NCBI GenBank assembly: GCA_024704765.1
Contig: JAKMXF010000302.1
Location: forward strand, 186,001-250,000
Source: Oopsacas minuta
Lineage: Eukaryota; Animalia; Porifera
Length of the DNA stretch: 64,000 nucleotides
Direction: 5' to 3'
Position 1 is the first letter of the stretch; the number at the start of each line of letters is the position of its first letter. This document shows, piece by piece, positions 1 through 64,000 of the stretch. The notes under the pieces were generated by a model. That model saw only the letters and a list, made by a program, of their open reading frames with translations, searched no databases and was not told the origin of the DNA. Made by a program: the position numbers and the translations under genes.

Positions 1-1311
1 GTTTTGTGAGAGAAGAGATAGGTCGTAACCTAGCTCATCTTGTTTACAATATGCATTCATTAGTTCTAAAGAAGGTAGCGATACATTATATACACCATTC
101 TCACAGTACAGAATGTATCTGTAAGCTGAATTAGGATCTGTTATAATGTATGGAGGATTAGTGAATATATTCACAGTATTTTTAGTTGACTTATCTTCAG
201 GATTTAAGTCTACAACCTCTAGAAGGAATATTATATCATCAGGTGATTTCTCAGGGAGAGAGGTTGATGTTTGTGTGGGAGGAGTATTGAGGTGTACACA
301 GTGATATAACTTCCCTGGTGCAGTTACAATTACAAAACTAGGAACAGCTGATCGTAAACAGGCTATTTTGCATGGTTCATCCTCGTAGGATTCTGGAGGT
401 GATGGGTGTATTGGTAACGCATCTGAGTATGTAATCCCATCTCCTCTACCCATATCGATCTGACTTAAGTCCATAGATATGAAGTGTACATCTCCATTCC
501 CTAATAGGAGATAGAGTGACAGCCATTGACCTCCTGGTGTCTTACCAGAGCTAGGTATAGTGAAGTCAAATGATACAGGTTCATCACCCATAGCGTGAGA
601 TAGGGATATCGTAGTGGAGATTCCGGAGTTTGGGTTAGGGTTCAAGTTGTACATGCTGAGAGGTTCTAGAGTGTCTGTGGGTGAGAAAATCCGCAGATAA
701 CCGTCAGAGCAAAGTGTGAAAATAAGCATCGCTGAGAGTTCCACAGGAGAAAAGTGCACTTCCTTGATGTCTACCTTCCTACCCCTTGGCTTATCAGTAT
801 ATACTTGAATTTGATTACAACGTATAGTGGTTGAGAGAGGCTTAGTTAGATGATGAGAATAGGTACGAGCATCATAGATAAACTTAGGTAGACTGAGGAG
901 ATAAGCAGAATCCTTAGAGACTAGAATACAGAGAGATCCGTCTGGGGATAGAATTAGTTGAATGATCGTGGTTTGAGGTTCTGGAGAGAGACGGAGTATA
1001 GGCCAGTTTGGAGGAGATAAGATGTCTATTGTGACTAGTGAGACTGCATTAATCTCACGCTTAGAAGGGAACCACAGTAATAGGATTCCTTTACAAGAAG
1101 CTGTGAGATTGAGTATAGATGGTGCACATTGACTTTCCGAAGTAGTTGGTAGTATCGAGTATTTGAGAGAATTAAATATTTCATGACTTGATAGCTTGTC
1201 AGTCCAAGAAGAGAAATCGGACTCTGAAATACTCGAACGAACAGAACGCTGGAACATATCTCCTGATGGAGTATTGAGGCTGTTAATAGGTGCAGTCAGA
1301 GAGTCAGACAT
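1..1311 (-). CDS. NUP88: Nucleoporin Nup88, N-terminal beta-propeller part; runs off the left edge of the window
   Basis: Not in the ORF track because there is no stop in the window. Manual translation from ATG at 1311 stays open to base 1. It contains LSPDGSLCILV, MGDEPVSFDF, LYLLLGNGDVH, LPIHPSPPESYEDEPCKIACL, PGKLYHCVHL and DPNSAYRY, collinear with human NUP88 (LGETAVAFDF, LYILYENGETF, LPMHPAAEDNYG, SGMLYHCVVL, DPKCPSRY). Confidence 0.85.
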   Translation of the reverse strand, partial: MSDSLTAPINSLNTPSGDMFQRSVRSSISESDFSSWTDKLSSHEIFNSLKYSILPTTSESQCAPSILNLTASCKGILLLWFPSKREINAVSLVTIDILSPPNWPILRLSPEPQTTIIQLILSPDGSLCILVSKDSAYLLSLPKFIYDARTYSHHLTKPLSTTIRCNQIQVYTDKPRGRKVDIKEVHFSPVELSAMLIFTLCSDGYLRIFSPTDTLEPLSMYNLNPNPNSGISTTISLSHAMGDEPVSFDFTIPSSGKTPGGQWLSLYLLLGNGDVHFISMDLSQIDMGRGDGITYSDALPIHPSPPESYEDEPCKIACLRSAVPSFVIVTAPGKLYHCVHLNTPPTQTSTSLPEKSPDDIIFLLEVVDLNPEDKSTKNTVNIFTNPPYIITDPNSAYRYILYCENGVYNVSLPSLELMNAYCKQDELGYDLSLLSQN

Positions 1312-1413
1312 AACCTATGAATATATCTAACAAATTTTAAAATTAGTTAATTAATATTTCGGTTCAGTTCTTAGTGAATACATTATTTTATTACTGAAAT
1401 AAATTTAATTCTT

Positions 1414-1749
1414 TTATTCTCTAATTACAAATACTTGATCTATATATCTTTCTGGGACTATAAGGATGGAATGTTTTCGTTTCTTTTTAGAATCTCCTAG
1501 CTGGTCTATACTCTGATACTCATCGCACTTCTCTAGAATTATGTTTAGAGCATTGTCTGTACAATGGAACTTCCCCTTCAATACCCTACCATCTTTAGCT
1601 AGTATAACCATCTTCTTGCTGAGTAGTGACCTTATGTAATCACGCCCTGTAAGTGGTTTAGAAATATGTTCTGTTTTATCATCTGTACTATTGGTGGTAG
1701 TAGTATCAGTGGTATTTGTCCCTACTATGTGCTCGTCTTGATTGCTCAT
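1414..1749 (-). CDS. NAA38: NatC auxiliary subunit NAA38 (LSMD1), Sm-fold protein
   Basis: Sm1 motif LLSKKMVILAKDGRVLKGKFHCTDNALNIILEKCDEY with the NAA38-type F-x-CTD signature, and an Sm2-like ILIVPERYI. Confidence 0.75.
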   Translation of the reverse strand: MSNQDEHIVGTNTTDTTTTNSTDDKTEHISKPLTGRDYIRSLLSKKMVILAKDGRVLKGKFHCTDNALNIILEKCDEYQSIDQLGDSKKKRKHSILIVPERYIDQVFVIRE

Positions 1750-1839
1750 TGCTAATTGTAAATAAAAATATACAAATTTAATAATACCTATCTTATATAT
1801 GTAAGTTATACGTTCATGAGCTATCTACAGTACAATTGA

Positions 1840-2847
1840 ATGAGTATATACGAAGAGAGTGCTTTAGAGATCCAGCTTACAGCAGAACTCCTGCTACTGA
1901 GAGGAGGGAAGAGAGCAGAGCTTCTCGGGCCAGTAGCATCAGTATTCAGCTCTCTATCCAGGTGTCTGGACAGCGCTATAGCTAACAGCAAGACTCTACT
2001 CATTAGCATCCAATCTGTACTAGACTTCCTCAGATCTTCACATGTATCAGGATCATATAACAAACGAGAACAAGCTAGGATAGTAGACCTGTTGACTAGC
2101 TCAGCTATCTATCTCATAGAGCATTCAGCTCATGCTGCTTATCACGTGGGTGTACGCTCCTCTGGGAGTAAGCGCGCTGTCATGGGTGTTATTGATTTGT
2201 ATCGTATAAGTAAGGCTAGGTACCTTGTTAACAGATGTATACGTCAGCTGACAGAAGGAGAGACCAGTGAAGACGGAGTAGGGATACTAGCAACTGGAAT
2301 AAGCAGATGTGTAGCTGAAAATGTCTGTGTATTCGTTAGAACATGTTCTCGTGCTGCTGAACACGAGCTAGTGCCTTCAAATAAGCGAGAGCAGTTAGGT
2401 TTGCTAGCTCAATCTATACAGGCATGTTCTGCTTCATTCTTAACTTCACTCAAATCTCTATGCAGTGAGAAAGATGGTCATATTTGTATTCTATTCAGTA
2501 GACCGTTACTTGCGGCACTTGACACATGTATAGACTATCTGGTAGAAGCAGGAGATGTATTGTTAGGACAACCAGCTCAGCTGAGTGCAGAAGGACAAAA
2601 TATACAACTCAAGATCCTAGGCATAGCAATGTCAGTTGTTTCTGGTTGTGCGAAATTCTTGTCAACAGCCGCGAAACTTGAATCAAAGGAGGTTAAGGAC
2701 AATAGATGGCATCAGTTGTTGAAATGCCAAATCGCGGTTACTGACTCCTCAAACATGTTAACTTCCCTACTACAAGATCAAGCTCCTTCTCCAGCCAAGA
2801 ATATACAGCACAAATCTCAAAATTCTCAAATAAAAGCTCTCTACTAG
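1840..2847 (+). CDS. TLNRD1: Talin rod domain-containing protein 1 (MESDC1)
   Basis: CILFSRPLL, LLGQPAQLSAEGQNIQLKILGIAMSVVSGC and CQIAVTDSSNML match the TLNRD1 C-terminal helical bundle ([30 protein letters not shown]). Confidence 0.85.
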   Translation: MSIYEESALEIQLTAELLLLRGGKRAELLGPVASVFSSLSRCLDSAIANSKTLLISIQSVLDFLRSSHVSGSYNKREQARIVDLLTSSAIYLIEHSAHAAYHVGVRSSGSKRAVMGVIDLYRISKARYLVNRCIRQLTEGETSEDGVGILATGISRCVAENVCVFVRTCSRAAEHELVPSNKREQLGLLAQSIQACSASFLTSLKSLCSEKDGHICILFSRPLLAALDTCIDYLVEAGDVLLGQPAQLSAEGQNIQLKILGIAMSVVSGCAKFLSTAAKLESKEVKDNRWHQLLKCQIAVTDSSNMLTSLLQDQAPSPAKNIQHKSQNSQIKALY

Positions 2848-2962
2848 CTTATTATAATATCTAATGGCAACTATATTTTCTTATAATAACTTTATATTAT
2901 TCTTATATTTGATATCAAATTTATTCTATAAATATATTTATTGGATATTTTATTTGTGTAAA

Positions 2963-4297
2963 CTAGAATTGATGTGTACTAGAGTTATTCGATTCGTATA
3001 CTACACATCCCCGTATAACGACAGTCTCAATCATAGAGTCAGTTTCACCGAACTGATATATGAGATGCTCCCATCTCTCTGCGGCTAGTATCAACAAATT
3101 CGCGTACTTTCCAGGCTCCAAACTTCCGTGTTTATCACTCTTCTTAAGCGCAGCTGCAGCATTAATAGTACTAGCAACTAATGCTTCCTCCATGCTCAAG
3201 TTCAATAGCACACATGCTAAATGCATAACCATAGGCATGTTCATGCAATAGGCATTAGGATTGAAATCACTTCCTAAAGCAATGGCTACTCCTTTCTCTA
3301 GCATGAGTCTAGCTGGTGGGCGCTTTAGACGCAGAATATAGGCAGTAGTTGGTAATAATATAGCTATAGTAGAAGATTTGGCAATTGCTTGTATTCCTTC
3401 AGGAGAAATCTCTTCTAAGTGACTAACGGCACATGAGTTAAGTTCTGCGGCTAATTCCGCGGAATTTGTCGGGTTAAGTTCATCTCCATGGAAATTTATA
3501 TTCAATCCTATATCAACACCAGCCTTTAGTATTTTTCTTGTTTCTACTATGTCAAATACTCCTTTCTCACAGAACACATCAATATTATCAATATTAAGTT
3601 CTCCTTTATAAATAAGCTCCTTTAGAGCTGGTATTTGGTTAGCGATTACGTCATTGCTTGCTTCTTGTAGTGACATTGATTTCGGTATTGTATGTGCTCC
3701 ACAGTAAGTGGAAGATATTTCAATTGGCTGAGCGGATTTCCCGCTTTCTATCACCTCCAGCATCTTAATCTCATTCTGGGTATCAAGTCCATATCCACTT
3801 TTAGCTTCTAGCAGAGTGGTACCATGACGTAGCATCTTTCTGAGTCTGTTCATGAACAGAGACAAGAGATAATCTTTGGTAGCTTCGTGTGTCTTATCTA
3901 CTGTATGGTGTATACCCCCTCCTTTCTCATGTACTTCTAGATAAGTAGCTCCCGCTAGCTTCATAGCAAACTCATGTACTCTGTCTCCTGCCCAGACTGG
4001 GTGTGTATGTGCATCTACTAATCCGGGAATTACACACTTACCCGTTGCATCAATATTTCTACGAAATGTAACGCCAGAGTACTTTATATCAGCATCTATA
4101 TCTAAGCAGACATCAGCTATTATACCTGCGTTATCGACTATTATAGAAACTCCACTGTTATCAGTTCTATCTACTACAGCAATATTCTTCATCTCAGAAC
4201 CTTTTAGCATCAGCTGTCTGTTTCTACATATCTGTACTACCTGTTTAGCGTTACGTATCCTAAGGAGATATTCTCCTGTCATCTTACTAGCGGCCAT
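2963..4297 (-). CDS. AMDHD1: Imidazolonepropionase (histidine catabolism, HutI-type)
   Basis: PGLVDAHTHPV metal motif, EAKSGYGL, DVFCEKGVF, FHGDEL, SHLEE, ALGSDFNPN; intronless. Confidence 0.97.
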   Translation of the reverse strand: MAASKMTGEYLLRIRNAKQVVQICRNRQLMLKGSEMKNIAVVDRTDNSGVSIIVDNAGIIADVCLDIDADIKYSGVTFRRNIDATGKCVIPGLVDAHTHPVWAGDRVHEFAMKLAGATYLEVHEKGGGIHHTVDKTHEATKDYLLSLFMNRLRKMLRHGTTLLEAKSGYGLDTQNEIKMLEVIESGKSAQPIEISSTYCGAHTIPKSMSLQEASNDVIANQIPALKELIYKGELNIDNIDVFCEKGVFDIVETRKILKAGVDIGLNINFHGDELNPTNSAELAAELNSCAVSHLEEISPEGIQAIAKSSTIAILLPTTAYILRLKRPPARLMLEKGVAIALGSDFNPNAYCMNMPMVMHLACVLLNLSMEEALVASTINAAAALKKSDKHGSLEPGKYANLLILAAERWEHLIYQFGETDSMIETVVIRGCVVYESNNSSTHQF

Positions 4298-4428
4298 TAA
4301 AATGATTTGCTCGCCTCTAATGCAGTGCTACTGTGTGAATATCTAATTTTGTTATAAAGTCTGTAGTAGATATTTTATAATTTTACTGAAATGATCGATA
4401 ATATAGCCTAAAAATATGTTAATTGAAT

Positions 4429-7400
4429 CTATTTGAACCTGTCTAGTACTGAATAGTTCCCTTCTAAGATCCGTTTCTTTTTTAGGATTGCGTTTTTTCT
4501 TGCTTCTTTCTGTTTCTTGAAAGATATTTCTTGTTTTTTCGCTCTCTTCTCCATCGTGTTTATCTGTTTTAATGCTCCTGACTTTCCTCTCTTCCTAAAG
4601 TCGGCTCTTTTTGCGGTTTTTACCGCCTCTTCTTCTTTCTGTTTCAACATTACCAGTTCCTCTTGAGTCATATCAGCTATATTTTTAATACTATCAGCTT
4701 TTAAAGAGATCAATTCAGACTGAATCTTTTCTAACAACATTTTAACTTCATGCTCTCTTCTCTGTGACTTTGTCTGATAAGGATTAGCTTCTAAAGAATC
4801 TATATTAGGTTCTGCTGATCCAGGAATAAGTATACTAGAAAACCCAGCACCATGTCCAATACCTAGAACATCTTCATACGGACAGAACTCTATGGAGTTT
4901 ATTACGTCATCACAGTAGTGCTTCATGAATGGTGTATGTAAATCCTTGGAGAATGGTTCATGATATGTAACTATCTAATGGATAATATTATAATACATAT
5001 ACGTAATAATACGAGCATATTACTAGTTACCTTCCTGCCAGAACCAATTGCCAGTATATTCCTCTGGCTCAAACACATTGTAGTTGCAGGAGAGAATGTT
5101 TTAATCTCTCCTAAACTCTTGTAAGTTCTCACATCCCATATACGGACCTTAGAATCTACACCCCCAGTTATCATGTACTGTCCATCACTATCTATCACCA
5201 TTGATTTGATAGGTCCTCTATGACATAGCATCTTAACCAATGGTTCAGGTGTATTAGGACTCCATAGGGTAACAGTACCGTTAGAATGTCCTACATGGAC
5301 TATCCCGTTGTGAGTATTATGAGTCAAACAGTGTGTACGACCTAAACGTGTACAGATGCTAGCTATCTGTTCTCCAGTAGAAGTATCCGTGTACTGTAGG
5401 AACCCTCTCTTATTGACAGATACGAGCAGAAAATGGTAAGGAAGGAAGTCTAATCCACACACCTGATGGTGTGTCTTTAAACAATGTAGTTCTATGCCTT
5501 GTTTATCATAGATGTATACATATCTAGATAAACATACAAATTAATAAATTATTATACAAACTTGGAATATAGATGCTGTGCCTAAGAATCGCGGTCAGAC
5601 GCAGACTAGTGAGCTCATTACGAGCTCATTACCGTGCTGTGAGTACTACTTCCTCATTGCTGTCTACTCAGAAGAATAAACACGTATATAGTGAGGTTGT
5701 AGAGGGTGGAGTTCTGGTGATACGTATGGATACACAGGGGAGTAAAGTTAACACGTTATCACCGGAGTTCAGTAGCGAACTTATAGCCGAAATGGAGACA
5801 GGTTTGAGACGAGATGACGTCAATTCTGCGGTTCTTATCAGCTCAAAACCTGGTACCTTTATAGCAGGAGCAGACATAGCCTGGCTAGATCAAGCGAGTA
5901 GTCATGAAGAAATGAAAGAAATTTCACAGGGTGGACAAACAATGATTCAATCAATGGAGAGCAGTCATAAACCAGTTATAGCTGCTATAAACGGATCATG
6001 TTTAGGAGGTGGATTAGAGGTAGCACTCGGTTGTCACTACAGAATAGCAATGAATGAGTCTAAAACTAAATTAGGACTCCCTGAAGTTATGTTAGGCCTA
6101 CTACCCGGTGCTGGGGGTACACAGAGACTGCCTAGGCTGATCGGACTACAAGAAGCTTTACCTCTGCTACTGACTGGTAAACAGGTAAGATGACGTCATT
6201 AAATCTATAGTAATTAGTTATTATACATTATTTGTTTAGTTGAAAGCTGATAAGGCAAAAAGAATCGGTCTAGTAGATCAGCTGATACAGCCAATAGGTG
6301 CTGGTATCACAGATGCTACACAGAATAACATCAATTACTTAGAAACCGTTGCTATACAAACAGCCAAGAATTTAGCCTCAGGGAAACAGAAGCTACCAGA
6401 GAGAACTAAGTCTTGGATGAGTATGAAAGGATTAATGTTTAATTTGATAACACATACTAAATACGGTCGTAACTATGCATTGGATCAAGGTAGGAAGATG
6501 GTTATGAAACAAACACAGGGTGTGTATCCTGCTCCGCTAAAGATATTAGACGTCACTAAAGTAGGTTTAGAGAAGGGAGGAGTAGAGGGGTACGATGCTG
6601 AATCTGATGGGTTCGCTACCTTGGGAATGACACCACATTCCAAAGCACTGAAAAGTATATTTTTCGCACAAACTGAGAGTAAGAAGAATCGTTTTGGACC
6701 TCCGAAGAAATCCGCAAAAAATATCGCGGTTTTAGGTGCTGGTCTAATGGGAGCAGGGATAGCTCAAGTGAGTATCGATAAAGCTATGAAAGTGATATTA
6801 AAAGATACAAATACTCAAGGCATAACTCGCGGTTATCAGCAGATATATAAGGGTATGAATCAGCGAACAAAGAGAAGGTCTATCACAAGTTTTCAGCGAG
6901 ATCAAATAATGTCAAATTTGGCTACACAAACAGATTACAGTCAATTCAACGGTATGGACATGATAATAGAAGCTGTATTTGAAGATATAAATCTTAAACA
7001 TATTGTACTCAAGGAGTGTGAAGCTAACACATCAGCTGATTGTATATTCGCTAGTAACACCTCAGCTCTTCCTATTACAGAGATAGCTGCAATCAGTAGT
7101 AGACCTGAAAATGTAGTAGGTATGCATTACTTCAGTCCTGTAGATAAAATGCCCTTATTGGAGATAATAACCACAAAGAAAACTTCAAAGGAAGCTGCCT
7201 CAATGGCAGTAGACGTAGGACTAAGACAAGGTAAGACTGTTATCGTGGTTGGAGATGGACCGGGTTTCTATACAACTAGGATATTAGCTCCTATGTTAGC
7301 GGAGTGTCTCTCTCTATTTCAGGAGGGTGTAAACCCTCATGATCTTGACAACTATACTAAATCCTTTGGCTGGCCAGTTGGCATGGCAACACTAGCAGAT

Positions 7401-9863
7401 GAGGTAGGCATAGACGTAGCTTATCACGTGTCTAAGGATATGTTGAAAAGATTTGGGCCTAGAATAGGAGGAGCAGACATAGGACTGCTAGAAGCACTCT
7501 TTAATGCTGGATATCTAGGTAGGAAGGCTGGTAAGGGAGTATATGTATATTCTGATAAGAGTAAAGATAGGAAAATTAATGAAGGAGCTGAAGCTATACT
7601 GAAGCAGTTCAGCAGACAGACTAAAGGTAGTATTGAAAAGGAAGAAGTGCAGTGGAGAATTGCTTCCAGATTCATTAACGAGGCTATTTATACCCTCCAG
7701 GAGGAGATCCTCAGCTCCCCTACTGATGGAGATCTAGGCGCTATTTTCGGACTTGGTTTTCCGCCGTTCCACGGAGGTCCATTCAGATTTATTGACACAA
7801 TTGGAGCTAACAAATTTCTAACCAAGATGATGACCTTTAGAGATGTATACGGTGAACAATTTGAACCAGCTCCACTGCTGGTAGATATGGCTAAGAACAA
7901 CAAGAGATTCCATCCAAACTGATCCGTTGTCAAGCATGACAGATACATATCTATGTGATAGTCAATTATTTAGGTTAGGACAGGAATGTTTATCGATATA
8001 TTATTAGCTAATTAAACTCTACTACATTCTTGGCATCTATATTTTACGGGTAAGCACGTATATACCTGATAACAAGTAATAATAATTATACCACGTCAAC
8101 AATAATGAATGAGATTTCTTTTACTGAATTAGTGTCTAAGTCGAAATCTATAATAAATTACCCTACAAATATAATGATATAACTTACAAACTATATTCTC
8201 ATTATTAACCATTAACTTAACACAACTTCATTAAAATCCAGAATTTACTGACTTCCATTCCAACAATCTTATTAGAGTTTTTCAACGTATAATATTTGCA
8301 ATAATCATCAATAATGTCAATTAAGAGATTTATATCAAATCAATCCCGGAATATTCATCATTCTAGAAATGCGCAAACACAAAATAAACAAGATATAAGC
8401 GTCAACTCTAAAATACCCAGTGAAGGAAAACAGAATCGCTACCATCTCTATATGTCATACGCCTGTCCTTTTGCTCACAGAGCAATGCTTGTACGATCTT
8501 TGAAAGGCCTAGATAAGGTTATATCAGCTTCTGCACTGTGGGTAGATAATGAGAGTCGTTATATATTCTCTGGTAATCCAGATGAAGGTTCCATCGACCC
8601 ATATAATAAGAAGAAGACTCTAATGGATGTTTATAAGATGAATAAATTCAAAAGTAAAGCTACAGTACCAGCTCTATTCGATATTAATTCTAACAGAATC
8701 ATTAACAACAAAAGTGCAGAGATAATGCGTATGTTCAATTCTTCATTTAACGAATTCGCAGAATATCCTAATCATGATTTCTACCCCTGTAATCTTAGGA
8801 AGACGATAGATTCAACTAGCGAATGGATACACAGAGATATCAACAAGGGGGTTTATTCGGTGGGAGCTGCTATAAGACAGATAATATATGATAAACAAGT
8901 TGGCAAAGTATTTGAAGCGTTAGATAAGGCAGAAGAAATATTGTCTAAACAGAGATATATGTGTGGGGATATATTAACTGAAGCTGATTTGAAGTTATTC
9001 CCTAGCCTGATACGATTTGATTCCATCTACTACACGTTATTTTATTGCAACAAGAAAATGTTGAGAGAATATGAACATTTATCTGGCTATATGAGGGAGA
9101 TATACCAAATACCAGGAGTTGAAAGTACGGTTAGCACGGAGCATATCAAGGCAATCTATATGAAGTATCGTAAAGATAATAATCCCAGGAGAATTATACC
9201 AATTGGACCTACAGTTGATTTACACTCTCCCCATGGGAGAGACCATATTTAGGGAAGAAAAATGTTGTAACAATAAATGTATTATCATTCTTAACCATTT
9301 AATTAAATAACTTACTTTTTCTGTGCAACTGCAAACATGTTTTCATTGTGTAAGTACTGAACATCTCTTACAGTCTCCTTCAGTTGAAACTCACAGGTCA
9401 GTTTCTTAGACATCCAATCAATGGAGGCTATGTGTCCTCTGTTACCCCCTATCAAGAGGTAACGACCTGAACGTGAATAGTTTATATTATAAGGTCCGAG
9501 TTTAGGTAGTGTTAACTCGAATCTCTTACTAGCACTGATAAGATCAGATTGCTGTAGTATATCTTCTTGCGTTAGTCGTAGCGTTTTAGACTTTTCTATT
9601 TTCTCTAATTCTTCACTCGCTTTAACATGTGTATCAATATACCCAGCGGTTTCTGGAAGATGTGATTGGTAAAGATCCACCTCTTTGTCAACAGGTTTTG
9701 TCTTCTTGTGTACTTGCTTTGTTTGTTTGTAGTATTTTTTCGGTGTTTTCTTGTTGATTGATTTGTTTGCATTAAAATACCGTTGTTCTCCAAATTTGTA
9801 ACTTTTGCTTCTTTGTGATATTTTTTTCACATATTTCTGTTTCTTTTTGGTTTCTCTAGACAT
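4429..9863 (-). CDS. WDR46: WD repeat protein 46 (Utp7/BING4), SSU processome; 3 exons, intron 1 hosts two nested genes
   Basis: Exons 9863-9316, 5523-5031 and 4974-4429 (1587 nt, 528 aa). Donor AA|GTAAGT at 9315 and acceptor TCTAG at 5524 join [20 protein letters not shown], matching human [20 protein letters not shown]. Intron 2 (5030-4975, 56 bp) is GT-AG and in frame. BING4CT motif [12 protein letters not shown] is present. Confidence 0.93.
5573..7922 (+). CDS. HADHA: Mitochondrial trifunctional enzyme alpha subunit (enoyl-CoA hydratase / 3-hydroxyacyl-CoA dehydrogenase); nested in WDR46 intron 1
   Basis: Exons 5573-6184 and 6240-7922, joined by a 55 bp GT-AG intron. Arg-rich mitochondrial presequence; [43 protein letters not shown] and GMHYFSP. 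Confidence 0.97.
8314..9252 (+). CDS. Glutathionyl-hydroquinone reductase (YqjG/ECM4-type, Xi/omega-like GST); nested in WDR46 intron 1
   Basis: [55 protein letters not shown] and [10 protein letters not shown] follow GHR family motifs; intronless. Confidence 0.88.
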   Translation: MSIKRFISNQSRNIHHSRNAQTQNKQDISVNSKIPSEGKQNRYHLYMSYACPFAHRAMLVRSLKGLDKVISASALWVDNESRYIFSGNPDEGSIDPYNKKKTLMDVYKMNKFKSKATVPALFDINSNRIINNKSAEIMRMFNSSFNEFAEYPNHDFYPCNLRKTIDSTSEWIHRDINKGVYSVGAAIRQIIYDKQVGKVFEALDKAEEILSKQRYMCGDILTEADLKLFPSLIRFDSIYYTLFYCNKKMLREYEHLSGYMREIYQIPGVESTVSTEHIKAIYMKYRKDNNPRRIIPIGPTVDLHSPHGRDHI

Positions 9864-10581
9864 GTTGACTAAATATTTCAAAAATCACAAAAAATTAATT
9901 CATATTCCGTTGCATCTTATTATCACGGGTTTTGATATATGAAAAGTCTTTCTAATATTATTCTCCGTTATACAAACATACAAGCGTTTCTATAAATTAC
10001 ATTCACAATGTATTGAGTGCATTATTTTGCTTCAGAAGAGGAGTACAGATTTTTCAATTTTGCCAAATCAAGATACACACATTACTGAGGTTGTATTCTT
10101 TTAAATTAGTTTGTTATGACCTAATTAACACAGTGATAGTTCTAATTAATGATTAATTAGAATGTCGATGTAATCGCCAGAACTGTCCTCGAAACTCGTC
10201 TAATATGGTTAGATTTCCAACGAAATCAATAAATTTTACGCATCTCAGAAAGGAAATAAATATTACAATATTCACTGTATGATTTAATGATAAATTTGTA
10301 CATACATATATGGAAATGTACTAACTAGAACTATACTAATTCAAACATATGCAACATAGAATTGTATAGAAATATTTTCTATAGCGTAAACAGGGTGTAG
10401 AAGCCCAATGAGCTTAAGTAAAAAGGGAAAAAGAACTGTTTAAAAGTCTGTAATACATAAAATATAGTTACACGCATACCAATAAGAAGATAAAATATTT
10501 AGACATGAATACAAAATAGGATAAATCAATGAATACGGGCTTAATCTTAGTGATATAAATTTAAAACAACCAAAAACAAAA

Positions 10582-13054
10582 TTATACATCTTCAACAGTT
10601 TTTCTCTTATGCAGTTCATCTTCTAATTGAGAGCATTTCTTCTTCAAAACTTTTATAATTTCTTCCAACTCTTTACAACGTTCAACTTCAGCTTCTTGTG
10701 GTTTCATCCTTGGATTCCACTGAATATAGTAGTTGGTCCATAAGTCTAGTTTCCTTATGCTGGCTACAGGGTGCAGCACTCTCTGAGCCAATTGGGGTTG
10801 ATATAGGACATTAGTGTACAAGTTTTTCTGGCAGTTAATATAAGTCCAGAGCGATTCAGTGAAGTTCTGAACTGGATAAAATATAGTGCGTTCTCTCTCA
10901 CAATTGTAAAGAAAAGTAGCAAACAGACAGCTATACAAGTGTTGTAGGATTGTTAGTAGAAACTTCTCATTGAACTCAAAGTCAAAAGGGAATTGCATTA
11001 TCATCTAAAATAATATAATAATAATATTATTGTAGTACTTGTGAATTAGTTAATTATACCTGCCAAACACAATCAATAAACTGTAGGAAAATAGGAGATC
11101 TTTGCTCATCCAAATGATTCTTCTTCCCATGTCCTATCCTGTCATTAAACTTGTGTCCAAAGCTTAGCCATTCCTTCTGAATCAAAACTTCAAATCCCTC
11201 AATAGTCCTGTAGTATGGATCTAGTAGTAGCTGAGCTAGAGAGGTCAATTGAGCTGTACGGTCCCATCCATCTGAACAATGTACCAGCACAGTAGCAGCA
11301 TCTCTAATAGAGTATATAACTTAACAAGAATGACTCCATACAACGGATAATCCCCACTAACCTATCTACTGCTTGCACTATTTTATTCGTAGAATCTAAT
11401 ATGAGACGAATATATTCTAACCATCGAGTATCCTCCAGTTTAGTATACCAGTTTGTATTATCAACACCGTTGAAACACAACTCGTACAGTTTACGTTGAC
11501 TCTCACGCATAACATGTATGTTAGGAATATCTAAGAAGGTTATATGCATATTTTGGTAGTTATCATCTTGTTCATAGCCTCCTCCCTTCATAGTGTTAGC
11601 CTGCGCATTTACTTTAGGTCTAGCATCAAATATATATATCATATGTGTTTGAGGATTTGTACGCATTATGCTCTGTAGATACTGCTCATCATCTCTGTTC
11701 CTTCTGTTCAGACTTCCTGGCTATATGAAAGTCAATAATTACTTGGTATGACTAATGTGTTAATTAAGCTTACCAGAGGCTGGCTAGATCTACAGATACA
11801 GGCTCCATTGCTTTTTAGCCAGGATAACACAGGAATACGGTTTCTGCTCCTAAAAGCAGTAGTCAGTCTCAATGCTTCATCACTCACACTGGCAGGTACT
11901 ACTAAAGTCTTTGAATAAGTGTCACATAATTGATAGTTCTGATTAGCCTATTCAGATAACGATAAGTTATACGATACTATATGGATTTACCCTTAAAGTT
12001 ACTCACAGATGTAAATCTCCATTTCCCGTTTGCTATTTTAAGTCTTTGATAATCCTTCTCAATGTCAGCAAGAGCCCACCCATCATGGTACTTGCCCGGG
12101 TATGTAGGCTTGTATCTGAAAGCGAAGAATTGTCCAGGTGGGCTATTGAAAATGAATGCTAATTTGCAGATCATATTCACAATATCATTACGACTATATT
12201 CTGTAGTAAGCTTGAGAGCAAGTAGAATACTTCTAAAATCTTTACAATGAATCTCTAATCCATACGCGTACTCTCCTCTTGATCTCTTTCCTCCTACCTT
12301 TTCTACGTGATTAACACATCCCAGAGGAATCTACACACATTCAATTGCATAAATTTGAAGATAAATAAATACACACAAATTAATTACTTGTAAGTTTGTG
12401 GATTGATCTTGCTCATTACCCTTGAAGTATACTTTATAATCAGTTATATAGAAATAACCTGTTACCGGATTACCGAATGGGTTCATGTATACGACAGAAG
12501 CTTCATCTGTTTTGAAGTAAAGGACCTCTCCCTCTCTCATCGGTATGTTAGCTCTCGTTACAGATAATTTGTCTCTGCTGGTAAGCGAGGGTCTTAAAAT
12601 AGAAGAATGTTCTTGTTCATCAGTTGAGCTGAGAAGAGCATTTGATGGGAAAGATTGATCGGGGGCTGATAATGGTGTCAGTACAGACAGCTATGACATA
12701 AATATAATATAAACAATATTTTTAATATATAGTTTTTGAAACAATTACCTCTTGAGAAATCTCTTTATCTGTATCAGAAGTATCATCAAAATCATCACTC
12801 GTATAAGACAAGTGAGGACGATTGGAATTAACTATCAGCGTATCATCCACAGATACCTTCATTTTGGGAATATTATTGGTGGTAGTGGGGATGCTCTCTT
12901 TCCTCTCTTTAAGCTCTCTAGACTTTGCATATTCAAACAAGTCTTCTAGACTAAGTGAGCGTTGTTTGAAGGGTTTTTTATTTTCCACTTCTAAGAACCC
13001 TCTTCCTGACATTTTTCTATTTCTAGCAAGAAATGTTCGTAACACTTTAATCAT
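10582..13054 (-). CDS. MTMR2: Myotubularin-family PI3P/PI(3,5)P2 phosphatase (MTM1/MTMR1/MTMR2 clade), 7 exons
   Basis: Exons 13054-12749, 12690-12388, 12330-12007, 11947-11774, 11720-11362, 11303-11060 and 11004-10582 (all GT-AG, 2133 nt, 710 aa). PH-GRAM segment [14 protein letters not shown], catalytic [13 protein letters not shown] domain and C-terminal coiled coil. Confidence 0.92.
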
Positions 13055-13427
13055 TAGTATCAGATGTTATTTATTTTGTATATCCCTTTAATTTTGTAAG
13101 TATTTATACGTTTCGTACTACGTTCGCTAAACAACGATTACTATTGTGATTCAGATTGCTGTATAATGAAATATTGCATTGTGGGAAAACGGTGAATACA
13201 TCGGCCAAAAATAAGTGATTTGTTGCAAATTATAATTTAATAACTATGATATAATGTCAGCATAAAACACTGATAAATCAGAAATGACTATAAAGATTCG
13301 ACCTTAAATTCGCAAAGCATTTCTACTCATAATTTATACACAATATCACACTGATGCAATATTTATACTAATAATATGCAATACAACAGTAACAAATCAC
13401 AACAACAACAACAACTGTATGCATAGG

Positions 13428-16238
13428 TTAATTTGACCGATTAGCATCAAAATGTTCTCTAAGCTTCTCCTGTATTCTTTCAAACTCTCCTTTATAATCA
13501 GGACTCTTACAGATCATGGCTAGAGCTTGTTCATACTCCGCATTAGTAAAGTTGTATTCTTGCTCAGTAGCAAATGTTAGTAGTGCTTGAGGTGTAGATC
13601 GCATTAACTCGTAGAACTGTCTTGCATGATCTAACTCAGCCTCTCTTGACATAGTAATATTAGTTAGATTCTGTTGTAACAAGAATACAATAACTGACAT
13701 TCTTGTTATGCAGAAACCATCAACTCTTTGTAGTTTCTTACCGGTATTGATTAACACTGTAGCCATCAAATGTCCTATACCATCGAATAGAAACCTAAGT
13801 TTCATGTCAGATAGTTGTAATGCGAGTTGTTCCTCCAGAGAACACAGGTCTCTATTGAACTCCTTGATACCAACATCCTCTATAGCAGCTTCCTCTTCGT
13901 TAGTATTCCCAGCTCGCATAACAGCTGGAGGTAGATAGTGCAGACAATGCATACGAACCTCTAAATGCAGAGTAATCAGTATGTGATCAGATAGTTTAGA
14001 GATAGTAGAGTTAACCTCGTGTAGTTTAGCTATTTCGCTAGATTTTAGAGAGCTGTGTGCTTGTGCTACTTCAGTTAACAGATTCTTTATCTTGTTCGAG
14101 AACCATTCCATACTCTCATGTAATAATCCTAAATTTCTTATGTTTGCTACTGATGTTATGATTAAGTTCTTTTTGATTTCTAGAGAACCGATTTGATCCA
14201 ATACAATCCATGATTCCTGCTCCAGTGTAGTTTGGTCTGTATTTGACTGCGATATTGTTGTATTGTGTAGAGAAGACCACATGGGTAGTCTGATAATATG
14301 GTTCCTCATTTCTTCATTGTTAACAGCCCATGTATGACTTTGTGAGACACACGGTAATTCTCCGTTAACGCCATCTCCCCCCACGTGTGTTAGATCGTAG
14401 TATAAATGCTGTGCTGCCTTAGCATATGTCTCTAGAGCTCGTTGTCCGATCAGCAAGAGATCTTTAGCATAGTTAGGGAGATCAATGATTAGGAATTTCA
14501 ACTCTGATAGAGCATGTTCTATCCCTACACAACTCTTAAGCAATGGTTTATTCGATCTCCTTTCCTTATGCATTCCCCCGCTCTGTTCATCTTTAACCAC
14601 ACGCTGAGAGTCACTTGTTAGAAAATCAACCTTTTTCATGATTTCTTCTTTTATCTTCACAAGAAATTCATCTTCCACAAATGTAGATAGAAATACACCC
14701 AATTCATTACTCTTCTCTTGTTTTGTTTCAACTCTCATCTCTTCCAATTCAATATGCCTACAAATCTTCTCAAGAGGTTGGTATACGATAGTAATATTCC
14801 TGAACTGAGGAGTACACAAATGTTCTTGTAGAAATGTAGGCTGATGTCCCATGGTGCTATCATCCACCATACCCTCCAGTAAGGATGGGATAGCTCCTTT
14901 ACTCTCCCGCATGTATGACATAATACTGATTGAGTGAGTGGAATTGTATAAATGGAACAAACTTTGTCTAGGGTGGATATTCTTTTTGGAAAAGAAACTG
15001 TTGATATCACGTGACTCCACATCCACTGCTGTGAGTGTAGAGCTATTTTGTCCAGTAGAAGTGTCCAGGTAATCTTGTAACATTCTCATGATAACACGCT
15101 GTATATCATTCCACACATTCACTATACTGTAGAGATAGAGATTGTCAATTTTCATTTTCTTCTCAAAGATAGAAAGTCGTTTCAACACAATCTGGTGAGC
15201 TCTAGCTACAGACTTGTATTTCATGAAAGCTGTATCTAACAGCATTTTGAGTAGGCTTTGTTGGTTTTGGTCTGGAGAGAGTTCTCCACTTTTCTCAGCT
15301 CTCTCCCTCACTTCAGTACTACTCCTTTGTATAATAAGTTTCATTTCTCCTAACATTCTTGACTTCAATGCCTCCAATGCATTTGGTATAGCATCTAGGA
15401 TGTATAATGCTTCTACTAGAATAGCCATATAGTTAGGCAGGTCTGCTTCCGGATTGAGATTATTCACATCTTCTATAATCTCTATACACTCCTTCTCTAC
15501 GGGTTTGGGGATGAGATTAGCCATGCTTATTTGATGTTCTAACATTACTGCTGTCTGAGAGCGTGACCGTGAGTGTGACTTTAGAGATTGTTGTTTCATT
15601 GGAGAAATGGCAGATGGTAGAGTACTTAACTTATCGTGTTTGGGAGTTAGCTCATCTTCAGTGAATGTCTGTGGAGCTTTGAAGTAAATACAACCGTGTA
15701 ACTCGTCGATCAGCTGACTCTTCAGAGTTTCCTTTCGTGTTGCTATATCGTTTCTAAGATCCTTCAGAGCCTCTACGCCTTCTAACCTATCTCCTAGAAT
15801 AACGATTGACTCTACTAGACTCTCTGCTGCAGTCTTGAAATGCTTCGTTCTACAGAGTGCATCAAGTTTATCAGGAATAGCTTTCATACGCTCAACTTCT
15901 TCCAGGAGTTCAATCACTTTTTTCTGTTCCATCTGCTCTTTCCACAAGCGCTGTAGATCGTCTCTTTTACATCGGAGGAGGATTTTACAATCCCTTAGGT
16001 TATTACGTAGTGTCGCTACTTTCACTTGTGATACTCTTACCTTTTCATCAACACTATTGAATGTTTCTAACACAGAACGTAATTTGTCAAAGTTCTCTGT
16101 TACTCTCCCTTGAAGTTCTAAGTCAGTCTCACGTAGTTGTCTCTCAAGCTTTACTTGTTCATCTCTTCTATCTTCTTCATCATTGATTAGAATAAGTCGT
16201 CTTATTGCGTTGAGCAAGACAGACTGTTGAGAGGCCAT
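13428..16238 (-). CDS. EXOC4: Exocyst complex component 4 (Sec8)
   Basis: N-terminal Sec8 coiled coil (LLRCKRDDLQRLW), LHLEVRMHCLHYL, FLFDGIGHL and ELDHARQFYEL; intronless, 936 aa. Confidence 0.95.
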   Translation of the reverse strand: MASQQSVLLNAIRRLILINDEEDRRDEQVKLERQLRETDLELQGRVTENFDKLRSVLETFNSVDEKVRVSQVKVATLRNNLRDCKILLRCKRDDLQRLWKEQMEQKKVIELLEEVERMKAIPDKLDALCRTKHFKTAAESLVESIVILGDRLEGVEALKDLRNDIATRKETLKSQLIDELHGCIYFKAPQTFTEDELTPKHDKLSTLPSAISPMKQQSLKSHSRSRSQTAVMLEHQISMANLIPKPVEKECIEIIEDVNNLNPEADLPNYMAILVEALYILDAIPNALEALKSRMLGEMKLIIQRSSTEVRERAEKSGELSPDQNQQSLLKMLLDTAFMKYKSVARAHQIVLKRLSIFEKKMKIDNLYLYSIVNVWNDIQRVIMRMLQDYLDTSTGQNSSTLTAVDVESRDINSFFSKKNIHPRQSLFHLYNSTHSISIMSYMRESKGAIPSLLEGMVDDSTMGHQPTFLQEHLCTPQFRNITIVYQPLEKICRHIELEEMRVETKQEKSNELGVFLSTFVEDEFLVKIKEEIMKKVDFLTSDSQRVVKDEQSGGMHKERRSNKPLLKSCVGIEHALSELKFLIIDLPNYAKDLLLIGQRALETYAKAAQHLYYDLTHVGGDGVNGELPCVSQSHTWAVNNEEMRNHIIRLPMWSSLHNTTISQSNTDQTTLEQESWIVLDQIGSLEIKKNLIITSVANIRNLGLLHESMEWFSNKIKNLLTEVAQAHSSLKSSEIAKLHEVNSTISKLSDHILITLHLEVRMHCLHYLPPAVMRAGNTNEEEAAIEDVGIKEFNRDLCSLEEQLALQLSDMKLRFLFDGIGHLMATVLINTGKKLQRVDGFCITRMSVIVFLLQQNLTNITMSREAELDHARQFYELMRSTPQALLTFATEQEYNFTNAEYEQALAMICKSPDYKGEFERIQEKLREHFDANRSN

Positions 16239-17025
16239 TGGCTAAATAATTACTAGAAGTACACAAGATTTGTGTGATATAGATACTCAACGTCTATGAG
16301 TATTAACTTTATTGCCCTCTCCCTATTGTCTAAGAATTAGAATATATACAATTCGTGACATGGTAAAACTCGTTTTACCTAACAATAATTCTATTTCGCC
16401 TAATGTATGTATCCCGTGGACTGTATCCTATAAGAAGAAGAATATTTGTAGCTCAAAATTTGAGTTTTTTATTGAAATATAAGAATTATAATTATAAGAA
16501 ATAGGCCAGCTCTTATGTTGCTAGGGTAAGTGATTCAGGATTGTCCATAGCTCTATAATAGATTTAGAGGGTAATTCGGTGGGCGGGTGATCATATAAAG
16601 TGTAGACTCGGCCCAGAGTTCAGTCAGATATTAGGGAGAAGCATACAAACTAGAGTCTCATCCCACCCATGAGAAAGACGTCTCTGAAATTCTATCAGAT
16701 ATCGCTTAAAATCTGTGAGTTAGAAATGAGTTGAGGGTGATTTCAGTTTGGGGTGAGGGAGCCTCCTGATACTAGTCACTATCGTTGTTCATCTCATCTC
16801 ATGTTTATCTATACACTTACTTGGTTCAGAATCTGTTCTAATTGGAGGGACTCCAATCACTCCATCCCTATTATTGGACAATTGATATTGTGTGTGCAGG
16901 GGTGAGGCCAAGCACTTCTTCCTAATAGTGCATCCATTTTGAGTTCACTTGCGTATGGTGCCCAGTACATATATAAAATAGATTTACTTTACTACTATTT
17001 GTTATTTGAATATTCGTAAGAGATT

Positions 17026-18564
17026 ATGGACTTGGAATTTGCATCAAAAATTATAACATTATATGGAATATACCTTGTTTTGCCATTGTTGCTCTGCGTA
17101 ATATGTTTTACGTTCGTTCCCCGTGTATATTCGTTCTGGAAATACGTGAAGATTATTCAAAAGATACCTGGACCATATCTTCATCCACTCTGGGGTACAA
17201 TGGATAGGTATCCGCCCACCGAAGAAGGGTTGAAAAATTGGGGTCAATACATGGCAAACCATCCAGAACAAAAGGTTACGTTGTTACGAATTGGCACTCT
17301 CATGTATTTTATAGTTATCGTTCATCCAGATGAGATCGCTAAGTTGTTATGCATGAAACCATCAGTATTACCGAAGGATGATTTCATGTATGGAGTTGTG
17401 AAGGCATATCTTGGAGATGGACTGCTTATATCTAATTTTGACAAGTGGCAAACTAGAAGACGGATGCTAACAAAAGGTTTCCATTATGACATCCTCAAAC
17501 CATATGTCCTGCTGTACAATGAAGTAGTTGAAGTATTTCTAAGCAAGTGCGAGGGAAAGCTTAAAAATGGAGAGACAGTTATATCTGTGTTCGAGAATAT
17601 AACTGTAATGACCTTAGATGTTATGCTTCAATGCGCATGTTCCTATAAAAGTGGTTGTCAACTCGAGCAGACGGAAGATAGATACATAAACGCCGTAAAA
17701 GACAATGTAGATTTAGCTTTGAAACAGGTAACATTATTTCCTTATATAATTAAGCCAATTTTCTACCTTTCTCCTCACGGTTTTGCATGGAGGAAGAATT
17801 GTAGAATCGTTAAAGAACAAACATTGAAAATTGTACAATCCAGAAGGGAATCTCTTGTAGAAAACCCGAATTTAGTTGCAAACAAACCCAACAAAGATTT
17901 TATTGACATTCTCTTAACATCTAAAGATTCTTCTGGGAACGGATTAGCTGATGAAGGAATTGTGGAAGAAATGACGACATTTCTTTTCGAAGGTCATGAC
18001 ACCACAGCCTCTGCAATATCATGGACTCTCCATTTATTGGGTGCGCACGCTAAATACCAAGCAATGTGCAGAGAAGAAGTACGAAGAGTTCTCAATGGTC
18101 GTAATTCAGATACCATCCAATGGGAGGATTTATCTAATCTAACCTTTCTAACAATGTGCATCAAAGAGTCCATGAGACTTTTCACGCCTGTTAACGATAT
18201 CTACAGGATGGCACATGAGGATATGCACATGAATGGGTATTTCATACCCAAAGGTTCAAGATTCCTTCTATCAATAGGAGGTCTACATCGTAACCCGAAT
18301 GTATGGGAAAATCCATTAGAATATAATCCAATGCGTTTTGATTGTGAATTACCAGGCGGACATCCTTTTGCTTTTATACCATTTTCTGCAGGGCATAGGA
18401 ATTGTATTGGACAGAAATTCGCATTCAATGAATTACTGGTTGCTATAGGAAGGATTATCAACAAATTCGAGATCGAATCATTAACGAAAGAACCGAGGAG
18501 AGTGATACCAATAATTGTCAAACCTGAAGAAGATCTGAAAATACGTTTGAAATTATCAGAATAA
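17026..18564 (+). CDS. Cytochrome P450, clan 4 (CYP4-like)
   Basis: N-terminal TM anchor and proline hinge, WQTRRRML, I-helix FEGHDTT, ESMRL (ExxR), PMRF and heme motif FSAGHRNCIG. Confidence 0.95.
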   Translation: MDLEFASKIITLYGIYLVLPLLLCVICFTFVPRVYSFWKYVKIIQKIPGPYLHPLWGTMDRYPPTEEGLKNWGQYMANHPEQKVTLLRIGTLMYFIVIVHPDEIAKLLCMKPSVLPKDDFMYGVVKAYLGDGLLISNFDKWQTRRRMLTKGFHYDILKPYVLLYNEVVEVFLSKCEGKLKNGETVISVFENITVMTLDVMLQCACSYKSGCQLEQTEDRYINAVKDNVDLALKQVTLFPYIIKPIFYLSPHGFAWRKNCRIVKEQTLKIVQSRRESLVENPNLVANKPNKDFIDILLTSKDSSGNGLADEGIVEEMTTFLFEGHDTTASAISWTLHLLGAHAKYQAMCREEVRRVLNGRNSDTIQWEDLSNLTFLTMCIKESMRLFTPVNDIYRMAHEDMHMNGYFIPKGSRFLLSIGGLHRNPNVWENPLEYNPMRFDCELPGGHPFAFIPFSAGHRNCIGQKFAFNELLVAIGRIINKFEIESLTKEPRRVIPIIVKPEEDLKIRLKLSE

Positions 18565-19052
18565 ATATTGTTTTACAAATACTTTATTTTGAGTTGTGTT
18601 AGCTTGTGTACTTGTTTATCTATCTTTAGATTAATTTTCAACAAGTTTTACAAATCGTGAATTGTATGCAATTTACAATTCAGTGTTTTGTTTCCAATAA
18701 TAAATATGCTGTTAACTAACCCCCTGTTGATTATAAGAAACGTATACTCAATAGTCTTACTATGAACAATTTATGTGTATTGTCTAGTGGACAGATACAC
18801 CAATATTTAGGATATTTGTACCATTGTATGATTATACAGTGATCTGCGTGCAACCCTATTATGATGATTTGTAATAGGAGAAACCTCTGTCTGTTACGTG
18901 AATTAATTAAAAGCAACGAGCTATTACGATATCCTTGTGTCATGCAAGATAATGTCAAATCTACTCATAGGCATAAAGCCGTAAACTGACTCAATATATA
19001 AATGGCACGAATGATCTGGAAATACAACTCTTTTATAGATTCCACTTGAATC

Positions 19053-19688
19053 ATGACACATACACCTATCCAGAAGTACAGATTCTTCTCCCTAGTTTGG
19101 AATTTCATCTACATATTCTACGCGATAGTACACATTCCCATTCTAGCTCTTTCGCTCCATTTCGCTCCCTTGATACACCTAAATAGCCAGTTAATTGAAA
19201 ACTTTCCGATAATAATCGCGTTTCCCCTTACAAATGTTGCTATTATTCTAGTACTATGTGCCCTATGCGTTGTTGGGTTGATATTTTCAACTAAAATACG
19301 ATGCTGTATGTGTAGAATCGCTTCAATCGTAATCTTGTGCATTCACGCTTCCCTAAACATTATCCTTATCCTTATCCGTGGTGCCATTATTGGATTCTGC
19401 ATTTTCAGCATTCACCACCTTGCTAAGAGTGCGCAAGAACTGCCAACAGACAGCCCCACTGAATTAACTACAGAACCCTCGGTAACTGATTCATACACCT
19501 GTCAGCTGGTTTCAATTATTATAGCTCTATTCCTCATGATCCTGTCTTCTATAACTGAGATAATCCAAGTTATATTCTCATCTCTTGTCCTCCACCAAAT
19601 ATGTATAGAAGATAGAAAGCAGAGATGCTGTAGAATACAAATGAAAGGAGATTACCTCAAAATGGACACAACCGGTGAAGCTTTGTAG
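19053..19688 (+). CDS. Uncharacterised four-transmembrane protein
   Basis: Four hydrophobic stretches, Cys clusters, and a Pro/Thr/Ser-rich loop between TM3 and TM4; no family recognised. Confidence 0.6.
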   Translation: MTHTPIQKYRFFSLVWNFIYIFYAIVHIPILALSLHFAPLIHLNSQLIENFPIIIAFPLTNVAIILVLCALCVVGLIFSTKIRCCMCRIASIVILCIHASLNIILILIRGAIIGFCIFSIHHLAKSAQELPTDSPTELTTEPSVTDSYTCQLVSIIIALFLMILSSITEIIQVIFSSLVLHQICIEDRKQRCCRIQMKGDYLKMDTTGEAL

Positions 19689-19991
19689 TTCAACACTACT
19701 GCAACCGCTATTATTTTACTGGTTATAGTTTATTTTAGCATTTACTTCCTGTTTTAAAGTTGTTGTTTATTATTTGTTGAACTTTGAACAAGTTGTGTAG
19801 ATTCTCATTTGTAAAAGTAAATAAATTAAAGTTAACACCTTGGAATTAATTACACTTTTATCCAATTATCATACAAATTTTGTAACTTTCTATGTAATTT
19901 ACCAAATATTCTACTAATTAGCATTGTTTATGCAACTTCTTTGATCCTCCGAGAGGGTCATTTATTCCTCATATGTTAAAACTGTAATCAC

Positions 19992-21626
19992 ATGGAACAA
20001 AAGGAAATCATTCAAAAAGACTGCCCAGAAAACATAGACTTCTCCCAGGCCTTGAAAAACAAATCCCTAGCTCGTAGGAAACAATATGAACAGCTAGTTA
20101 CGCTCATATCTAGCTCTAAATCAGACAGAGATGCATTCGGTACCTTCATTACTAATGCTATTGAGAATATTTCATTGTTAACTCCACAAGCTGGCACTCT
20201 AATTCAGACCTTATTGGAACTACCATGGAGTGAGAAATGCGATGAAATAAGCGAGAAGTTCATTGAGTTTATTTCCCAATTGATTACTCATCAAATCCAC
20301 TCTCTACGAATCTGTATTATAATGGTCATGAAAATGTTTACACACTTTGACCTCGACAATTCTTCGTCCTATATGGAGAATATTCGCGAAAATTCTCACA
20401 ATGCTCTCCAAACAATTTTCACACTTGTCCCTACAAGTCCCTGTCTGTTCATAGAAGTTATCGAATCAGAATATCCTTACAAAGGTAAATCTACGTCAAT
20501 TCACGAGTCACTCTTAACAAACCTATTACAAGTAGCTAACACATATCCTCCACTAGAACAAGAAATAGTACAAATTATAACTAACAATCTTATTAAAATG
20601 GATGCTGAAACACCCAGAAAAGAGTTGGAAGAAATTTCGCAGGATTTAGATACACTTCACGAATGTGTAGATTTAGATCCAATTCTACATAAAACTCATC
20701 AATACGCAATAAAAGTTGACAAGCTAGTATCTCTTATACTCAAGAACATTAAAACATATGTATTTAGAAGAAGTAATAGCAAATCTGATAAACTATCCAA
20801 ATCTCGTCTCAGGAGAATATACCCTACCTATCTGTCAACTTTCATACACGTCATTCTACCTACCCACGGGGCTTCTCACATACAATCTATTATTCTATAT
20901 CTCTCTAGCCTAGATTTAGAGCTCAGTATTACATTTATTGATTCGTTATGGACTCAGGTTACTTGTTTAGAATCTCCTCCTGTTGTGAGAGAGTCAGCTT
21001 GCTGCTATCTAGCTAGCTACATTTCACGCGCAAAATTCCTCACTTCACAAATTGTGGTGGACACAATGCTAACAATCTCACAATGGCTACACAAATATAT
21101 AGATAAAACAGCTGGTATATCTACATGTCCTGACGTCATAGCTCATGGTACATTCTACTCCCTAGCTCAAGCTCTATTCTACATTTTTGTATTCAGACAT
21201 AAACTATTATTCGATCTCCCTAACGGAATAGAATTCATAAACTCTTTAACGTTACAGAATATTATATTCTCTAAGTTAAATCCTCTTAAAGTTTGTCTAT
21301 CTACCATAACTGACATGTTTGCTGGTATCTGCAAACACTACCAGATTCTGTTCTGTTACACTCTGATAGAGCAGAACAAACGGCTATATCTACCACAGAC
21401 ATTGAGTGCACTGGCTGAGACCAGTGATAACTATCTTCTCTCATTCTTCCCATTCGATCCCTTTCTTCTCCCCTCTATTTCAAACAGTTTAAACCCCCTC
21501 CTCTTCTCATGGACAGAAGTAGAACCGGCCTACATGAGGCTGGAGGAGCTAGCGACTCAGGCCGAGGAGTCAGTATTAGATATGGACTTTGACTTTAGCA
21601 CAGACGAAACCTTGGATTACATGTAA
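19992..21626 (+). CDS. RRN3: RNA polymerase I transcription initiation factor RRN3 (TIF-IA)
   Basis: ILPTHGASHIQ, YLASYISRAKFL, HGTFYSLAQALFYIFVFRH, SKLNPLKVC and FFPFDPFLL. Confidence 0.95.
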   Translation: MEQKEIIQKDCPENIDFSQALKNKSLARRKQYEQLVTLISSSKSDRDAFGTFITNAIENISLLTPQAGTLIQTLLELPWSEKCDEISEKFIEFISQLITHQIHSLRICIIMVMKMFTHFDLDNSSSYMENIRENSHNALQTIFTLVPTSPCLFIEVIESEYPYKGKSTSIHESLLTNLLQVANTYPPLEQEIVQIITNNLIKMDAETPRKELEEISQDLDTLHECVDLDPILHKTHQYAIKVDKLVSLILKNIKTYVFRRSNSKSDKLSKSRLRRIYPTYLSTFIHVILPTHGASHIQSIILYLSSLDLELSITFIDSLWTQVTCLESPPVVRESACCYLASYISRAKFLTSQIVVDTMLTISQWLHKYIDKTAGISTCPDVIAHGTFYSLAQALFYIFVFRHKLLFDLPNGIEFINSLTLQNIIFSKLNPLKVCLSTITDMFAGICKHYQILFCYTLIEQNKRLYLPQTLSALAETSDNYLLSFFPFDPFLLPSISNSLNPLLFSWTEVEPAYMRLEELATQAEESVLDMDFDFSTDETLDYM

Positions 21627-22075
21627 CATTAGTCCATAGGTTTACCTGTTAGCTTATTAGATAGAAACATGCAACTTGATACCGTTATGCTATTTACAAG
21701 GTGTGTCCTGTTTTACAAATAACTTTCCTAGTGGTATATGAAGAGGAGTGTGTCAGGGAAAAATGTCAAGAATAAAACTGTAGTCATTAGGAAAAATTAT
21801 TCTCTGCTTCTTTAATCATTGAATCATTTGGTTGTTGAGTTTAGGAAATTGTTTGTTTTTGATATCTGTCATAATTATTGATACAATTCTAAATTTACAT
21901 TACATGACGTAATGTTTACGAATGTTCGAAGTGATCTTGTTTACAATTAAGTACAAGGTACACTCTCACATAGGGTTGGTAATAGGTACACGCAGCACTG
22001 AATTTGCATATATACTCGAATATAACAATACGATTCAGAATATAGATTACATTATTGACTATTTGAGGTATCCTT

Positions 22076-23668
22076 ATGGAATTAGCTGCTGGTGGACATG
22101 TTATGGATTCGAACAGTCAGGAGCAAGAGGGAAAGAGTTCCAAGATAACCATTCGAATACGTCGGAAGATTAACAACAACGGAAAGGACGACAATACGAA
22201 GTTTAACACGATCGGCTCGACTGGAAAAACATCTTTTAACTTACACAAACAAATCTCATTAGACCCTAACAATAGACATAGTATTATCGATGCTCGTAGC
22301 AATTCACCCCTCGGTCATTTCAACAAGAGATGGATGAGCATGTCTCAAGGCCATCCCAGCTCCCAATCTGTACCCACTTCTCCTAGCTACACGGCTTCTC
22401 TCCGTATATCTCCAATGGGGTTTACTAATTGGAAGAATAGTGACAGATCTCAATCCACTACACAGTCTCCTGTATGGAACAAGAAGAGTAGTGAGAGCGA
22501 TACGTCCAGCATTGCTAGTAATGATTCAGCATTTGAAGACGGTGGATCAGGAATAAGCTCTAAATCTTGGCACCCTGGAATTAACTATAAGCCTACACAT
22601 CCCTTGTACTTACCTCAACCGGATATACATAGAAGATCATCTGAAGATAGTCTGGGTAGCGGAGGAAGTACTACACCCACTCCAGGCACCCCTGAGATGA
22701 ATAGAACCTTATCCTCATCTGAGGGAGTGCACAATACGTCACATTCCAAATCTAGACATAAACGTAGAGGCACTGAGTCTGCTTCTCAAGTTGAGCTAAA
22801 TATTGAGCAGAAAACATTTTCTGAGCAAGATAAGCAGATATTAGAAGGATATTTCCAAACTTCCAGCAGGAAAAGCGGACAAAAGAACTTCATAAACTCA
22901 GCCGTTTATAAAGAAAAGAGCAGTGAGCTTGACACCCCAGCACTGGAGCCTCTTAAGGTAAAACCTCTAACTCCCAATCTTGAACGCGCAAGATTAGGAG
23001 ATAGAGTTATTGATAAGAAAAAGGTTCGCGTATTTCCAGAAAGTTCCCCTCTAAATGTTGTGACTGATTCTCAGAGTCCTAGAGTATCTTCACTTGTAAA
23101 CCATTTTAACAATCCTACCTCTCCCCAACTATCCCCCAGATCTCCGAGCTATAACTCATTTGAACAGGATAAGACTTCTCTCCGTATTCCTATACGCCCT
23201 TCATCAGCTGGTAAGACACACGTTTACCAAACGCAGCCAATACCGAATAAATTTGAGAAGAGCTTTCCTCAAGAAAGTAATTCAACCACTTCTCATGATT
23301 TCACTTTATCAGCTGAGGTTGTAAAGAGCAAACCTTATGAAACAAATTTGTTCCAAAGTCCTGCCAACAGACAAACCTTCCTTAACAGCTACCTTGAGAG
23401 ACTACACAATGAAAATAAGAGCAGCAGTTCTATCATGGGCCGTAACCTACGCTCTGACATTACAACACCAGACATGAAACGAGCCGCTTTCTCAAAGAGA
23501 ATCAGTGAGAACAATGCTCTCACGCAGATGAGACCCCTGTCTACCTCAATGCTACTTACAAAACAAGATACCTTCACAAACGATCCTTACAAGAGGAAAA
23601 GTTTCTTAGACAAATATCTTGATCGTCAGGGAAAAACATGTCTCATCAGCAAGAAAGCCACAACTTAA
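22076..23668 (+). CDS. Uncharacterised Ser/Pro-rich, probably disordered protein
   Basis: 530-codon ORF of low-complexity composition; no globular domain recognised. Confidence 0.65.
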   Translation: MELAAGGHVMDSNSQEQEGKSSKITIRIRRKINNNGKDDNTKFNTIGSTGKTSFNLHKQISLDPNNRHSIIDARSNSPLGHFNKRWMSMSQGHPSSQSVPTSPSYTASLRISPMGFTNWKNSDRSQSTTQSPVWNKKSSESDTSSIASNDSAFEDGGSGISSKSWHPGINYKPTHPLYLPQPDIHRRSSEDSLGSGGSTTPTPGTPEMNRTLSSSEGVHNTSHSKSRHKRRGTESASQVELNIEQKTFSEQDKQILEGYFQTSSRKSGQKNFINSAVYKEKSSELDTPALEPLKVKPLTPNLERARLGDRVIDKKKVRVFPESSPLNVVTDSQSPRVSSLVNHFNNPTSPQLSPRSPSYNSFEQDKTSLRIPIRPSSAGKTHVYQTQPIPNKFEKSFPQESNSTTSHDFTLSAEVVKSKPYETNLFQSPANRQTFLNSYLERLHNENKSSSSIMGRNLRSDITTPDMKRAAFSKRISENNALTQMRPLSTSMLLTKQDTFTNDPYKRKSFLDKYLDRQGKTCLISKKATT

Positions 23669-24198
23669 ATTCCCTCTTTTCATATCCACACGGTTAATTA
23701 ATCTATTAATCTTTAAGCTTGGTCGGTACTTTGATAGTTAATTACTTTTTGTATCCAAACTTTCCACATATTTTTAACTCGTTTGTATAATAAATATTGT
23801 TGCCATATGATATCTTTACATCTCCTTATAAAATTAGTAGTCAATTTATTCTATTGTGTCCAGATGATTAAATTTCGATTTGCTGTAAAACTCAATACCC
23901 TTCAACTAGCCTGTATAGGTTTAATAGCCAATTCTTTCAGGTTGCATTTATCACATGACCACATAATGAAATATTGTCGTATATGGCATCTTCATACGCG
24001 TGCACACACATTAGCATTCTTAGCAAGACAGTAATTATCTCTAAGAGTATCATACACTAGACTAATTTCCTAACCATAATTACTTTCTGACTCACTGGCT
24101 CCTTCCCTAATCAATAGGCAAATCGTATATAAAATTTATATATTTATAGCCAACTAATCAATTGTTTGATACATCTGACTGTTACGAATTAATCTGAA

Positions 24199-25548
24199 AT
24201 GAATCAAAAAGAGTTTACAGAATACAAACTCGTTGTGGTTGGTAGCGGGGCAGTAGGGAAGTCCGCACTGACCTTACAGTTCGTTCAATCAGAGTTTATT
24301 GAGGATTATGACCCTACTATTGAGGATACGTTTAGACGACAATGCGCTATCGATGAGCAAGTTGTTATGCTAGACAGTAAGTGTTATGCTATTCTTCTTA
24401 AAACTAAATTTTATATAATCTCTCCCTCTTTTCTAGTTCTTGACACAGCAGGACAAGACGTTAGTTAACCCCTACATCCTTACTAGATCATTTGCTAATT
24501 ATTCAATTATTTTGTCCATTAGCAAATTTTTTGGTAAATTCAACCTGTTTCTGAAAATTAGAGATTTTAATTGAATATACTATAATTTCATAAAATACGC
24601 GTATGTTAATTAAGATAACTACTTTCTCTAGGAGTTTAGTGCAATGCGTGAGCAATTCTTCCAGTATGGAGAGGGATTCTTGCTTGTATATTCTATTATT
24701 GACAGACAATCGTAAGTGTTATTTGGATAAACGTGTCTAATATCTCCGGAATCCTTATTGACATATGCCTGCCATATGTTTAAATTAATCAAATGGATCA
24801 CACATTCGTGTTAGGAAACTTAATGATGTTGTTATTAATTGATTTAATAATGATTGAATTGCTCTAATTGATGGATTCTTTCCTGACACAATTCGCCAAT
24901 TAATTACCAATTTCGTAGTGATCTTTTCTTGGCATACTATATAGATTATTTATTAATAATATTGTGATTAATAAGCCATTGAATTAATAGATTCCAGGAG
25001 ATTGAAAAACTTAACTATCATATCAATAGAGTGAAAAACAAGTGAGTTTACTAGATGTCATATATTGTTGTGAACAACATGGGTACAATTTATTGCATAT
25101 GCATATACTCATAGGGATAATCTTCCAAAGATATTATATGGAAACAAAGGTGATTTAGCTGGTCAGAGAGTCGTGTCTACTCTAGAAGGAGATGCCCTAG
25201 CAGCTAAACTTGGAGTAAGTTTTAAGACAAAGTTCATACTTCATTTCTTCCATGATGTCAATCACACTAATTACTTTATTATTAGAATTTTATAATATAT
25301 CATTATTCCACAGACTAAATATTTAGAAGGATCAGCAAAGCATAATGTTAATGTAGATCGAGCCTTCCACGAAGTAGTTCGATTGATTAGGTGAGTTAAG
25401 AAATCATAACCCACATAATTGCTTACTTATACTGCTGTAGTAAATCGTATGTGTGACAATTCTATAATTATTTAGGAGTTATCGAGATAACGAAAAGACA
25501 GAAAAGAAACATAAGCCACATAGAAAGTGGAAGTGTGAAATATTATAA
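24199..25548 (+). CDS. Divergent Ras-subfamily small GTPase, 7 exons
   Basis: Exons 24199-24376, 24437-24459, 24632-24711, 24991-25041, 25115-25214, 25314-25390 and 25476-25548 (582 nt, 193 aa, all GT-AG). [32 protein letters not shown]; CAAX box CEIL. Confidence 0.9.
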
Positions 25549-25907
25549 GATTGTGTAAAGATCCCACTTTGAATTTCACTACATTTTGTTTGTAATTTTT
25601 CTTTTTATGGGTTGTTTTTGTATATACCCTGTTTCTATTGTATTGTTTACATTTATGTATATTTAGAAGTGTTTTGAATCGCATAGACCCTCAGCATTTG
25701 TACATGATCAAATTGTATATTTCAGTGGAAACATAATTGTACACATACAATAAATTACCCAATTATTAAACAAAAAATAGTTTAAAGTTTGTTTCTGCCC
25801 ATGAAACACCTCAAACCTACTTAAATACAGTAATATGAGCTTGGGTAGATAGCGTATTATACTCTAAACTTATTGTGTAAATTGCTGGCATCATTGTATT
25901 TGTAGAG

Positions 25908-26696
25908 ATGCACTCTAGATCTCTGCTTCTCCTCAAGAGAGACTACGAAGTTGTTAATTCAGAGCTTTATGAAGGAATTTCAGCTCAACTCAGTACAGAT
26001 AATTACTTCAAATGGCGGGTTGTATTCCCCGCCTTAGACGGGACAATTTGGACAGGAGGGGAATACCGTGTTCTCGTTGATTTCCCGCGTAATTATAACA
26101 CTTTCCCGCCCGAAATTCGCTTCTTAACAATCCCCTACCACCCGAATATTAACCCCACCAGTGGACTAGTTAACCTCGCTCTCCTACATCCAACTAACTG
26201 GACAGAATCAAATTCTATAATTGACATAATATTATCCTTACAGCAGTTATTATCAGACCCGTATTTAGAACATGGTTGTGTATTAAATCTAGAAGCAGCC
26301 AATTGTTACACTAATACACCCAGTACATACAGACAGATAGCTCAAGACTGTGTAGTAGCCAGTATCAAGATATCAGCTGGTATAGAACCTTATAATCATG
26401 AAGAATCACCCACCCCTACCCCTGTTCTCCCACAAATTACTCCTATTATTAAAGAGCCTCGCCAGCCTAACTTAGCCCCTACACAAATTCAACACGTTTC
26501 CTACAGTGACTACCTTTCAATATGGAGTGATCTAGCTACTACAAAACCTATAAAAAATAGGGGAAATATACAAACTCATTCTAGCCTAGTAAAACATCCT
26601 GAAACGGACGAAAAGCCGGCCAAAACAACTGAGATTATGAAGGAGTTATCCCCTAAAGGGATCGCAAATATCAGTGTCGATAAACGAATAAAATAG
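25908..26696 (+). CDS. UBE2U: UBE2U-like E2-fold protein lacking the catalytic cysteine
   Basis: UBC core (FPRNYNTFPPEIRFLTIPYHPNI...LSLQQLLSDP...LNLEAA) plus the UBE2U-type C-terminal motif SYSDYLSIWSDLATTK (human SFSDYYQTWSRIATSK). Confidence 0.75.
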   Translation: MHSRSLLLLKRDYEVVNSELYEGISAQLSTDNYFKWRVVFPALDGTIWTGGEYRVLVDFPRNYNTFPPEIRFLTIPYHPNINPTSGLVNLALLHPTNWTESNSIIDIILSLQQLLSDPYLEHGCVLNLEAANCYTNTPSTYRQIAQDCVVASIKISAGIEPYNHEESPTPTPVLPQITPIIKEPRQPNLAPTQIQHVSYSDYLSIWSDLATTKPIKNRGNIQTHSSLVKHPETDEKPAKTTEIMKELSPKGIANISVDKRIK

Positions 26697-27428
26697 TATA
26701 GGCAATCTCATATAATGCAATTACACCATTTTGCAACACCTGTATTATATCAACAATGCTTAATTATCTTATCTGAGCTCGTGTAAGATAAATTATAAAC
26801 ACAATAATCGAATTAAGTCCAAAGTTTATTGTACCAAACAATTCGATATTAGTATATAGTTAGGCTCATTCATGAAAATCACTTATATTGGATTAAGTCA
26901 CATAGTGGTCTCATGTTTATATATAGGAAGATTTATTGTACCATTACTCCGATTAGATTCCAATAAAGGATTAATGAATTGTGAATAAACTCAACTGCTA
27001 TAGCCATCTACAGAAATATTTTATTTGTACACTCAATAGGTGAGTTCATATTTATAAATAATTAATTTGAGTTTATTAATATTTAACCATATGTATTTCC
27101 TAGAATTCCCTATTTGATGTTTACTAATTTATATTATCATGTGGAAATTCGGATTCTGAATTCATTCAAGATATTTTCTTCTCATCGTTTTTATAACAAA
27201 GAATATGTGCATTAAATATGAAATTCTAGGTTTCTAATACCCATACAAATATTAATGCTAGCGTTCATATTAAAACTACTATAACCTCGTATTGTTAATG
27301 TGTAAATATCCTATGCCATGCTCAAATGAAGAACAAACAGCTGTTTAATGTTTATTAGCTCATTAATAAACTAAATAATCTAATCCTGAAAACACAAATT
27401 AATATCCTCAGTAATTACTTCTAGCCAT

Positions 27429-27704
27429 TCACCATTGTAAACCTTTTGATTTGAGATCTCTTCGTGCTCGTTCTAATTCCTTTTTCAAGTTGTTAGCTGC
27501 TTCATTACAATCATTGAAAGATGATACACGATAACCTATTGTGAACAATGTGTAACATCCGAATACCATTAATAGATAGAGCGGTAGATAGAACACAATC
27601 TCTTCGTAGCAGAGGGGTAGTATAAGTATTTTTCTCGTAACCAACAATCCCCAAATGCTCATCAAGACAGTCAAGAGGGTAATCCACTTAATAAGTTTGG
27701 ACAT
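27429..27704 (-). CDS. DPM3: Dolichol-phosphate mannosyltransferase subunit 3
   Basis: MSKLIKW, two TM segments, GYRVSSFNDCNEAANNLKKELERARRDLKSKG. Confidence 0.93.
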   Translation of the reverse strand: MSKLIKWITLLTVLMSIWGLLVTRKILILPLCYEEIVFYLPLYLLMVFGCYTLFTIGYRVSSFNDCNEAANNLKKELERARRDLKSKGLQW

Positions 27705-28526
27705 CCTAATATGAATGAATTAAATAATATTATAGTAGAATGAGTTAATGAACTTAACGACCACTAATAAACTAGCAATTAATAATACGGAATTACATAT
27801 CTATCTATAATTACCTATTTGTGAGTATTTTTATTAATGGCTTACATTCTTTCAGAAAATGGCTGTATAGCCCTACGTGTTGAGCTATTGCAGAAATTTA
27901 TTGCTTCATAATGAAATTCTAACAGATAACCTTGTCACCTCTCCCCAAATTTTGGCTTATATTTTTGCTAATCAATATTTTTACAATAATAACCGGAAAT
28001 ATTTATAACGTGAACTAATGTGGCTAAGTGCTTAAAACTTTGGGACGTGCGTGCCATTTGATACGTATTATACTTTTCAAAAATAGAACAAAATAGCTTA
28101 CAAGGAGTGTTACCAGATTCCACCCATGGTTGAGCCAGTACACCACATGGTATATATGTGTGTACAATGATTTGCTGACACAGAAAATATTTATACTCTA
28201 ATAATAATAGCAATATATATACGCTAGATTTCTTTTGCATATTTATTGAATTACTGGAATTTTTGCTCTCACAGTAGATTAACAAACAGAAAGTTTGTTT
28301 CTGACGTATTAACTTTATTAATAGCTATACTGTTCATCTAATTTATTTAATCAGAATCATCAAACAAATGAAATACGCAATCACTGCATTTGTAGTTCAC
28401 TATTAGGCCGCATACACTAACTGGTCTATCTATCCAGTATATATATGTATAGCATCAGCATATTCGACATACTAAATTATAATCTACAATATTCTGTTAA
28501 GAAATTCAACTATAAAATACCAAATT

Positions 28527-31356
28527 ATGGCAGAATCAGATGAGATATTGAGACATCAAATCGTGAGGCTTGAGGGGTCATTACAGAATGCACGAGATAG
28601 AAATACAAAAGTTTCAAAAGGTATGAAAGGAAATTACGCTGATCTTTCTTTGGTACTTGCTGATGCCTCACAGCAGATGGATTATGATCGATTCAATATT
28701 AAATGGAATGAATCAGATAAACCTGGATCAGCTGAGCAACAATCACCATCAGATGGACAAGTCGTAAAACTACCTCCTTCCAAAGATAAAATCGAGATAG
28801 AAGCATTAGATGATGAAATAGATCGGGCAATGAATCCTTCTATTGCTTTGGGCAGGTTTGGTGCTAAAATGCCTAATCTAAATGAAAGAGAGTCTGAAAG
28901 AGATCTGAGAGATTTCAATGATTTAGTAGCTCCAGAGGAAGATACAACACACATAATACAACAGGAGCATAATACAGGGTATTTGAGAGATTTGAGTTCA
29001 GATCGATCTGAAGATTATGACTATAATACTCCTCAACAAGAAGATATTAATCCACATGTTCTCAACCAGAATTATACAGAACAACTTTCTGAAGATTACG
29101 AAACTAACGCTAGCGATGATGTGGAACCATTCAGAGCTCGACTAAGAAGCAAAACTGATTCAGAAAATCAAAAAGAACAACATAGGTCTTCTAGGTCTAG
29201 AAGGTAATTGTTAATATGAATATATTATATGAATTATATGAATATTTTATTATTTGTAGTGAAGTAGAGGCACTCGATGAATCACTCTACTACGATAATC
29301 CTATGCGAATATACCCTAGAGATCAACCTGAAAGAGATGGATATAACGTAGTATCAGACGACATTACTAATGAGTTATCTCCAATAATTGATGATGATGA
29401 TACTATCTATGACGTCACGGATGAAGTATCTCCTAATGAAGATGATTATGACCTAAATAAGGCTATTTCTACGCTGGAAGAGAGTGATGTTAGATATACA
29501 ACTAAAACTAATAGGAATTCTCGACTAAATATTATGCAGCCTGTTGAAATCAATCGTAGTGACAGTGATTCCGAATATGATAACTTTATCAATCAACATC
29601 AGGAAGTGATGATACAGCCACCTCAAGAGGAAATGCGAGCTACATCACCGTATTATCACCCACGGATTTCAAAATCTTCTCTTGGCACTTATACAGAAGT
29701 AGATAGATCTGTTTCTCCGAAGAATATCATCATGAGGAAACATAGACAACAAGAATCACAGAAGAGACTGACAATGCCTGCTCAGGCTATGGATAATTAT
29801 GAAGAATGTGTTTCAAGAACTCCAGGTCCTTATCCTAAATCTAAGATATCAATAACTACACCTCAACCCAATCTCACATTCCGTCCTGTACAATCTGCTA
29901 AAGATGTATTACCATACGAAACTGTATTCTCCAACAGACGTAAATCTATTCCTGACTACATCTCAGACGAAGTATGCTATGAACAAGAAGAGTATGCACC
30001 GGTAGAAGAGAAACATGTACACAGACGTCCTGCTCAGCAATCTCTTAACAGAAATAGTAGAGATAATAGGTAAGATAATCCATTAGTTTTATACTAGCTT
30101 ATATTTATTAATATACTCTATTTAGACATTATGTTGCATACACTCGTCAAGATATGGTATCTCCTACCTCTCCTCTACAAGAAGCTGCATACGACACACA
30201 TATATCTTACGAGACAAGTGTTGACTCATCTGTGATAATGAATACACGACAACCAACAGAATACCACACTCGTAACCATTACGCTACTCCCATACAGTAT
30301 AATAATCAGCGGAGGCAATATCCTACAAGAAATGCATACGCTCCTCCTCACGGAAACTTAACTAACTCAATAGGTAGGAACCATGGATATATTCCTAACA
30401 ACGACCCATCTCCCGTACAGAGCCTAGATAGCGGTATTGATTCTCTCTTCAATGATGTAAGCTACAGACCAGGGACAGCAGCTGCTAATACTAATCAATA
30501 CTACAATGATGAGTTCCGTGATTATGATGAATCTCAAAAAGATAGCTTAACGGATATGGAAGATATTGTCAGTCAGCTGAGGAAAGAGTTAAAAGTTCTT
30601 ACAACAAAAGTCAATAATTTTGAATCAAGAGGAGTAGCTCCCACTCTTCCTGGTCCTCCTCCCTCGAATCAACTTCGTGTCATGTCCCCTACCAATCAGA
30701 AATACAGGAGCTACTCACCAAACCAATTGAGGAGTACTTCTGTAGCCAGTAGTGGAAGCGAGGGAGGTCGTATTGTGCACGATTCAAGATCTCCTCAAGT
30801 TATAAGTCCAACATCTCCCGTTCATTCTTACCATTCCAACACTATGCCTAAACAACCTCGTCTTCGTGCTGAGGATAGGAGAGAGTACGCACCATTCCCA
30901 AGAGACAGTACCTATAAAAGGAAGCTTGTACAGACTCAAAATAGTACTCCTGTACCTGTAGCTCCCAGGCCTAAAACTGTATCCAAAATTACATCTAATA
31001 ATACAATGCAAGACAGGAATAATAGCAGAATAACGCAACACCCCATTACAGTGGGAGCGATGCATAACCGTACTACAACTAATAGGACATATACTCCTAA
31101 CCTGCCTCGAGCACAGAGCTCAACTGGTACATTCTACGGCCCTGTACAAAGTAGCCGTCTACAAACATCTCGTTTCAAAGCAGCTCCCCAAACCAACAGA
31201 TCAGTCAGTCCTCAGCCTAAGACCTCTGCTAGAAAGATTACAGCTCCTATAACAACTAGGGCCATATATTCGTCACAGTCACACAGAACATCAGATGGCC
31301 ACTATTACAACGAACTCCCGAGTCGTATTCCGAAGTCTAATCAGAGACACTACTAG
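28527..31356 (+). CDS. Uncharacterised ~906 aa, largely disordered protein with short coiled coils, 3 exons
   Basis: Three consecutive ORFs joined in frame by 56 bp GT-AG introns: exons 28527-29203, 29260-30069 and 30126-31356. Confidence 0.7.
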
Positions 31357-31730
31357 AAAATAGCCAAATAGAATTTTGTAGAATATTTAATGTAAATATA
31401 CTTCAGTGCGTATTTGTATATCTGTTTTTGCGCAATGGTCGACGTCAAATTATTTTACGTTTTTGTTGACCTTCTGCAGGTTCTTGTAATAAATAATAAT
31501 ATATTTGCTAGTATTTATTAGAACGATATATTTAACACAATCATGTGTTGTCCCTGATTGCGTTTTCCACTATAACTAGAAAATTTAATTATTCTGTATG
31601 ATAATGAAACTAATTAGCGAGGCGCAAACATGGACATATGAACTAAGTTATTTGCGAAAAATTATAATTCGAGCATAATTAACATGCATACATCATACAA
31701 TAGTATAGTTAGCACCTAATTATTATAATA

Positions 31731-32651
31731 ATGACAAATCAGTGGACTACAGACTACCACCAAGTAGTGTACAATACTTGTCAACGAGTTATAGGGCATC
31801 CGTTCTACAGATACAGGTTACAGTGTCAGCTGTCCAGAGGCACGAATCAGCTGTCCATTGCTGCTCCATTCCAGGTCATTAATCACATATATAAGTATAC
31901 AGTTAACGAATCTTGGCAGTTTTCGAATTTTCGTGGCTGCATAACTCGCGGCATTTTCTTGACTCTATCCGGCTTTAGTGACGTCATGGTGAAGAAATTG
32001 CTCGTATCGAAATTACTTCAGAATTGGAGAGTTAACCACAAGGTATACTCCTTATTCAGTAATTACACTATCCCTATAGTAACTATGATAAGTGCTCCGT
32101 TATTCAGGACTACTCTAGCTCATGTAGTAGAGATAGACTCCATACGGATGCATTTTATGGATCTACTGGAACAAGTTAGCAAAGAACCTCTCTCCTATTC
32201 AAGTTATTCTCCTCGTATCCTACTACCATTATTTGGTTGGAAACTTATTCACAATATTATTTATTCAACATTGAATAAAAATATTCCTTCATTAGCGATT
32301 GGTAACGATAGATCTGAAGTCGTCACTACTCTCAATTATTTTCTTCGCCATTTGATCATTTCTGCGATCTCTGATATTGCCACCTATCCCCTCGAAACGA
32401 TTTTAGTCCGTTCTTGTTTGCAAGGAATAGATTTGGTTATTAATGACGTCACAAAGGGTACACCTATAGGACTGGAATCATTTGTGTCTCACTCATCACT
32501 GAATATTCTCAGTTCTCTCCTCTCTAAAGAAGGCTATTTCGGTTTATACAAAGGGGTTACTACTCTTGCGATAGAGTACGCTGTGGTTTGTGGCCTAACC
32601 CTATTAGTTATACATTTGTACTCTAAATACAGCCCGGACGAATACAATTAA
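31731..32651 (+). CDS. SLC25A46: Mitochondrial outer-membrane carrier-like protein SLC25A46
   Basis: GHPFYRYRLQCQ, APFQVIN, SDIATYPLETILVRSCLQG and KEGYFGLYKG match SLC25A46 (HPCIVLRRQCQ, YPLETVLHRLHIQG, EEGVFGFYKG). Confidence 0.85.
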   Translation: MTNQWTTDYHQVVYNTCQRVIGHPFYRYRLQCQLSRGTNQLSIAAPFQVINHIYKYTVNESWQFSNFRGCITRGIFLTLSGFSDVMVKKLLVSKLLQNWRVNHKVYSLFSNYTIPIVTMISAPLFRTTLAHVVEIDSIRMHFMDLLEQVSKEPLSYSSYSPRILLPLFGWKLIHNIIYSTLNKNIPSLAIGNDRSEVVTTLNYFLRHLIISAISDIATYPLETILVRSCLQGIDLVINDVTKGTPIGLESFVSHSSLNILSSLLSKEGYFGLYKGVTTLAIEYAVVCGLTLLVIHLYSKYSPDEYN

Positions 32652-32898
32652 AATACGTATATCTCATTCCAATTTGGTAATTATTATTATCTGTGTACGT
32701 AACTATTTAGAAAATATCTACATAGCTTTTTGAACCAGATTCATACAATATAATTTATAATTACAATTCCATATTAGGCAAAATCTACTAGACATATATT
32801 CAGTATCTAACAGGCCAGGTATATAACATATGATACATATAAAGTATGCAATTATCTCAATTATTCCTTAGTGAATCCTGGACATTCGTTTGGTAGAC

Positions 32899-34302
32899 TT
32901 AATTAAGTTTGCTATATGTTATTAAATCGTTAAGATCAGCTGGGATGCAAGATAAAACCAAACTCCGACTACGATCTTTCTCTTGTTGCCAGGGTTTATA
33001 CATCACGCTAACACGCATTCGTTCTAAAACCAAGCTTTTCTTCAAATCATTGAGTTGTTTCGCCTTCATTTTATCAATGTCTTTGGGTTCATAACTCAAA
33101 ATATCCATACAACATTTCTGTGAAAGTTTTACGTTGTTAAGAGACCCAGTATGATCTGTCAAGTTGACAAATATGTCAAACGTCAATTCAGGATCAATAC
33201 CTAATTTCATATAGACGGGGCAATAGCTATTTGAGCAAGTAAATGAGGTTAATCGGGTCTTACATTCTCTACAACGCATGCACACTGGCTTTATCCTTGA
33301 ACTATCACTTAGATTTATCTCCGTTATACAACATAATATTTCAGCATTGAAGTTGTTTCCATTAGCTTTTGATTCTATAAAATCGTAAATACTCATTCTC
33401 TCAGGTTCAAAAGTCTTCTTTATAAATTCTTCCTCCACTTCTAGACTGATATTAACTGTCTGAGCATGTCTGTACAGATTGTGTGCCTCTTCACTGCTGG
33501 GATTAGTCACGATAAGTGTTGTAGCATCACATTTCGCAGCAACCTTATTCTTGTAATTATTGTATACTAATTTCGCGTTAATGATAGATAATATATTTTC
33601 TCTGGATACCCAATTTTTTGCAAGAGTAATAAATTCGCTATCCCAAATGGTTAATTCAAACTCTTCACATGTGTGGTCAAATAGTTTCACTTCGCAACGC
33701 TGGACATTCCTTCCGTCTCTTGTTACAAAGCTTACTGGTTGCTTGACTTGTTTGACAGCTGCTAAGATATTGACAGATTGTCCATTAGCATTTGAACCAA
33801 GCGCTGCTATCTCTCCTATGCTAGAGTGCTGACCGGGAGCATGTAATGGTAAGTTTGCTAGTGCTGCTATCTCTATATAACCGTTCCCCCGATATTGCCT
33901 TATTGTAGAGTTAGGTTCATTCATGCTTAAATGGTATTGGGAGGATGTAGCAGGACACCATTTCTCGTCTACGTTAGGTGGTTTAAGTTGCACATGGCAA
34001 CACGTTAGCTCAATTGTGTCATTTATTTGGAATAAACTCGACAGTTTAGTGATGTACTCTTCAGTTCCCCATGCTGTTCCATTGATTAGCTCTGTTGGAG
34101 AATCTCTTATTGTGAATTGTAACTTCCAACGCATACATTCTGGGTTCTTTTTGTCTTGGAAGCGTTTAGTTTGAGTTTTTCCAATAACTAGCCCGATTAT
34201 ATTACAGTCTTGGTTAGCAACCAGATCCTGGATAGTCATGTTGGGAATCTGTATAGCGACTTCATTGGCAAATGCAGCATCCAAATCTCTTTTCATTTCC
34301 AA
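32899..34302 (-). CDS. MEIOB: Meiosis-specific OB-fold ssDNA-binding protein
   Basis: IIGLVIGKT, FTIRDSP, NGTAWGTEEYI, VNILAAVKQVK, C-terminal OB fold with Zn-ribbon Cys and LTDHTGSL. Confidence 0.93.
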   Translation of the reverse strand: MEMKRDLDAAFANEVAIQIPNMTIQDLVANQDCNIIGLVIGKTQTKRFQDKKNPECMRWKLQFTIRDSPTELINGTAWGTEEYITKLSSLFQINDTIELTCCHVQLKPPNVDEKWCPATSSQYHLSMNEPNSTIRQYRGNGYIEIAALANLPLHAPGQHSSIGEIAALGSNANGQSVNILAAVKQVKQPVSFVTRDGRNVQRCEVKLFDHTCEEFELTIWDSEFITLAKNWVSRENILSIINAKLVYNNYKNKVAAKCDATTLIVTNPSSEEAHNLYRHAQTVNISLEVEEEFIKKTFEPERMSIYDFIESKANGNNFNAEILCCITEINLSDSSRIKPVCMRCRECKTRLTSFTCSNSYCPVYMKLGIDPELTFDIFVNLTDHTGSLNNVKLSQKCCMDILSYEPKDIDKMKAKQLNDLKKSLVLERMRVSVMYKPWQQEKDRSRSLVLSCIPADLNDLITYSKLN

Positions 34303-34625
34303 TTTCTCAAGAATATGTTTGTTGCTTATTTATAAACCATTCGTTGAGCGAATATTTGTCCAAAATTTGCCACATCTAACTCACCTTTCGGTCCTAAGTA
34401 AAATGAATTTCATCAGGTTTATTTCCATTCAACTTTGAATGATTTGTTTCTCTCTCAAATCATTCGCTGTTACAATTAAGTTTGTAATTTACATTATAGT
34501 TTCTATATTTGCACGAATTGTATGATGTATAATAATTCACGTAATATCTATTACATATGTAATCTGTATAAATATCACTTTAGAAGATAATATTACAATT
34601 TATTAAAAGATATTTTATAGTAGAA

Positions 34626-36833
34626 ATGACAGAGCATGAAGTAAGGGTAGCTAGCTTACCTGCAAGTGAGCTTACAGTGAAAAACTCAGTCGTAGTGGAC
34701 ACGGACACATTCGTGGATTTTAATTATGTGAAAATAGCAAAGGGTAGTTTATGCTGGTGTTACTCGCTAATTCACGTTGAAGGGATGACAGCTAATTCAA
34801 TCGGTATGAGTAAGCTATATCGTGATGCAATCGGCAAGGAAGGAGACAAGGTTATCATATCCCCACTAGAAATAGATCCACACCATCTATCAGCCCACAT
34901 TGTAGTAATAACACTTGCGTTTCGTGAAAGAGTTGATAAGAAACAGCCTCAGTACGACACTACCATAATCCGTGATAACTTATTGCTAAAATCAGCTATG
35001 TATTTAATGGTGAGTGAGAGACAGAAGCTAGTGATTACACCAGGACTCCATGATAAGCATAAGATCTTCATTGGGACAGTAGTTAACATAGGTTCAATAA
35101 ATGGCGAGAGGATGGAATTCGGAGTAATAACTAATGCAACTAAAATTCAGTTTGCTTCTTCAGATGAAACGTATCTCAAACTTTCTGGTGGGTTTGTGTG
35201 TGCAGACAGTGCACGTCCTCTTATCAATCCTGAATGGGACTTCAATTCACTAGGAATAGGTGGACTCTCTAAGGAATTCTCAGATATATTCAGACGAGCA
35301 TTTTCATCACGTGTGTTCCCTCAGGAAATGATTGAGAAACTGGGACTCAAACATGTAAAAGGAATTCTACTGCACGGCCCTCCTGGCACAGGTAAAACTC
35401 TCATGGCTAGACAGATCGGTAAGATGTTAAACACGACAACCCCGAAGCTAGTCAGTGGTCCAGAGATACTTAACAAGTATGTTGGTGAATCAGAAGCTGC
35501 TGTTAGGAAGTTATTTGAGGACGCGGAGAGAGAGCAGAAAGCGAAAGGAACTAAGAGCAATCTCCACATGATAATATTCGATGAGATTGATGCAATTTGT
35601 AAGCAAAGAGGTACGGTAGTTGGAGGCACCGGCGTGAATGACTCAGTAGTAAATCAGCTGCTCTCAAAGCTTGACGGAGTAGAACAAATAAACAATGTAC
35701 TCGTTATTGGCATGACGAATAGAAAGGATATGATCGATGAAGCACTTCTTAGACCAGGTAGACTTGAAGTACACATGGAAATAGGACTACCAAATGAAGA
35801 AGGTCGAATGGAAATATTAAACATCCACTCAAGTAAAATGATTAGTAACAAGTTGTTAGCTAGTGACGTAGATCTCCAGGAGATAGCACACATTACCAAG
35901 AACTTCTCTGGAGCTGAATTGGAGGGTCTTATACGTACAGCTCAGTCTACTGCAATGAATAGACAAATTGAAATCAAGGATTCTGTTAGGCTACGTACAC
36001 AGGCTTTATCAGAGCTGATCGTAACTAAAGAAGACTTTGCTCACGCGCTAGAGTACGATATACGGCCTGCTTACGGGTATAAGAAAGAAGAACTTGATCA
36101 CTACTTCCTGCAGGGGATTATACCATGGGGAGTGGAGTTTGAAAAATGTCAGCGGGAGATAGAGAGCCTAACCTATCTAATCAAACATTCACCTGATACA
36201 CCACTAGCTAGCATTCTTGTGCATGGACCGGATGGTTCTGGTAAAACTGCCCTGGCTGTGTCCATGGCTCTAAGCTCCCTCTTCCCTTTTGTGCGAATTC
36301 TCTCACCTGAAAATATGATCGGATTCACTGAAGCCTCCAAATGTCAAGCAATCAAAAAAATGTTTGACGATGCGTACAAATCTGAGCTAAGCTGTATTGT
36401 TGTTGACGACATAGAACGTATAATTGACTACGTTTGTGTTGGACCTCGTTTCGCTAACAATTCCCTACAAACACTTCTAGTCCTGCTTAAAAGATTCCCT
36501 CCTAAACGCCACAAACTTCTAATAATCGGTACAACTTCAGAACGTGAAGCTTTAACAAGCATGGGAATAAATAAAGTATTCACAAAGCTCTGTCATCTGC
36601 CTGCTATAACCAGCACAAGAGATTTATGCTGTGTGTTAGAGGCTCGTGATATTCCACGTACAGTAATTGAGAATGTCAGTACACAAGCTGATACTGTAAA
36701 TATGAGATCAATGCATATTGGGATTAAGAAACTATTAACATTCATTGATGAGGCTAAACACACTCCAAAGAACATAACTCAAACTCTATTGGACCTGATA
36801 ATGGACGAGTCAAATAATTTCTCTATAATGTGA
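34626..36833 (+). CDS. NSF: Vesicle-fusing ATPase (N-ethylmaleimide-sensitive factor)
   Basis: GIGGLSKEFSDIFRRAFSSRVFP, D1 GPPGTGKT and IIFDEID, SRH RPGRLEV, D2 GPDGSGKT; intronless. Confidence 0.97.
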   Translation: MTEHEVRVASLPASELTVKNSVVVDTDTFVDFNYVKIAKGSLCWCYSLIHVEGMTANSIGMSKLYRDAIGKEGDKVIISPLEIDPHHLSAHIVVITLAFRERVDKKQPQYDTTIIRDNLLLKSAMYLMVSERQKLVITPGLHDKHKIFIGTVVNIGSINGERMEFGVITNATKIQFASSDETYLKLSGGFVCADSARPLINPEWDFNSLGIGGLSKEFSDIFRRAFSSRVFPQEMIEKLGLKHVKGILLHGPPGTGKTLMARQIGKMLNTTTPKLVSGPEILNKYVGESEAAVRKLFEDAEREQKAKGTKSNLHMIIFDEIDAICKQRGTVVGGTGVNDSVVNQLLSKLDGVEQINNVLVIGMTNRKDMIDEALLRPGRLEVHMEIGLPNEEGRMEILNIHSSKMISNKLLASDVDLQEIAHITKNFSGAELEGLIRTAQSTAMNRQIEIKDSVRLRTQALSELIVTKEDFAHALEYDIRPAYGYKKEELDHYFLQGIIPWGVEFEKCQREIESLTYLIKHSPDTPLASILVHGPDGSGKTALAVSMALSSLFPFVRILSPENMIGFTEASKCQAIKKMFDDAYKSELSCIVVDDIERIIDYVCVGPRFANNSLQTLLVLLKRFPPKRHKLLIIGTTSEREALTSMGINKVFTKLCHLPAITSTRDLCCVLEARDIPRTVIENVSTQADTVNMRSMHIGIKKLLTFIDEAKHTPKNITQTLLDLIMDESNNFSIM

Positions 36834-37115
36834 TCAATATTAGTATTGCATGTGAGTAATGATAGGGTGTAGCTTACTGGTTATGTATCAGGATAGACTT
36901 AATAGTATCCTGTATGGCTTTTTGTAAATAGAATTACATATAATACTGCCACTAATACTGGAATCTTTCGTTTAGGGCGTTTAATTAATCTTGATTTCCA
37001 ATATTCAATAACCTTGTGGCCTGAACTGGCGGGACATTAAGTCTTTGTGATAATGTATAAATAAACCATAAATTACTGTTCACTCTTATATATTGGAAAA
37101 TACAAATCAAATCAA

Positions 37116-37991
37116 ATGGTATATTATTCTTCACAGAGACGGGTTTGGGTGAAAGAATTAGTCATAGAAGTAGTGACTGGAGATTGGGGCAAAGAGAAAG
37201 GGGAGTTGAGGGAGCCACGCGGTATAGCGATTAACCAAGATTCTTATGATTACCATTTCTACATAGTAGACAAGAAAAATAATCGTGTCCAAGTGTTCAA
37301 CTCGGACATGGAATATTCGTTCCATTTCGGCTCCATTCCTGGGGCTGGTAAAATGATGAAACCCATTGGCATCTGTGTGTCTATGTATCACAATAGAGTT
37401 TATGTTACTCAGTTCAGTTTTAATGCTGTATATTCGTATAAACTAGATGGTACTTTCTTGAGGCGGGTAGGAGATAGAGGCTGTGATGAGGGAGAATTTT
37501 CAGAGCCATATGGTGTAGATGTAGATGAGGATTGCTATGTGTATGTATGTGATAGACTGAACCATCGTATTCAGGTGTTCTCTAAAAGATTAAATTATAG
37601 GTTGGAAATTAATCATGTAGATTTGGCCTATCCGATTGATGTTAAGGTTAGAGATGATCAATTATTCGTATTAGATGAGGGAGTAAACTGTGTAAAAATA
37701 TTTACTGTAGAGGGTGAGTTCGTGAGTCAAATGATAAGCTCAGCTTTTGGAGGCAGAATATCAGATCCATACGCATTCGATATTGGCCAAAAAGGAAGAA
37801 TATATATTAGTGACTGCAAAAGAGATTGTATTCAGGTGTTTGATAGGAGAGGTAGTTATAAATATGAGATAGGTAGGAAAGGTGATGGATTCGGAGAATT
37901 CCGATACCCTACAGGTGTTGCTATCGAAGACAATGAGTTGATCACTGCATGTGAACGTGATGAAGACCAAATACAAATTGTGTGTTTATAA
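37116..37991 (+). CDS. Stand-alone NHL-repeat beta-propeller protein (TRIM71/TRIM2-like NHL)
   Basis: About six NHL repeats (PRGIAI, PIGICV, PYGVDV, PIDVKV, PYAFDI, PTGVAI), several followed by D-x2-N-x-R-[VI]-Q-V-F. Confidence 0.9.
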   Translation: MVYYSSQRRVWVKELVIEVVTGDWGKEKGELREPRGIAINQDSYDYHFYIVDKKNNRVQVFNSDMEYSFHFGSIPGAGKMMKPIGICVSMYHNRVYVTQFSFNAVYSYKLDGTFLRRVGDRGCDEGEFSEPYGVDVDEDCYVYVCDRLNHRIQVFSKRLNYRLEINHVDLAYPIDVKVRDDQLFVLDEGVNCVKIFTVEGEFVSQMISSAFGGRISDPYAFDIGQKGRIYISDCKRDCIQVFDRRGSYKYEIGRKGDGFGEFRYPTGVAIEDNELITACERDEDQIQIVCL

Positions 37992-38111
37992 AACTCAATT
38001 TGACAGTATACATCTTCTATTTTTATTCAATAAATATTTCTTCCCTTTTCCTTCGTAAATATTTCAATAAATGTTTGATTGTTTGTAGTTTAATTCATTT
38101 CTGGTAAAACA

Positions 38112-39884
38112 ATGCAAAGCGTTGCAAAGAAGCTACCAAATTTAAGTGAGACTAGTGCTGCTTATTATGAACGAATGAGCTATGTTCTTTCATATCCTGA
38201 AAATGTAGAGCTCACAAACAGAGAAGATCTTGTACAAAACTTTATCCAACAAGTGACTAGTGATAATCTTGTTACAGTTTCGTTAAACATGAACGCCAGT
38301 AAAGTCCTTGAGAGTTTCATAACTGGTTGGTGTATGCAAGACAATATGCTAACATTACTGACAGATATTAACAGAGAAAATATACAACTGCTTGCAATTC
38401 ACAAGAATGGGAGTCATGTATTACAGAGCATATTAACTAAAATATCTAAATTTATATACAAAATGCCTGCCTTAGAATTATCAAATTTGCTCGAGTTTTT
38501 CGGTACAGAGTTTGCACCCTGTTGTATTGAGCACTGTATTGAGCTAGCGTTTGATTCATATGGAACTTATATTCTACGGGTTTTATTGCAAATTGTATGT
38601 GGAGTGTTACAAAGCAGTGTCAATGATAAAGATTATACTGGTGCAGTCAGGAAACCTGAATATCAATTATTGACAGCTCCGCGTGAATTCTCACATCTTC
38701 CTGAAATGATTTTGAAACAATTTAAGGATTATCCACATATTGTAGAAACAGTTACAGATACATACGCTTCTCCAGCTATCATATGCTTGGTAGAAATATT
38801 TAGTTTAAGTCATAGTGAACTTTCTAGAAAATTAAACCAATATTTAATCAAGTGTATCTCTCCATTTGATCAGCTGATTGACCATGAGAAGGGTAGCTAC
38901 CTTATCCAATCCCTGATCTCTACAGCTAATGAAAGACAATACGCGCGACTTTTCACTCAATTCCCTAAAGGTTCTATATATAAATACGCAACCTGTAATC
39001 ATGCTAATTATGCTATCCAGACTTTAATCGCGAATATTCACACTGAGGAGCATTTTAATTACATTCTCCAAGAGTTAAGCTCCAAGCAAATAGAAGCTAT
39101 TTTAGGAGTGGGAAACTTTGGAGTATTGCATCAGATAATTAAATCTGGGATAGAATATCCAGGTCAGCAGAAATTAATAAAATCTATTTTATTAGAGACT
39201 TTTCAATGTCAAGACAACCCAATATCATTGATACCATTGCTACTATTAATGTCCCCATTAAACAATGTATTGGATAGTATGGTAGAAGAAAGGATTATCT
39301 TTAAGCAAGAAGATAATTTCCACTTACACGGATCTCTCATAGCACAGAATTTATTCTCCTTCGAGAAAACAAAGTCATTCGCTAAGAGCTTGCTATACAG
39401 TTCAATAGATGGGATATTGAAAATAGCTTCAGACCCAAACGGTTGTCATGTGCTAGATAAATTCGTATCGAGCGAGAAAGTTAAAGGAAAGTACAAGAAT
39501 AAATTGTATGTTATGCTGGAAGAGAGATTTGTTGATTTCGTGTGTTGTAAGTATGGTAGTAGAGTATTTGACTGTATATGGATAGAACTTGATTATGAAT
39601 GGAAAGAGAGATTCATGATTGACATATCTCAGAAAGAGAGTATTTTAAAATCAGACTTTTACGGAAAATTCGTGTTGAGGAATTGTAAACTTGATCTTTA
39701 CAAACGGAAGAGAATTGAATGGCGAGATTCTGTTCAAGATACGATGAAGCACAGATTTGAAGAACAGAATCCCTCAGCTAAACGGGGAAAATCGGAATCT
39801 GAGCATTATTCGAAAAAGAGGAAAGTTAATAATAATACGAATAAAATAACTGACATTGACGTTTTATTCAATAAATTAAATTAG
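38112..39884 (+). CDS. NOP9: Nucleolar protein 9 (Pumilio-repeat)
   Basis: Puf-like repeats ASKVLE, GSHVLQSIL, GTYILRVLL, ANYAIQTLI, HGSLIAQNL, GCHVLDKF and YGSRVFD; C-terminal WRD motif. Confidence 0.9.
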   Translation: MQSVAKKLPNLSETSAAYYERMSYVLSYPENVELTNREDLVQNFIQQVTSDNLVTVSLNMNASKVLESFITGWCMQDNMLTLLTDINRENIQLLAIHKNGSHVLQSILTKISKFIYKMPALELSNLLEFFGTEFAPCCIEHCIELAFDSYGTYILRVLLQIVCGVLQSSVNDKDYTGAVRKPEYQLLTAPREFSHLPEMILKQFKDYPHIVETVTDTYASPAIICLVEIFSLSHSELSRKLNQYLIKCISPFDQLIDHEKGSYLIQSLISTANERQYARLFTQFPKGSIYKYATCNHANYAIQTLIANIHTEEHFNYILQELSSKQIEAILGVGNFGVLHQIIKSGIEYPGQQKLIKSILLETFQCQDNPISLIPLLLLMSPLNNVLDSMVEERIIFKQEDNFHLHGSLIAQNLFSFEKTKSFAKSLLYSSIDGILKIASDPNGCHVLDKFVSSEKVKGKYKNKLYVMLEERFVDFVCCKYGSRVFDCIWIELDYEWKERFMIDISQKESILKSDFYGKFVLRNCKLDLYKRKRIEWRDSVQDTMKHRFEEQNPSAKRGKSESEHYSKKRKVNNNTNKITDIDVLFNKLN

Positions 39885-39915
39885 TACGTATTTGTTCAAA
39901 TAATAAAATACATAA

Positions 39916-41133
39916 TTACAATATACTGTTATGTTTATACATATATCTTTGCCTATGCCATGCCAGTAAACTCGTCACCAGCTCCGGTCTCCTTGAAGGG
40001 TAGCCTGTGTTCCTATTCTTGATCCAATGAATTATTGACGATACCACTAGTATTATGAAGAATATTGAAAAAGGGTAGATTGCAGTTAAAGTGAGAAGAG
40101 AGATTAATAAATTTTCTAGAAGCATTAGTATAGAAGAAATTAGAGATAATACTGAAGGTTCAATCGATACATCTATAATAGTGTTGTTTGATGGTAACGA
40201 GTAGATTGTGTGTACGTAACAATTAATATGAGTAGCAAAATCAAAAATAGGATTGAAGTTAAACAGAAACAGTAGGGACAGTACAATACTCAAAATACTG
40301 ATTGATAAAAGATGTGAAAATATTTTGTATACCTTCGATCCAATTCTGAAGTTTTGTGTTTTAAAATCATTCGGGTTATCACGCTGTAAGTCGAGTAGTT
40401 TCCATTTTGTAGCCCAGCGAAGATCTTTCAAACTTTTCCATAGAAGAAAATATTCGATCAGTATTAGCAAAATATAAATGAACAGATTCAGTAGAAGAGT
40501 GTAGACTATGTTGTCAAAGATTATTACAAACAGTACCTTTATGAACAGATAAACCAAATGTTTATCAAAATTATTGTAATTTAATCTTTCCCGGTAAGCG
40601 TTTACAAGGTAGATAACTAATAATCTTAACGAAGAGAGAAATATCAAAACAAAAGCCTTCGAGAACGCGATATACACTCTAGTTGGGAAATTTTGTATGA
40701 CTAACTTCAATACTATATCTCTACCACAATCTGAACCATATCTTTCTACGTATTCCGATAACCCGTTGTTGAGAAGTAAAGTTATAATGAAGGGGCCAGT
40801 TGGGATAAGTACACAGCATATCTCAGCTATAGAAACCAATAGCATTAATTTGTATTTCCTCGTATTAACTGTATAGTTTAGATGTCTTAATCTCAACTCT
40901 TCTCTCCTGCAATTGGATTCATTAAATGATATTTGTTCAGCTCTATATACTCTCCTTAACTTTATAATTCCCATAACTGTGTACACAAATATGCAAACAA
41001 AAATTACAGGTGCTAATATCCCCATTGGGACTGAGTTTATTAAATCAATATTTGTTACAATCTCATCTAGGACCTCAGAAATTCTAGTTAATTCATTTGT
41101 GTTCTGATTCAAATTAGTTGTGTTTAGAGCCAT
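39916..41133 (-). CDS. Orphan seven-transmembrane protein (paralog A)
   Basis: About 7 hydrophobic segments; collinear similarity with 41867-43018. Confidence 0.75.
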   Translation of the reverse strand: MALNTTNLNQNTNELTRISEVLDEIVTNIDLINSVPMGILAPVIFVCIFVYTVMGIIKLRRVYRAEQISFNESNCRREELRLRHLNYTVNTRKYKLMLLVSIAEICCVLIPTGPFIITLLLNNGLSEYVERYGSDCGRDIVLKLVIQNFPTRVYIAFSKAFVLIFLSSLRLLVIYLVNAYRERLNYNNFDKHLVYLFIKVLFVIIFDNIVYTLLLNLFIYILLILIEYFLLWKSLKDLRWATKWKLLDLQRDNPNDFKTQNFRIGSKVYKIFSHLLSISILSIVLSLLFLFNFNPIFDFATHINCYVHTIYSLPSNNTIIDVSIEPSVLSLISSILMLLENLLISLLTLTAIYPFSIFFIILVVSSIIHWIKNRNTGYPSRRPELVTSLLAWHRQRYMYKHNSIL

Positions 41134-41866
41134 CTAGTGAAAATTTATGAAAATGAACAGAGATAACTCTTTATACCATTTATAATTATTACAAAAAATA
41201 TCAACATATGACATCATATTTATATTAGCTGTTTGTTGAGCATTATTGTCATATCTGCACATTTTCAACCAATTTGTGACGAATGATTACATATGATTAA
41301 ATTGTATAATTGTATATCTTACACTTTTGATAATTAATTGTATGATATTTCCAAGAAAGATTATAGTATATGATATCAGAAAATTAACCTTATGATTATT
41401 TTGTGGAAGGGCATATATTATAAATTATTAACTGATTACACCAGAAATTTGGATTATTAAACATATATGGCGTAGGAGACGTCAGATTCAGCCTATATTT
41501 TAGTAAAATTCTAAGGGTTTTTTAATTCATGAAAATCAGAAAATATTTAATTCTTAAGCAAAAAAGATTTGTACTACTTTGTATTTGGTTTGGAACTAAA
41601 GAATTATGAAGCCTGAAGAAGGTAGGATTACTGAGATTACATTAGTAATCCTCCCCTGGGCAGTCTTAAAAATTCAACATTAATTGCTTAGGAATGAAAT
41701 GTAATCATTTTTGTATTACTTACTTTATCTGCTGTGTTGGATGTGATTGTGGACTTTACAAGAAGACTACAATAATATTCGTATATAATATTTTAATAAA
41801 GTCAAATCTAAATTAAAATCTCAGCAATCTATCTATCTCGCATTACTCATCCTTCAGTTTAAAGAA

Positions 41867-43018
41867 ATGTTCAACCACCCTTTTTCGACAATCATTATCA
41901 TGACTAATGACCTATACACAATAGTTACCATTGGTATTCCTTCCATTATGTTCCTCGGGTATCTAATTCTTCACTTGCATAAAGAAAGAAAGAATTATAA
42001 AAGCAATTTGAAAGAAAACACAGAATCTTGCGAGGACGCCTGTAGGAAATATAAGATTGCAAAGGTAAAATACTCTATAATGATACTTATGTGTATCCTT
42101 GAATTGATTATTAGTTTTGGTATCACAATTCCTGATATTTTTTATGAATTGTCACATTTGTTACTCACAAATACAACTACAAAATTTCCCACAAATCTCT
42201 GTAAAGATTTTGAAATCGATCCTATATTCATTCCTTTATTTACAAAGAAGTATTATATATTCCGGATATACTATGTAATACTCGCAAGTGCGTTTGTGGG
42301 TTTAATCTTTCTATCAAGGAGTCTCTGTTTAACCCTCAATAACGTGTATATCGAGAGAAAACAAATTTCAGACTTCAAGACTTGGTTGCAAGTAGTTGGA
42401 TTTGAAATTGGATTAATCACAGTATTAGGGCTGTTCATTCAAACTCTTCCTTTCCAAATGATTATTTTTTCCTTAATTCTGTGGTATGAATACAGTCTTT
42501 TTGTCAAGGCGACTAAAAATCTGAGAGAAGCAGTCATTTTAAGGCATTTTGAAATGAAACGAGATTACCCACACAGCGCTAAGACAGCCAAATCGTACAG
42601 AGACATTAAATACTACAAGCTTACTTCGAAATTCACGTTAATATTCTTCTTCGTTTTCATTTCATTTTTTATTATATGGGTCCACATCGAATCCCTACTC
42701 AGTCTCTTATTTAATCTTCCCTGTTATATCCGCTATGCTTATGGAATTGGTTATGATAATCCACAAATGATAATCGCGCCTGAAACAGCCAGAACGATCT
42801 ACAAACTCATTCATGTGTTTCAGTATATTCTATTTTTTAGCGGTAACATTATAATGTCCATACTCTACATCATTATATTAACTCGACCGATATTATCTAT
42901 TTTTAAACGTCGTTTATGTATGGACTCCTCGCCTTACGCTTTGCAGCGTCCAGAGCTCATCACGGGACTGCTTGATCTCAACGTAAAGGATTACGTAAAA
43001 AAGAATAATATTGTGTGA
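41867..43018 (+). CDS. Orphan seven-transmembrane protein (paralog B)
   Basis: About 7 hydrophobic segments; shares KY-x-[LI]M-x-L, [IY]EY-x-L, CY[VI]-x2-[IA]Y and RPEL[VI]T-x-LL with paralog A. Confidence 0.75.
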   Translation: MFNHPFSTIIIMTNDLYTIVTIGIPSIMFLGYLILHLHKERKNYKSNLKENTESCEDACRKYKIAKVKYSIMILMCILELIISFGITIPDIFYELSHLLLTNTTTKFPTNLCKDFEIDPIFIPLFTKKYYIFRIYYVILASAFVGLIFLSRSLCLTLNNVYIERKQISDFKTWLQVVGFEIGLITVLGLFIQTLPFQMIIFSLILWYEYSLFVKATKNLREAVILRHFEMKRDYPHSAKTAKSYRDIKYYKLTSKFTLIFFFVFISFFIIWVHIESLLSLLFNLPCYIRYAYGIGYDNPQMIIAPETARTIYKLIHVFQYILFFSGNIIMSILYIIILTRPILSIFKRRLCMDSSPYALQRPELITGLLDLNVKDYVKKNNIV

Positions 43019-43109
43019 TTGTAATTATATTTAAATATATTTAATCTTATATATATTTGTATATTAAAATTTAATTATTAAGAATGTGTAATGAATTTAC
43101 AATTAGAAA

Positions 43110-43565
43110 ATGACCGAAGATTTGGAGGTTGTACAGCTAAGCCAATTACAAACAGATAAACAGTATTACAATATGGGATATAGGGAAGCATGCCAATCTG
43201 CTCTAGAAGTTGAAGATCAGGAAGCAAAGAAAATTGGATTCCATTTGGGATATATTCTGATAGAGCCTCATGCGAAACTGGAAGGGTATACTTGGGTGTT
43301 AAATTCACTGGGGATAGAAATGGAAGGTAAATTGCCGGTGAATATTGATGCGATAGAGTCTGTTTTGGAAAAAATTCAGATAGAAACACAACCAGTAGAA
43401 GAATCAGCTGAGATTAGAAAAATATTACACACAAGATTAACAGCCGAAACTACTCAACAAATAATATACGCAGAGACACCTAACAGTAACAAGGGAAAAA
43501 TAATAAATTTACAGGAGTGTATGAAGAAATTAGAAATAAGGGCTGGTGTACTATCACCTACATAG
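43110..43565 (+). CDS. YAE1: YAE1-like protein (Yae1_N GX3-repeat family), divergent
   Basis: GYREACQSALEVEDQEAKKIGFHLG...HAKLEG aligns with human GYRDGIDAGKAVTLQQGFNQGYKKG...YGRLRG. Confidence 0.5.
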   Translation: MTEDLEVVQLSQLQTDKQYYNMGYREACQSALEVEDQEAKKIGFHLGYILIEPHAKLEGYTWVLNSLGIEMEGKLPVNIDAIESVLEKIQIETQPVEESAEIRKILHTRLTAETTQQIIYAETPNSNKGKIINLQECMKKLEIRAGVLSPT

Positions 43566-43678
43566 CAATTCTATTGTTTATATGAAATTATTTTTTGAAT
43601 TATACAATTATTTTCAGGTCGAATTGTTATTTGTCATCTAATATTGTATTATTATTATTATTATTATTATAGATTATA

Positions 43679-44182
43679 ATGGCAGAATCAACTGTGTTTG
43701 TAACAGTTGGGACGACCAAATTCGATCTGTTGATTAAAACATTGTGTCAACCTGAAGTACTATCCCTGCTTGAATACATGAAATACACTAGAATATTAAT
43801 GCAGATAGGGAAAGGAGAATACATACCTAAAATTGAAGATAAAAAGATCGGAATAACACTGGAATACTATACTTTAAAGAAATCTATTGCTGCTGACATG
43901 CAACAAGCAAGTTTGGTGATAAGTCATGCAGGTGCTGGAAGCATATTCGAGAGTTTAAACGCCAAAAAGCAGTTATTAGTTGTAGTTAATGAAATGTTAA
44001 TGGACAACCATCAACTTGAATTAGCCCAGCATCTAGCAAAAGAAGGATATCTTATCTACACAACTTGTGAGTATCTTAAGGAAACTCTAGCAGGGATAGA
44101 CTTCTCTAATCTCAAACCTTACGTCCCGGGAAATCCCAAAGGAATAACAGACTATCTAGACAAGCAATTTGGATTCAAATAA
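43679..44182 (+). CDS. ALG13: UDP-N-acetylglucosamine transferase catalytic subunit ALG13 (short form)
   Basis: VFVTVGTTKFD, LVISHAGAGS, VVVNEMLMDNHQLELA. Confidence 0.97.
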   Translation: MAESTVFVTVGTTKFDLLIKTLCQPEVLSLLEYMKYTRILMQIGKGEYIPKIEDKKIGITLEYYTLKKSIAADMQQASLVISHAGAGSIFESLNAKKQLLVVVNEMLMDNHQLELAQHLAKEGYLIYTTCEYLKETLAGIDFSNLKPYVPGNPKGITDYLDKQFGFK

Positions 44183-44228
44183 ACTGTAAAGTAACACAAA
44201 CTCTACTAAAATGTGTGTTCTATATTTC

Positions 44229-45128
44229 CTAAACGTTTAGCTTATATTTGATGAACATATTAGTCAAATAAAATGGGCTGTAAACGAATAGGGAGTTGCT
44301 GTTTTCATCAGAATTAATATTGTAGATCATTTTATCAGTTTCTTCGTTCTGTATTAATTGAATACTAAATCGATGTATTTTCCTCTCAACAAAGCTTGAA
44401 TATGTGAACACACTCAAAATTGAATCTGTAGACAGAATAATGATGTAGAATGGTGTCATGGTGTATGCTAATATCTCATTTGTGTATCCTAAACTAATAG
44501 AACGCAATTCCTTAGAATCATAGGATATCTCTAACAAATTGGAAACTTCAGAGAAATTTTCTTCTAATAAAAATACGCTGTGATAAGCCATTGATACAAA
44601 ATGTAGATTGAAATTTTCTAGCTCAAACCGCCTTTTAATCGTGTATTTAATGTCTGCTAGTATCAACATTTCCAATCTCTTGACTTTGCAAGGTACATGT
44701 ACTGTCCTATTCAGGCACAAGTTATCTTGCTCACCGACAAATATTCGATTCCAAGGATCCTTTCGTGAGTTCACTACCGAACGAGTAATTGTATTAAAGT
44801 TATATTTGTCAAACATACTGAGTGAAGTTCTGTTTAAAAAGTAAATATAGTCTGAATTTACACCAAAACTAGCAAATCCTCTGTCTTGAGAAATCGAGTG
44901 CAGATTATCTGGAATTTGGAATGAATTCTGGAAATGAAAATCTTGGCTAAAAACCTTGATACTAAATTTTTTTGCATTACACGATACGTCATCTAGAATA
45001 TAGAGAAATCCTGTTGTAGAGTCGATGATAAAATGATCATACGAATTGGTAAGTTCGTATTTTTCAAAACCAAAATTAACTCCCTGTAAAGAAGGAGAGA
45101 GAAGAGTTAAATTATCTATGTTATTCAT
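44229..45128 (-). CDS. Uncharacterised protein, possibly a degenerate beta-propeller (NHL-like)
   Basis: 299-codon ORF with beta-strand-like repeats (IDSTTGFLYILD, IKVFSQDFHFQNSF, FGVNSDYIYF); family uncertain. Confidence 0.5.
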   Translation of the reverse strand: MNNIDNLTLLSPSLQGVNFGFEKYELTNSYDHFIIDSTTGFLYILDDVSCNAKKFSIKVFSQDFHFQNSFQIPDNLHSISQDRGFASFGVNSDYIYFLNRTSLSMFDKYNFNTITRSVVNSRKDPWNRIFVGEQDNLCLNRTVHVPCKVKRLEMLILADIKYTIKRRFELENFNLHFVSMAYHSVFLLEENFSEVSNLLEISYDSKELRSISLGYTNEILAYTMTPFYIIILSTDSILSVFTYSSFVERKIHRFSIQLIQNEETDKMIYNINSDENSNSLFVYSPFYLTNMFIKYKLNV

Positions 45129-45359
45129 TTATTAAGAAACTGGAATATATAGCATTATTTTAGAATTGCGGATTATATATGTACACAGTTCTTCCGCCAA
45201 TTATACACCACAAGCAATATATAAACCTATTTATTTTAATGATCTGCCTGCACATTTAACATTGCTATTTATAGTAAATTCCAAATGTATCAAGTTTGTA
45301 AATTGAAACAAACCCGGATAATTTCCCAAGTATCCCACGCCATTAGCTTATCAAGTTTC

Positions 45360-45722
45360 ATGGCCATCCCCTGTCCTCCTATTCCAACTATTGATATCGA
45401 TGAAGAAGGTAGATTCAAATACATACTGATAAGACTCAAAGATAAATCAACAAAAAAGTATAGATATATAGTACGCGGGTATAAATGGGCCTCATTCCAT
45501 GCAGCAATGATTGACGAACTTGAACCAACTCTTAAAAAAACAAATTTAGTCTGTGAGTGTGTAGGTGGAGGCAGAATCTTACATACACCAGATGAGAATA
45601 AGCTATTTGTCTACGGATACTCTGTCTGCTATGGAAGAGCTGATCATAATATTACAGTCTCTTTATTAAAGAAAAAATTCCCTGAATACACAAGTATTAC
45701 CTTTTCAAATGAAGGCTATTAG
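45360..45722 (+). CDS. PHPT1: 14 kDa phosphohistidine phosphatase (Janus/Ocnus family), copy 1
   Basis: IDIDEEGRFKYILI, IVRGYKWASFH, CECVGGGRI, YGYSVCYGRADH. The start is taken at the second ATG (45360), which matches copy 2. Confidence 0.93.
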   Translation: MAIPCPPIPTIDIDEEGRFKYILIRLKDKSTKKYRYIVRGYKWASFHAAMIDELEPTLKKTNLVCECVGGGRILHTPDENKLFVYGYSVCYGRADHNITVSLLKKKFPEYTSITFSNEGY

Positions 45723-45879
45723 TTTGTTTTTAATCAGAATTTCAATTTTCATATTACACTTATTTTTCAAGTATTGACCTTCTCATTTTCTTGCTTTTAT
45801 TTACACATAGGGTAACTACGTTACATATAATCCAAATGTTATTTGATAATCTAATTCGTATTAGAATTTATGGAAATAA

Positions 45880-46245
45880 ATGGCTACTAGCAGCTCCCCA
45901 ATAATTCCTAACATAGACATTGATGAAGACGGAACTTTCAAGTACATTCTTATTAAAATTCAAAACAAATCAAATCCTGAACCAAGGCTAATAGTGCGAG
46001 GCTACAAATGGGCTGAATTTCATGCAGATATATTTGAAAAGGTAAATGAAGAGTTAAGCAGTGCTGGTTATGATTGTGAGTGTATGGGAGGAGGAAGAAT
46101 AAAACACACCCCTGACGAGAAATCCCTCTTAGTGTATGGGTATTCTGTAAGCTATGGCCGAGCTGATCACAATAAAACTGTATCGTTACTGCAAGACAAG
46201 TATTCTCATTATAAGAGCATTACATTTTCGAATAAAGGATATTAG
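45880..46245 (+). CDS. PHPT1: 14 kDa phosphohistidine phosphatase, copy 2
   Basis: IDIDEDGTFKYILI, IVRGYKWAEFHADIF, CECMGGGRI, YGYSVSYGRADH, ITFSNKGY. Confidence 0.95.
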   Translation: MATSSSPIIPNIDIDEDGTFKYILIKIQNKSNPEPRLIVRGYKWAEFHADIFEKVNEELSSAGYDCECMGGGRIKHTPDEKSLLVYGYSVSYGRADHNKTVSLLQDKYSHYKSITFSNKGY

Positions 46246-46367
46246 CAGTGAAAATAGTTCGTGAATATTTGATGTGTAGATTTAATTAATAATAAACTTG
46301 TAAGACATTTCTTTGATAAGACAAACAAATACGAATTCTAATACATTCAATCTCTAGTGTTAGTTTT

Positions 46368-49300
46368 CTAAGCTAATTTATTATTCCTCGTGTGTCTAAC
46401 TTTCCTACCATTAACAGATCCCTTACTAGCTTTACGGAGAATAGCTTTTAGAGTTCCCTGTAGTTTCTTTTGCTTCCGTTTAATCCTGAGTTGACCTTTG
46501 TTTAAAGGGAAATATGCGTAAGGTGGTGGTTTATTTTTCCTCTTCATGTCTCCGCCAGCTTTCTTTGATATGTACTCCCTCCCGTCTGATAGTGGCTTGT
46601 GGAATTTAGATTTCTTAACTGAAGAACGTTTGCTGTAAACAGAACTAGCTCCTGCCGTAGTTGTGGATTTTATTTCTGTTTGTATACTCTCTGTTTCTGA
46701 AGCAGAATCCATGTCTATCTTTTCTCCTCTCTCATTGGTCACGATAAGTTTACCTTCCTCGTTAAAACTGAATGTTTCCTCTGAGATAGAAGCTTTCTCC
46801 TTCTTTTTCCTCTTCTTAGGATTAATGGTTAATATTCTATCAGAAGATTTAGGGTCCAAGAGATCGATGGGATCTCCAGTCTCATCCTCCTGTATCCACA
46901 TTTTAGACTTTTTAATTTGTTTTCCTTTTCCCTTTTCACTCTTTGTTTTTCTTGATTGCCTGTCTTCATCCATCTCTTCATCTGATAACATAATCTCATC
47001 ATATCCAGCTGGTACTAATCCTCTACTTACAACTGTAATTGAATCAGAATCTCTAATGGATTCTTCTACTCGTCTCTCCCTATTGGAGTCTCTCTGTCTC
47101 TTCCTCCTACTAGCAGACTTTCTCACATTCCTAAGGAGATCCTTCTGTGAGATCGGAAATGCTTCGCTTACATGCTCAAAATCAACTTTCCTCAACATTT
47201 TCTCAATGATTACTTTAACTTTTAAGAGAAATTTATTGTTCACATTCTTGTTCCACTTCAACATGCGTGCGACTAATATTTTGATATTTTCCATAACAAA
47301 ACCAATGCCCATTACTGATACAATTACATTCACAAAATACAGACAGTACTTGACTATCTGTTTGGATGTTGATTCAGAGAAAGTATATACAGCTTGTAAC
47401 AATTTTTCCACCATATCATTTGGTAAACTGAATCTGAATTCATGAACTAATTTGCCGAGACATAGAATTGTACAAGATTGCATATGTTCAGATCCAGCTA
47501 AGCCAGCTGTAATCTTTGCTATAAACGCCTCTAGCATTTCATGTTTATCTTCTCCACTATCTAATGCAAACTTACCGATTAGTAGCAAGATATTATATGA
47601 GATATTTCTAACTTCAATGTTTGTTTCTTTCATACTTAATATAACTTCAGGTAAGATTGAAGTAATAAATTTGCTATCATCGCATTCAATGATCTGCAAA
47701 ACTGAAAATATGCATTTGAGTCTATACTTGGTGCTGGTGGGATTCATGTTAGATGCAGAGTTTACAATTAGCCATTTAAAACTTTTAATATTACTCTTCA
47801 CGAATTTAAGCTGATCTTCTTTGCTCAGATTTAGCATACGTTCTAGAGCTAAATAACCTTTCTTCTGCAGAGAATGCCTGTCAGTTGTCAGATAATGTCC
47901 AGTCTGTTTTAGCGTCAATGCAAGTTGTGATATTTTGATATATGGTAGCATAGTGGAGCCTATATCAAGCAGAGCCGTTTTAGTCATATCTTCTGTATCA
48001 TCTGAGTTCAGCATTGTACCAATCTTATTGAAATAACCTTCAATTATGTCATTTGAAGAAATCTTTACGAAACTAGCTAAACAGCCTAGAATTATAGCTT
48101 TATTATGGTTCTTAGATTCCGTATCTACGTAGAGATTGAATAGGATAGGTAGATAGTTTTTAGAGTATTTCTTTACACAATCAATTGCTTGTTCGTTGTT
48201 TATATGATGCTCAATTAGTTGTCTTAATGCAGTCGCTATGTTGTTTCTTAGGTCAACTCGCTCTTGTAGCAAAGTACCGAGAAGGCGCGCTATCGAAGGG
48301 AACTCTTCTTCCACGTTAATTGCAGTCTTTAAGAAGCTGGGTAGTAAGTCCCAAATCTGGCTTTCGAGAGTTTCGCAGATTTTCGCGTTTACTTCTTCAC
48401 CTATTTGAGCCAATTGGGTGGCTCTTTGACGTAACCTTGTTGCCATAGGAATAAAAAACTCTTTGAAAAAACTAATTTCCTCATTCTTAATACAATTTTT
48501 CAGAAACGGTAACAACCAGCTATTACTCAAATCTACTTCATCTTCACTTAACATAATAGGTACACATTCAATGAACTTCTCTACTCCCATTACTTCTACT
48601 GCAACTGATAGAGCAAATTCTAAATGAGCACAGTGTGTAGTGATTTCAGGCCAGTTCTTAACAGTATTAGCCAGGAATATAACGTTATGTCGTAGCATAT
48701 CACTTGTATCTCTATCGAATATTCTAAATAATGCTGCTTGTATTTTCAGTATATGTGTGATAGAGTCTGGGTTACGAGCAATCAGTACTGTCTGAATTGC
48801 TTCGAGTACTTTAGAGAGGAAGGGTGACTTGTCTGTGATATCTAATTTCAATGAGCCTGCATTTTCAATCAAACATTTGTGTATTACAATATCTAGTGTA
48901 GTAACTATTCTGTTGAATATGAGAGCAGAATGACACAGTCTTAAATACTCAAAGCAGATCCCGAAGAGGTTAGGACAGATTGATTGAGCTTTACTTGCAT
49001 TGATATTCGACAGATGAGTGATACCAGCTTGAACTGTACCAAGCCAGGGTTCGATGAAATCCAACTCGTGAGGCTTGGGGTGTGTTTGAATTAACGCTTG
49101 CATTATCTGACAGTTTAATTCACTCGATAGACAAGATATGTGTGGAGTTTGTATTAGAAAAGTCTGCAAGATCTTAAGAGACAGGATATGTAGATGATGA
49201 CTCTTGGAAGTAGTACATTTGAGGATACATTCACATAAAACTTTTACATCTTGTAACGGGAAGATATGTAGAATAAACTTCAACAGGTTTAGGACATGGA

Positions 49301-50201
49301 ATACACTCTTTATTTGATCTTTTCGAGCATGTTTCTGGAATACTTCTTGAAAAAACTGTGTTGACATTTTCCAAATTGGATGAGCTAGCAAAGGTTCTCC
49401 AATATCTTCTTCTTGATTACTGACAAGTGCGCTCTGTGTTATGATGCATAAACCTTGATGTGCGACTCTTCTCACCTTTGGTTTGCTAGATATAGTCTGT
49501 TGTAGGATACGATAGAACATATTTTGAGTAAAAGATTCCTGCCAAGTAGTCAGAGGTTGTTTCGATAGAAGAGTAGATAAACACGATACAAGAGATCGCT
49601 GTAGAGAAGTCCCACTATCGTTACCCTCGAACTTGTCAAGTTTCGAAGATATCAATTTTGTAAGATGTGAATATTGTGCTTGTAGTACAGCTTCAGGTAC
49701 CTTGACTACAATTACACTGAGTAAGAAAGCTACAGAAGTAGCAGTAGTGACGTCATCAGCTGATTCAAACGCAGAGCAAAGAGCTGCAAAGTAATCTGTA
49801 TCTGATTCAGTACCACCGTTAGATTTTATGACGTCAGTAACAGCTGCTAACACAGCACATATATCTTGATGAGATTCCAATCTAGAACTCCATAGGTTCC
49901 CTAAGGTTGTGAAGCTTGTGTTAGTACAATGAGAGAAAGTACTGAGATTAGTTACACCGGAAAGACTTAGATTTTCTATCTCATTCACAATGTCATCATC
50001 GTTCTCATCTTGTTCGTGTAGCATCTGAAAATCAGCAATTGAAGATTTTACAGAGTTGATACTGTTATCTGGCAGGGATAATCCAGTTCTCGCTTCTCTG
50101 CGGTATTTGTGGGTCGCTGGGTTGGAATCGCTAGAATGACCTTTAGGCCATTTCTTCCTCTTTACGCTCCTACCATGTCTTACACGTATTTTACTCGGCA
50201 T
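46368..50201 (-). CDS. RRP12: RRP12-like ribosome biogenesis/export factor (HEAT, NUC173)
   Basis: KKWPKGHSSDSNP, ICAVLAAVTDVIKSNGGTESDTDYFAAL, SWLLPFLK, QIWDLLPSF, SKKAGGDMKRK and PYAYFPL; intronless, 1277 aa. Confidence 0.96.
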   Translation of the reverse strand: MPSKIRVRHGRSVKRKKWPKGHSSDSNPATHKYRREARTGLSLPDNSINSVKSSIADFQMLHEQDENDDDIVNEIENLSLSGVTNLSTFSHCTNTSFTTLGNLWSSRLESHQDICAVLAAVTDVIKSNGGTESDTDYFAALCSAFESADDVTTATSVAFLLSVIVVKVPEAVLQAQYSHLTKLISSKLDKFEGNDSGTSLQRSLVSCLSTLLSKQPLTTWQESFTQNMFYRILQQTISSKPKVRRVAHQGLCIITQSALVSNQEEDIGEPLLAHPIWKMSTQFFQEVFQKHARKDQIKSVFHVLNLLKFILHIFPLQDVKVLCECILKCTTSKSHHLHILSLKILQTFLIQTPHISCLSSELNCQIMQALIQTHPKPHELDFIEPWLGTVQAGITHLSNINASKAQSICPNLFGICFEYLRLCHSALIFNRIVTTLDIVIHKCLIENAGSLKLDITDKSPFLSKVLEAIQTVLIARNPDSITHILKIQAALFRIFDRDTSDMLRHNVIFLANTVKNWPEITTHCAHLEFALSVAVEVMGVEKFIECVPIMLSEDEVDLSNSWLLPFLKNCIKNEEISFFKEFFIPMATRLRQRATQLAQIGEEVNAKICETLESQIWDLLPSFLKTAINVEEEFPSIARLLGTLLQERVDLRNNIATALRQLIEHHINNEQAIDCVKKYSKNYLPILFNLYVDTESKNHNKAIILGCLASFVKISSNDIIEGYFNKIGTMLNSDDTEDMTKTALLDIGSTMLPYIKISQLALTLKQTGHYLTTDRHSLQKKGYLALERMLNLSKEDQLKFVKSNIKSFKWLIVNSASNMNPTSTKYRLKCIFSVLQIIECDDSKFITSILPEVILSMKETNIEVRNISYNILLLIGKFALDSGEDKHEMLEAFIAKITAGLAGSEHMQSCTILCLGKLVHEFRFSLPNDMVEKLLQAVYTFSESTSKQIVKYCLYFVNVIVSVMGIGFVMENIKILVARMLKWNKNVNNKFLLKVKVIIEKMLRKVDFEHVSEAFPISQKDLLRNVRKSASRRKRQRDSNRERRVEESIRDSDSITVVSRGLVPAGYDEIMLSDEEMDEDRQSRKTKSEKGKGKQIKKSKMWIQEDETGDPIDLLDPKSSDRILTINPKKRKKKEKASISEETFSFNEEGKLIVTNERGEKIDMDSASETESIQTEIKSTTTAGASSVYSKRSSVKKSKFHKPLSDGREYISKKAGGDMKRKNKPPPYAYFPLNKGQLRIKRKQKKLQGTLKAILRKASKGSVNGRKVRHTRNNKLA

Positions 50202-50241
50202 TATAATAAATCTAATTAAATTTATTTATAAGTTAGCTAAT

Positions 50242-53200
50242 ATGAATCAAGAGCCGTCAAATTCTCATGATTGTAACGATACACCAGCTGATGTAAGTTT
50301 ACCTCTTATAGTACAGGAAATTGGTCCTGATGATGACCTATCACCGAGTAACGAAGAAATAGAAAGATTATCCCAATCATTAGTGAACTACGCATCAAAG
50401 CACCAATTATCTCTACGTAACGTACGTAGTATAATAAAACAGCTGCTTACGGATCAGAGACTTATAATATTTGCACAACAACTAGCGGGGGATATTACAG
50501 AGGAATCTTTGAAGATATCAGAAACTAAAACTAGTTCTAAATTGACCCGCTCAAAAAGGAAGGAGCGATCTATTCAGCAAGACGTTACCGGGGAAGGGGG
50601 AGCTACAGCGCTGTTAGATCTTAGCTTTTCAGAAAGAGAAACTTCATCTGATGAGGAATATAATCCTCTGATAGACCTAACTAATAACGAAGAATCGAGA
50701 GATAAGAGTGAGCCACAAGATGACGTAAGCACCCCTTCTTCCCAATCCAGCATAGATCTATCTCCTGAACAAACATTCAATGACATAGACAGTGTATTTC
50801 AACCTCAGAACGACCTATACTATACACCATGTAGCAGCAATGAACAGACAATAGACCCAGACATCCAATCCATAACATATGACGTAAATTCATACAATGA
50901 TGAGATCAAGAGCTACTCAACCCGGTCAAGAGATAACTTGAGACAAAAGTCTCTGTTAGAATTAGAAGCAGATTTAATACAGCCAGATTTACGACCAGAA
51001 TCTCCTGAAGAGTTTTCAAACGGAGGAGACAGCGAGACTTGGAGGAACTGGTTAGCTTCTTTCTTCCTAGCAGACAACTCTGAGAGGAGTGGGAGTGACT
51101 CAGATGATGCAGACTACAACTTCCTACAAGATATCGATAAAGAGATTAATCTCACTGAGAAGAAAGAAGAGTTCAGATACGACTTTCAGGTCAGAATGTT
51201 CGTACGATTTTCTGTGTTCCTTAAAATTATATATTTTCTTAGGTAAGAGTTAGTCAGAGAGAAATACTAGAATTAGTGAACAGTTTAGTTGAGGAGGGTG
51301 GACCATGGGCATCTCTCCCTGATGCTAGTGAGGGGTGCGTTTCTGAGAACGAGTACAACTACAGAGTTGAGAGTGAGAGAGACAATAAACTAACCTTAGA
51401 AGTTTTGGAGAGTGGAGTAGAGCTGACTCCAGAACAAAAGGTATGAAAGTTACAAATTCAAAAGTATAAATATTACATGCTAACGATATGATATTTACAT
51501 TCACATTCCATAACACATGCAAAACTCAATTGGGAATAATACAATTCAGGTGTGGGGGTAATAAAATCACATAAAAGTTTCATGTTCCATACACTAGAAT
51601 ATCAGGAGCTGTAGCTTGTCCTCATGATCCTCAACCATCACTACCCTCCCCTTCCTGTCCACAGCAATACCTTTGGGGGTGCCGAATGAGGGACAAATAG
51701 CCTCACTTCTTTTGCCTGCCCAGTTGAATACTCTAAGCTCTTTCTCCTGTACATCACTCACTAGAATGTGCCCAATCGTGTCCAATGCTAGTGAAAATGG
51801 TTCTTTCAGTTTTATATTGTCAATATCGAATTTACGAATCACTTCTCCATCACGACTGAAACCTAGTACTCCTTTTATTCCGTCATCCAAGACAAAGAAC
51901 ACATCCGCCCACTGAGCAACCTTTAGATCAACTGGTTTAGTAATCTTTCCCTCCCCCAGGAGCCAGCCGAATTCGAATTCAGGGGTGTACACTATTATCC
52001 AGCGTTTAACTTGGTCCACTACAAACACATACCCGTCTTTCCACATGTCTAAGCCTATTGGGCATCTCATAGTATCTTTAGAACCAAATTTCGAAATAAA
52101 CTTGCCACTAAGCGAGAACACCTGTACATTACATTTGACCAGATCTGTAACTAGGACACGGTTATCCCTGCAACAGATGGCATGAGGCATTTGAAAATCT
52201 CCATCACTCTTCCTCTCTTTCCCCCAAGATTTGATATATCCCCCTTCAGTAGAGAACACATCAATACTCTTCGTTCCCTGATTAACTATCAAGATACCGT
52301 TCTCATCATCTATTGCTATTCCAGCTGCTATATGCTTGCCTTTATTAGCGAATAACATTGTCGGTTGATCAATTGTAAAATAATTCCTATTAATACCTAT
52401 TGAGCCGAAATTAACTAGTTCATTCATTACGTCATCATCTACCTTGAATACCAATGGCTCTGCTTCAGGTAATATTATATCATCAGCTGTAACAGAAGAT
52501 TCTAATGTACAACGGATCTGTTCATTTAATTTCTCGTTAATTCTAGCTAGAATATCCCGAGGTGATATCTCAACTGCCTTGCTAGCGAAATTAATATTAT
52601 GATACAACTTGAGTAGAATAGCTGCTACATTTTCAGAGGCTTTCTCTATTTCTTTTCTTCTAATATCATAATGATTGCTAAGTATTTCTGATAAGTACTT
52701 CTCCCGAAGATTTATCTTCTCTCTCAATTCTTGGTATTTCTCACGGATTTCTGACTTTAATTTCTGCTCTTCTGAATCTACATTTTCTATTTGGAATTCA
52801 AACTCTTGCATGAGATTACTCAATGCACTAGCTCTGCTCTGCATCTCTCCTATACTCTGCTTCATCCCATCGTGTTGGTCTTCACAGTAAGATATAGATA
52901 ACGTGTCGCCTCTGGATATGATGTTATGCTCACTCTGATCAGATAGCAATTGATGTGTTTGGATGTCTGCATTACAAAAATACTTCTTACATTGCTGGCA
53001 AAAATGTCCTGCACTATTCGGAGGCGTAACAATACAATTCGTACAGATTATATCATTCGAAAAGTCCATTTCACATTTGGTGATTTGGTAGAGATCTTCT
53101 CCTAACGAGTTATTGAACAACTTTGATATTCCGGTGTTAGGTATAGGAGTAGCATTGAAGCATACAGGACAGTGTATAGAGTTCTTTTGTAGAAATAGAT

Positions 53201-55016
53201 TAATGCATTTGTCGCATAGCGCATGGTAGCAAGCTAGTAGCTTAGTGTTAGGATCACTGTGACAATTGAGACAGCATACTAACTGTTTTACTTCTTCAAG
53301 ACTAATTTGTTCTTCGTTCCCGTTCTCTGCCATAAACCTATTTACAACCAATATATTCACTTACAGTATTTAAACTTTAGGCTAATGGTGTAATGAGATC
53401 CTAAATTGAATATTATTATGTAATCCTAGGTATCATATCAAGAATGCATGAGCCGGCTACAAGTACAGCTTCATCAACATATACAAATTCTATTTCAGAC
53501 ATATCTGCTAAGTATAAACGACCCCCAGCTACAAGATATCAACTCTTATACATGTCGTCTTATCCAAGACTTCTATAGCAATATTTCTACTGAGACACAG
53601 CTATTCCCAATTCCAGGATTAGATGAAGCAATGCAGTTAGTATACTCACCCCCTAAGATAGAATGGAAACACAGAAAAACTAAATTAATTCCTAACTCAG
53701 TTATAAGAATTATGCATGATTATAATATTTTCTGGACTTTTCCTAAACTTCTGCCTCATCAAATACTCATGCCATTAAAGAGATCAGATGACGAACAGAA
53801 AGGAAGAAAATTTGTTCTGGCTGAAGACTGTATGCTTGCATTCGGACTTTCCGTTTTTGGTTTAGTCGATGGGCTCATGAAAATTTGTAAATATGTGTTA
53901 CCGACGAAAACTCCTAAACAAATAATCTCTAGAATTAGAAATCTCTGTTCAAGTCGTTACGATACAAATGTTGTCAAACATTGGAAACAAACGAACGAAC
54001 TTAAAATCCCTTGGAAAGAACTTGAAGAGAGTCATACCAATACAATACCATTATGGGCAAAGCAGTGCTTGGATGAATACAAAAATACAGTCAAAACACA
54101 GCCCAGGAAGAGATCGAGAATTAAGAAAAAGGATGTTTCAAATTGTCAAGCAATCGAACTTTCCCCATCTTTCGTCAATACAATGTTACTCGAGTGTGAT
54201 TCAATTGGGAAAAACCTCTCTCAATGCCATAGACTTGCAATAATGAATATTATCTTTGACATTGACAAGTATCAGACAAGTGCTATTGACAGAAATACAT
54301 TCTATCGTAGATTGGCATCTGGCCTTTGGTGTTTTGTCACTACAGCATTGAGGAAAGATGAACACACTTACTACAAATTAATAGACAGGATAGAAGAGAA
54401 TTCAGATGGAAATATCAACAGGTTAGTGGAGCAGTTAACTACTGTACTAAAGTATCATCCAGCTCTATTATTTCTATTCCTGAAATTCCTTAAAACTCCA
54501 ACCCAGCAGAAAGAAGACCAAACAAGAGCTTTTCTAAAAGCTAAAACATTTATTGATAAAGTACGTGAAAAATTTAAATCAAATCCAGAGAAGGCACTTC
54601 TCGTTTTTAAAACGATTAATAATCTTAGTAAAGACAAACTCCCGAATCAGGAATTACAAAAAGTTATACGGGAAAGTCTAGCAAATTTAGAAGGTTCAGA
54701 TGAGATCTTTAATGAGTGTATTACTGAGAATTGTGAACTGAGCTCTGTCAGTGATGGAGAATACGAGGAAATATATTTTATTGAAAACTCTGCAGAACAA
54801 GATGAAGATAAATACGAATTTGAGGAAATATACTTAGAACCTCCAATTTGCAGTACCACTCAAAACATTGGATCTTCCTCCAAAAAGAGAAAAATCACAA
54901 AGACAAGCAACAAAAAGAAAATTGTAATTAAAAAGCCGAAAAAATGTAAATCTAACAAAAAACAGAATAAATGTAATCCCAATAAAAAGCAAAAACTTAC
55001 CATGTCTGATTCATAA
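50242..55016 (+). CDS. GON4L: GON-4-like protein (GON4L/YY1AP1 family), 3 exons; intron 2 hosts a TRIM gene
   Basis: Exons 50242-51189, 51243-51440 and ~53430-55016 (GT-AG, in frame, ~910 aa). KHQLSLRNVRSII, DDADYNFLQDID, RLQVQLHQHIQIL, FVLAEDCMLAFGL and LPTKTPKQIISRIRNL match human GON4L collinearly; PAH-like segments near the C-terminus. The exact exon 2/3 junction is not certain. Confidence 0.85.
51594..53333 (-). CDS. TRIM-NHL E3 ligase (RING, B-box, coiled coil, NHL); nested antisense in GON4L intron 2
   Basis: RING CLNC...CYHALCDKC...CPVC; B-box CTNC...CQQCKKYFCNAD...H...H; coiled coil; NHL repeats (PHAICC, PIGLD, PVDLK, PFSLAL, PKGIAV). ATG at 53333; the ORF-track start at 53360 is non-ATG. 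Confidence 0.9.
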   Translation of the reverse strand: MAENGNEEQISLEEVKQLVCCLNCHSDPNTKLLACYHALCDKCINLFLQKNSIHCPVCFNATPIPNTGISKLFNNSLGEDLYQITKCEMDFSNDIICTNCIVTPPNSAGHFCQQCKKYFCNADIQTHQLLSDQSEHNIISRGDTLSISYCEDQHDGMKQSIGEMQSRASALSNLMQEFEFQIENVDSEEQKLKSEIREKYQELREKINLREKYLSEILSNHYDIRRKEIEKASENVAAILLKLYHNINFASKAVEISPRDILARINEKLNEQIRCTLESSVTADDIILPEAEPLVFKVDDDVMNELVNFGSIGINRNYFTIDQPTMLFANKGKHIAAGIAIDDENGILIVNQGTKSIDVFSTEGGYIKSWGKERKSDGDFQMPHAICCRDNRVLVTDLVKCNVQVFSLSGKFISKFGSKDTMRCPIGLDMWKDGYVFVVDQVKRWIIVYTPEFEFGWLLGEGKITKPVDLKVAQWADVFFVLDDGIKGVLGFSRDGEVIRKFDIDNIKLKEPFSLALDTIGHILVSDVQEKELRVFNWAGKRSEAICPSFGTPKGIAVDRKGRVVMVEDHEDKLQLLIF

Positions 55017-55306
55017 TCACTTCTAACTTTGTGTAAATTGTTACAATAATATTCTATTATATTTTGCGCTGTTATAACTGTTATATATGTATGTAAGACT
55101 CAAATGTTATTGGAAGAAAACAATTGACTGACAAGTAACATATGGACAGTAATTATTTTAAAGTGTAAAGATGGCTTATATTTATAATTGATTAATTAAT
55201 AAAATGGAGGATATTTTTAGAACAAACTGGCTGAATAAAAGCAACACGCTAATAGCATAGACCATTACAATCCTAAGTAAATAATCACACACTTATACAC
55301 ACAGTT

Positions 55307-56125
55307 TTAAGAATCTTCAACAGCTTTTAAAGGCTCATAAGTACCTTTCCTTCTCTTCTGAGACACTGTAGTAATCTTTCTAACTAGGGATCCTCCAATT
55401 CCTGTACTCTGCTCTGGCTCTTCATCAGAATCGCTAGTAGCGTCATAGCTGAATTTCTCCTCTTTACGAGCTTTTTGATGTTTCTTATAGAAATATACAC
55501 CAATACAGCATAACACCCAGCTAGGGCAAGCAATGATAGCCAGTAACGATGCTACACCCAGAATAATCCAAATAATGTATTTATTCCTCTTGTAGTGATT
55601 AGATACATGCTCAAATATAGGAATACCATCTATTGTTAAACCAGTGTTTTCTCCAGTAATATCTCCATATACGTTAGGCTGAGAACTGTCCTGATTATTG
55701 TCTTGATTGTTATTATCCATTTCATATGAGCTTTGATCATCTGGGGGTGAAAGATCAACGTCAGTGTTTGGTGGACCCATCATGTCGTTATTCATAGGTT
55801 CAAAGTTGTTATTGTTGGTATCAGAGTTCATGTTCTCCATAGATTGAATTTCAGATTCAATCATAGAGAGTTCAGCCTTAACTTCTTGCATTTCGCGTTC
55901 AATACTGCTCAGGTCTATGTCTCTTTTGTTTCGATAAGAATTATACTCATTGCCTTGCGCTAGAACAAACGAAACAATGTGTAGATGGTTAGTATGTAAT
56001 ATACATGCATTAATACGTACCATTTGATATTACTGTCAAGAGGAGAGCGATCACAAACTAGAAAATACAATAGTATATTAGTCAGGTTAGTAATAAACAA
56101 ATAATGATTAACTTACCAGCTTCAT
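55307..56125 (-). CDS. Orphan type I single-pass membrane protein with signal peptide and furin site, 3 exons
   Basis: Exons 56125-56117, 56057-56021 and 55959-55307 (699 nt, 232 aa, GT-AG) give MKLFVIALLLTVISNA-QGNEYNSYRNKR-DIDL..., then coiled coil, N/D-rich stalk, TM and cytosolic tail. Confidence 0.72.
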
Positions 56126-56376
56126 TATCAACCAGACTTATAAAATAATACAATAATTCCTAAGCCATTTTCTTATAATAAATACGTTTCATTCTGCAGG
56201 AGTATGCATGTGATACCACTGATTAGTAGAAGAGTATGTAAGCCGATCTTATGGAGCAATAGGTAATATCTAATGTGATTTGTATTCACGGAAAATTATA
56301 CGCTAATTAGGTAGGTTTATAAGCAGAAATAGAAATTATATGAAGCTTTATTTAATACGTAATAAAAGGTAATAAA

Positions 56377-56811
56377 CTAGCTTTCTTCACTTGGGTAATA
56401 CTTCTCCCAACCAGGCCATCTCTTATCGTAAATTATTTCGATCTGTCTTGCCCTGTTTGCTTCTTTCCTAAGACTCCGTGCATATGTAGGATTTGATGGA
56501 TCTTCTGGTGTCGGGTCTAGGAGTGTCCAGAGCCAATCTGGATACTCTGAGGGTTCCTTAAGCTTGACTTCTTCTCCCTCAGCCAAGAAATTGAGTCCGT
56601 AACATACTTTGTTTAGGTCTACCTCAGGAAAGGGGTCTAATTTATATGATTCCATTGTGAGTTCCTCTGGAGGGGGGGCAGCATCCTTGGTAGCCTTTTT
56701 ACTAGCAAATACGAGTATACTTGGAGTCAGTATGTTTCGTAATTTCGTGAGGAAGAGAGGGGAACTTATTCGAGGGAGTGAACGACAAGATGAAGTGAAG
56801 AGAGAAATCAT
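56377..56811 (-). CDS. MRPL54: Mitochondrial ribosomal protein L54 (mL54)
   Basis: Mitochondrial presequence; VCYGLNFLAEGEEVKLKEPSEYPDWLWTL. Confidence 0.9.
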   Translation of the reverse strand: MISLFTSSCRSLPRISSPLFLTKLRNILTPSILVFASKKATKDAAPPPEELTMESYKLDPFPEVDLNKVCYGLNFLAEGEEVKLKEPSEYPDWLWTLLDPTPEDPSNPTYARSLRKEANRARQIEIIYDKRWPGWEKYYPSEES

Positions 56812-56946
56812 GCTTGAAGAACTAGAATTGACATTTATAATAAAATAAATCTAAGCAACAGTTTACTGTTGTTGAGTATTTAACTCAGGAATCAATTCAC
56901 TAGTTAGTTAGCACATGCAGTAGCTCTAATAATACAAGTAAAATCG

Positions 56947-59487
<2,541 letters not shown>

Positions 59488-59496
59488 TCATTAGTG

Positions 59497-59544
59497 TATC
59501 GGTTATCAACCTTTTCACCCATGAACCCGGGTTGGGAACCGCTG
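59497..59544. mobile_element. Possible collapsed hAT/Charlie-type MITE relic (48 bp)
   Basis: The right end reads CAGCGGTTCCCAACC on the minus strand (a hAT-Charlie-like TIR). The left end TATCGGTTATCAACC matches 11/15. Flanking 8-mers CATTAGTG and TATATGTG match only 5/8. Confidence 0.3.
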
Positions 59545-59806
59545 TATATGTGTAACCTCCACAGACGGGGTAGCAGGGAGGCCTGAACATGCTACCCATT
59601 TGTTGAAGTGAATTTGTATGGGACTAGGAATTTCTTGTCCAGAAGCCCCCCATTTATGGAGGTTTACTGTATTCCACAGGTCCTAGGTCTTAACAAACTA
59701 CTGATAACCCATGTTATAATTGGGATATTCAGATGTCATGTGTTTAATTATTGAGCTAACAAAACAACAAATACAAATTCAGAGAATAAGCCTTTATGAA
59801 AGAGAT

Positions 59807-59822
59807 GGCTTTGAAAAAAGCC
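59807..59822 (-). promoter_or_regulatory. Histone mRNA 3' stem-loop
   Basis: GGCTTT-TTTC-AAAGCC (6 bp stem, 4 nt loop) about 21 nt after the H2A stop codon; fits the GGYYYT-TTYH-ARRRCC consensus. Confidence 0.9.
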
Positions 59823-59843
59823 GGGTTGAGTCGTCACGAGCGT

Positions 59844-60242
59844 TTAGTACTCGATGCTCTGGCTAGATGGCTTCTTAGAGCTCGACTTCTTGGGTAAGAG
59901 TACAGCTTGGATGTTAGGCATAACTCCTCCCTGAGCAATTGTCACACCTGCGAGCAGTTTGTTCAGCTCCTCGTCGTTACGGATGGCTAGTTGGAGATGT
60001 CTCGGGTTGATCCTGGTCTTCTTGTTGTCACGGGCAGCGTTTCCTGCCAATTCTAAGATCTCAGCCCCTAAGTATTCGAGGACAGCTGCCATGTAAACAG
60101 GGGCACCGCCACCCACTCGTACTGCATACCGTCCTTTCCTCAACAGGCGATGGACTCTGCCAACTGGGAATTGTAGGCCAGCTCGGGCGGAGCGACTCTT
60201 GCTCTTTGACTTTGTTTTACCACTTTTTCCACGTCCAGACAT
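59844..60242 (-). CDS. Histone H2A, H2A.X-like C-terminal tail
   Basis: Canonical H2A fold ([13 protein letters not shown]...[20 protein letters not shown]); tail [13 protein letters not shown]; intronless. Confidence 0.98.
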
Positions 60243-60308
60243 GATATAAATTGATTGATAATATAGGTGTTGAAGGAAGTTATCTAACTAAAAAGCGAGC
60301 AGCAATTG

Positions 60309-60354
60309 TTATATAGGAGAGCTAGTACTCAAACTGGATTTTGAACTGACCAAT
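60309..60354 (-). promoter_or_regulatory. Putative H2A promoter: TATA box and CCAAT box
   Basis: TATATAA on the minus strand at 60315-60309, about 67 bp upstream of the ATG; CCAAT at 60350-60354. This arrangement is typical of histone promoters. Confidence 0.5.
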
Positions 60355-62182
60355 CAAAATTGAGGAAAGGTTACGAGGCGACATGGCAAAGTGCATTTTC
60401 TGCAATTTAGATTTTCGATTTTAGAATATTATAAGGCTTTTATCCATTGTCTAGGTTTCTTCTGAAAAAAGAAGCAAATCTAACAAAATATGGTTGATAT
60501 CCATCGTATGATCAGTTTACTTTGATTATATAATGTCGCAAAAACAACTTGCCTACTACAGTTATGGAATAGTTCCAAGAAGGGAATATACATATTACTG
60601 ATGTCCTCTACATCGTGATATGTTGCAAAACGTGATAATAAGCACGTGTTCGCCGTTATCATAAAAATCCCTAGGAACTATATACAAATTTATTTCTTTG
60701 ATGTAAAGTAATACATTCGAGAGGTACCTCGGCGTACTAGTAACGCTAAGCGCTTTCACTCCGTTCGATTCAAGTTCGCATAATTAATATATTAAACGCG
60801 ATATCTCTATGCTAATTTGAAAGAGAACATATGTAAGCATTTAGCTGAGCACTTGTAGGAGGTAAGAATCTTTTTTGAACAATAAAAATTCATTCTTGTT
60901 AGTATTTGATCAAATCCACCAGCAAAAGCTTACAGCAATGCATGTTGGTTATGATTAGCATCAAAGGCCCAATAAATTGTTTGGTGCACTAATTAGTGAA
61001 GCAATACATTTATTCTGAGCGAAATTTGCAGATAACAAGTTGTATCTTTCAAGTAAATTCTACAGATCACTCTAGATTTAGACTACGTATATCGATGGAA
61101 GTCAATCTGTACAAATCCCTAACAAACATGAGTAAGATATTAAATAACAAACTATATCATCAGAACTGCTCTCTGTTCTCATGAATATCTATATTTGCAA
61201 GTTGTTAAATTACCTCTAAACCTCATTCTATAAAGAGGAATATAATTATCTAATACATGCTGCTGAGAAGTAGTACAGCAGCTCTGTTCTAGGCACGATC
61301 ATAAATAGGAGAAACCATATACTCATATAATCCCGCCTTAGCGCTTTTTAAGCTACACCCGGTATCCCTAAAATTTGTACTCGTGTCAATTATATATAGA
61401 TTTCTCATATGATTTGACTATCCATGTGATCAGTAATATATCAGTAGGATTTGTTGGGGTAACGTAATTCTAATTGTCCACAAGTAATAGTTCTCAAATT
61501 AAAAGGTCAACACTCCCAGTTGTTATCTAATATTTAAATTAATGACCATAGATAGATTTATACACTAAGGATTTGATATCAGCAGATTTGGAGAGGAAAT
61601 CTGACAATTACACATTCTGTTTACTGTGATTGCATAGGAAATTTAGATAGTAACGACGTAAACAGCAAGTAATGTAAATATATTCTCACAAGTATTATTA
61701 TTAGAATTTAGAAGCACGTCAAAAATGTGAAACCTTTGGAATTTGTTTGCGAGGACAATAAATAACATTTTCGTTACCCTGCAATAATTCCTGAATCTAA
61801 ACTAAACAGGAACAACAATCTTAGGAATGTTGGAATGAAGGGACAAAACAATTTCTACAACTGGTTCATATCGAAATGATGATCAACATTCCTTATCGCA
61901 TTTCATACAACACTCTTGAAATTACGCGAAATTCGCATTTGAATAACTATTTTAGAAATTATAGTCCCCAGGTAACAAACAAGAGGTTTACATTTTCAGC
62001 TATAGTTTTAATGGAAACACTGAGAATTTGAAATAAAGACAGTACATACATAAGTAATACTTATTATAAACTGATAAGAGACCAACTCACAACACAAATA
62101 AGTTCTAAGCAATGATTATAAACGACACAATAACATTGAATTAGATAAGCATAAAAATCCTGTGTTCTCAGTACCGTCAGCC

Positions 62183-62864
<682 letters not shown>

Positions 62865-64000
62865 TTATTTATCGAATTATAAAGCTTTGGAATTGAAATT
62901 GAATCAGAAATGTAAAGGATTTTCAGAGTTTATAACATACATTTCAAAAGAGACATCCTTTTATACCTACTCCTTAGTATTAGAGCCTATCTATATTGTA
63001 TTGCTTAGAGCAACAGCCCTAAAAGGTACTCAGGGTAATTGTCCATTTGGAAGCGAATTAATTTGAAATCGCAATAAGCCATCATTATGGAAAGAAGCCA
63101 CGTGGAATGAAATAATCCAATGACTACATATGTAGCTACATTCTAAATAACGCAAATAATTTTTTGATAAATCATTACAATTAGAATCATCAGATTATTC
63201 CTGAGAAATACGTTTGCTGTTTCAGGCATTTTAATAAAGGAATTGTTTTACACTTGAATTGTTAATTATTTGCAAATAATTGTATAACTCAAATGTAACC
63301 CAAGAAATAAACGAGAAAGCAACGTAGATTCTCAAATACCCTCAAGTTTGTATTTACAAAAGAAAATGATAGTGTCACTGAGAACTCCGAACTCTGGGAT
63401 TTTCCCAAAATAAATATCATTTTACGAATCTCAATCAACGAACAATACATTTCAACGAAACTAACAGACAAGTAAATTTCACGACCACTTATTGGTAAAT
63501 GGTCCAATGCAATATACAAACTCGATCAATGAAACCTGTGATTACACCAGTCTTAATTTAGATATAAACTTGTGTAGACCTATTTTTAGAGTTCATTAGC
63601 ACGAAACATTTCTAATTATAATAGAATCTAATAATAATAATAATTAATAAATTGTGAATCCAGAGAACTCTTCAATTATTTCTTGATAATTTGTTGCGTT
63701 AATTAATAACATTATTTGTGTTGAAAATTGCGTAACTATTAATATCCCCGCAACTCAATGAAACAGGCCACTAGCAATAAAAGGATGATAAGCCCCCTGT
63801 TAAAAATTCATTACTAAACACGATTTAATTATTTCAGACATAATATAATGAAAGCTTAAGAGAGATGTCTCTCTTCAACGGTTAATAATGAAAGAAAATA
63901 TCAAAGTTTCCTTGATCATCTGATTCAATGCTAATATCAAAATCATCTTCCTCATTCATAAGCTCGATTAATCTTTTTTCTAAATTGACAATTAAGCCTT

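Follow-up and report, generated by a model that had tools for sequence, protein, structure and literature searches.

Gene organization of the WDR46 locus

The window analysed here is a 64,000-nucleotide stretch of the Oopsacas minuta genome (assembly GCA_024704765.1, contig JAKMXF010000302.1, positions 186,001 to 250,000, forward strand), and all coordinates below refer to it. Three genes were identified at positions 4429 to 9863. A gene for WDR46/Utp7 occupies the minus strand, and the genes for HADHA and for a Xi-class GST are located on the plus strand, within the limits of the first WDR46 intron. The features are as follows.

4429..4974, minus strand: WDR46 exon 3, 181 codons and stop, BING4CT domain
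4975..5030, minus strand: WDR46 intron 2, 56 nt, phase 0, GTAACT...TTAG
5031..5523, minus strand: WDR46 exon 2, 1 base and 164 codons, WD40 blades
5524..9315, minus strand: WDR46 intron 1, 3792 nt, phase 2, GTAAGT...TCTAG, contains the nested genes
5573..6184, plus strand: HADHA exon 1, 204 codons, enoyl-CoA hydratase domain preceded by a presequence-like N-terminus, donor CAG|GTAAGA
6185..6239, plus strand: HADHA intron, 55 nt, phase 0, GTAAGA...TTTAG
6240..7922, plus strand: HADHA exon 2, 560 codons and stop, 3-hydroxyacyl-CoA dehydrogenase domains
7923..8313, no strand: AT-rich spacer between HADHA and GST, 27% GC
8314..9252, plus strand: Xi-class GST / glutathionyl-hydroquinone reductase, intronless and intact, 312 aa and stop
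9272..9307, plus strand: hexamers resembling poly(A) signals, downstream of the GST stop, AATAAA at 9272 and ATTAAA at 9302, pattern match only
9316..9863, minus strand: WDR46/Utp7 exon 1, coding from the ATG at 9863, 548 nt (182 codons and 2 bases)

The spliced gene models were compared with databases exon by exon. Exon 1 of WDR46 aligned with residues 160-255 of human WDR46 (E 1.4e-27) and 105-197 of Chaetomium Utp7. Exon 2 aligned with residues 259-395 of the human protein and, from its very first residue, with residues 199-351 of Utp7 (E 1.1e-51). The codon split between the two exons corresponds to Utp7 residue 198. As exon 1 follows Utp7 as far as residue 197 and exon 2 resumes at 199, nothing is missing at the junction. 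The joined exons read ...AVAQK|KYVYIYD, and an uninterrupted ...AVAQKKY[VL]YIYD... is present in proteins of other organisms. Profile searches matched WD40 families in exon 2 and PF08149 (BING4CT, NUC141) in exon 3, the latter over profile positions 1-78 of 79 (E 6.4e-35). Only one BING4CT locus was counted in the O. minuta genome, making WDR46 a single-copy gene. When intron 2 was read through in frame, a stop was met. A preliminary description of this DNA had proposed that WDR46 reads continuously once 9315..5524 is spliced out, and the exact colinearity with Utp7/WDR46, the complete BING4CT domain and the single-copy status bear this out. Judged from its orthology, WDR46 is predicted to be an SSU-processome protein with a role in 18S rRNA processing.

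The HADHA gene is intact and colinear with residues 31-762 of human HADHA. Exon 1 contains the Pfam domain ECH_1 (E 1.9e-30) and matched human residues 31-208 (E 9.6e-53), and exon 2 contains 3HCDH_N and 3HCDH and matched residues 208-762 (E 3.2e-190). For both exons human HADHA was the best match, ahead of bacterial FadJ/FadB and the peroxisomal enzyme. The residues flanking the intron, TGKQ|LKADKAK, are colinear with TGRSIRADRAK of the human protein. A 24-residue stretch at the N-terminus is basic and lacks acidic residues. These matches assign the guest to the alpha subunit of the mitochondrial trifunctional protein. HADHB-like thiolase exons were located on contig C33 and not on contig C302, which carries the window, and the separation of HADHA from HADHB proposed earlier is thereby corroborated.

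The second guest matched poplar GHR1 (4USS) over residues 29-310 (E 9e-74) and E. coli YqjG (E 4.8e-67), contains the Pfam domains GST_N_2 and GST_C_2, and has a catalytic-type CPFA motif aligned to CPWA (SYACPFAHR versus SYACPWASR). By these matches it is a Xi-class GST / glutathionyl-hydroquinone reductase (GHR, YqjG, ECM4), predicted to deglutathionylate glutathionyl-hydroquinones. An origin by HGT was rejected, as orthologues of 42-45% identity are present in oysters, abalone, sea urchins, an octocoral and a tardigrade. A protein of 51% identity, P0128, was considered as a distant orthologue and rejected, being a paralogue encoded on another contig of the same sample as locus L002 (see below).

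Both coding sequences lie wholly inside the host intron, spanning 5573..7922 and 8314..9252. Calculated from the coordinates and with the 55-nt HADHA intron included, they account for 3289 of its 3792 nt, or 87%. The donor GTAAGT occupies 9315..9310 and the acceptor ...TATCTAG ends at 5524. The HADHA ATG (5573) is situated 49 nt from the last base of the host intron, and 63 nt separate the final base of the GST stop codon (9252) from the donor G. Upon re-reading, every coordinate given in the preliminary description for this phase-2 intron was upheld, as were the two spacings and the presence of an intact HADHA gene, with an intron of its own, and an intact reductase gene within it. The short length reported for nearby introns agrees with the 56 nt of WDR46 intron 2 and the 55 nt of the HADHA intron. 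The spacer at 7923..8313 presumably holds the HADHA 3' end and the GST promoter. The poly(A)-signal-like hexamers end just short of the host donor, and their positions suggest that the GST 3' end may be at or near this donor. An intronic snoRNA or other RNA, plausible in a ribosome-biogenesis host, was rejected after searches of the intron returned neither a tRNA nor any Rfam match at E<=1.

Conservation of the nest in related loci

The locus was compared with seven related loci (L001-L004 and L018-L020) from six public ENA assemblies of diverged relatives (analyses ERZ25071281, ERZ25072740, ERZ25766962, ERZ20067936, ERZ25069837 and ERZ25072730). These loci sit on long contigs (300 kb to 1.57 Mb) that were assembled independently from six further samples. 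The order amidohydrolase, WDR46 exons 3 and 2, HADHA, GST, WDR46 exon 1 and myotubularin was kept in all seven. All seven likewise had a phase-2 GTRAGT donor (GTAAGT or GTGAGT) and a YTTAG acceptor at the same codon, with a host intron of 3790-4374 nt. At the position of WDR46 intron 2 the relatives had GT..AG introns of about 51-64 nt. A comparison of the WDR46 intron position and of HADHA synteny in related genomes had been proposed in the preliminary description, and its outcome was the same layout and the same splice codon throughout.

The relatives are considerably diverged from O. minuta. Amino-acid identity was 63-71% for WDR46 exon 1 and 85-91% for HADHA exon 2, compared to 63% between the latter and Amphimedon. 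Nucleotide identity of HADHA to the window was 74-82%. Synonymous differences in WDR46 were near or at saturation (pS 0.54-0.86), and dN/dS was about 0.03-0.17 for all three exons, on both sides of intron 1 (0.08-0.17 for exon 1 and 0.025-0.04 for exon 2). The nest and the host splice sites are deeply conserved under purifying selection. No conserved non-coding block was found in the nest beyond short patches common to the window and its closest relative. A nest shared with demosponges was also considered and was not seen, the HADHA gene of Amphimedon having neither WDR46 nor GST within 10 kb. The Amphimedon gene is divided into at least 10 coding pieces over 16 kb, and its 10 kb flanks yielded no thiolase gene call.

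The distance between the HADHA ATG and the host acceptor was more variable. It measured 49 nt in the window and 44, 60, 145 and 250 nt in L001, L003, L004 and L002, respectively. Three of the five species examined thus had a gap of 44-60 nt.

Probable splicing of the host intron and alternative explanations

The minus-strand intron 1 of WDR46 is very probably spliced and hosts plus-strand HADHA and the Xi-class GST. Splicing of the 9316-to-5523 junction is inferred from colinearity with Utp7 and from the conserved splice signals. Against this reading, a word search with exon 1 yielded no junction-spanning product; the hits were all genomic-style open reading frames of 180-187 aa that end at the in-frame TAA of the donor. 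Transcription of WDR46/Utp7, a single-copy and essential ribosome-biogenesis gene, would cover about 5.4 kb of the minus strand. Ordinary GT-AG splicing would then remove intron 1 and unite the two parts of a single WD40 propeller protein with a length of about 528 aa. HADHA and GST are independent, intact genes, each presumably with its own promoter and poly(A) site. A rearrangement removing the guests would break the essential host gene, which could explain the persistence of the nest.

A different arrangement was considered in which insertion of HADHA and GST split WDR46 into two separately expressed genes, one for a 183-aa N-terminal protein ending at the TAA of the donor and one for a C-terminal protein with the WD40 and BING4CT parts. 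A 183-aa product of the window, P0241, is present in the protein collection and matches exactly the open reading frame obtained when exon 1 is read through. In addition, the O. minuta annotation lists only 83 nested genes (PMC10282587), so it may contain models split in this way. However, the in-frame stop after exon 1 is to be expected, because a phase-2 GTAAGT or GTGAGT donor yields it automatically. The proposed fission point cuts through the WD40 propeller in a protein that is colinear with Utp7 to the residue. A usable in-frame start for a stand-alone C-terminal half was sought in the window without success; a separate C-terminal protein is implausible because Met is first encountered in frame at residue 98 of exon 2, and no start codon in exon 2 was found to be conserved among the related loci. 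Furthermore, a canonical donor and acceptor in the same phase were retained in seven of seven related loci despite near or full synonymous saturation. Fission of WDR46 is accordingly regarded as extremely unlikely. Nothing speaks for a misjoin that placed HADHA and GST between two parts of WDR46, beyond what is generally possible with a draft of 365 scaffolds. Misassembly is ruled out for practical purposes, its probability being negligible, because the independent long-read assemblies from six other samples carry the same order and orientation on seven long contigs.

An overlap of the HADHA promoter with WDR46 exon 2, and interference or co-regulation resulting from it, had been inferred in the preliminary description. 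This would be a functional relationship in which the head-to-head arrangement of HADHA with the acceptor and exon 2 of WDR46 was selected and antisense transcription couples ribosome biogenesis to beta-oxidation. The nest is old. Where the gap is only 49 nt (window), 44 nt (L001) or 60 nt (L003), a core promoter at this place would have to overlap the host 3' splice region or exon 2. However, the gap is 145 nt in L004 and 250 nt in L002, and since it ranges from 44 to 250 nt among loci, conservation does not demand a tight overlap. Alignment of the non-coding DNA in the nest is limited to short patches, solely with the closest relative, and exon 2, taken overall, is saturated at synonymous sites. 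Nests are also very frequent in the glass-sponge lineage (PMC10282587), which fits neutral retention. Selection for such coupling is therefore considered highly improbable. The related proposal, that the HADHA core promoter forms part of the WDR46 acceptor region and exon 2 and that mechanical coupling preserved the nest as synonymous sites drifted close to saturation, is rated marginally higher but is still very unlikely. If true, HADHA transcription would be mechanically coupled to WDR46 splicing or elongation.

The reading of two independent guest genes in a spliced WDR46 intron is thus preferred. Its chief value is practical, as the essential, single-copy WDR46 of O. minuta thereby receives a correct model with three exons. 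The nest has been kept in seven glass-sponge lineages whose synonymous sites are almost or fully saturated, and this neatly illustrates how difficult it is to reverse a nest after it has formed. No new question is opened by the WDR46 nest.

Comparison with known nested and head-to-head genes

In vertebrates, HADHA and HADHB form a head-to-head pair with a shared bidirectional promoter. The HADHA gene of O. minuta similarly starts back-to-back with the sequence of another gene at a very short distance, but its partner is WDR46 exon 2 and not HADHB. Intron 27b of human NF1 contains OMG, EVI2A and EVI2B on the opposite strand. As in WDR46, several opposite-strand genes are thus present in one intron, and the NF1 host is spliced normally. 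The NF1 intron is tens of kb in length with much non-coding DNA, whereas only 49 and 63 nt lie between the guests in WDR46 and the splice sites of their host.

About 2,400 nested genes (2432) are described in the glass sponge Aphrocallistes vastus (Francis et al. 2023, PMC10282587), and different glass sponges have conserved nests in common. According to the same source, nests are under-called in the annotation of O. minuta, with its 83 nested genes, and the WDR46 nest is one more documented case among those under-called. No mention of WDR46 hosting HADHA and a Xi-class GST was found in the available portion of Francis et al. 2023 (PMC10282587). The WDR46 nest is a clean, ordinary and well-supported example of a phenomenon that is already known and very common in glass sponges. 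It resembles the nests of A. vastus and O. minuta (PMC10282587) in having complete guests in a host intron of a compact hexactinellid genome, and differs in its pair of tandem guests, which take up 87% of the 3.8 kb intron.

Structure and continuity of the WDR46 host gene

The host gene lies in an AT-rich eukaryotic window (about 35-40% GC) with very short introns. The preliminary description had placed an intron of 3792 nt at 9315..5524 in the minus-strand frame of WDR46, and reading of the sequence gave exactly these boundaries. Two complete antisense genes were said to lie inside it, HADHA with its own intron and a reductase, and both were found there on the plus strand. The coordinates were as follows.

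Features of the WDR46 nest (window coordinates)
9863 (ATG)..9316, minus strand: WDR46 exon 1, 548 nt, open frame followed by GTAAGT
9315..9310, minus strand: GTAAGT donor of WDR46 intron 1, read from the sequence
9315..5524, minus strand: WDR46 intron 1, 3792 nt, phase 2, acceptor end ...TATCTAG at 5524
From 5523, minus strand: WDR46 exon 2, frame resuming after the acceptor
5030..4975, minus strand: WDR46 intron 2, 56 nt, phase 0, GTAACT...TTAG
Ending at TAG 4429..4431, minus strand: WDR46 exon 3, the last exon
5573..6184, plus strand: HADHA exon 1, colinear with human HADHA residues 31-208 (E 9.6e-53)
Between 6184 and 6240, plus strand: HADHA intron, 55 nt, phase 0, GTAAGA...TTTAG
6240..7922, plus strand: HADHA exon 2, colinear with human HADHA residues 208-762 (E 3.2e-190)
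8314..9252, plus strand: Xi-class GST/glutathionyl-hydroquinone reductase, one open frame of 312 aa

The length of exon 1 (548 nt) puts intron 1 in phase 2. Full codons number 182 in exon 1, 164 in exon 2 and 181 in exon 3; together with the single split codon they give a protein of about 528 aa. The frame of exon 1 is closed by a stop because of the TAA within the phase-2 GTAAGT donor. P0241, a 183-aa product of the window in the protein collection, consists of exon 1 with read-through to this TAA (9312-9863, minus strand). Should P0241 stem from the deposited annotation, that annotation divides WDR46 into separate genes.

Protein matches were obtained by searching each exon separately. Exon 1 aligned to residues 160-255 of human WDR46 (E 1.4e-27) and to residues 105-197 of Chaetomium Utp7, and exon 2 aligned from its very first residue to Utp7 199-351 (E 1.1e-51). 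The split codon thus corresponds to residue 198, and the junction is formed without a missing or extra residue. The motif AVAQKKY[VL]YIYD is uninterrupted in partial WDR46/Utp7 proteins from other organisms; the protein-collection entries P0248, P0250 and P0252 run through the junction codon, so that the intron is absent there in at least one other lineage. The BING4CT domain is complete in exon 3 (PF08149, E 6.4e-35, match to positions 1-78 of a 79-position profile). This domain occurs once in the whole assembly (61,460,524 bases, 365 contigs), and the gene in the window is therefore the only WDR46 gene of the genome. No in-frame Met was observed in exon 2 of the window upstream of residue 98, nor was a conserved start found in exon 2 among the relatives, which argues against separate translation of the C-terminal half.

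Guest genes and the location of HADHB

The coding spans of the guests take up 3289 of the 3792 intron bases, and no Rfam families or tRNA were found in intron 1. The distances from the host acceptor to the HADHA ATG (49 nt) and from the host donor to the GST stop (63 nt) agreed with those described before. HADHA comprises 764 aa with both the hydratase and the dehydrogenase domain; among named HADHA proteins, the one from the sponge Amphimedon is closest (63% identity). The top solved relatives of the guest GST were poplar GHR1 (E 9e-74) and E. coli YqjG, its CPFA motif pairing with the catalytic CPWA in the alignment. AATAAA at 9272 and ATTAAA at 9302 were matched as patterns downstream of its stop. 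Molluscs, echinoderms, an octocoral and a tardigrade have orthologues of it; horizontal transfer was rejected on this account, and the guest GST is an ordinary invertebrate gene. A second Xi-class GST, 51% identical to the guest, was observed at a locus unrelated to the nest (L016 10001-10948; ERZ25072740, contig ctg126169), in the same sample as the related locus L002.

Thiolase-domain matches were located on contigs C222, C150, C33 and C298 and classed as ACAT1-like, ACAT2-like, SCP2-thiolase, generic thiolase and HADHB-like (C33); the genome-wide search gave none on C302, the contig of the window. The best match of the C33 exons was the human trifunctional-protein beta subunit. HADHA and HADHB are consequently unlinked in O. 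minuta, in line with the separation proposed earlier. The HADHB-like gene (C33, about 150394-151289) has several short exons, in contrast to the nearly intronless HADHA, and its first exon matches human HADHB best.

Conservation and proposed expression of the nest

Relatives were found through HADHA exon 2, GST and WDR46 exon 1, each of which had close matches on long ENA contigs. Order and orientation were identical in all seven related loci (six samples): amidohydrolase, WDR46 exon 3, exon 2, HADHA, GST, WDR46 exon 1, myotubularin-related, Sec8 and P450. This shared layout excludes misassembly. The comparison of synteny and intron position proposed in the preliminary description accordingly favoured the nest, with phase and codon kept throughout: exon 1 ended and exon 2 started at the same codon in 7/7 loci, donors were phase-2 GTAAGT (GTGAGT in L004), acceptors were YTTAG, and the host intron measured 3790-4374 nt. 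Loci L002 and L020 were 99% identical and came from one sample, and are therefore probably haplotypes; HADHA DNA identities of 74-92% among the remaining loci gave six distinct relatives. Synonymous differences between the window and the relatives were near or at saturation (pS 0.54-0.86), with dN/dS values against the window of 0.08-0.17 in exon 1, 0.025-0.04 in exon 2 and roughly 0.07 in exon 3. Non-coding DNA could be aligned in short patches only, and with the closest relative only. Together, the shared layout, the near or full saturation of synonymous sites and the low dN/dS indicate that the nest is old and that purifying selection acts on both halves of WDR46. At least ten genes form a microsynteny block (window about 1-12000) that, containing Nup88, LSM, an unnamed gene of 325-345 aa, the amidohydrolase, the WDR46 nest, the myotubularin-related gene, Sec8 and P450, was kept in all seven loci (L001-L004, L018-L020).

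Transcription of the WDR46 pre-mRNA would run across both guests, with the 3.8 kb intron 1 then taken out by ordinary splicing, while the guests would be transcribed off the opposite strand via their own signals. The simplest reason for the persistence of the nest could be that a rearrangement deleting the guests would break an essential single-copy host. A closer functional coupling, in which a HADHA promoter overlapping WDR46 exon 2 leads to interference or co-regulation, had also been suggested. Such an overlap is geometrically reasonable in the window, L001 and L003, where 49, 44 and 60 nt separate the HADHA ATG from the host acceptor, but L004 and L002 have wider gaps, of 145 and 250 nt respectively; a tight overlap is thus not conserved, and coupling of this kind is unlikely.

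A YAG was observed within a few bases 5' of the HADHA ATG in four of five species (window, L001-L004), as TATAG, TTAGA, TATAGCTA and CTTAGA; in L003 the distance from the nearest YAG (TTAG) to the ATG is about 20 nt. The YAG could be the acceptor of a 5'-UTR intron or of a spliced leader, or a chance product of AT-richness. If the acceptor is real, HADHA transcription could start far from the ATG.

Comparison with Amphimedon and known glass-sponge nests

HADHA of the demosponge Amphimedon (L017, GL345161.1, 10001-26168) covers 16 kb in at least ten coding pieces; the glass-sponge gene has a single intron. Neither WDR46 nor GST was present within 10 kb of Amphimedon HADHA, and the nest is therefore not common to the Amphimedon lineage; no thiolase domain was seen among the genes called within the same distance. 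An intron of Amphimedon HADHA itself hosts an opposite-strand AIG1-type GTPase gene (L017 21050-24118, minus strand).

In Francis et al. 2023 (PMC10282587), 2432 nested genes (12.4% of genes) are given for the glass sponge Aphrocallistes vastus and just 83 for the O. minuta annotation, low counts in some genomes being ascribed to the annotation method. Microsynteny between the two species is described there as extensive, with many nests conserved. The main use of the present finding is a corrected WDR46 gene model; given the abundance of nests reported there for glass sponges, the WDR46 nest is a well-supported new case of a known and common arrangement.
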